Part shown: positions 1 to 64,000 of the stretch, one piece after another
How positions within the stretch are numbered: position 1 is the first letter of the stretch
Layout: each line of letters starts with the position of its first letter
Assembly (NCBI RefSeq): GCF_006345805.1
Contig: NC_043011.1
Coordinates: 64,616,464 to 64,680,463, forward strand
Length of the DNA stretch: 64,000 nt
Source: Octopus sinensis
Lineage: Eukaryota
Direction: 5' to 3'
The notes under the pieces: model-generated
The model's database searches: none
Told to the model about the DNA's origin: nothing
The model's input: the letters and a program-made list of their open reading frames with translations, nothing else
Program-made: the position numbers and the translations under genes

Positions 1-154
1 ATATATATATATAATATATATATAATATAGATATATATATATATATATATAATATATATAATATATATATAATATTAGGGAGTAAATCCAAACTTACAGG
101 GAAAAATGAGATTTGCCTAATAGTGGTTTTATCTCTAAATTAATATAATATTTA

Positions 155-228
<74 letters not shown>

Positions 229-364
229 ATAAAAAGAGGCTGTCATGCGTTGTATTCGAACTCATAACGTAACAGTAGACGTAATACCGCTAGGCATAGC
301 TGATATTCTCGAATATATGTATAAACGCACACACATATATAATGCATATACACACACACACCCA

Positions 365-398
<34 letters not shown>

Positions 399-544
399 AT
401 ATATGCATATACCTGTAGGGGTTGTATGTATATATCTATATATGTATAACTATCTCTATGCGCTAGTATGTATATGTATATATTATCGTATATATCTGTT
501 TGTTTGTGTGTGTGTAAAATTTACAGAAAACAAATCATGAAGAC

Positions 545-637
545 AAGTGTATAGACACTAGAGAGGTATATTCGTTTTAACTTCGGCAAGGCGAGGAAAT
601 CTTTTACGTTTCGAGCCTACGTTCTTCGAGATAGTAG
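545..637 (-). mobile_element. Penelope-like terminal repeat, family P2, decayed hammerhead
   Basis: Reverse complement reads ctcgaagaacgtaggctcGAAACGTAaaaga, homologous to 59350-59378. Confidence 0.5.
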
Positions 638-1024
638 TTAATCAAATACATCCTCATAGACATACGTCTATAACATTATCTGCCAAAAATTCATGATGCA
701 ATTACAATGATTAGAGAAAGTGCAATCTCATACTGATGAAAAATCTTTCAAAATCTGTGAACCGATTGTTAATAACTCCCTATGGGATACTTCATATATA
801 TTTTTTTTATATCCAGTGAGTATTTGGGGGTTGAGTGTTTTCATTTGTCGGATTTTTAAAAGCACAGATATATTAGGGCTAATACATAATACGGAAATTG
901 TATTTTGTAATGATATTAACCCTAAAGGGCTACGTGTATCTATACCCCAGTGTCAATTTGTTGGTATGCGCTGCTCTCTCACAATGATGGCGATGATGAT
1001 GATGATAAGGAGACAAACAAGTAG

Positions 1025-1200
1025 AAGATGAAGAAGAAAAGGAAGAAGAAGAAGAAGAAGAAGAAGAAGAAAAGGAAGAAGAAGAAGAAGAAGAAGAAGA
1101 AGAAGAAGAAGAAGAAGAAGAAGAAGAAGAAGAACAAGAACAAGAACAAGAACAAGAAGAACAAGAAGAACAAGAAGAATAAGAAGAAGAAAAGGAGAAG
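1025..1200 (+). repeat. (GAA)n/(GAACAA)n microsatellite
   Basis: Direct reading; the source of track ORF 979-1350. Confidence 0.98.
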
Positions 1201-1568
1201 ATGAAGAATGATAATAATTATTATAAATGGGGATATCACGAGCATTTCAGTCGAAGAAACGTAAGATCTTATGGGAATGTTCAAGAAATTAGAAACGTTA
1301 TCTCTTATATATATACAAAATAAGGAAATGGAGAAATACACCTTAATCAATAATCAACTACCAGATAAGGTGTATTTCTCCATTTTCTTATTTTGTATTA
1401 TTAATTTGTGGTAAAACAATTTACCTTTGCCCATATAATACAATAAATGAATTAATTGCATCGCAATTGTTAACATTTATGTATTAACTTTGTTGGGTGC
1501 TTTCCTAGCACTATATTGTAAATATGTTATCCCATGGAGTGTTGCACTTACAACCCCTATCTCAATTC

Positions 1569-1569
<1 letters not shown>

Positions 1570-1623
<54 letters not shown>

Positions 1624-1698
1624 ATATATATTTACATTTATAAATATATATATATATATCCATATATATATATATTTGAAGAATAGAGGTATATATAT

Positions 1699-1790
<92 letters not shown>
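1570..1790. repeat. (TA)n microsatellite, representative of more than 20 such tracts in the window
   Basis: Direct reading; these tracts give the YIYIYI ORFs. Confidence 0.98.
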
Positions 1791-1794
<4 letters not shown>

Positions 1795-1899
1795 TTGTAT
1801 CCAATCCATGTGGAAAGCTCTCATATTAATGCTGCAAATGAAAGCACAAATATAAAAATACAAATATTCCCTGAATTTCTCTGCTTTACATAGCGGATA

Positions 1900-2720
1900 T
1901 CTACTCGTTGTGAACACCTTGCGCAACTCTTTATAATCTGCTTTCAACTGAGTTATAGTCCAAACTTTTTCAATTCTGTACTCTTGTACGTGTTCTTCCG
2001 TAACAACTCCACCACTAAACGGCTCACATTACTGTGAATTCCCCCCTTGGCTGGTAGTTTTAGTAGACATCGGCCAACAGACTACAAAGTCTTGCATATC
2101 AAAATAAAGTTCAAAAGGTTGACCATTCTGCTTCAGAGACATCTTTCTTGTGTTGCTCGTCATCGCAAACCGTAAATCGTCGCCTGTTGTCGGCAATTAG
2201 CAGTACTCCGCATCCATAACTGTGAGGAGTTGTATGCCAGTAACATAGGAAGTGCAATACACCACCGTCCAAGAAACACAAAGTTTTAGTAGACATCGGC
2301 CAACAGAATGCCCCGTACCATTCAACTAATTAACACTGTAATTCCGCACAATTCAACTTGGTCCTCGTTATTATGAGCTCATCACAGCTTTTCAAATCCT
2401 GACCTGATCTTTTGTTTCCACCTATAACCTCTGCTATCAAGCGGCATTTGGTCCACCCCGTTTAAGCACTAGCTTTGACACCGTAACCTTCGTGATAGTT
2501 ATTGAAGAATAGGCCAAGAGCCGATCTCACCGTTAGTATGTTAAACGGTATGCCTTTCCTAAGGGCCACTTCTGGAATCCTAACTAGGTCTACCTCTATC
2601 CTACATTTCTCTAATTCTATTTCCTTACTAATACCTACCGCCTTTACTATAATAGACTTCCTCGTGACTATCTACCAACGAGTGTGCCCGTCAACTCCCG
2701 ATGGAATGATTTGCTAATAG
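1900..2720 (-). mobile_element. Possible ancient RTE-type endonuclease remnant
   Basis: GC-richer block with loosely APE-like minus-strand translation (LFFNNYHEGYGV, HSYGCG). No diagnostic motif is intact. Confidence 0.25.
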
Positions 2721-4179
2721 GGTCTCTGAAAATTTGGTACACCGGAAAAGAAGCATTCAGCTTCCTGTATCCAGGAGCATGTCTATTCATCCAAATATAT
2801 ATAACGATCGTATATATAAACAAATTTCGGACCGTGTAGATGATGATTTTGATAATGGAACACTTATACTACTTCTCTTTACAAGTCTACAAAATAGTCT
2901 GTCTAGATAAGATCTGTATAATAAGATGCAGTTTATTCATGTCCACATTGGCGCATTCATTAAATCTAGTCAGCACCTGGAAGCGAACTAGTAGTGACCC
3001 ACCAGGTTTGTGAGGATTTTGGTCCCCCCCCTCTACTTTCGTATTTACAGTGAACCACAATAAAAGGAAATTGCAAGTGACATAGATTATTTTGGTAGGG
3101 GAAATGAAACACCCACACGTAATTTTAGCAAGCGAAGTACATTATTTGACTGAATTCTTTCAGTGATTAACTAGCTCAGAAATGTGGCTGGCATTTCAAA
3201 AGTTTACTTAAAAATTACCAGCAGGTTTCGGAATTTAATCTTGTTCCAAACATATTATTCAGTCGCCTCTTGTAGACTTTAGACGGAATAAAAATATAAG
3301 AGAAGTATTAACCTCTATTTCTGACTACGCGAAAACTAACATTGGAGTGTCTGTATGCTGTACACTAAAAAATTGACACAAGAGAAGACAGCCCTGCTCA
3401 TTGTGGAGCAATATGTGATTAGTCGATTCCGTCAGGAAACATAGCAGAAATGTTACGATTTGAATGGTGCGTGGAACCTGTAAAATATCACATTTAGAGT
3501 ACTCAGAAGAATGCATAATACAAAACCTGCGTCCTATTGGTTGAGCAATAGAACAATTAAACTAAACATTTAATTGGGAAGATATGAGAGGCCAAATACG
3601 ATAACAGTAGTACAATATTTTGGATCAAACGGGGGTAATTTTGAAGGAGAATTGTAAGTGCATATTCTCAGAAAATATTCTTAATCTGCTATACATTTAG
3701 TCCTCAAAATGCAGGAAGAGAAATATATTTATGGGATATTAACACGACGCCCTGGAGACATGAATAAAATGACAGTAGAATTTCCTCATATTTAAAAAAC
3801 AAAACAAATTATTTGTTTGCGTAATCTTTCTCTTCGTGTTGTTATTTCTTTTCGTTTTTGTCTCTTTCGGTGTTTTTCTTTTTGCTTTTTTAAAACTTTA
3901 AACTTTGAAGACTGATTATTTCATTGTATCAACGTGGAAACGCTGGTTGCTTCGTTCAAATTTTGGTTACGAATTCCTATAATTTTGAATTTCTTTTTGT
4001 CACTCTTCATTTGGAACTCGACAAGGAGTGTCTATTGTTCAACCAATAAAACCTCTGATACAGTCGCATCATGACCATCGTATTCTCTACTTCCGTTTTT
4101 ATGATGAGTTATGACAAATCATTTAAAATATATTGATGATATCGATGGCGATGAAAATAATAATATTTATAAAAATAAC

Positions 4180-4218
<39 letters not shown>

Positions 4219-4278
4219 TAATAATAATAATAATAATTATTATTATTATTATAATTATTTTTATTATTATATGAGAAT

Positions 4279-4550
4279 GAAAATTATATGAGAATGATTC
4301 CTGGCTTACCATCTTTGCAAGAAGTGCAAAAGTTTGTCTTAACTGGCACATCACACGTATTGAGAAGAGCATTGTCGATAAGAGAATTATTACTACCCAT
4401 GTATTTCAATTTAACTTTAAAAAAAATGAACGAACTATTAAGTTTAGTTTAATGGCCTACCAATGTATACTATGAGTTTCTTTGCCCTAGGTTTTGGGAA
4501 GACACTCGGCATGAAATGGAAACAAATTTGAAACAAGAATAAAAAGTAAA
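4279..4550 (+). mobile_element. R4/Dong-like 3' end, subfamily 3
   Basis: MIPGLPSLQEVQK; homologous to the reverse complement of 44188-44480; (AAT)n on both sides. Confidence 0.8.
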
Positions 4551-4566
4551 AATAATAATAATAATG

Positions 4567-4640
<74 letters not shown>

Positions 4641-4644
4641 TATA

Positions 4645-5945
4645 AGGTGGAGAATTGCGCAGATTGAATATGATACTCAAGTCGAAATTAAATGGACGGA
4701 ATGAGATCGACGCTATCAAAACCTGGGCGGTTTCACTTCTAAGATATAGAGTAGACGTAAACGCATGGACAGTAGACGAAGTAAAAACCTCAAAAAGGGA
4801 AGAAAGTTGCTATCTAGTTATGGGTCTCTCCGTCAAAAACGTGATACACACAGACTGTATTTACCAAGTAAAAGAGAGGAAGAGAGTCATTGGGTGCGAG
4901 CGCAGCATAAAACTCTCAAAGGATGAAAGGCAATGTCGAACCTGGCAGAATTTGAAGCTATGTAAAAACAATGCTACATAGCAGCTATTATTAGAAGGAA
5001 GAAGATCAGGCTTGTGCAGGATGAATGATTGCAAAGATAAAACATTCTACAAGAAATTGAAATGGAAAGAAACTGAAAATTGTTAGGTAAAAAAAAAGGA
5101 TGCATGAACAATTTCATAGGGATCTTGAATTTACGATAGACAGTGAAAAAAGATGGCTTTGGATGACAAATGTGATTTAAAATCGGAATCGGTGGCTCTA
5201 ATCTGTGCTGTGTTTGCACTAATCTGTGCTGCCCAAGAGCAAGCACTAAGAACAAACTACATAAAATATAGAATGGACAACACTGCAGTTTGAGATAAGT
5301 GCAGAATCTAGGGACAAAAACCGGTAAAACTTATGGCATATTACCAGAAAATGTACGCCACTAGCCGAGAAGAAATATAAGAGACACCACGACAATGTAG
5401 CCAAGCCTGTCAATTTGACATTTTGCAACAAGTGTGGACTTGACAAAGCAAAAGCTTGATACGACCACAATCCTAAAGGCAACGTCGAAATATAGATGCA
5501 AAAATCGTATGATGGATTTTATGATTCAATGTGACCATGAGATATATAGATTTTAAGCCGGAAATAGTCTTAATTGAGAAGGAAACAATCTATGCTTATT
5601 AATACATATAGCATGCCCAGCTGATACAACGTATTCGATAAGGAAGACATAAACGTCGAGAGATATGATAGGTGGCTTGAGAACTGAAGAAAGAGCAGTT
5701 GTGCGAGGGTAGTAGTTCGTATCAATAATTGTGGGTGCCCTGGGAAGAGTGAGCAAAAATCGGGAGAACTACGTGGAACAAATGGGGGCTGCAATACGGG
5801 TGGAAACCGTGCAGAAAACAGCACTGCTTGCAAACGCTCGAATTCTCCGGAAGTTGCTCGAAAAATAAGAAGTGTTACCTTAATTCACTGGTAGCGAACG
5901 TTTGACGCTGTAATACATCTCCAGTAATAGGAGCTAGGGAAAGAC
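4645..5945 (+). mobile_element. Old 5'-truncated R4/Dong-like copy, subfamily 4
   Basis: ILKSKLNGRNEIDAIKTWAV at the 5' end and IVGALG..QKTALL at the 3' end; (TAC)n/(AAT)n tail. A related 3' fragment lies at 26090-26228. Confidence 0.75.
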
Positions 5946-5949
5946 TACT

Positions 5950-6011
5950 GATACTACAACTACTACAACGACTACTACTACTACTACTACTAATACTACT
6001 ACTACTACTAT

Positions 6012-6044
<33 letters not shown>

Positions 6045-6052
6045 TATTACTT

Positions 6053-6089
<37 letters not shown>

Positions 6090-6145
6090 AACTACTACAA
6101 CTAATAATAATAATAATATTAATAATAACACTACTAATAATAATA
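5950..6145 (+). repeat. (ACT)n grading into (AAT)n
   Basis: Direct reading; directly follows the LINE 3' end. Confidence 0.95.
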
Positions 6146-6999
6146 ATGAAATATGGATGACAGGATTGGCGGTTGAATAAGGATAAGTAAGACCAGGTTT
6201 TAGAAAAGATAAGGAACATAAGAGATGCTGTCCAAACAAAAGAATATCGTAAGTGAAAATAAGAACAGCATTACCATTGAGGATGGAACCATTGTTATTC
6301 TGAGATTTTTATGTCAGCATAATACACGATATTTTATGAGGAACACTCAGTCATTTAAATATATGTTAGAAATTATGGAACTTACATATATTAGTTTACA
6401 ACGTAGTGACAAATTGCTCTTTTGATGAGTTACTGAACACCTGTTGTCCCGGGTTCTTATTTTCTTTTTGAAATATAAATGTTGCACTGATATATGATCA
6501 TAACAAGTGCGTGGGGTTGAATGATTCCGTACAAAGTAAGTAGAAATATTTTGGACGCTCGTTTTGCCATCTCTAATTTTACTTTGATCTTGTATGTAAA
6601 ATAAGGTAGTTTCTCTATTCTTCGAATTGTCCCACCAACGAGTGTATCGATGTTAGATGTGTCAAAACGAGAGTGTCGTGCATAATCATTTCCATTCCCG
6701 TATATTCCACATTCTGTATTACAATATATATATGTGTGTGTGTGTGTGTGTATGTGTGTTAGAGAAAATCTGTATCTCTAAGCTGACACCACATATTTTG
6801 TCCGTGCTGCTCACTTTCTAATGTATAAGACTCCTCAGAGAGATGTACAACCTCATTGATGGCATCATCACAACTATCTTTCCTTTGCTTGTTTAGACCA
6901 AAATCATAGTGTGAACCATCTGGAATATTCAATTACGTAGCTTTGCATTACGTCATTTAAGTTAAATGTTACAATAAGGCATGATAGATAGATTATTTG

Positions 7000-7032
<33 letters not shown>

Positions 7033-7035
7033 TAT

Positions 7036-7087
<52 letters not shown>

Positions 7088-7503
7088 CAATATACATATA
7101 CTATAGACAACATTCATACATATGTTGTAGATATGTGTACATACGCATACATATATAATTTAAGTATTCATGTACATATATATTTATTTATGTATATACA
7201 TTCTATCTCCATAACTGCTCACATATATGCATAGATACATGCATACATATATACATATATACATACGTACGTACATAAGCACATATACATCATGAACTAA
7301 CTCTCATTTTCTCAGATGCAGTACAAAGATTTTTCAGTATAAATGTTGTGCATTGAAAATGTTTTGACACAAAATTTCAGCTTTGAAGTGAAACTAACGT
7401 TTTTTGTGAGTTCTTAAATGTCTTACAACCATCTTCCTCGCCTCATTTGTTTTTGGTTCAGCTTTCGAACTTAGATCAAGTCACTTCCTATGCAAATGCA
7501 TCG

Positions 7504-7545
<42 letters not shown>

Positions 7546-8118
7546 TATATATATAATATTCTGCTATTGAATAAGTTGTGAGTATCCCATTAAACGCGCT
7601 TTTCGAATATTCGGGTTACGAACAACCTTCATACACACCGCTAGATTGCATGCGAAAACTCCAGTGAACACTATAACACCCATACAGCTTCTCTTGTCTA
7701 GCAGAAATAGTGTGGGAGCAACATAGCCATGTGTTGAGAGGGATTCTTTGGGGTTTGAATAAAATCACACCTGGTAGCAAGGGTGGTTCTTTCAACATCC
7801 TTAAACAATCCTTATTCATGGACATTTTGAGTGGGATGCGCTACTCGACCAGAAGAAAATTCTAACAGGGCTCCACCTGCAAGGTTATGCGCTGTTTATC
7901 TTGATATGAGATCACCATGTCGTGTCATATGGTTGTGATGCATGACCTGGTGTACCCTTATCAGACGGTAGTCATGATGGTATATTGGGATTCGTAATTT
8001 CATCCCAGTTCACTTGAGGCAGAACTGCTCTCTCTCACACATAATAATAATTAATCTAATAATAATAATAATACTACTAATAATAATAATAATAATAATA
8101 TAATAATAATAATAATAC

Positions 8119-8225
8119 AGAACTTTCCATCAATAACCATCAGAGCAGACAACAATCACAACACATACCCAGGCACACAGGGCGGCTATGTAGTGAATGA
8201 AGCAGCTATAAAAATAAAACTCTGA
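8119..8225 (+). mobile_element. R4/Dong subfamily 1, 3'-terminal fragment
   Basis: cagaactttccatcaataaccatcagagc...ctataaaaataaaact between (AAT)n tracts. Confidence 0.75.
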
Positions 8226-8404
8226 ATAATAATAATAATGATGATAAGTAATAATAATAATATAATAATAATAATAATATAATAATAATAATAATAATAA
8301 AATAATAATACTAATAATAATAATAAGAAGAAAGAATAAGAAAAGAAGAAAGAAAGAAGAAGAAGAAGAAGAAGAAGAAGAAGAAGAAGAAGAAGAAGAA
8401 AAAA

Positions 8405-11400
8405 CTAATAATAAAGTTTAAGATGTGAAAACGATAAAACAGTGCCCCGAAATCTCTCCACAAAAATCGAAAAGAAAGACATCGTATGGAGCCACAAATT
8501 TACTGACAAAGGATAGGACTATATCCGAGTAAGTAATGCACGTTTAAATTATTATTTTTGAAGCAAAATGATGTATGTTAACTCGATATCATCTCCAGCT
8601 CTAACACAACACATGTAAACATGCGTGAACCATTACGATCCATCAACACCAGATCATCCCCGACCCCAAACACCATGTACAAAAATACTACGAAGAAATT
8701 AAATAACACCGATATTATTCAACACGAGAATAACAATCGGGAAGTACGTACTTTAAACTAACAACATAAAACGTACAAAAGACTACACGTGCAAAACAAT
8801 GTGACAACAGAAATGAACGGACGTCATGAAAATGACGACCGTCAAAATAATGGGTCGGACGTTATTCCTCATGTCCCGCAATAAACCCCAAAAGACATAA
8901 CTGGACACGTGAGGAATACATTTCTATCCAACGCTCTCAATTTACAGCAGTGCTCTACCCAAAAAATGAAAATACAGCAACACATACATATGAAATATGG
9001 AAGGAAAATAACATAAATATAGACTTGGATACACTAATGAACCCTAATAAACTAGCTACCGTACGAAGATACATTCTCTACGTAGAAAAATATCAGAAAT
9101 AGAATTAGAACATCTAAAAGAAAAAGATACACCAGGAAAATGTAGATAGAAGCCACACAACAATGCCCAATAATATAAACACTGAAACAGTAAAACACGA
9201 AGACAAATGTAACATTCCCAACAAACACCAAGTAAACAAAAAACAACAAACCAACCGTAAGGATGCATAATAATACACGACAACAGCAAGACAAAACACG
9301 ACAAATAAATACAAATAAGAAAGAAAGTGACACAAACGTAAAACCTGGAAAGAATGAAGAGGAGCCTAATGATTATGATAATATAAAAAGTAGGATAATC
9401 AAAGAACTGAAAACCACAGAGCTCAAAATGGACCACCGACCATACCTCCCAAAAATCTAAATAGACGAAAACATAACACCAATTATAAACAGCATAAACC
9501 TAGCCGTCACGAAATTAATAGCCACTGAAACAAAAAGCGATATCACTGAGCTAAATGACTTAGTATACGCAGCAGCCACTGCAGCCACAAAGGAGACTGG
9601 ATACTCACTCAAACCGGTCCAAATATGAGTACCGCCACCCAAACAAACCCTGTGGATAAATAACATCCAAAACAAAATACAAAAAATAAGAACAGATCTG
9701 TCGATTCTTAATGAAATCAGTAGACAACCAAAGCTACTAAGAAACAAAAAGAAAGCAAAAATACTCCGCAAATATAACATCACAGAAAAAGATTTACCTG
9801 AGATAAAAGAAAAGCTGAAGCACGATATCCTTGCCAAAGCAGAAAGGATCCGCCTGTACAAGAAACGCCAGCGCTTCTTTGAACAAAAGAAAAAGTTCAA
9901 CTCCAACCCTAAAAAGTTCGAACAAGAACTTGGCAAAAATAAAATAGAAATCACTGCAGCACCAACGGCAGAAGAAGTGGAAGAATTCTGGATAGAAATG
10001 TGATCGGCGAACGAACAACCAAAAAAAAGGAGTATCAAAACAACGAACTCAGTATGTGAACAACTTTGGATCCCCATAACAACTGAAGAGGTCACCCAGG
10101 CACTGCAAAGACTAAGCAACTGGAAGGCACCTGGGCATAACAATATCCCCAACTTCTGGTTGAAATATCTAACAGGAATGCACAAAATGATGGCTGAAAA
10201 TGTTTACAACATACTGGCCAGAGACAATGAATGAATGGCTCAAATAGGCGAAAACCATTTTAATTTCCAAATCAAATGAGACTGCGAAACCAGAAAACTG
10301 CAGACCAATCACCTGTCTCCCTATAATGTACGAGGCATTTACTACAGTGATATCACAATGGTTGAACAATCACCTGGACGAAAACAGCCTGCTTCCAGAA
10401 GAGCAGAAATGATGCCGCAAAGGCTGATATGGCTGTAAAGATCAAATAATGATCAATAAAGCCATAACTGAAGACAGCCACAGAAAGACGAAATGCCTCA
10501 GTATGGCCTGGATCGACTACAAAAAGGCGTTTGATAGCATCCCCCACACATGGATCCTCGAAACACTAGCCATGAACAAAGTAGCACCAACAATAATATA
10601 TTACATAGGACAGTCTATGAAAAAATGGCAAACAGTGCTACAGCTCCAAACAAAAGAGGGACTCATGAAAACCAAAACCATCCCCATTAGAAGAGGTATA
10701 TTCCAGGGAAACACGCTCTCTCCACTCCTTTTCTGCTTGGCACTGTCACCTCTATCTGATATGCTATATAGTACTGGATGCGAATTTAAATGTTACGCAA
10801 ACGATCAGCCACCTTTTACACATGCAGACCTAAAACTAAAGTGCAAATAAACAGCTGGAAACTATAAATACAGTTCATGATTTACCAAAGAAATAATATG
10901 AATTTTGAGTAGGAAAATGCGTCAAAGTAACCATGAAAAGAGGAAAACTAGTTAATATTAGTTAAATATATCAACATCAAACTATATAAAACCAATGAAA
11001 TAAAAGTATTTGACCAAAGCCAAACTTACTAATGCTTCGGAATCCATGAACTAGATAAGACACAAAACACACAAATGAAAGAGAAAATAAAAAAATAATA
11101 TTATAGACGAGTTAGATCGATACTAAAATCAGAGCTCAATGCTAAAAACAAGATAATAGGTATTAACACTTTCGCTGTCCCAGTTATAAGTTACAGCTAC
11201 AATATCCTTATCTGGACACTAAATGAACTGACCAAAATAGATAGGAAAACAAGAAAAATAATGACAGGATCTGGGATGAAACAAACAAAATCTGACATAG
11301 AAAGACTATATATACAACGTATAGAAGATGGTAGGGCCTTATACAGCTGGAAAACTACTATAAATTAACTACTATTGTACTGCAAAAATATCTACTTCAG

Positions 11401-12459
11401 AAGGAAGAGAAACTGATACTAATAGCAGCATAATACTAGCAACACAAAAACTGTTCTCAGTATTTAAGTAAGATGACAAATGCAAACAAGAAATCATACC
11501 ACCTAAGAAATATGAAGAAGAAGAAGATGAAGAAACAACGCAAGCTATCAAACAAATGGAATCCAAACTAAAACTAGAATAGCAACGAACCATGATAAAA
11601 CGATGGCAAGAAAAGCCCCTTCATGGTAAATACCGGACGAAAATAAATGAAAAAGATATAGACAAAGAAAAATCCCAGCAATGTTTGAGAATCTCAGGAC
11701 TCAAAGCAGAGACAGAGGGATTTTTAATTGCAGCACAAGACCAAAGCTCCCCACCAGAAATTACCAAAAACATGTAATGAAAAGAAATATTACAAGTAAC
11801 GGCAGAATAATTGGAGATTGAAAAGTACCAATAAATCATATTATCTCTAGCTGCCCAGTGCTGGCTAAGAAGGAATATATTCACAGACATGACAGGGTTG
11901 GAACCTACATACATTGGAAGCTATGCCAACATTATGGAATAACAACAGAAAAAAATATCGTATAGGCACACACTAGAAAAGGTCACAGAAAACGAGAAAG
12001 CAACCATTCTGTGGGATATGCTGATACACACAGATAGAGAAATTAAGGTTAACAGACCAGATATAGTTGTCAGAGATCATGAAGAAAAAAATGCTTTCTA
12101 ATTGATGTATCAATACCGGCAGATGACAACGTGTCTCTAAAATAAATGGAGAAAATTTCAAAATAAAAGACTTGGAATAGAGGTAACCAGAATGTGGAAT
12201 CTAAAAAAGAAACAATCCTATCATAGTAGGTGCATTAGGCATGATTAAAAATATTCAGACAAATACAAACAAAAACACCAGGACTTACAAATACATATAA
12301 CTTACAGAAAATTGCACTACTAGGCACTGCACACATTCTACGCAGAACACTTTACATACAATAACATTCAGATCATCATAACAGATCACAGCACATACCC
12401 AAGACACACAGAGCTGCACTTGCTGGTGAATTGAAAGCACGCTATAAAAATAAAACTAC

Positions 12460-12460
<1 letters not shown>
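8405..12460 (+). mobile_element. Near full-length decayed R4/Dong-clade non-LTR retrotransposon (RT, CCHC, restriction-like endonuclease), subfamily 1
   Basis: Frameshifted NWKAPG, NCRPITCL, AWIDYKKAFDS, GIFQG..LSPLLF, RHD.V and NRPDIVV...LID..P.D motifs. 3' end gctataaaaataaaactact followed by (AAT)n. The 5' boundary is approximate. Confidence 0.9.
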
Positions 12461-12543
<83 letters not shown>

Positions 12544-12844
12544 GTACTGTCAACTGTAACGTAACCCTCCAAAATGTCTATAGTAATATTAATGAAAATA
12601 GAAGTCACTGTGGTAGTACTTCTAATATAAACAATATAGATTGCGGTTCCGTTGCTTATACGAGCATGGAAATTATTGGTATGTCTGTTGATGTTGAGGC
12701 AGATTTAAATGATAATACAATAGAGGGGGAAGTAGATAATAACAGACTTGAACATAAAATACTTGATAATAGAAATTTTAATAGTGAAAACATTTATAAT
12801 AACAAGAAATTTAATGACAATAATAATAGTAGAATTTCTCCTAG

Positions 12845-13100
12845 ATGCAACTGTAGAGTTAAATCTCACTGAAAGTTATTAGCCCGATGTCTTACCCAGA
12901 ATGTAATTTATAAATGTACAATAATAACTCCTGCTAGTAATATTATATATATATATTGTTTGTTCGATTAATATGAAAAAAAAACCTCAGGACAATCACA
13001 AGCCCTATTTTATACTTAAATATAAGGCGAATGGTACGTATTCATCTAGTAAGATTTGGGAACTGAAGGAAAGAGGATTCGGTTTAGCCTTAAATAGGAA
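12845..13100 (+). mobile_element. Penelope-like GIY-YIG endonuclease remnant
   Basis: CNCR.K...RCLTQNVIYKC and SSKIWELKE. Confidence 0.6.
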
Positions 13101-13432
13101 AAAATAAGAAAATAATAATAGTAATAGTAGATATGGGCGTGTGCTGTGCTCTATGGAAATATGAAATTTTTAAGCATAAATATAAGTGCAACCTAATTAA
13201 TAACACATTAGAACTTACGCTATCATACATACATAGAGTCATCGGTGCATTTAAATATTTTCGAAAGTTGAACTTTATACGGCTTGCACTTGAATTAATT
13301 TTAATGGATACTTACTTTTAATAATTTTACTTTTGGAACTTAAAGTACGTTGCATATATTACAATATATTAAAAGTTATATAGTATAGTTAGTGTACTAA
13401 ACAACGTAAGTATACTATCCATACAATATAGT

Positions 13433-13850
13433 CGCAGGAGTGGCTGTGTAGTAAGTAACTTGCTTACCAGCCACATGGTTCCGGGTTCAGTCCCACGGCG
13501 TTTCACCTTGGGCAAGTGTCTTCTACTATAACCTCGGGCCGACTAAAAAACTTGTGAGTGGATTTGGTATACGGAAACTGAAAGAAGCCCGTCGTATATA
13601 TGTGTATATATATGTGTGCGTGTGTGCGTGTATGTTTGTGTGTCTGTGTTTGTCCCACTAGCATTGCTTGACAACCGATGCTGGTGTGTTTATGTCCCCG
13701 TCACTTAGCGGTTCGTCAAAATAGACCGATAGAATAAGTATTGGGCTTACAAAGAATAAGTCCCGGGGTCGAGTTGCTCAACTAAAGGCGGTGCTCCAGC
13801 ATGGCCACAGTCAACTGACTGAAACAAGTAAAAGAGTAAAAGAGAGAGAG
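13433..13850 (+). mobile_element. Full-length tRNA-derived CORE-type SINE
   Basis: A box TGGCTGTGTAG, B box GGTTCAGTCCC, CORE-like caccttgggcaagtg, an internal (TG)n and a (TAAAAGAG)n tail. Confidence 0.85.
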
Positions 13851-13879
13851 ATATGAATTTTCCTGTCTAGTTATTCAGA

Positions 13880-14850
13880 TTTCCTGATGATTTTGGGAAT
13901 TATTTTACTAATACTTTTTCAAACCTGTTCCACCCGCCTGATCTTAGTATGTATAACGATCTTTATGTAAGTAGCCCTTCTAATTAAGTGCAACCAAGGA
14001 ACAATAATATCATGTTTGGATTAACCCTAAAAACTTTTAAGAATCTATATTATACATCTTTGTTTATAATTAATATGTAGTTATCATGCCCAAGAAAATC
14101 AATAATCCTTTAGAGAACGTCATGTAAAAATCTTTAGACATGCTAACTTAGTAAATAAACCATTTTATATTTTAAATAATTGAATTATTATGCATTTTCT
14201 ATAAATCTTCCATTTTGATATTAAATAGGTATATATATATTTCATCATGATTTTTGTGATTAAGCTTTGTTATTTCTTTTCAATTGCGCTTTACCCTACC
14301 TGAACGTTTTATTATTTTATAAATACTACATTTTATGATATAAATCTAATATTTGTACACCTAGAAAATCTTACTTAGCCTACATATAACAGTACAATCT
14401 TCTCAGCTCATAATAAACTGCTTAGTTTATACTTTAATTAATATATAGTTAGCATGTTCTTTAGACTTAGTATACTTTTATTAAATACCAGTAATTGCCA
14501 ATGATCAATCTTCATAGATTCCATCTAATAAGTTAGGATTTAAGTATATAATATGAATAAATATTTAACTATTTCTATGTAATTGCTTTCCACATTCTAT
14601 TGTGGTAAAGTTTGATATATACTAAAAAGTCTTCAAACATTTTATCCTTTTGGTTATAATATTCTTCTTAATAATCTTGATAACTCTCAATTTTAAATTT
14701 ACACAATATAGCAATATAGTTTTAGAGTATTCAACTATAGTTCCCATGATAATATTTCCCCTGGTTTTACTAAAGTTTCGCTCATTTAATTGATAACGAA
14801 ATATTTTCCTTTACCAAATCTCATTATATTTCTTCAAAGTAATCTTGACA
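13880..14850 (-). mobile_element. Possible heavily decayed Penelope-like RT/GIY-YIG remnant
   Basis: Only weak IIMGT and ILR.GG-like remnants in AT-rich sequence. Confidence 0.25.
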
Positions 14851-14999
14851 ATTATATGACTATACCCACTATGATTTCTGTCAACTCCCTCAGCCCCATT
14901 CCTTACAGAACTGCTCCGTTTTCCTTTTGTTTTAGATTTCGATACACAAAATGATCTTTGTCACTCTCCTTTCCTTCTTGGAGGTTTTAATTAAAATTA

Positions 15000-15200
15000 T
15001 CCTAATGTGTCCATCTGTTTTAATTTAACTTAATTCTATGTACATTTGCAGCAGAGGATTGCTCTGCATTTAAATGGATGTTATGGTTGAGTTGTTCAAT
15101 TAAATGGAGTGGCTTCAATCGATTGTACTGCATTATCGCAGGATATCCTGTTGCTAAATTTTGATTTCAATCACCTTACATTGGAAATGTATGGATAATA
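15000..15200. repeat. Dispersed repeat; diverged reverse-complement copy at about 63500-63700
   Basis: gttcaattaaatggag here versus ctccatttaattgaac at 63598; the flanking blocks are collinear. Confidence 0.55.
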
Positions 15201-15675
15201 CCGTACTAAATGTTGGTTAAGAGATGCCGGCATGCGTTCCTCCCCGACATCTGAAACACGGAGTTTTATCATGGCTACCGAATAATTGTCACATATTACA
15301 AACACACACATATATATATATATAATATGTATCTATTGATATATGTATGCAGGGAAAGATTGTAATAGATGAATAAAGAGCATTCGACGTTATCCACTTC
15401 TAAAAAGATTCAACGCCAGGGAATAAGAAGGCAAATCGAAAACTAGAATACGTGGATATTTCTATTCAAATATAATGCGCAAATGTTCCACTTACTAATA
15501 TTTAATTGCAATGTATTTAAGTAACTCGTTCTTTCCCGATAACACATATAAAAAAAAAATTGTTGCCTTTAATAGACGAGGAAAACATGATACATCAGGT
15601 GAGGTTGTATGTATCTAAAGTGCTTTAAAATTAAAACCTTAACAGTTGCCATTGTGTTTGACACGTATAACAACG

Positions 15676-15715
15676 ATGAAATATGTTCTACTTCTTCTTA
15701 TGATTCACCTGCAAG
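15676..15715 (+). CDS. Paralog 1, coding exon A (signal peptide MKYVLLLLMIHLQ + phase-1 intron) of a small secreted 6-Cys protein
   Basis: AACG-ATG followed by hydrophobic codons and donor CAAG|GTAAGT. Acceptor aacAG sits exactly 30 nt upstream of the ATG. The 30-nt leader (tttgacacg..taacaacg) is homologous to those at 42543 and 55671. Confidence 0.8.
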
Positions 15716-15837
15716 GTAAGTAAAATCCATATCATTTCACTTCATCCCGGAACGAGTTAGTCATCCATGATCACTCAATACGTATATTTGTATAACCGTC
15801 TCTCTCTCTCCTTCTCTTCCCCTCTCTCTCTCTCTCT

Positions 15838-15876
<39 letters not shown>

Positions 15877-15877
15877 C

Positions 15878-16178
15878 ACCATGATCGCCTTGACTGACCA
15901 GGCGGGCGGATGCTGCTCTACATGGCTGATCACCATGCGCTTCGCATTGTTTTATCTTTCAATGACGCCATCCCGCTTGTTTAGCGAGCAGACAAACAGA
16001 AAAAGAGAGTCTGGGAACGTTGTGGCGAAAGAGTACAGGGAGGGATCGCCACCGTTGCCATTCGGACCCACGAGGGAGCTTTATGTGTTCAATGAACTAT
16101 CAACACTACCGGTCTTGGAATCGTAACCGCGATCCTACATCCTCGAGTCCGCTGCCCTAAGAACTGGGCCATTGCGCC
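15878..16178 (-). mobile_element. tRNA-derived SINE in intron A of paralog 1
   Basis: Reverse complement starts ggcgcaatggcccagttcttagggcagcggactcg...gttacgattcc (A/B boxes); (TA)n at the 3' end. Confidence 0.75.
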
Positions 16179-16615
16179 TTCACACTCACACATACCTAAA
16201 ATTTACACGCACACACGCACACATTTATATATATATAAACGTATATATATGTATATACATATAGATAGATAGATAGATAGTTAGATAAATAGATATATAA
16301 TATAGTAAATACATATATGTATATATATATATATGTATATATATACTTTTATATATATATAGTAAAAGGAGGACATTTAAACCTCTTATGAATTTATTAA
16401 TCTAAGATAAAGTCGTTCAATATATCGTATTTTCTAGAGATATTTCTCCCATTAATATATAACATAAAATATTGAAAACTGCCAAGCTGTATTATCTAAT
16501 CAAACAGAATATTCTATATTATAGTAATCGATATCTAATTAATGAAAATGTTGATTAATTGATAACAATTTCTTTCAATTGGGTATATCTGTTTTGCATC
16601 TCGATAATATTGCTG

Positions 16616-16657
<42 letters not shown>

Positions 16658-16730
16658 TGTAAATATTAATAGTAATGATGATAGAAATAATAATAATAAT
16701 TCTAATAATAATAATAATAATAATAATAAC

Positions 16731-16777
<47 letters not shown>

Positions 16778-16809
16778 TAATAATAATAATGACAATAATA
16801 ATAATTACA

Positions 16810-16929
16810 TGCATTATTTACATCATTTACATTTGACGGATATTTGTTTTCATCTTGTTTGTTGTTAACACAACCAGGTATCTCGAGGAAATGTCGAGCC
16901 TGGGTTCTCATTCCTCAGATATTTTAGGA

Positions 16930-16963
<34 letters not shown>

Positions 16964-17070
16964 GTTATTAATATTCAGGCCACTGCCCGGAATTGAAATC
17001 GGAATAATGCCTTTAACAGCGAGGGCTACTAACCCCAAGATTTCGAGTTAGATTCCCGGCAGAGCAGTAG
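16810..17070. mobile_element. Second head-to-head tRNA-head/hammerhead-tail element: left arm plus right-arm head (right-arm tail displaced to 22690-22850)
   Basis: 16830-16940 is the reverse complement of the tail with the ribozyme core deleted. 16975-17005 and 17017-17065 are opposed tRNA-like heads (gggctactaaccccaagatttcgagttagattcccggcag). Confidence 0.72.
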
Positions 17071-17113
17071 AATGATAATAATAATAATAATATTAATAAT
17101 AATAATAATAATG

Positions 17114-17162
<49 letters not shown>

Positions 17163-17224
17163 TAATAATATTAATAAAATATCAATAATAATGATAATAA
17201 TAATAATAAAAAAAGAGAGAAGAA

Positions 17225-22679
<5,455 letters not shown>

Positions 22680-22751
22680 TAATAACAACAACAACAACAA
22701 CAACATCGAAAACTACATTACAAATGAGAAAGCAAGTTCAACATTGCCCCC

Positions 22752-22799
22752 AGAAGCCTGATGAAGGGTGGAGTGAAATATCATCCGAAACGTCATGTT
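22752..22799 (+). ncRNA. Hammerhead motif (family P1), intronic and sense to paralog 1
   Basis: CTGATGA at 22758-64, stem II gggtgg/tcatcc, and GAAA-C-GTC at 22787-94. Stem I is poorly paired. Flanks match the tail at 54960-55110. Confidence 0.65.
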
Positions 22800-22910
22800 A
22801 ATAACAAACAAGATAGGGAAAAATAACCGTGAAATTTAAATGATGAAAATAATAGAAGATGTGCTGACGGAAGTGAATAAAGAATGACCAAACTGTTCTT
22901 CGATTTCAAG

Positions 22911-23010
22911 GTTATGACGCAGCAGATTACTGTTATGAGGCAGCGAAAAAAGATTGTTATTATGCTATGCACAGATTTCCTGTAAGACGCCCGGATCGTC
23001 ACTATTGCGA
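22911..23010 (+). CDS. Paralog 1, coding exon B (G-YDAADYCYEAAKKDCYYAMHRFPVRRPDRHYC; phase 1 to 2)
   Basis: Acceptor ttcttcgatttcaAG and donor CGA|GTAACT. Open frame with C-x7-C-x16-C that aligns with the exon at 56663 (YCYE..KK.CY..M). Confidence 0.8.
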
Positions 23011-23204
23011 GTAACTATGCTTTTTTCAACGATTATTTCTCATATTTTTCTACATAAAGTTGTAATTAATGATATTTGAATTATTCGTATATGTTGTTAC
23101 GTGATGCCTAGCTCTTTATATTACTTATATATATACATATATATATGTGTGTGTGTGAGTGTGTGTGTAAGTGTGTGTGTGTTTGTGTTTGTGTGTGTGT
23201 ATAT

Positions 23205-23640
23205 ATATAAACGCCAATGGTGTCTGTTTGGCGGTTTGGCCTTAGTGTCATCCACTACAGGTCCTTGACACACGCTAAGGCAATTACAGCGGGTGTATGC
23301 ATCAACCACCTGGATGAACTGAATAATAAACTTGCAGCCGAGATTAGTTAGGGCAGGCTGATTCTCATTGCGTGACAATGCTCGGCCACATGTTGTACAG
23401 AGAACGCTACGTAGGTCAGAGAAACATGGAGATACTCCGTGGTCCTCCATGATAATCATCCGGACTTGCACCAAATGACTATGACGTTTGCTTTGCGTCA
23501 TACAACTATTTGCTAGTAAAAAAAGTTCCAAAAATCCCTTTCGTTACTTGATCTATTTTTGCTCTTCAAAATTATTCCCTTTCCACGTAAATAGACGTCC
23601 GATAAAACGGAAAATTGTGTTAATAATTTATTTGCCTATT
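23205..23640 (+). mobile_element. Mariner (DD34D) transposase remnant, C-terminal half
   Basis: Frameshifted MVSVW..IHY, DNARPH and PDLAPNDY motifs. Confidence 0.85.
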
Positions 23641-23751
23641 TTTATTAATTGTACTGCTTTTTAATGAGATAAAGTACAATAAATTTTAAAATCGGACATT
23701 CCATTATGAATGGCCTGATATGTATGTATATATATATATATATATATATAT

Positions 23752-23908
23752 TAGAAGAAATGAGGTAATCAGAAGATCGGATGGTTCATATTTATAGATA
23801 TTTATTTATATATTACATTTTTTACATATATATATATATATCATATCATTCAGATCATATCATTCGATTATTAGCGCTTTCTCCAATCCAGTGGGGTTTT
23901 CAAATCAA

Positions 23909-23915
<7 letters not shown>
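23752..23915. repeat. (TA)n-flanked Penelope-terminus-like repeat; its first 21 nt recur folded back at 51926
   Basis: ttagaagaaatgaggtaatca is shared with 51926-51946. Confidence 0.5.
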
Positions 23916-23975
<60 letters not shown>

Positions 23976-24424
23976 TGTTGTATGTATGTATATATATATA
24001 TATATATACATATAATATACATATGTATATATATATGTATATATATACACACATACACACACATATATATATATGTGTGTATATATGTATAATTATCAAA
24101 AGATATACAGAGATAGATAGATCGAGAGATATTGGTAGGCAAAAATATATTTAATTATATGTAATTATTAATCTTGTTCATACAAGATTGTATTCATTAA
24201 TTAGAATTTCTTTTGTTTATATCAATATATGTTATTTATTAAATTTAAATTTATGTTCATTGGTATCTGTTTATACATGATCATTTATATTGCAGTTTTT
24301 ATGTAGAAATATTGCTATGAATAATATCCTTTGTTTCTTAGACTGCGTAACTCTTTTCATATTCTTAAGTTATTAACTTTTATTTCCTATAATAATAATA
24401 ATAATAGTAATAAAAATAATGATT

Positions 24425-24490
<66 letters not shown>

Positions 24491-24689
24491 TTAATGATGA
24501 CGATGATGATGAAGATAGTTGTGGTGATAGTGGCGGTGGAGGTAGCGGAGTTGGTGGTAATGATGATGATGATGATGATGATGATCAGAAGACTGTCAGA
24601 ATGACTGCGAAAAGTCTTCAAATGGCAGAATATCTTCTCCGAATACGAAACTAGAATGTTACTTAAACGGGATTTGTCCCAAATAAAGC

Positions 24690-26271
24690 TCCGAATGTTC
24701 ACCACCACAACGACTACAAAAACAAAAATGTAGAATGACTAAATGTAACCGGGTAGAATATAAAGAAGTAATATACGATTATTACTTTGCATTAAGTAAG
24801 CCTTCCCAAATACACCGCAATCTCCTACAGAATTTGGAGGAGCCGGAATCCAGCTAGCAGATCAAACCTGGATGAAAACAGATTAGCAATTGTTAGAATA
24901 GATATCTTCCCAAGCCAATGTGACAAAAATGGAGCTGACGAAAAATGGAGCTGACGAAAAATACCGATTCTGTAACGATGCGATTGAAAGTTTAGGCCAC
25001 CTAATCTCAGGGTGTAGAGTCTTACCACCTGTAGAATATCAAGCAAGATATGACAGAGCCGGCCAGCATTTCCACTGGACAATATATCGACACTATAAAA
25101 TCAAAACCGCTGACAAATGGTATAAAAAACATCCAGGACATGTTACTGAGTTAGAAAATGTGTCGACTTCCTCGTACATACCGAGAAAACTATAAAAGCT
25201 ATAAAATTTGGAGAATGAAGGAATAATAATTATAAAAATAATAATAATAATACGCAAAAGAAACAGACAAAGAAAAATCCTAGCAATGGTTGAGAAGCTC
25301 AGGACTCAAAGCAGAAACAGAGGGATTTTTAATTGCAGCACAAGACCAAAGCCTCCCCACCAGAAATTACCAAAAACATGTAATGAAAAGAAATATTACA
25401 AGTAAATGCAGAATATGTGGAGATCGACAAGAATCAATAAATCATATTATCTCTAGCTGCCCAGTCTTGGCTAAGAAGGAATATATTCACAGACATGACA
25501 GAGTTGGAACCTACATACTTTGGAAGCTATGCCAACGTTATGGAATAACAACAGAAAAAAGATGGTATAGGCACACACCAGAAAAGGTCACAGAAAACGA
25601 GAAAGCAACCATACTCTGGGATATGCCGATACACAGATAGAGAAATTAAGGCCAACAGACCAGATATAGTTGTCAGAGATCATGAAGAAAAAAATGCTTT
25701 CTAATTGACGTATCAATACCGGTAGATGACAACGTGTCTCTTAAAGAAATGGAGAAACTTTCAAAATACAAAGACCTGGAAATAGAGGTAACCAGAATGT
25801 GGAATCTAAAACAGAAACATTCCTATCATAGTAGGTGCATTAGGCATGATAAAAAACATTCAGACGAATACATAACAAAAACACCAGGACTTACAAACAC
25901 ATATATCATACAGAAATTGCACTACTAGGCACTGCACACATCCTACGCAGAACACTTTCCATACATAACCATCAGAGCATCACACAAAAATCACAGCACA
26001 TACCCAAGGCACACAGAGCTGCGCTCGGTAGTGAAGTGAAAGCACGCTATAAAATAAAACTACTAAATAATAATAATAATAATAATAATATAGGCGAGGG
26101 CTGCAATAATGGTGGAGCACTTGCAGAAAACACCACTGCTTGGAAAAGTTCGAATACTTCGGAAGTTCACTGGTAGTGAACAGCTGACACATTAGTACAT
26201 CTCCAGCGTTAGAAGCTGTGGAAAGCTAACAATAATAATGATAATAATAATAATGATGATAATAATAATAA

Positions 26272-26302
<31 letters not shown>

Positions 26303-26306
26303 AATA

Positions 26307-26377
<71 letters not shown>

Positions 26378-28545
26378 TCCTGATGCAGTACCAGGCAGTG
26401 GCTCTCATGGCTTCTGATCTTAACTGATTGGAAGTGTTATCATGTACATTGTTTTGTCTTGGTATAAAAGATGGGCTACAGCAAATATTCTGCTCAATAC
26501 CACAGATTTGCTTGTCAGTTGTTTGACCTTAACCAGTTGAGCATGTCCCTTAGTGGCTGACGATATTTGCATCTCTGATCACGAGCAGAAGTAGTGGGGG
26601 AGCATCATAGCCATGTGTTGAGAGGGATTCTTTGGGGTTTAAATAATTCACCTCTGGAAACATGGGTGGTTCTTTCAACATCCTTAAACAACCCTTATTC
26701 AGGGACCGTTTGAGCGGGATGGGCTACTCAACCTGAACAAAATTCTAACTGGGCCCCACCTGCAAGGTCATGTGCTGTTTATCTTGATATGATATCACCA
26801 TGTCGCGCACATATGGTTGTGATGCATGTGCCTGGTGTACCTTTATCAGACGGGTAGTCATGATGGGTATATTGGGCTTCGTATATTTTACCCCAGTGTC
26901 ACTTTGATGGCATGAACTGCTCTCTCACTCAATAATAATAATAAGTGGAGGAGCATCATAGCCATGTGTTCAGAGGGGTTCTATTGAGTTTGAATAATTC
27001 ACATCTGGAAGCATAGGTGTTTCATTCAACATCCTTAAACGACCCTTATTCAAGGACCTTTTGAACGGGATGGGTTACTCGACCAGAAGAAAATTCTAAC
27101 TGGGCCCCACCTGCAAGGTCATGTGCTGTTTATCTTGATATGAGATCACCATGTCGCGCACATATGGTTGTGATGCATGTGCCTGGAGTACCCTTATCAG
27201 ACGGGTAGTCATGATGGGTATACTGGGCTTCGTATATTTTACCCCAGTGTCACTTGATGGCATGCACTGCTCTCTCACTCAATAATAATAATAATCATAA
27301 TAATAACAACAAGGAGGAGAAGAAGAAGAAGAAGAAGAAGAAGAAGAAGAAGAAGAAGAAGAAGAAGAAGAAGAAGAAGAAGAAGAAGAAGAAGAAGAAG
27401 AAGAAGAAGAAGAAGAAACCAATGGTATTTACAATGAAGATTGTCACAATTGGCCTAGACACCTCCCTGAAAATCTCTGGGGACAGGATGTTGAAACGTG
27501 TCTTAAAACATGAAAACAAGAAAGCATCATACTCAGAAACAAAACAGGCAAAGGAATAACTAAGTGGATTCCGAATACAACATATTTCGGAATTAGACAT
27601 ACTAGAAACAAACGCAGAAAAAGCTAAGCGCATGAAAACCCGTCCTAAAAATGCTGCCTTAGATAGTCTGATTGATAAATGGCAAGAAAAACCTCTCAAT
27701 GGCAAATACCCAAAGAGACCGAATAATGCCGATGTTGACAAAGCCATATCTCATCAATGGCTAATGACTTCTGGTTTGAAATATGAAACAGAAAAGTTTA
27801 TGATAGCAGGTCAAGATCAGTGCCAACCTAGAAGGATCTACGAGGTCAACATATTAAAGGACGGCAGTTTCCCAATGTGTTGTGTATGTCAATAACAAAA
27901 TGAAACCATTGATCATGTTGTCTCCAAGTGCAGTGTTCTAGCGCCTACAGAGTATCTCAACAGGCATGATAGAGCTGCACAATATATTCACTGGGTAATC
28001 TGCAAAAACCTGGATTTGCCCCATGAAAAAAACTGGTGGGGACACAAACCACCGCCAGTACTTGAAAGTGACCACATCTCAATCCTCTGGAACTTCACCA
28101 TTCAAACTGACAGAAAGATTGATGCAAATAGGCCAGGCATTATATTGAAAGACTTCAGACAAAAAAACATGCCTCGTCATTGAAATGACTGTACCAATCG
28201 ATATAAACGGATCTGTTAAGACCTACAAAATACTGAGCAAATATAAAGATCTTGAAATAGAAATTAGCAAAACGTAGAAGCAAAATGTAGAAGCTCATGT
28301 CTAAAACAATATCTGTTGTCATAGGTTCACTAGTATAGCAAAGGTGACTTATTGCTACCTAGCTCAAAAGCAGAAAACCCCAAAATAGCCGAAATTCGAA
28401 AGCTAGTGCACATAGAATCTGCACATATCCTACGCAATATACTTTCTATGTTATCTGAACTTAAGACAGCTTTCTTATGATTTCTTTATTATTCTCTTGT
28501 ATAACACTATTTACACTACCAAACATATGGCAACGTAGGCATAGA
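24690..28545 (+). mobile_element. Stack inside the inverted segment: R4/Dong copies 24690-25170, 25252-26064, 26090-26228 and 27428-28545, plus two ~550-bp-family copies
   Basis: ORFs 24920, 25290, 25734 and 27632 show CCHC/RLE motifs; (AAT)n and (GAA)n spacers. Confidence 0.85.
26379..26930 (+). mobile_element. Non-coding ~550-bp (AAT)n-tailed retroposon-like repeat; 5'-truncated copies at 26943-27280 and about 7555-8040
   Basis: Three copies share the 3' end ctgctctctcac followed by (AAT)n, with staggered 5' ends. No ORF and no clear A/B box. Confidence 0.8.
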
Positions 28546-28703
28546 TGATCAATCTTTGAATTTATCGAGCATCTTCACTGTGCTGTATCTTAGAGGGACC
28601 ATGCATTGTTAAATAAATAATTGATAATTTAGGCACAATGATGAGGGAATGTGATAGCCGATAACATCTATTTTTTAAAAATGTACTGCTACGAATTTTA
28701 CCC

Positions 28704-29350
28704 TTCAGTTCATCCAGGTGGTTGATGCATACACCCGCTGTAATTGCCTTAGCGTGTGTCAAGGACCTGTAGTGGATGACACTAAGGCCAAACCGCCAAA
28801 CAGACACCATTGGCGTTTATATTGGTGAATATTCTTTTCTTGGATTGTTTTTTTGTACTTCGTCTCTAACCAACCACTCTGCACAATGCTTGCTATTTCA
28901 TCATGTGTAACTATATGATACAAAAATATTTCGTTTTATGCCTTGACAGCAAAGCACAGCAACTTGGAAGACAACGTATCAATTGATGCTCGTTCAATTC
29001 GTACCAACTTGTCCGGTTAATATTGTCCTTGCAGATATTGAAATCTCACGGAAAGGAAACGGACAAAATGCTGCCAAGCAACTTTTGCCTAGCAATGCAA
29101 ACTATTCCCCGCCCGCACAATGCTTGCTATTTCATCATGTGTAACTATATGATACAAAAATATTTCGTTTTATGCCTTGACAGCAAAGCACAGCAACTTG
29201 GAAGACAACGTATCAATTGATGCTCGTTCAATTCGTACCAACTTGTCCGGTTAAGATTGTCCTTGCAGATATTGAAATCTCACGGAAAGGAAACGGACAA
29301 AATGCTGCCAAGCACTTTTGCCTAGCATGCAAACTATTCCCCGCCCTTCG
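28704..29350 (-). mobile_element. Mariner transposase remnant, N-terminal half (partner of 23205-23640)
   Basis: Minus strand reads W.ELNEHQL.R..C.ALLSRHK, IVTHDE and KNIHQ..MVSVW. 28704-28822 is the exact reverse complement of 23205-23323. Confidence 0.8.
28881..29346. repeat. Tandem duplication, 234 + 232 bp
   Basis: 28881-29114 versus 29115-29346 differ by one substitution and two 1-nt indels. Confidence 0.95.
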
Positions 29351-29542
29351 TAGCAGAAATAATACCAGCTATTTATAAAATGAAAATTCTTTGGTCGACA
29401 CTTAGACTACATAAACAATCTCCACAAAATATACAATATTTGCAGCTGTTTTGAAAATGTATTGTATATAACATATATTGTGATTTAAATTTTAGATATA
29501 TCACATTTTAGCATTATCTCGCAATCTCTTTTTTTCTTTTAG

Positions 29543-29631
29543 TCGATTAAAAGCTTTCATGATTTGTTACGCTAGGAAAAATACTGCGTGTGCCTCAGCG
29601 ATCAGACAAATGGCATACAGACGTCTCTGTG
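29543..29631 (+). CDS. Paralog 1, coding exon C (D-RLKAFMICYARKNTACASAIRQMAYRRLC; phase 2 to 1)
   Basis: Acceptor ctttttttcttttAG and donor TGTG|GTATGA. 89 nt long, with identical length and Cys spacing to the exon at 58255. Confidence 0.82.
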
Positions 29632-31134
29632 GTATGACATTTTAATTACTTACAATAAAATTTCGAGAAATGTTGTATAAGATGGAATCTCATGCAGTAA
29701 CAATTATTGCACTGAGAACGGATTCCAGATTATAGTGACTGTAAATATTACCTGAAATTAAATACGTATTTAAGAATTCATACGCAGTTAGCCATTTGAA
29801 CAATCACGGCAACTGAACTTATTATCACATTTTTATAAAGTAGTTTCCATTAAGCGATACCTGTTTGCTCAGTCGTTTCCATAATGAAACAAATATATTC
29901 TTAACTTTCAAATTTATCAAATATGAAGGAATGAAGTAGAGAGAGAACACGGAAAATTATGTAACAAATTGTCGCATTAGGTATTTGAAATTTAATGAGG
30001 CATTGCTTGGAAAGCCATTCTTCAGCTAATAATCGGAAACTAACGGAACCCCAAACTTTCTATTAAATCTAGAGTATATGTTTAATATGAGACACAATCC
30101 GCCTCTCGGTATATGGATATTGCGTAGTGGTGGGAAGTGACGGAATACCGCGTCAGCTGATACTCGTGTATTTCAAGTAAGGAATTTATAAATTTTATAG
30201 CTATATAATTGTTGGGTTTTTTTGTCAGTTATTTAATTTTCATGTTGAAAACGAAGAAATTTCAAGAGCACTCCACGCAATACATAATCCAAAAAACCTA
30301 TCTAGAATTAAGTAATATCAGTGAAATATTGCATCGATCTCATTCTAATTGTGTTATATTAAGACTCTGACACCGACTTCCAGACACATCATGAAGACTG
30401 CAATATCAGACGAATAATAGAATATATCTACTTACAGTGCTTCTTTATGTATGTTTGTGTTTCTAAGTAATATATATAGTTGAAATTTACAGAAAAACGA
30501 AAGGCGAAGAGGGGTGTATAAACAGGAAGCGGTTGTATTAGTTTGATGCTAGGGAAGGTCATGACAGTCAGTCTTGTGTGTGAGTGTCTGTGCGTGAGTG
30601 TTACTAGGCGATAGGCAGCAGAAAAGCTACCAAACACCTGCATTCTTAAAGCTACGTATTCCTCACACAAACATTTCCTCGCCATATTAAATGTAAATTA
30701 TTAGCATGTTCACTGCGCGTGCGCGTGTGTGGTGATTGTGTTTGTGTGTATGTATGCAAATATCTATGTATTTACTTCAGCATACATTTAACATCCGTGA
30801 ATGACAGCTGTATTAGCATTACTATCCCAAATCAGCTCCCCATTTATCGCTTACACTACGCTATCCACCACTTCCATGGTATCAACTACACTCACTATGC
30901 CACCACATTTATCCTAATACTAACACTCATGCACACATCCTCTTTTCTCAAAAAACATCCTTTACCCGCTTGGAAGCCCATTAAATATTTGAAAGTACAA
31001 TCAGTCTATATTTGAAATGGATGTTAGATTATCAAATATTCACAGTTTTGTTGCATAGCCTTATTTGTGTAGACAGCAGGGCGGTAACATACTGATCACA
31101 AATGAAAAAATTACCATTTATAAGTATATATATA

Positions 31135-31176
<42 letters not shown>

Positions 31177-31237
31177 GTGTGTGTTGTGTGTGTGGTGTGT
31201 GTGTGTGTGTGTATGTGTGTGGGTCTGTGTGTGGGTT

Positions 31238-31300
<63 letters not shown>

Positions 31301-31889
31301 TGTGTTTGTGTATATGTACATAGATATATTTGAGCGTGTCTAAATGCCGCTCATTTGCATGATGCGTTCAAATCAGTTTGTTTAAATACATAATTCTTGT
31401 ACTTGCAGATTACACTACGAAAGATGCCAATTGCTATTATGGTTTTTACCATCTGGAGAAATAAACAATTCAAGAAAGCACTGTGTTGGTATATTTCAAT
31501 ATCTCTGCCATATGTTCTCGCTGGTCGGATTTCCAAAACATTTTTGTTGAAATTATGCCACTAGATTTCAATATTAGCTGTTGATAAAAAACAATTTATT
31601 TTCACACAATTTGTGATGCTTAAACATAATAACTGTTATATCTCTAAGTATACCCAGCAAGAAAGTACCTTTTGTTATTTTGCTCCCTTAACATCATAAC
31701 TTGTTCTGCCTGTTTAAATAATTCATCAAGTTTATTGTAACAAACAACGAACTATTTCATTAATAGTTTACTACGAGTGCTCAATTAACTTGTCTCCTGA
31801 TCTACTTCCGTTTATTGCAAGAAACAGAACTTGTACCGGTATAATCATAAATGTCTCTACGTGTCATATTTTTAATTTAAACTTTCCGC

Positions 31890-32050
31890 TAGTATCTCTT
31901 CCTCTATGAAATCTTTCCTCATCTCTATTATTCTCCCAACTACTCACTATCAGACTTTAACCTCTTTCCAGACAAGAGGTCTTTTTTGAAAGCGGAAGAA
32001 CGTTCAAGATGATGATGATCTTATTTCCGAGGTAAAATCTTGGCACTAAA
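31890..32050 (+). mobile_element. Mariner transposase C-terminal fragment
   Basis: YEIFPHLYYSP..SDFNLFP and QDDDDLISEVKSW resemble HPPYSPDLAPSD..LF and F.DD...V..W. Confidence 0.6.
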
Positions 32051-32890
32051 CGAGGTCTTCATAGCACATTGCTCTTTTTTTATTGTCTGGTTAGGTGGAG
32101 CACTTGATGAACACTAGATCGCTTTGTAGTCGAAGAAAAAGGTCAACAGTGTCTCCCCATTGCTTCGATTCCTTCGTGCTTTCTTCAGTCTCGGAGAGGT
32201 TGGGGTTTTCCACTGCGATGTCTAAGCTCTTGTTTCGGTGTCTGTTAAAAACTATAGACCCAAGATTCATGATCTGTTAAGACATGTTCTCAAAATGATT
32301 TCATCGTTCTCGACGCTATCAAGGATATTTTGTGCAACTGAAACACGAGTGTCATTTTAGTAAACGGAAAGTAGTTTAGACACAAACTTGGCAGACACAC
32401 ACGTCGGATAATTACATCTTTTGTGATATTGATTAAAAGGAACTGTAAAGAAGCTGCAAATGTTCTGATAACTCACGGATGAGGATTCGACGATTTCACC
32501 TGGGTTTTTTCTTAGTTTAGCCAGTTGCAGATCGCAGATCGCCCAGAACGTTCGTCAGTACGGGCATTTTTTCGGGCATCTATGAAAAGTCTGAACCACA
32601 CGTACACTTGTGTGAAGCTCATACGCTCCTCTCCATTCACTTTCTGAAAATTTGCGCAAACCTGGGAGCAGGTATTGCCAAGCTTTTGACAACATTTGGT
32701 GCAGATTTTCTGCTCACCTTTCTTTCACGCGCTACACACATACATTCCTAATGTAGGTGACTAGAACGTTACAACTTAGCGTTCTTGTAGGGCTGCAATC
32801 AAGGTGACCCTGTGTTAAGCTGCTACACTTTGCGTGTTTTAACCTCGTTACTATAGCAACAGTCCGTATACTTATCGATTACATGAAGTA
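32050..32890 (-). mobile_element. Mariner remnant, 5' TIR plus N-terminal transposase
   Basis: Minus strand reads KKAR..RSNG.TLLTFFFD and DERSGRP-like segments. TIR-like cagtccgtatacttatcga lies near 32860. Confidence 0.75.
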
Positions 32891-33329
32891 TATGTAATGG
32901 ATAAGTAATCGAACCAAGTTATAGAAGTCTAAGATATATACGAAGGACAACTATAATTTCCTTTCTAAGCATACATATTCGAAATAACATTGGACAATAC
33001 TCTGTCGGCTGTATTATATATTGACTATATCAATGCCATTTGCCAATAGGTTTACATTCAAAATGGCGATTAAGTAATAGATTGCTTTGATTGCTTTGCA
33101 TCTTACATAACAAAGAGCAATACACTGATCTTCATGTGAAAATTTCCCGAATGCATATAATTTATTTAGTCTTATTTAACTACTCTGTACACGAGTGGTG
33201 TATTTAAAAATAAGCATGTATATATATTGGATTATAACTGCTGGTACCTAATATCACTATGACTAGCAGGAATGATATTAATGACAAAAGGAAGAAATAT
33301 ATAAATGACGTGAAGAATATTACGCAAGA

Positions 33330-46319: not shown

Positions 46320-49300
46320 AGATTCCGGTGAGAAATCAGAAGATTCAGGTGAGAAACCTGCCCGGGAAGTAAACACAAGTGCAAGTGCTCCTACCAGCAC
46401 CAAAAGCCAAATCCAAAATCATGGAGATGAAGGAGCCAAAAATGAAATAAAAGGAGGAAAACTAAAAGAAGATCAAAAGATGAAACAGCCAAAGAATGAA
46501 AAACTAAATCACAAACAAAACCAAAAGATGAAACAGCCATGTATAGAAGCAAATCTGACTATCCATATACCGAAAAGGATAGAAACAGACAGCGCACACG
46601 TGTTGTGTAACTTCTACTTGAAATGTGTCTGGTGGCATGGAGAGGAAGGTGTAGGCTGCCGTTTTGCACATCAAAGACCCTGCCACATAAACACGAAACA
46701 GGGCAGAAACCAATTACCAAAAGGAAAACGAATGGACCACGCACCACCTGCCCCAAAACGGAGGTATCCAGATATAATGCGTGCTACAAACCGACAAAAT
46801 GTTATTGAAAGGGCAGCTGCTGAACAAGAATCTTTTTTGTGCATGGCACAAAAGATTGTACAGCATCTAACCTGGCTCCAAAAAAATCAAACTCGCCGAT
46901 GGGACTATCCACAATACACAAGACCGCCACGGCAAATAGAATCAAGGTGGACACCGCCGGCAACAGAATACACCTCACCTCAATGTTCCTACTGAACATC
47001 AGAGGACTGCTAGCACACAGTAAAAGGACAAAAATCCCGTTCTTTAGAGACTTTGTGGCATGCAATCAAGCCTTAAACATAGCATGTACGGAAACACACC
47101 TGAAACCGGATATACCACGGTATGTGGTACTACGGACATACAGAAAAGAAAGGAGTCATGGAGGAGTTGCTATGTACATCCATGAGGACCTCACACCTCA
47201 AGTCTTTTGTCATACACAAATTCGGTGTAAGACACACTAATTCTACATATAAGGCAACTTGGTGTAGTTCTGTGTGCTACATATCGCCCTCCAGATGCCC
47301 CAAGCCATGTAGGCAAGTTTGAAGATTGCCTTATAAAAATAGAAGTTCTAGTCACATTAGAACAACACATAAGTGTACTTCTTATGGGAGACTTCAACCT
47401 ACCCAATGTCAGATGGCCCGAGGGCCTTTCTCTCTCAGGAATAACACGATGTGAACAAGGACAGGCGAGGTCCCTCCTGAACCTCATCAACACTCTGTAC
47501 ATGGAGCAAGTAATATTCCAACCAACCAGGGCAGGTAACATATTGGATCTCTGCTTCACAAATAATATGGATATTAACCATAATGTGAAAGTGACACCGA
47601 CACTACTCTCGGAACACATCATGGCAGAGCTGATCATGTACGGGCCAAAGGAAAGCATGGAAATGTAGCCTACAAGAAACTCTCAGAACCTTTCCAGCTT
47701 GAACTTCCATAAGTAAATTGGAAACAAATTGAGAAAGAGATCCTCAAACAAAACTGGCTTGAATGTTTATCCTCGCTAGAGATCGACATGAAACTTCAAT
47801 AATTCATGTATGTAATGCAAGCCATATGCTACAAATGTGTCCCAGAGAGAAAGGCCACTTTACACAAGAGCAAAATCCCAAGAGAGAGGAAAATTCTAAT
47901 GAGACGGCGTAGAAAAGTTTCAAATCGCCTAAACAAACTCTTGGAAATTGAAAATGTTTGCAACTCTCCCATGAAAAAGAAAGAGCAGACAAAGAAGCCT
48001 GGGCTATAGACAACATACAATCTAACCCCAAGCTTTCTACAGGTATGCCAAAGAAACAGCTACGGTGCACTGTAGGATAGGGCCACTCCTTGAAAATGAT
48101 GGCACACTCACAGGAAATCCAGTGAGGTTAAGTGAAATACTAAATGAGCAATTCAAGACTATTTTCCCTCAACCCCTAGGGCATTTTCAATCAGCAATCC
48201 AACTGACTTCTTTACCACTGCAGATATAAAATCAGAGGCAGCAATGATTGATTGCATCAATATAAAGGAAGACGATGTAATAAAGGCTATAGATGAAATG
48301 AAAACAACTCAGCTACTGGCCCCGATGGATTCCCAGCAATTCTTCTAAAAGTATGTAAGAGAGTCCTAGCAAGACCACTGCACTTCCTCTTTCAGAGCTT
48401 CCTTGCAGTTGGCAAACTTCCAAGAAAACTGAAGGAAGGTAAAATATGCCCTATTCGTAAAGGAGGTAGCAGAGCGGAGGCCAAGAACTACAGACCTATC
48501 TCTCTGACCTCACACATCAGCAAGGTTATGGAACGAATAGTCAGAAGGAAACTAATCACCTTCCTTGAAGGAAATGACTTGCTGCCTGACACCCAACATG
48601 GTTTTCGGCCAGGAAGAAGCTGCTTAACTCAGCTCCCACAACACTTTGACTGGGTGCTGAAACGACTGCTCAACCGCTCAAATGTGGAAGTCATATATCT
48701 CGACTTTGCAAATGCCTTTGATAAAGTCGATCATGGAATGATATGCCACAAACTGCGTGATCTTGGCATAGTAGAAAATTTGGGAGAGTGGCTTCATGAC
48801 TTTCTGAAGGATAGAAGTCAGGTGGTAGTAGCCAATGGGGCCACTTCCATTAACACGCAAATAGTGAGCGGTGTTCCGCAAGGCACTGTTCTGTGACCAC
48901 TACTGTTCATAATGGCCCTCTCAGACAGGCCCTCAACCACGCAGAGAGTCACGATCACAAGTTATGCAGATGATACAAGAGGCACAATCAGTGCTAGATC
49001 TGGGTATTTAAATGAGGGATGATGCAACCTTTCATGTGCATGCTGCTAATTTGGCAATGAAATGTAGGCGGCTGACCGGATGGATTCTTAGAATCTTTAG
49101 AACAAGAGATCAGGAAACCATGATGTTCCTTTGGAGGACACTTATCCTAAGCCACTTTGACTATTGCTCTCAGCTATGGTCACTATCCAGTGTCAAGTTA
49201 TTCACAGAACTGGAGGCGATCCAACGAAGCCACTCGAAGAAGATAGCCGCTGCGTAGCATATAAGCTACTGGGAAAGACTCAAGAAATTAAGACTCTATT

Positions 49301-49770
49301 CCTTAGAGCGTAGGCGAGACAGATATGCCATAATATACATCTGTAAGATCCTAGAAGGACTTGTCCCAAACTTTGGCATCGAGATTTACACAAATGCCAG
49401 AACTAGGCGCCACTGCATAGTGCCAAGGACTCCAAATTTGCCATCAAGATGTAGGACAAGATACTGTGATAGCCTGGGCTTCCGAGGCCCACAGCTCTTC
49501 AATATCCTCTCGAAGAACCTAAGAGAACTGCATGGTGTGGATGCAGATGTCTTTAAAATGAAACTGGATCTCTTCTTGTCAGGTGTCCCTGATGAACCAA
49601 CTTCACGGCAGGAGCTGCAGATGATGGCATCTGCATCGAACTCTCTCATGCACAAGATGGCAATTGCTAAAAAGCATTCATGAAGTAAAATCATGTAGCA
49701 ACACCTAATGGCGCTGCCGCAGCACGGCCACAGCTTGTGAGCTGAATCTAAATAAATAAATAAATAACAA
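46320..49770 (+). mobile_element. Decayed near full-length CR1-clade LINE (Cys/His ORF1 remnant, APE endonuclease, RT), (TAAA)n tail
   Basis: LNIRGL, TETHL, GGVA, MGDFNLP, NYRPISLTS, QHGFR.GRSCLTQL, YLDFA.AFDKVDH, SGVPQGTVL and ADDT. Confidence 0.9.
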
Positions 49771-50111
49771 AATAAAAACATTATTTCACATTCAGTTAAG
49801 CATGAAAATGATTAAATTGTATCTAACGTGAATGCGTCTATCGATTGAATATATCAATAAGATTTTATAAGGCAATTAACAATAAAATCTAATTGCTTAT
49901 TCATTCAATTAGGTTCAGTTATTTTGTGATCGCATTGCAAATCCAGGAAAGAAGTTGGAATGAACTAAAGTAATGTCATGAAAATTAATGTAATATATAC
50001 TGACAGTACTTTATTTGTTAATCTGGCAAAGTTCTCGAAAAACCAATAAATGCATGCAGTAAAATTAGAAAACGAACTCAACACCATACTTTCTCTCTCT
50101 CTCTCTACTAG

Positions 50112-50206
50112 CTGATGAGCATGCTAAACAGCATGCTGCTTCTTCGCCCCATCTCGAGACATCACATATCCTAAAATTGGTTCTAATTACATCGGAGTTG
50201 ATTTGA
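50112..50206 (+). pseudogene. Paralog 2, terminal exon D (A-DEHAKQHAASSPHLETSHILKLVLITSELI*)
   Basis: Strong (CT)n-actAG acceptor. 95 nt, the same length as 58858-58952, with AKQ.A..S..L and a hydrophobic tail conserved. Confidence 0.78.
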
Positions 50207-50500
50207 TCGAACACCGCACCGGGTGATTTTAAGAATATGAATAAATGTGTTTTGGTTTCATGCTTGCTATTGTTTCTTGCTTGTGCAACGCTTGCAATAT
50301 TTAAATCTTAATTGAAAACATGGAGAAATTTGAAAAACCCTGCATGCGATACATTTTCGTTGAAATATCCCTTTAATAAAACTATAATTTCACTGTGATA
50401 TTGCTGTTGATTTTTAATTTTTATATCGATGGCAAGAATTGCCTACAAGGAAAGATTACAGCAGCAGGAAAATAATACTGTAATACACGTCTATGAACTG

Positions 50501-50700
50501 ATCTATTATATAAAATCCTTTCTGTCTGCCTGTGTGTGTGTCTTCTAGAACCTCAGGCACCCCCGATCCGATTGCACTCAACTTTGATAAGTAGATACCG
50601 ACGGTATCAGGACGTGTATAAGTCTTGAAAAAATTACAAAAATCCATTCAAGGTGAGAATGCGATCGATAAAGCCGTGGGAACGTGCATTTGTGAATTCG
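50501..50700 (+). mobile_element. Helitron-like 5' terminus
   Basis: A|TCTATTATATAAAA followed by a (CTGT)-like microsatellite, a typical non-autonomous Helitron start. Confidence 0.4.
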
Positions 50701-51410
50701 TTTTTCTTGGAATAGAAAAAAGTCTATCATTTTTTTCTACTTTTGCTGGTGTCTCAAATTTGGGTTAAATCAGTGTTTCTCAAAGGGGAGGCCTACGGAA
50801 AGGTCAGACAAGATGTTTTGAGAAAGTTTGGTTTAAATATTTGACAACTCAGCACCGTCCATTGGACGGGGGGAGGAGTGCATTTTGCCCGCAATATATA
50901 TATTAAATTATATACAGAATATTGTTTCTATAGAGCTGCGTTGACCTAAGAGCAGATCTATATTAATACTAGTGCAGTAGAACAAAGTATGCATGCAGCA
51001 ATTATTCATGTATACATCCATATGTCTACGCAGAGCTGCACAATCGTTTGTATCAAGTATTATTTATGTTATTTATAGCAGTTTTAAAGTTTACATGTAT
51101 GAATACACACACGCACACACACATGCATAAACACATGTATGTATATAAGTGTATGTATATATATCGAGAGAAACATAACGCAGGACTATTGTGCCTTATT
51201 ATCCGTTTCTTTTATGGAGTAATAGAAATCTGGTGTAAATGGGTGTAAATAAATATCATTGAAATCGCTTAACGCGCCGGCGTGTTTCTAGAATTTTCAG
51301 TTCATAGTAATTCCCAAATAATACTGTTAGTACATTATCTAAAATACTGATGCTGATATTTATATGTGAACCCACATACACATATATGCACACCTCTATA
51401 CCAATAGACG

Positions 51411-51467
<57 letters not shown>

Positions 51468-51828
51468 CGATAATTATCGCTATGGGCTCTGTGTGGGCAG
51501 TCATCTAAAAGTTTTTGTTGATCTAGATGCTGACATAATTTCCTTGTTTTTCCTGATGAGAAGGCGGCATAATGCACCCCTTATTCCTTCGAAATTAGGA
51601 ATATGCAGCCTTCGAAACATATGTCGAGAATAAAGGAATTTTGTTAAATCGTCGTTCAACTCCATTCTTTCTTTTGTTTGTATTAAAAAAAACACACAAA
51701 TTTCCACACGAAAGCACTTGATCTCTGCCCTTTGCATGTACTTCAACTGTGTTTTTCTGACGTGAATGTGGTACCCAGGTATCGGTTAATCGAATTATCC
51801 ATACTAAGATAATTCATGCAACTACTTA

Positions 51829-51931
<103 letters not shown>

Positions 51932-52032
51932 GAAATGAGGTAATCATTTCTTCTAATATATAATACCTGTACATCATCTCCAAACCTTCCAATATATATA
52001 TATATATATGTATACATGTATGTATGTATGTA

Positions 52033-52350
52033 TGTCTCGAGCAGATCATCAGAGGCATCGACTGGCAAGGCAGTATCGACATCAATGGCGAGTTCTTCAC
52101 CCACCTCCGTTTCGCTGATGACCTCGTACTCATCGCTGAAACCACGTATAACCGTCAGACCATGCTGACGGAGCTCGACATCAAAAGCTCTGCAGTAAGT
52201 CTCATGATGAACCGCATGAAAACGAAGTTCCAACATATGGAATGGTTATTGGCAGTGCTGAAATATAGGAATTAAAGGAATATGTCTACATGGGACATGA
52301 AGTGAATATGTGCCGAGATACCGAAAAAGGGATCTCACGGACAGTAAGTG
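52033..52350 (+). mobile_element. RTE-clade RT fragment, same family as 39890-40598
   Basis: [25 protein letters not shown]. Confidence 0.85.
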
Positions 52351-52569
52351 CCGCATAGAATTTACCCAACATGGAGCATTATGTTGATCCCACGTAAAAT
52401 TGATACGTTTAATCCGATTTCGTCACGCTTGCCAAATTTATCACTTATGTTCCACAGATTGTTTTACACTCTTTAGATATTTTTACTGATGGCGTAATAT
52501 GGAGTAATGTGGCTTCTAGTGTCAGAGGTCTGGAAAAATCTTGTACTTTGCGAAGTAAGAGTCAGAACT

Positions 52570-52815
52570 TGATAGTCTCCCTTACACAGCAATCATAAAA
52601 AAGGTTCATCCTGGCAACAAGATGCTCTGCAAAAATATCCATGCATACATCAAAGACAGGAACTATGTCAGCCTACGTACAAAGACGATACAATCGGACG
52701 CATCAACACAGTTCACATCCTGATCTCCGAACGTATCCATCTGCGGCACTTAATTCATGCCATTAAGGGACCAACCTCTTTCGACGGCCTACGTGCATTG
52801 GACGGCAAGTTTCGA
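52570..52815 (+). mobile_element. Helitron RepHel fragment
   Basis: TIGRINTVH...ER.HLR.LI..IKGPTSFDGLR..DG matches the IGR..V.P..E.FYLR.LL..V.GPTSF..LRTV.G linker motif. Confidence 0.7.
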
Positions 52816-52914
52816 ATTAAATGTTTTAATTACTGCCAGTGAGGAATAAAATTAATTTATACATACATAAAATACACAAATTTGTGTGTGTGTGTTTGTT
52901 TGTTTGCGTGACGT

Positions 52915-52990
<76 letters not shown>

Positions 52991-54431
52991 TGTGCGTGCG
53001 TGCGTGCAATTGTTTACGGGACTTTGTGTGTTTTCTCATAATACGTACAGGATTTTCTAATTTGCAGAGAAGGGAACACTTACTGGAGATTTGGTGACCG
53101 AGGAGCAATCCCTCGTGGCAGAATATGAGTAGTAATTTCTTTGATCCCACTGAATCTGTCAAATTTTCCCCGCTATTTCTAGCTTAATAAAATGATATAC
53201 TTTGCCAGAAAAAAATATAACAATATGTCTCGTGAGGAAGAAGTAGTAGTTTAAATATATTTTATAGGTTATGAAAATTACATAAATATAATACATGAAT
53301 TTGTCACGTAATAAAATGGAAAAGTCACTTATGTTCGGTGACTAATAACTCCCTGCCACTGTCACGGCTTTTCTACAAATACAGTATACAGAATATATCT
53401 TCATTCATTTCTTCATCGAGTGAATGTTTCACTTCTTAACTACATTGTTATTTTATGTAAGTAGATATAATTTCGTCACGTTCTTTGAACACTTACTGCA
53501 CTAACACATGCAAACACAAAGATATATGCTCTCACATACACAAACCCATATACCCATGCACACTTATATACATATAGGCACACATGTATGTATACACAAA
53601 TATCTCGTTTTGGCAACTAACTCGCCTTCGATTTGCTGTTCTTTTCCTGTGCCTTTCTCTTTGTTTCTTCTATTGGAAACATTACACACTCATATATGTT
53701 CATATGAGCATTTTCTTATATTCTTACAACATACGTTCAATCTTTCAGGGATCTCTATAGGTACTCATGCGTGCATAACTTATTTCTGATCACTATATTG
53801 AATTCATGTAATATTATTTCCATCATCTGTTCTTCTTCATGTACAAAAATAAACATGGTTGTAAGTCATAGAATTGACAAAGTGTAGTTTTCTTAACTCT
53901 TGAACTCTACTTCTCGTTGCACCAGCTGCTGTTTAATCTTCCGTTGTCTTCCCTATAATTAAGAAATATTACAGTCTTCTAAAATATTACTGGTAGCCTT
54001 AAATTATTATTCAATGAGATATTTATTTAGTCCCGTTTAAGCAAAATTTATACTGTGGTAGAAGTTTGCCCCTAAGAATTCCTCTGTATGTCTTTCACAT
54101 ACTTCATCTGGCATATTTCATTGATGTGTATTATTTCAGCCGAGTGAGTAACATTCCCTGTTCCGGACCAGTGAGTTGAAGAGCGAAACATCGCAGCAAA
54201 GCATCTACTTACCTATCTGCAGACACAAAATTACCTCAGGAATCCTGCGACAAGCGTTCCTGGAAGGTATTCAAAACTTTGGCAATCTGCGATAAATATT
54301 TGGCACTAAATCCCGTGTAACATACTGCTGAATATACTCATACATCTGTGTTTCGAACCAACACAAGTGACCAACAACACGGGGCAAATAAATCATATTA
54401 GTTCTACTGGCTTGACGCAAGATTTTATACA

Positions 54432-54600
54432 GAAAATATTTTAGATTATTTACATTGTTTACAATTGACGGATATTTGCCCACTTCTTGTTTGTTGTTAG
54501 GAGAATGTTTCGGCTGATATACCACCCAGCCTTCGTCTTGGGGAAATTTCGAACCTGGGCTTTGATTCCTAAGGTATTTTTCGATGTTGTTGTTGCTGTG

Positions 54601-54636
<36 letters not shown>

Positions 54637-54824
54637 ATCATGATTATTATTATTCAGGTCACTGCCAGGAATTGAACTTCGAATCTTGGTGTTAGAAGCA
54701 CACGCTCTTAACCACTACGCCATATGCCAAATAGCATATGACGTTGTGGTTCAAAGCGCGGGCTACTAGCACCAAGGTTCCGAGTTCGATTTCAGGCAGG
54801 GACCTGAATAATAATAATCATGAT

Positions 54825-54871
<47 letters not shown>

Positions 54872-55160
54872 GAAGAAGAAGAAGAAGAAGAAGAATAAAA
54901 GAAGAAGAAAAAGAAAAAAAAAAGAAGAAGAAGAAGAAGAAGAAGAACAACAACAACAACAACAACATCGAAAAATACATTAGGAATGAGAACCCAGGTT
55001 CGAAATTTCCCCAAGACACCTGATGAAGGCTGGGTGGTATATCAGCCGAAACATAGTGCTAACAACAAGCAAGAAGTGGACAAATATCCGTCAATTGTAA
55101 ACAATGTAATTAACGTACATAATTCCTCATCTCTTAAATATAGAACAGGAAAATATTTTG
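54432..55160. mobile_element. Head-to-head pair of tRNA-head / (AAT)n / hammerhead-tail elements (SINE-like, Penelope-type tail)
   Basis: Diverged inverted arms centred on catatgc-caaata-gcatatg (54721-54740). Left arm on the minus strand has A box TGGCGTAGTGG (54712-22) and B box GTTCAATTC (54669-77). Both arms continue through (AAT)n into the same ~160-nt tail. Confidence 0.8.
55015..55060 (+). ncRNA. Minimal type I hammerhead ribozyme motif (family P1)
   Basis: gacac-CTGATGA-A-ggctg/ggtggtatat/cagcc-GAAA-c-ATA-gtgct. Stem II is a perfect 5 bp. Stem I has one mismatch and the stem III ACGT has decayed to ACAT. Confidence 0.75.
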
Positions 55161-55700
55161 CTACTAAACAATTGAGGAATGAGTGGGCGAACACGCAGTG
55201 ATGAGAGCAGAATAGAAATTGTAGAAAGTCAGAATGGACATTTAGGAATAAGCGATTAGAATGCTCGCACTCATAATGGAGGGAAAATTCCAGAAAGTAA
55301 CAACACCATACAATTGTAACAATAATATTATATACATAAACTCATAACAATTTGAAGTTCACAACAACAATTGCAACAAGATTAGAAATTATAATACACA
55401 ATGCTACAGGTTTTGATCTCATTCCTCTCCTCAAAGATTCCAAACACGGCACTCCCAATTCAAATTAAAATCATATTTAGAATATTGGAAGTTTTCAATG
55501 TATTTTTCTATGTAAGATTTTCCATATTAGAAATATTTTATAAAAATGCATTTGAATAGTGTACCTGAATATTTGTTTCAAAATTTAAGACAATAGTAAT
55601 AAAATGTGTTTGTATTCAATTCAAAGGAGTCACGCCATTAAGAATTTCGAACGACTCTAGGATATTTCAATTGGAAGTGAGAATGACTCGTGTAACAACG

Positions 55701-55734
55701 ATGAAATATTGTTTATGTATTCTTCTCTTTGTTC
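55701..55734 (+). CDS. Paralog 3, coding exon A (MKYCLCILLFV, signal peptide)
   Basis: AACG-ATG, hydrophobic codons and donor TTC|GTAAGT; phase 1. The homologous upstream acceptor position reads AA rather than AG. Confidence 0.82.
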
Positions 55735-56662
55735 GTAAGTAACGTGAAATGTCATTCATAAATTATTTTATGCACAATATATGATTCCGTTCTCTTCTTT
55801 CTCTCCATATAAGTGTGTAATTATATATAATTATAAATATATATGTGTTTGTATGTGTTATTGTGTGTGGGAGTATGTCTGTGCATGTATATGTGTGTGT
55901 GTGTATGTGTGTATTTGTGTGGTTGGGCGAGTGTGTATATTTGTATATCACAAATACTATCGTCATCTCCGCCTAAGCGAAGACGGAGTTGTCTTGGCGG
56001 GATTTGCGCTCTCTAAGTGCTTTTGTTCATATTTTAATGAATAATCTGGGAAGAGAAGTTATAAAAGTTGTCATTTATTTCTTCTTTTTCTTTTGTAGAT
56101 CATAAACTTTTCGGTCTCTCTTTGCTAGTTTTTTTTTTTGTATAATGAAAAAATGCAATTTTCAAACTAATATTGTGGCACTAAAAAAATTGCAAATTCA
56201 ACCCAAAACGAACTTTAAATAGAATCATCCTTCAAAGTTATAACCCTAGGCGAATGTATGGCTATGTTTTCAAAAAACTTCCTCTTCATTAACATGGTGG
56301 AAGATTGGGAAACACTACGTCGTATCGTGGTTCAGTTCCCTCTATTACATCAAGAGACCGATGAATAAAATTGGAGATAGTGGAAAATGAAACAAACCTA
56401 TTTTACACATATGTATCTGTGTGCCTTTCCCATAGTACAGATTCAGCGACCAGCTTACATATTGTCTGCTGGTTCATTGGAAGCACCATAATTTAGTGTT
56501 TCTGAAATATAGATACATCACATGAGTGCCATGTAGGAATGTATTTGTTGTGCTATACCCACAAAGCCAATACCAAAGTAACGACGATTCTCCAATGAGT
56601 GAAATAAATACAACGATAAAAAATATGTCCATAGAATAAATTATAACATCTTTAATTTACAG

Positions 56663-56777
56663 ATGTTGCAGTATCAGAATTAAGTGAATATTGCTACGAA
56701 TTGGGAAAGAAATATTGCTATAATGGTATGAGATGGTATCCTATACCAACTCATAAAAACGACACATACTATTGCAA
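56663..56777 (+). CDS. Paralog 3, coding exon B (H-VAVSELSEYCYELGKKYCYNGMRWYPIPTHKNDTYYC)
   Basis: Acceptor ctttaatttacAG and donor CAA|GTATGT. Phase 1 to 2, C-x7-C-x18-C, with an N-D-T sequon. Confidence 0.82.
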
Positions 56778-58254
56778 GTATGTTCGATTCTTTATAAAGA
56801 AAATTTTCACATTTTTAAAAATTGAATTTATAAATATATATATTTATCATGATCGAAAAATGCATTGTAAATAAACAACGAGGGATAAAGGACGTATGCT
56901 ATACTGAGCGTAAAACCAATGGGAGAGAGAAAATTAAGGTCCCTAATTCATCATCAGTTATGAACCAAAACACAGCGAAGTATTCACTCTTATCGTTAAT
57001 GTAGCGAAACTGAGAATTAACGCTTTGGTTGGTAACTGATGACGAATTAGGGGCGCTCTGTTCGTATCCTCCGTCCGGATGTACACTCAGTATAAGTATA
57101 TGTTACTATGCGTCATTTATTTGCAATGCGTTTTTCCATCTATTTAATGACGATGCGCAAAGAAATAACGAGTTTTATTAGAAGTAAGATTATATATATA
57201 TTCATATCTACCTGTTATTTATGTATTTAAGGCAAGGAGCTGGGTGAATCTTTAGCACACTTGGCAAAAAAGCTCATCATTTCGTCCGTCTTCACAATCG
57301 TAGAGCACATTCTGTCGACTGCGACTTTGTCTTTTATCTTCTCTGGGTCAAAATAATAATTACCACCTGAACACTGATGTGGATGTAATCAACTCTCAAT
57401 CAACATATTCCAAACTATTTAATGATCCATTCAATCTTAGATCCACTTTTAGCGATAATTTGTTTACAGAGTTTTAGTCCAGACTGTTGAAACCAAAAGA
57501 AGCCAGGCAAGGATTTTGTTTACGACAACAAATTTTCACCTCACCTGTATTCGAATACAGCAATTAGCGGGTAGGAACATTTAACCAGATTAAAAATTAC
57601 AGACCTGCAAATTCTTCTGTAAACATATCGATGTAATATAAATAATAGCTTAATGTATTGGCTCAAGGTCAGGAATTCCTATGCTACCAAATCTCACCGA
57701 TTACATTGACGACGGGACATGAACTGAAAGAGCAGATATCATGTTGATCTTCACATCCTTGAACCTCTGAAAGTAGAAAGCCAGACGAAATATTACTATG
57801 CAAATATTTCCAAAGCTCGAATAATCCTACAAGTACATCACCATTAGATAAATATGACAAATATTTCCTCTTACTTGAGGCACGACGCCTAAAGCTGGGG
57901 GGGGGGGCTAATGGATTATATCGACTGAGTGTTCAAATGATAATATACAGTTTAACTCAGGACGAAAAGGCTGCTGAGCATTTTGTCCAGCGTGCAAACA
58001 ATTGTACCAGCACGTGACCTTCAATTTGAAGTTATTGAATTAAAACCATGGGATTGAATAAATAATCCGTAAGTAAACCATGCACAATGATACCAACTAT
58101 ATTAGAATATGTCATATCAAATGTATGACTTCGATATCGTGTTATTAAAAGTAAATAACTGCTATTTTACATTAGATACGTTAAACAATATGCATAGAAT
58201 ATTATTCCATGGCATATATTATAATTTTATTGCCAAATTTATTTTTGCTCTTAG

Positions 58255-58343
58255 TCGAATAAATATGTTCCATAGCTGTTTTAAAGGAAAGTTCGGGGAG
58301 TGTACTAACTTATTCGACAACATATATAACAAGGAAAAATGTG
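58255..58343 (+). CDS. Paralog 3, coding exon C (N-RINMFHSCFKGKFGECTNLFDNIYNKEKC)
   Basis: Acceptor atttttgctcttAG and donor TGTG|GTAAGA. Phase 2 to 1; contained in track ORF 58109-58429. Confidence 0.85.
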
Positions 58344-58857
58344 GTAAGAGATTTTCATTACATATTATAGTATTACAAGAAATAATGTTTCAAAGGATCA
58401 AATACATACAATCGTTATTTTGCACTTAATTTTATTACCTAATATTCCCGTGAACAACTATTTTTATTGAATGGAACTACTATCGGCAATAAAATGGGGT
58501 TTTTTAATGTTATACTTATCAGTTAATAATTCTCGTTCCCTTAAGCATAATTATAATCACTGTCTATATTGCTAGAATGTATGAATATTGTATGTGATTG
58601 TAGGTATTTATAATGTTATGAGCAATAAAATATAAATTTGTTAAATTGAATCAATGGTTAAATAGTAACTTTTGTTAATTTGCAAATCCATAGTAGTTGA
58701 GAATGTACCCAATTGAGGACAGGAAACTTAAAATAATAAATACTTACATTTCTTTCTTTTTACATGACGGTTTTATTAGCAGTTGTTGGAAAGCCCATAA
58801 ATATAAACCAAAAAATAAAACAAAGTAACTGTGCACCGTATTTTCTGTTTATTCTAG

Positions 58858-58952
58858 GTGATGTAATGGCTAAACAGAATGCTCCTCCTTCCTTCCGCCT
58901 TCAGTCAACATGGCTCCTATCGTTGTTTCTAATAATATCGGTATTGCTGTGA
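58858..58952 (+). CDS. Paralog 3, terminal exon D (G-DVMAKQNAPPSFRLQSTWLLSLFLIISVLL*), GPI-signal-like tail
   Basis: Acceptor tttctgtttattctAG. In frame with exons A-C (34+115+89+95 = 333 nt, 110 aa plus stop). Polar spacer followed by 13 terminal hydrophobic residues. Confidence 0.82.
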
Positions 58953-59340
58953 TGGAATGACGCCCCAGCTTATGCTTATGTATTTCGCGTAAGAATATTC
59001 ACAAATAAAAACTGATTTCAAATTCTGTATAGTTTGTTGCTTGTACATCGTAACAATTACTTAAATTGCAGTTGAAATGTGGAGGAATCTGAGAAACACA
59101 TGTACTAAATTATCCTTCAATAACTGTACACAAAAATTATAATTTCAGAGTAATATTGATGTAACGGCATACTATCAGAATGATATTTATATAACCGGCA
59201 CGGACATTTAGTCCGAAACACAGGCTAAATTAACAATTAAGTAATATTCTGACGTACGTCTAAGAATTAAAACTATATTTATAAGGATTCACCATGATGC
59301 ATCGCTAGCCATTACATATTCTATATTTTCTCTCCTTGTT

Positions 59341-59465
59341 TCTTTCTGCGGAAGAGCGTAGGCTCGAAAAGTTAAAGACTTCTTCACTTCCCGAGCGCTA
59401 AACTAATAAAACTATTTGTTGTCTACACCATCTGTCGTTGTCTGTTGTCTTTTGTAATCCTCCCC
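59341..59465 (+). mobile_element. Penelope-like terminal repeat with variant hammerhead (family P2)
   Basis: tcttt-CTGCGGA-A-gagc/gtag/gctc-GAAA-a-GTT-aaaga. Stems I and II are perfect; the core deviates from CTGANGA. Related copies on the minus strand at about 545-637 and 37775-37890. Confidence 0.6.
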
Positions 59466-59470
59466 TATAC

Positions 59471-59522
<52 letters not shown>

Positions 59523-59769
59523 TTGTTGCATTAACCCACCAAAAGTTCTATAATTACACTGTTGTAATTGTATAATATATATATGCAATATATATTCATG
59601 TTGAAATATATACACTTAAATCTGTACACTCATTCATGGAAATATATCTATGAGGTATTATTTGTTTTATTTTAAGTAGTTTTTCGGATGTTGAAGTGAG
59701 ATAAACATTAACTAAAAATATTTCAATGCTCATAAACTTCAATTAGCGCTTTCATACGTTCATAGAAAT

Positions 59770-60420
59770 CAGCAGATTCTAGATGCATTTCATTGACAGC
59801 TGACCTCCTGACAACTGTAGTGAAATGACTGACTTCTTCCAGTGGCTGTCACAACTGCCCAAACAATAATGGACTCTGGAATTTGATGTAGTTGTTCGAG
59901 TTTAACTTTAAAAGAACAACATACATTCGAAAATCGGTCCTTCTGTTGGTTCACTGTGTTCTATGGCAAATTCCTTTCCATCAGTAAACACTATGCTGCA
60001 CTGCGTGCCTTCAGCGATCTCATCCAGGATAAGGGGACTTTTCACAAGTTCCATGGATTCATAAACTTGCGTTGGCTGTTATCGGCGGATCATCATGTTG
60101 GGAGGAGGTATGAGATACTCGACTGCAGCAATCAATGTATCAACGGTCGTTTTATTTGTATGTCGTCAATGAAATTTCTGAAGGGATTACGATGATTTCG
60201 CCGTATAGTTACTCTTGTACGTTTGATAAATTGAGCGTTTTGGGCTCAAATATTAAGCCCTGTCCTGGTCGATCAGTGGTGAGAACCAATCTCTTGGAAT
60301 TTCTTGACAATGTTCCAGACTCTTGTTAGATAAATGGTAACTTTCTTTGCTATAGCTGTATTGCGTTCACCTTCTTTGTGAAGGGTTATAATTGTACCTC
60401 GAGCTAATGGCATGATCCAA
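59770..60420 (-). mobile_element. Tc1/mariner (maT/DD37D-like) transposase remnant
   Basis: Minus strand reads RGTIITLHKEG..IAKK..VWNIVKKFQEIG.T.DRPG, IVFTDGK.F and PESIIVWAVV. Confidence 0.7.
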
Positions 60421-60895
60421 CTGAGAAATCTGAGCTTCTTTCGTCTGCCTGAAAAAAATCACAATCAGTTGTTATAATGATGTATAGTTATCTTATCACA
60501 TATATTAATACGAGTCACGCTTTACACTTATTTGTAAATTAATGTATATGCATGTGTGGAGCTATTCACATCTGCCATTTGCATGATAGCTACAAAGGAG
60601 ATGTTTAAATAAATATTTATCTTTCTTGAAGTTCTAACACAAATCAACGTTGGTCAAATCTGTGATTAATCCGGTCAAATGTAATAGACCCTATATATCT
60701 GTGTTGTTCTATTACAGTGCCTGTGTTATATTATCATTATCTCATACATGTAAATTTATTATAACATCCACACAAAGTTATTTTTGCGGAAATTGTGCCA
60801 CTAGAATAGTATCCTAAATGTTGATATTAAAATACAGAAATGTTACTGAATAAACATTTTCTCAATTCATTTGAAATGCATTTACTTCAACACAG

Positions 60896-61000
60896 ATGTT
60901 GTTACTACATAAATCCCAGTGTTTGTGTGTGTACAGGGCAGGAAAATTGGCTACCAGGATGTTTACTTTGTAAATCTTCTGAATTTGAATTCATTGTGAA
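60896..61000 (+). pseudogene. Possible decayed exon B of a fourth paralog
   Basis: cacAG|ATGTTG start as in exon 56663, and GGC AGG AAA at the same codon offset as GGA AAG AAA. Contains an in-frame TAA and the Cys codons are altered. Confidence 0.28.
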
Positions 61001-61335
61001 ATATAAAATCACCAGGAAATAAAACCAATAATGGGCTTGTTTAATCAATTGTTTTTTTTTAAATAAAAAAAGAACGCCTTACACAAATATATGTGAACTT
61101 GAGAATCGCAGAATTTATTTACATCAAAATATGGAATCATGGTAGCGGGATATGTCCTATGCCGATAGCGTTTTTTGTTGGGAAGATATATATCGAAAGC
61201 TGCTTGAATGTATACAAAAATCATTCTGTATACCATAGCACCTATAATAATATTAGGGAGAAGCTTGGGAGCAGAAGGACAGAAAAGTGGCTTCCACAGA
61301 AAAGAGATCAATCGACGCCAATCAACTATATATAC

Positions 61336-61395
<60 letters not shown>

Positions 61396-61401
<6 letters not shown>

Positions 61402-61527
61402 TATATAGAAGGAGCTTCTACAGGACTAGTACTGTTTCATTCAAGAGAAATCTTCAGGAAGCTTCCTGAAGATTTCTCTTGAATGAAACAGTACTAGTCC
61501 TGTAGAAGCTCCTTCTATATAATAAAT
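61396..61527. repeat. Perfect 132-bp spacer-less palindrome
   Basis: Centre AAG|CTT at 61461/61462. Arms complementary over 66 bp; abuts (TA)n. Confidence 0.95.
61460..61510 (+). ncRNA. Complete type I hammerhead motif (family P4), mirrored on the minus strand at 61413-61463
   Basis: Stem I agcttc/gaagct (6 bp), core CTGAAGA, stem II ttc/tctt/gaa with a U-U closing pair, GAA, stem III acag/ctgt with a loop containing palindromic ACTAGT, and cleavage triplet GTA. Confidence 0.7.
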
Positions 61528-61593
61528 TAATTTTACTCTGCTATGTATTGAGTACCTTACTTACTGTGGTTAACCCCGGATCAACCCGGGACC

Positions 61594-61657
<64 letters not shown>

Positions 61658-62110
61658 TGAAAACAGATTAGAGATCTATACAAATCAAACTTACAAAGAT
61701 CTGATTTATGAGAGAATTTACTAAAAAGAACAATTTATGAAGGAATTTACTAACACTGTTTTCAAAAATTATATAAAAGAAATAATACAGTTTCAAAGGT
61801 ATCTGATCTCATCTAACATCTTTAAAAATTCATTAAAAAAAAACATCAACTAAAAGCAGTATATCATCTAACTGTGTCTGAAGATATTTTGTTGACCCAT
61901 AGACTAAAGGTAAAGTAACATTACTTTAAAATTCTATAAATTATTACTGATATTTGGTAAGATGAGATACATTGAGACCGCTGATATTTACTTTGTATTG
62001 TTTGATATGGAAAAGATAAACAAAATCATCATATTAACATCGCGAAACACAACAATATCTGTTTTAACACGCGTCTTCATATCAAGAAACTTGGAACACA
62101 AATTCCTAAA

Positions 62111-62207
<97 letters not shown>

Positions 62208-62986
62208 ACCTGTGTGTGTGCACGTTTGCCTCTGTATGTCTATGTATGTATGTATGTATGTATATATATATATATATATCAACACTCATACATTTAGACG
62301 TGACAACTAATAAAGAATTCAACAACAGTAAGACAACAGTATGCCATATCTCTAGGGATGTGAATTAGAATACGAACTTAAAATATGAAATGCTTCTTAT
62401 GATTTTGAGAGGCAACGTACATTCCGAGGCTCAGCGTTAAACGAATTCTCTTCATTAGACATATTTCATGTTCTCTCCTCCTTGCACTGCTACTGAAGTA
62501 GTACGCGATCTACTGCCTATAAAGATGGAATGATTACAACGTGGCAAGGGAGTAGCATCATGAACGAGCCTTCCACACTCTTACTGGCATTTCATTCGTC
62601 TTTCAATTTTGTGCACTTTTGCCACCGAAATCGATTTCGCTCTTCATTTGAAGGTCCACAAGATACGTACCAATTGGACACTGACGTTGATATCATAGAA
62701 GATATCCGCTGGACTGGTGCTAAAATTTGAATGCAATATATGGAGTAAATTTCTGTGAATAGTACATGTTTTTCTCATTATCAGTCTCACAGCGAATGAC
62801 ACGCGAGGAATACAAACATCATCTTCTCTTCAAAGCACATTTTGAACACATCAAGTATCATTGAACGATCTCCTCCCGAGAGTATTAAGTATGTTGTCTA
62901 AAGTTTATAAAATATGTGTGTGCAGGTATGTGTGTGTGTGTATGTGTGCGTATAACTTCAGTCAGATTCAGCAACATCCACTCCCT

Positions 62987-63023
<37 letters not shown>

Positions 63024-63370
63024 GTATATATGTATATAGACTAGAAAAGTTACAATATTTGTCTTTATATATAACTCCTTTTATATAGCAAATGGCTCTG
63101 ACGAGGCTATCATCTATTCTCTTTGGTTTTCAATTTCATCTATAGATCAATTGATTAAATCCATCTAGAACGACTACAGGAAAAATCAGTAAGTCAAATT
63201 TATATGCGATGATCATGGTTTCAACTTACTTGTTAGATATCTCTGTGTAAAATCAGTATTTCTGAAGCCTGTACACCGATTTACAGATATAGAAATATGA
63301 TGACCAACAATTTTGGAGCCTAGTAGTCAAAGTAAAATTGTAGACTGGTAGGGATCAAGTACATATATGC

Positions 63371-63417
<47 letters not shown>

Positions 63418-64000
63418 TATATATATATATTTATATATGTATAAGTAAAATAATTAAGATTCGTAGGAAATAGGTTTTTAAGTTGAGGCACCAAAAATTA
63501 ATGAGGTATTATCCGTACAATTTCAAAATAAGATCAATAAAGTCGAAATAGGTCACATGATATCCAGAGGTGATTCAGTACGACTGTTTCAAGCGGCTCC
63601 ATTTAATTGAACAATGCAATCTTTGCAGCAATTTCAATGCAGAGCTATCGTCAGCTGCATAAATAAATACAATTAATTTAAACAGTCGGACACATTTGTA
63701 TAATATTACTTAAAGTCTATAACTAGGAAAGTAGACAGATATATATATATATACATATGTAAGGTGGGAAACGTATTACCGCACAACCTCCACTGAATCT
63801 AAAAGTATTTCTTATCTTTTGTATTTATTACCTTTTCACACAGGTAGCTCTCAATTTTCGTACATTTGAAAATACGTCATCACCCTCGAAAATTAAAAGA
63901 AATTTAGTCAATTCGTTATGCTTTGTCACTCTTGGTCAAATTATAATTATTAGTATTCAAAGTAGGCTGGTAATTAAAATTTAGTTAATATTTGCCTCAT

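What the first reader, a model, noticed from the sequence alone, without database searches (positions are those of the whole stretch)
55701..58952. Paralog 3 is a complete 110-aa precursor with a GPI-anchor-like C-terminus
The joined CDS (333 nt) reads MKYCLCILLFVHVAVS-ELSEYCYELGKKYCYNGMRWYPIPTHKNDTYYCNRINMFHSCFKGKFGECTNLFDNIYNKEKCG-DVMAKQNAPPSFRLQSTWLLSLFLIISVLL. It has a signal peptide, a ~65-aa three-disulfide domain with one NDT sequon, a polar spacer and a 13-residue hydrophobic end that is short for a transmembrane helix. Caveats: the best omega site (N-A-P) has a disfavoured Pro at omega+2, and the acceptor upstream of the ATG exon is AA, so the 5' UTR structure differs from paralogs 1 and 2.
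Basis: partly seen in the sequence, partly recalled or inferred. Interest (0 to 1): 0.75.

Follow-up and report, generated by a model that had tools for sequence, protein, structure and literature searches.

The report
Intact small octopus surface-protein gene copy
This is a real, intact four-exon copy of a fast-evolving octopus gene family for tiny six-cysteine proteins that probably sit on the cell surface by a lipid anchor, but no RNA from this copy was found and the family had already been met elsewhere in this genome, so it is an ordinary new member.

Summary
Exons 55701-55734, 56663-56777, 58255-58343 and 58858-52 (all GT..AG) join to 333 nt and give exactly the 110 residues quoted.

It is not chance. 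At least eight copies lie on the same strand within about 350 kb of contig C15. They share all six cysteines, the intron phases and the C-terminal motif KQxAPPS..RL plus a 12-15-residue hydrophobic end. An exon-B profile retrieved only octopus proteins, all listed as "uncharacterized".

Of the three copies in the window, only this one keeps the full architecture. Copy 1 has no hydrophobic end. Copy 2 is decayed and carries a LINE insertion.

Corrections and limits:
- An in-frame ATG at 55683 could make the precursor 116 aa.
- The NDT sequon sits in an insertion unique to this copy.
- The GPI reading fits in geometry, and multi-domain relatives have canonical omega sites. Here the omega triplet is N-A-P, and no GPI predictor was available.
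- The site that is CAG in four paralogs is CAA here, next to a 15-nt deletion.
- No RNA contig covered any exon in four runs.

Neuritin and RGM_N likeness stayed below every threshold. The scan has found this family before on other DNA of this genome (six notes).

The parts
55701..55734 (+). Exon A. The ATG plus 11 codons and 1 nt encode MKYCLCILLFV, the first part of the signal peptide. The donor is GTAAGT.
   Evidence: The exon and its flanks are 73-80% identical in nucleotides to paralogs p2, e and g.
55683..55685 (+). Upstream in-frame ATG. It would add MTRVTT and make a 116-aa precursor. It has A at -3, as does the 55701 ATG.
   Evidence: in-frame upstream codons; alignment A3. Paralogs e and g have the same ATG. 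The O. bimaculoides protein P0005 is annotated as starting MSMTRVTTMKY.
55668..55674 (+). CAATTGG, the site that reads CAG|TTGG in paralogs p1, p2, e and g. The AG is lost here (AA at 55669-55670), and 15 nt of the AT/T-rich tract just upstream are missing.
   Evidence: alignment A3. Reading it as a 3' splice site is inferred from isoform X1 of LOC128249852 (P0014..MQALIM|LEMSM..) and from three mRNA accessions that encode the same P0003 protein.
55659..55660 (+). An AG found only in this copy (ctctAG|GATATTT, where paralogs read CTCTAATATATTT). It is a possible substitute acceptor behind a weak pyrimidine tract.
   Evidence: Sequence only; its use is untested.
56663..56777 (+). Exon B. It covers the end of the signal peptide (HVAVS), Cys1-Cys3 and the N44-D-T sequon, and ends ..YYC AA|gt (phase 2).
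   Evidence: C10, Y11, C18, M22, P26, D33, Y36 and C37 are invariant in seven paralogs.
58255..58343 (+). Exon C. It covers Cys4-Cys6 (spacing C-x7-C-x12-C) and ends ..KC G|gt (phase 1).
   Evidence: All three Cys are invariant in seven paralogs.
58858..58952 (+). Exon D. It covers the polar spacer DVMAKQNAPPSFRLQST, the 13-residue hydrophobic end and the TGA stop. The candidate omega site is N87.
   Evidence: The motif KQ[NSDK]A[PA]PS..RL[EQ] plus a hydrophobic end is kept in e, g, h, P0003 and P0005.
59004..59009 (+). AATAAA polyadenylation signal, 52 nt after the stop.
   Evidence: Sequence only.

Best explanation
This is an intact protein-coding member of an octopus tandem gene family for small cell-surface proteins. 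The family is listed in public databases only as 'uncharacterized'.

Inferred mechanism:
- The 110-aa precursor (116 aa if translation starts at 55683) enters the ER through an N-terminal signal peptide, cut after A-V-S16.
- Residues 17-80 fold into a small helical domain pinned by three disulfides.
- N44 may be glycosylated in this copy only.
- The last 23 residues or so act as a GPI-attachment signal, with cleavage at about N87. That would leave a domain of about 71 residues tethered to the outer membrane leaflet.
- There it would act as a ligand or co-receptor, in the manner of other small GPI-anchored cysteine proteins such as neuritin.

What is shown and what is inferred: the exon structure, family membership, retention of all family-invariant residues and the architecture are shown. 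Signal cleavage, the disulfides, GPI attachment and function are inferred.

The copy has been kept by selection for most of its history. In the public RNA data reachable here it is not detectably transcribed, and it has lost a conserved element just upstream of its ATG exon. It is therefore either expressed in a narrow tissue or stage from a changed 5' end, or it was silenced only recently.
For: Gene model: four exons in frame with canonical GT..AG sites and AATAAA 52 nt after the stop.

Family:
- Exon-B and exon-C translations hit paralogs on the same strand of C15 between 64.42 and 64.77 Mb.
- The paralogs share the same phases and boundaries and have six invariant Cys.
- An exon-B profile found 13 proteins among 1.84 billion, all from Octopus, with E values down to 2e-15.

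Architecture:
- The A-x-S|E cleavage motif and the spacer plus 12-15-aa hydrophobic end are conserved.
- Multi-domain relatives end with canonical omega triplets N-S-A, D-N-S and S-A-S before similar tails.
- The AlphaFold model of the closest annotated relative, P0003, is all-helical, with pLDDT about 80-86 in the domain.

Maintenance by selection:
- Copy 2 next door shows what decay looks like. Its exon B is gone, Cys6 is lost, there are charged residues in the tail, and LINE ORFs lie at 46291-49680.
- In a substitution-only drift simulation, an intact ORF with six Cys and 12 splice nucleotides survived with probability 0.07 at 0.05 changes per site and 0.006 at 0.1.
- Synonymous divergence from the nearest paralogs is about 0.6-0.7.
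Against: - No RNA holder was found in the run index.
- Depth was zero on all four exons in four presumed RNA contig sets. Contigs show presence, not absence.
- The conserved CAG upstream of the ATG exon is CAA here, with a 15-nt deletion.
- The omega triplet N-A-P has Pro at omega+2. No triplet in the tail has a small omega+2 residue.
- Paralog g has Lys at the equivalent omega position.
- dN/dS against paralogs is 0.5-0.9 on only 30-55 synonymous sites, so it gives no constraint signal specific to this copy.
- No protein matching this copy or its O. sinensis neighbours is in the searched protein collection.
Confidence: 0.55

Rival explanations
1. It is a recently silenced copy, that is a young unprocessed pseudogene. 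The reading frame is still whole. The gene can no longer be transcribed or spliced properly, because the conserved element 28 nt upstream of the ATG exon (CAG to CAA, plus a 15-nt deletion) was destroyed.
For: - A3 shows the change is unique to this copy among five aligned paralogs.
- There is no RNA holder and zero exon depth in four runs.
- No matching protein is in the databases searched.
- Decay is common in this cluster: copy 2 is broken and copy 1 lacks the hydrophobic tail.
- The drift simulation allows an intact ORF if silencing is younger than about 0.05 changes per site.
Against: - Every family-invariant residue, all eight splice dinucleotides, the stop and the AATAAA are intact.
- An AG unique to this copy, 10 nt upstream (55659-55660), could replace the lost one.
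- The role of the conserved CAG (acceptor or core-promoter element) is not shown.
- The RNA data were assembled contigs of unknown tissue, which drop rare transcripts.
Confidence: 0.3
2. The gene is real but the product is not GPI-anchored. The hydrophobic end would then be a short membrane anchor with no cytoplasmic tail, or be trimmed so that a soluble secreted protein is released.
For: - No candidate omega site in this copy has a small residue at omega+2.
- The conserved A-P-P-S motif puts Pro at omega+2 or omega+1 in most single-domain members. Paralog g has K-A-P.
- Copy 1 ends without a hydrophobic tail..MRHNPPLGIWILRSGGK*, so an untethered form may exist in the family.
Against: - A hydrophobic stretch of 13-15 residues at the very C-terminus is too short to span a bilayer. 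With an 8-residue spacer and a polar linker, it has the standard geometry of a GPI signal (established knowledge of GPI signals).
- Paralog h has S-A-A. Multi-domain relatives have N-S-A, D-N-S and S-A-S.
Confidence: 0.25
3. It is a chance arrangement of short open frames, with no gene there.
For: None beyond the lack of RNA.
Against: Eight or more paralogs share the same exon phases, invariant cysteines and C-terminal motif. Annotated orthologous family members exist in O. bimaculoides and O. vulgaris.
Confidence: 0.01

Closest known systems
Octopus 'uncharacterized protein' family: O. bimaculoides LOC128249851, LOC128249852 and LOC128249853 (XP_052830350 to XP_052830355). Multi-domain relatives are LOC128249887 and O. 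vulgaris CAI9735829, CAI9735840 and CAI9735841.
   Same: It has the same six-Cys spacing, the same conserved CY..C..M..YP..D..YC / R..F..C.......C............CG motifs, the same signal-peptide cleavage motif and the same KQxAPPS..RL plus hydrophobic end. Its neighbours g and h are the orthologues of P0005 and P0003.
   Different: This copy has no close orthologue among the proteins retrieved. Its best score is about 45% of its self-score. It has a 2-residue insertion that creates NDT, and it has lost the conserved CAG upstream of the ATG exon.
Neuritin / CPG15 (NRN1, Pfam PF15056)
   Same: It has the same overall design: a precursor of about 110-140 aa with a signal peptide, one small six-Cys domain and a C-terminal GPI-type signal. 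A protein-language-model search put neuritin clusters first among named families for the two closest annotated relatives (scores 0.84, and 0.83/0.83/0.82). From my own recollection of human neuritin, the C-x8-C-x7-C spacing and an FHSC motif also match. That is a lead, not a test.
   Different: The NRN1 model gave no hit at E<=10 on the exon translations, on the cluster in a six-frame genome search or on eight family proteins. The language-model scores are below the 0.9 level and share only 142-147 features. The loop between Cys5 and Cys6 is much shorter here.
RGM N-terminal domain (Pfam PF06535), the BMP-binding helical head of repulsive guidance molecules
   Same: Cys3-Cys4-Cys5 (C-x8-C-x7-C) align in register with the octopus RGM N-terminal domain. 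The RGM_N model gives weak matches to model positions of about 10-49 in several relatives. The four-domain protein P0001 reaches 37.9 bits against a cut-off of 24.2.
   Different: Single-domain relatives score only 9.5-12 bits. This copy's exons score nothing. The cluster is not hit in the genome search, although the true RGM gene on C2 is. hhalign gives E 0.29 and 0.086. There is no RGM body, meaning no von Willebrand D-like part.
Ly6/uPAR three-finger proteins (for example CD59), the commonest small GPI-anchored cysteine proteins
   Same: Size, signal peptide and GPI-type tail.
   Different: Those proteins are beta-sheet 'three-finger' folds with 8-10 cysteines. This family has six cysteines and is predicted all-helical.
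GDNF/GAS1-type cysteine-rich helical domains (GFR-alpha, GAS1)
   Same: They are helical, disulfide-rich and often GPI-anchored. UniRef names the two-domain relative P0011 'GDNF/GAS1 domain-containing protein'.
   Different: No Pfam GDNF-family match at E<=10 for P0011 or any other relative. The cysteine count per domain differs.

Membership tests
Octopus six-Cys helical mini-protein family (uncharacterized LOC128249851-3 type) | Six cysteines spaced C-x8-C-x16/18-C-x8-C-x7-C-x12-C, with conserved CY, M, YP, D and YC | tested here: met
   Alignments A1 and A2. All invariant columns are kept by this copy.
Octopus six-Cys helical mini-protein family (uncharacterized LOC128249851-3 type) | The same four coding exons with the same phases: a split inside the signal peptide, after the YC of Cys3, and after Cys6 | tested here: met
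   Boundaries ag|AT....YC AA/GA|gt, ag|TCG.. and ..C G|gt are seen in copies a, e, f, g, h and p1.
Octopus six-Cys helical mini-protein family (uncharacterized LOC128249851-3 type) | Significant sequence match to annotated members | tested here: met
   An exon-B profile that included this copy retrieved P0003, P0005, P0009 and others at E 2e-15 to 3e-05. Exon-wise local scores against them are 78-97 for exon B and 70-84 for exon C. The joined protein was not searched.
Neuritin (Pfam PF15056 NRN1) | Match to the NRN1 model at or above its 27-bit cut-off | tested here: not met
   No hit at E<=10 for exons B, C and D. No hit on the C15 cluster in the six-frame genome search. No hit for eight family proteins.
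Neuritin (Pfam PF15056 NRN1) | Architecture: signal peptide, a single six-Cys domain and a GPI signal in about 110-140 aa | tested here: met
   This is a resemblance in design, not proof of descent.
Neuritin (Pfam PF15056 NRN1) | Shared intron positions with vertebrate NRN1 | not tested
No NRN1 gene structure was available from the tools.
RGM N-terminal domain (Pfam PF06535) | Match to the RGM_N model at or above its 24.2-bit cut-off | tested here: not met
   This copy's exons gave no hit and the cluster gave no hit. Single-domain relatives scored 9.5-12 bits. Only the four-domain P0001 passes, by adding four weak stretches.
RGM N-terminal domain (Pfam PF06535) | Profile-to-sequence similarity to the octopus's own RGM N-terminal domain | tested here: inconclusive
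   hhalign gave E 0.29 and E 0.086 with Cys3-5 in register.
GPI-anchored proteins (attachment signal) | N-terminal signal peptide | tested here: inconclusive
   Rule-of-thumb reading only: K2, a 12-residue hydrophobic core and A-x-S at -3/-1, conserved in relatives. SignalP was not available.
GPI-anchored proteins (attachment signal) | Hydrophobic stretch of about 12-20 residues at the extreme C-terminus, preceded by a polar spacer of 6-10 residues | tested here: met
   The 13-residue hydrophobic end lies within a 15-residue uncharged run. The spacer PSFRLQST is 8 residues, and 23 residues would be removed after N87.
GPI-anchored proteins (attachment signal) | Small residues at omega and omega+2 | tested here: not met
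   The best triplet is N-A-P, and no candidate has G, A or S at omega+2. Paralog h (S-A-A) and multi-domain relatives (N-S-A, D-N-S, S-A-S) do meet this feature.
GPI-anchored proteins (attachment signal) | Release by PI-PLC, or a GPI remnant on the mature C-terminus | not testable with these tools
   Needs an experiment.
Ly6/uPAR three-finger family | 8-10 cysteines in a beta-sheet three-finger fold | tested here: not met
   Six cysteines. The relative's model is all-helical.

The most novel reading that the evidence does not exclude
The family would be a cephalopod expansion of an ancient neuritin/RGM-head-type helical six-cysteine module. It would be used both as single-domain lipid-anchored proteins in tandem clusters and as chains of up to eight modules. 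It would be diversifying quickly (dN/dS 0.3-1.7 between copies) as part of the octopus cell-surface recognition or neural signalling repertoire. This copy would be an expressed member with a rewired 5' end and a new glycosylation site.
Probability: 0.2. Interest if true: 0.55.

Novelty: new member of a known kind. Interest (0 to 1): 0.3.

Why it matters
The copy by itself adds little. It is one more apparently unannotated member of a family that already appears in public databases as "uncharacterized" and has been met six times in this scan.

It is useful for three reasons:
- It is a clean reference copy. In this window, an intact member sits next to a tail-less one and a decayed one.
- It shows that such short-exon genes are missing from the protein sets searched for this genome.
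- The family as a whole is an untested candidate for lineage-specific surface signalling in octopus. It is small, helical, disulfide-locked, probably lipid-anchored, tandemly expanded and fast-evolving.

If the distant link to neuritin or the RGM head were proven, it would extend those vertebrate-centred modules to molluscs.

Tried and rejected
- **Pfam on exon translations:** nothing at E<=10.
- **Six-frame genome search with NRN1 and RGM_N:** the cluster was not hit.
- **PDB sequence search with the family profile:** only chance-level rows, E>=0.24, and no RGM.
- **Foldseek against PDB with the P0003 model:** nothing at E<=0.001.
- **VIA-align wide search:** best Z 4.7, generic helical arrangements only.
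- **hhalign against the octopus RGM head:** not significant.
- **RNA:** the run index found no RNA holder, and four contig sets gave zero depth on the exons.
- **Upstream exon:** I looked for the exon implied by isoform X1 (MQALIM) near the cluster and genome-wide. It was not found on C15, so the 'acceptor' reading of the conserved CAG stays an inference. A TATA/initiator reading of the same element was considered and cannot be excluded.
- **dN/dS against paralogs:** too few synonymous sites, and partly saturated.
- **Word-index protein searches with P0005 and with A5:** they returned only the three O. bimaculoides proteins. One search missed even P0003, so absence there is weak evidence.
- **Papers:** nothing on the LOC or accession names, and nothing for neuritin plus octopus.
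No octopus genomic or cDNA context from other species could be fetched, and no orthologue test was possible.
- **Joined model not searched:**, the joined 110-aa model was never sent to a search, family scan, cluster look-up or fold. Those were done exon by exon by reference, or on database relatives. The join was made only inside scripts, to check the translation and to compute tail properties and the drift simulation.
- **SignalP, NetGPI and PredGPI** are not among the tools.
- **Chance ORF, Ly6/uPAR and GDNF/GAS1 membership:** rejected for the reasons given under Membership tests.
Full report
**The observation.** The window is AT-rich animal DNA. It is G000 contig C15, 64616464-64680463, and earlier notes of this scan label the genome as octopus, Octopus sinensis. 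Read directly and by script, the flagged stretch holds four exons on the + strand:
- 55701-55734
- 56663-56777
- 58255-58343
- 58858-58952

Each is bounded by good GT..AG sites (donors GTAAGT, GTATGT and GTAAGA; T-rich tracts before each acceptor). Cysteines outside the leader are at 22, 30, 49, 58, 66 and 79. The only sequon is N44-D-T. The last 13 residues are hydrophobic, within an uncharged run of 15. AATAAA follows the stop by 52 nt. No long ORF or transposon frame overlaps the gene on either strand.

**Not chance: a tandem family.**
- The exon-B and exon-C translations, searched by reference against the whole genome, hit further places on the same strand of C15 between 64.42 and 64.77 Mb.
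- After fetching those stretches, I found the exon B and exon C pair in copies a, e, f, g, h and in window copy 1. All have the same boundaries and phases. Matching first exons turned up in e, g and copy 1, and last exons in e, g and h.
- All six cysteines are invariant, as are Tyr, Met, Pro, Asp and Tyr at fixed places (A1 and A2).
- A profile of exon B against 1.84 billion representative proteins found 13 proteins, all from Octopus. The single-domain ones are O. bimaculoides LOC128249851/2/3 (106-123 aa). The others carry two to eight modules.
- Paralogs g and h are the orthologues of P0005 and P0003. The flagged copy has no close orthologue among them.
- No protein matching this copy or its O. 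sinensis neighbours appeared in two word-index searches. That index is not very sensitive.

**Why 'complete' is a fair title.**
- Copy 2 (42.5-50.2 kb) has a leader disrupted by Arg, Gly and His. It has no recognisable exon B, no Cys6, charged residues in its tail, and LINE reverse-transcriptase frames at 46291-49680.
- Copy 1 has exons A-C, but its last exon ends ..MRHNPPLGIWILRSGGK*, with no hydrophobic end.
- The flagged copy keeps every family-invariant residue, all splice dinucleotides, the stop and a poly(A) signal.
- In a substitution-only drift simulation, such a gene stayed intact with probability 0.07 after 0.05 changes per site and 0.006 after 0.1. Synonymous divergence from the nearest paralogs is about 0.6-0.7. 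So the copy was kept by selection for most of its existence.
- dN/dS between paralogs is high and noisy: 0.3-1.7 overall, and 0.50, 0.62 and 0.91 for this copy against g, h and e. It rests on 30-55 synonymous sites. The family evolves fast outside its cysteines, and this test says nothing specific about this copy.

**The two ends of the protein.**
- *N-terminus.* It has Lys2, a 12-residue hydrophobic core and A-V-S before Glu17. Relatives keep A-x-S|E. This fits a cleaved signal peptide by the (-3,-1) rule, but no predictor was available.
- *Possible earlier start.* An in-frame ATG lies at 55683, with A at -3. It is homologous to the start region of the annotated P0005 (MSMTRVTTMKY..). If the mRNA reaches that far, the precursor is 116 aa (MTRVTT + 110).
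- *C-terminus.* With omega at N87 the geometry is that of a GPI signal: a polar linker, an 8-residue spacer, a 13-15-residue hydrophobic end and no cytoplasmic tail.
- *Conservation of the tail.* The block KQ[N/S/D/K]-A-[P/A]-P-S..RL[E/Q] plus the hydrophobic end is conserved in e, g, h, P0003 and P0005.
No alternative triplet in this copy is better, and g has Lys at the omega position.
- *Support from relatives.* Paralog h has S-A-A. The multi-domain relatives end with N-S-A, D-N-S and S-A-S before similar tails.
- *Odds.* I put GPI anchoring at a little over one half. The rivals are a short membrane anchor or a secreted form.
- *Sequon.* The NDT sequon lies in a two-residue insertion unique to this copy, so glycosylation there is not a family feature.

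**The 5' caveat.**
- Aligning 220 nt around the first exon of five paralogs (A3) shows a conserved block ..TAATATATTT..(AT-rich)..ACAG|TTGGAA.TGAG.ATGACTCG.GTAACAACG ATG.
- In this copy the AG is AA (55669-55670) and 15 nt just upstream are missing. A new AG is present 10 nt further up (55659-55660).
- Two indirect facts favour reading the CAG as a 3' splice site. Isoform X1 of LOC128249852 begins MQALIM and then LEMSM.., and the LE matches TTG GAA right after the CAG. And LOC128249853 has three mRNA accessions for one protein, which suggests alternative 5' untranslated exons.
A contiguous reading in O. bimaculoides, or a core-promoter role for the block, therefore cannot be excluded.
- Either way, this copy alone has lost a conserved element at its 5' end.

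**RNA.**
- The run index found three DNA holders under three organism labels, with 0.97, 0.91 and 0.46 of the sampled words. It found no RNA holder.
- A full mRNA would hold roughly a tenth of the words of the 3.5-kb query, which is above the index's one-twentieth floor.
- I laid four presumed RNA contig sets on 53400-59300. Depth was zero in every bin that holds an exon. Signal came only from repeats, at 54385-55172, 56749-57142 and 57931-58127.
- These are assembled contigs of unknown tissue, so this is absence of support, not proof of silence.

**What the domain is like.**
- AlphaFold2 on P0003, the closest annotated relative, used an alignment that included this copy's exon B and C pieces. 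It gave an all-helical model with mean pLDDT 71.8, about 80-86 across the domain.
- Neither Foldseek nor the wide VIA-align search found a distinctive solved relative. The best Z was 4.7, from generic helical arrangements.
- The PDB sequence search was also blank.
- *Neuritin.* The NRN1 model never matched. Only the protein-language-model search put neuritin first among named clusters for P0005 and P0003, at 0.82-0.84 with 142-147 shared features, which is below the level that counts.
- *RGM head.* Single-domain members score 9.5-12 bits. The four-module P0001 passes the cut-off only by summing four paralogous stretches. hhalign to the octopus's own RGM head gives E 0.29 and 0.086, although Cys3-5 fall in register.
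- My conclusion is that the protein works like a neuritin-type small anchored ligand in design, but membership of NRN1 or RGM_N is not shown.
- Six earlier notes of this scan describe the same family on other DNA of this genome, with the same mixed verdict on neuritin.

- The joined 110-aa sequence was not sent to any search, family scan, cluster look-up or structure job. It was built only inside scripts, for the translation check, tail statistics and drift simulation.

**Verdict.** This is an intact but so far untranscribed-looking and unannotated member of a known, uncharacterized octopus family. The GPI anchor is plausible but unproven, and the precursor may be 116 rather than 110 residues. 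Interest is modest.

Noticed in passing
window 54435-55124: A palindromic (foldback) element of about 690 nt lies about 580 nt upstream of the gene. Its arms are 54435-54537 and 55022-55124 (88% complementary), with nested arms around a TTA/GAA microsatellite core. Its sequence is extremely abundant in all four RNA contig sets, with summed depth up to about 99,000 at 54976-55172. That suggests a highly repeated, transcribed element family. It has no Rfam match.
   Followed up: partly
window 42573-50203: Copy 2 of the family is a decayed pseudogene. The leader is MKYCRGILHIV, exon B is not recognisable, exon C lacks the last Cys, and the tail has charged residues. Long LINE-type frames (endonuclease/reverse-transcriptase-like, 46291-49680) sit between exons C and D.
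   Followed up: partly
window 22913-23008, 29544-29633, ~30075-30140: Copy 1 keeps exons A-C with all six Cys, but its last exon ends ..MRHNPPLGIWILRSGGK* with no hydrophobic end. It is either a naturally untethered (secreted) variant or a copy on its way to decay.
   Followed up: partly
L018, about 4018-4131 on the minus strand (G000:C15 ~64697517-64697630): A first-exon-like stretch, 79% identical over 115 nt to this gene's exon A region, lies in inverted orientation about 17 kb beyond the window's end. It hints at a further, oppositely oriented family member.
   Followed up: no
protein P0007 (540 aa) and P0001, P0004, P0011, P0008: The same six-Cys module occurs as chains of two to eight tandem modules in other octopus proteins. 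Several end in canonical GPI-type tails (N-S-A, D-N-S, S-A-S). UniRef calls one of them 'GDNF/GAS1 domain-containing', which Pfam did not reproduce here.
   Followed up: partly
window 55842-55921: An imperfect (TG)n / TATGTGTGTG microsatellite lies in intron 1.
   Followed up: no
window 56749-57142 and 57931-58127 (intron 2): RNA contigs at low to moderate depth map only to these two intronic patches and not to the exons. They are most likely dispersed repeats transcribed elsewhere.
   Followed up: no
L025 (G000:C8:81754627-81754785, -) and L026 (G000:C12619:81297-81446, +): These are the best matches in the genome to the neuritin model. They score only 19.6 bits, below the cut-off. They may be members of other clusters of the wider family noted earlier in the scan.
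   Followed up: no
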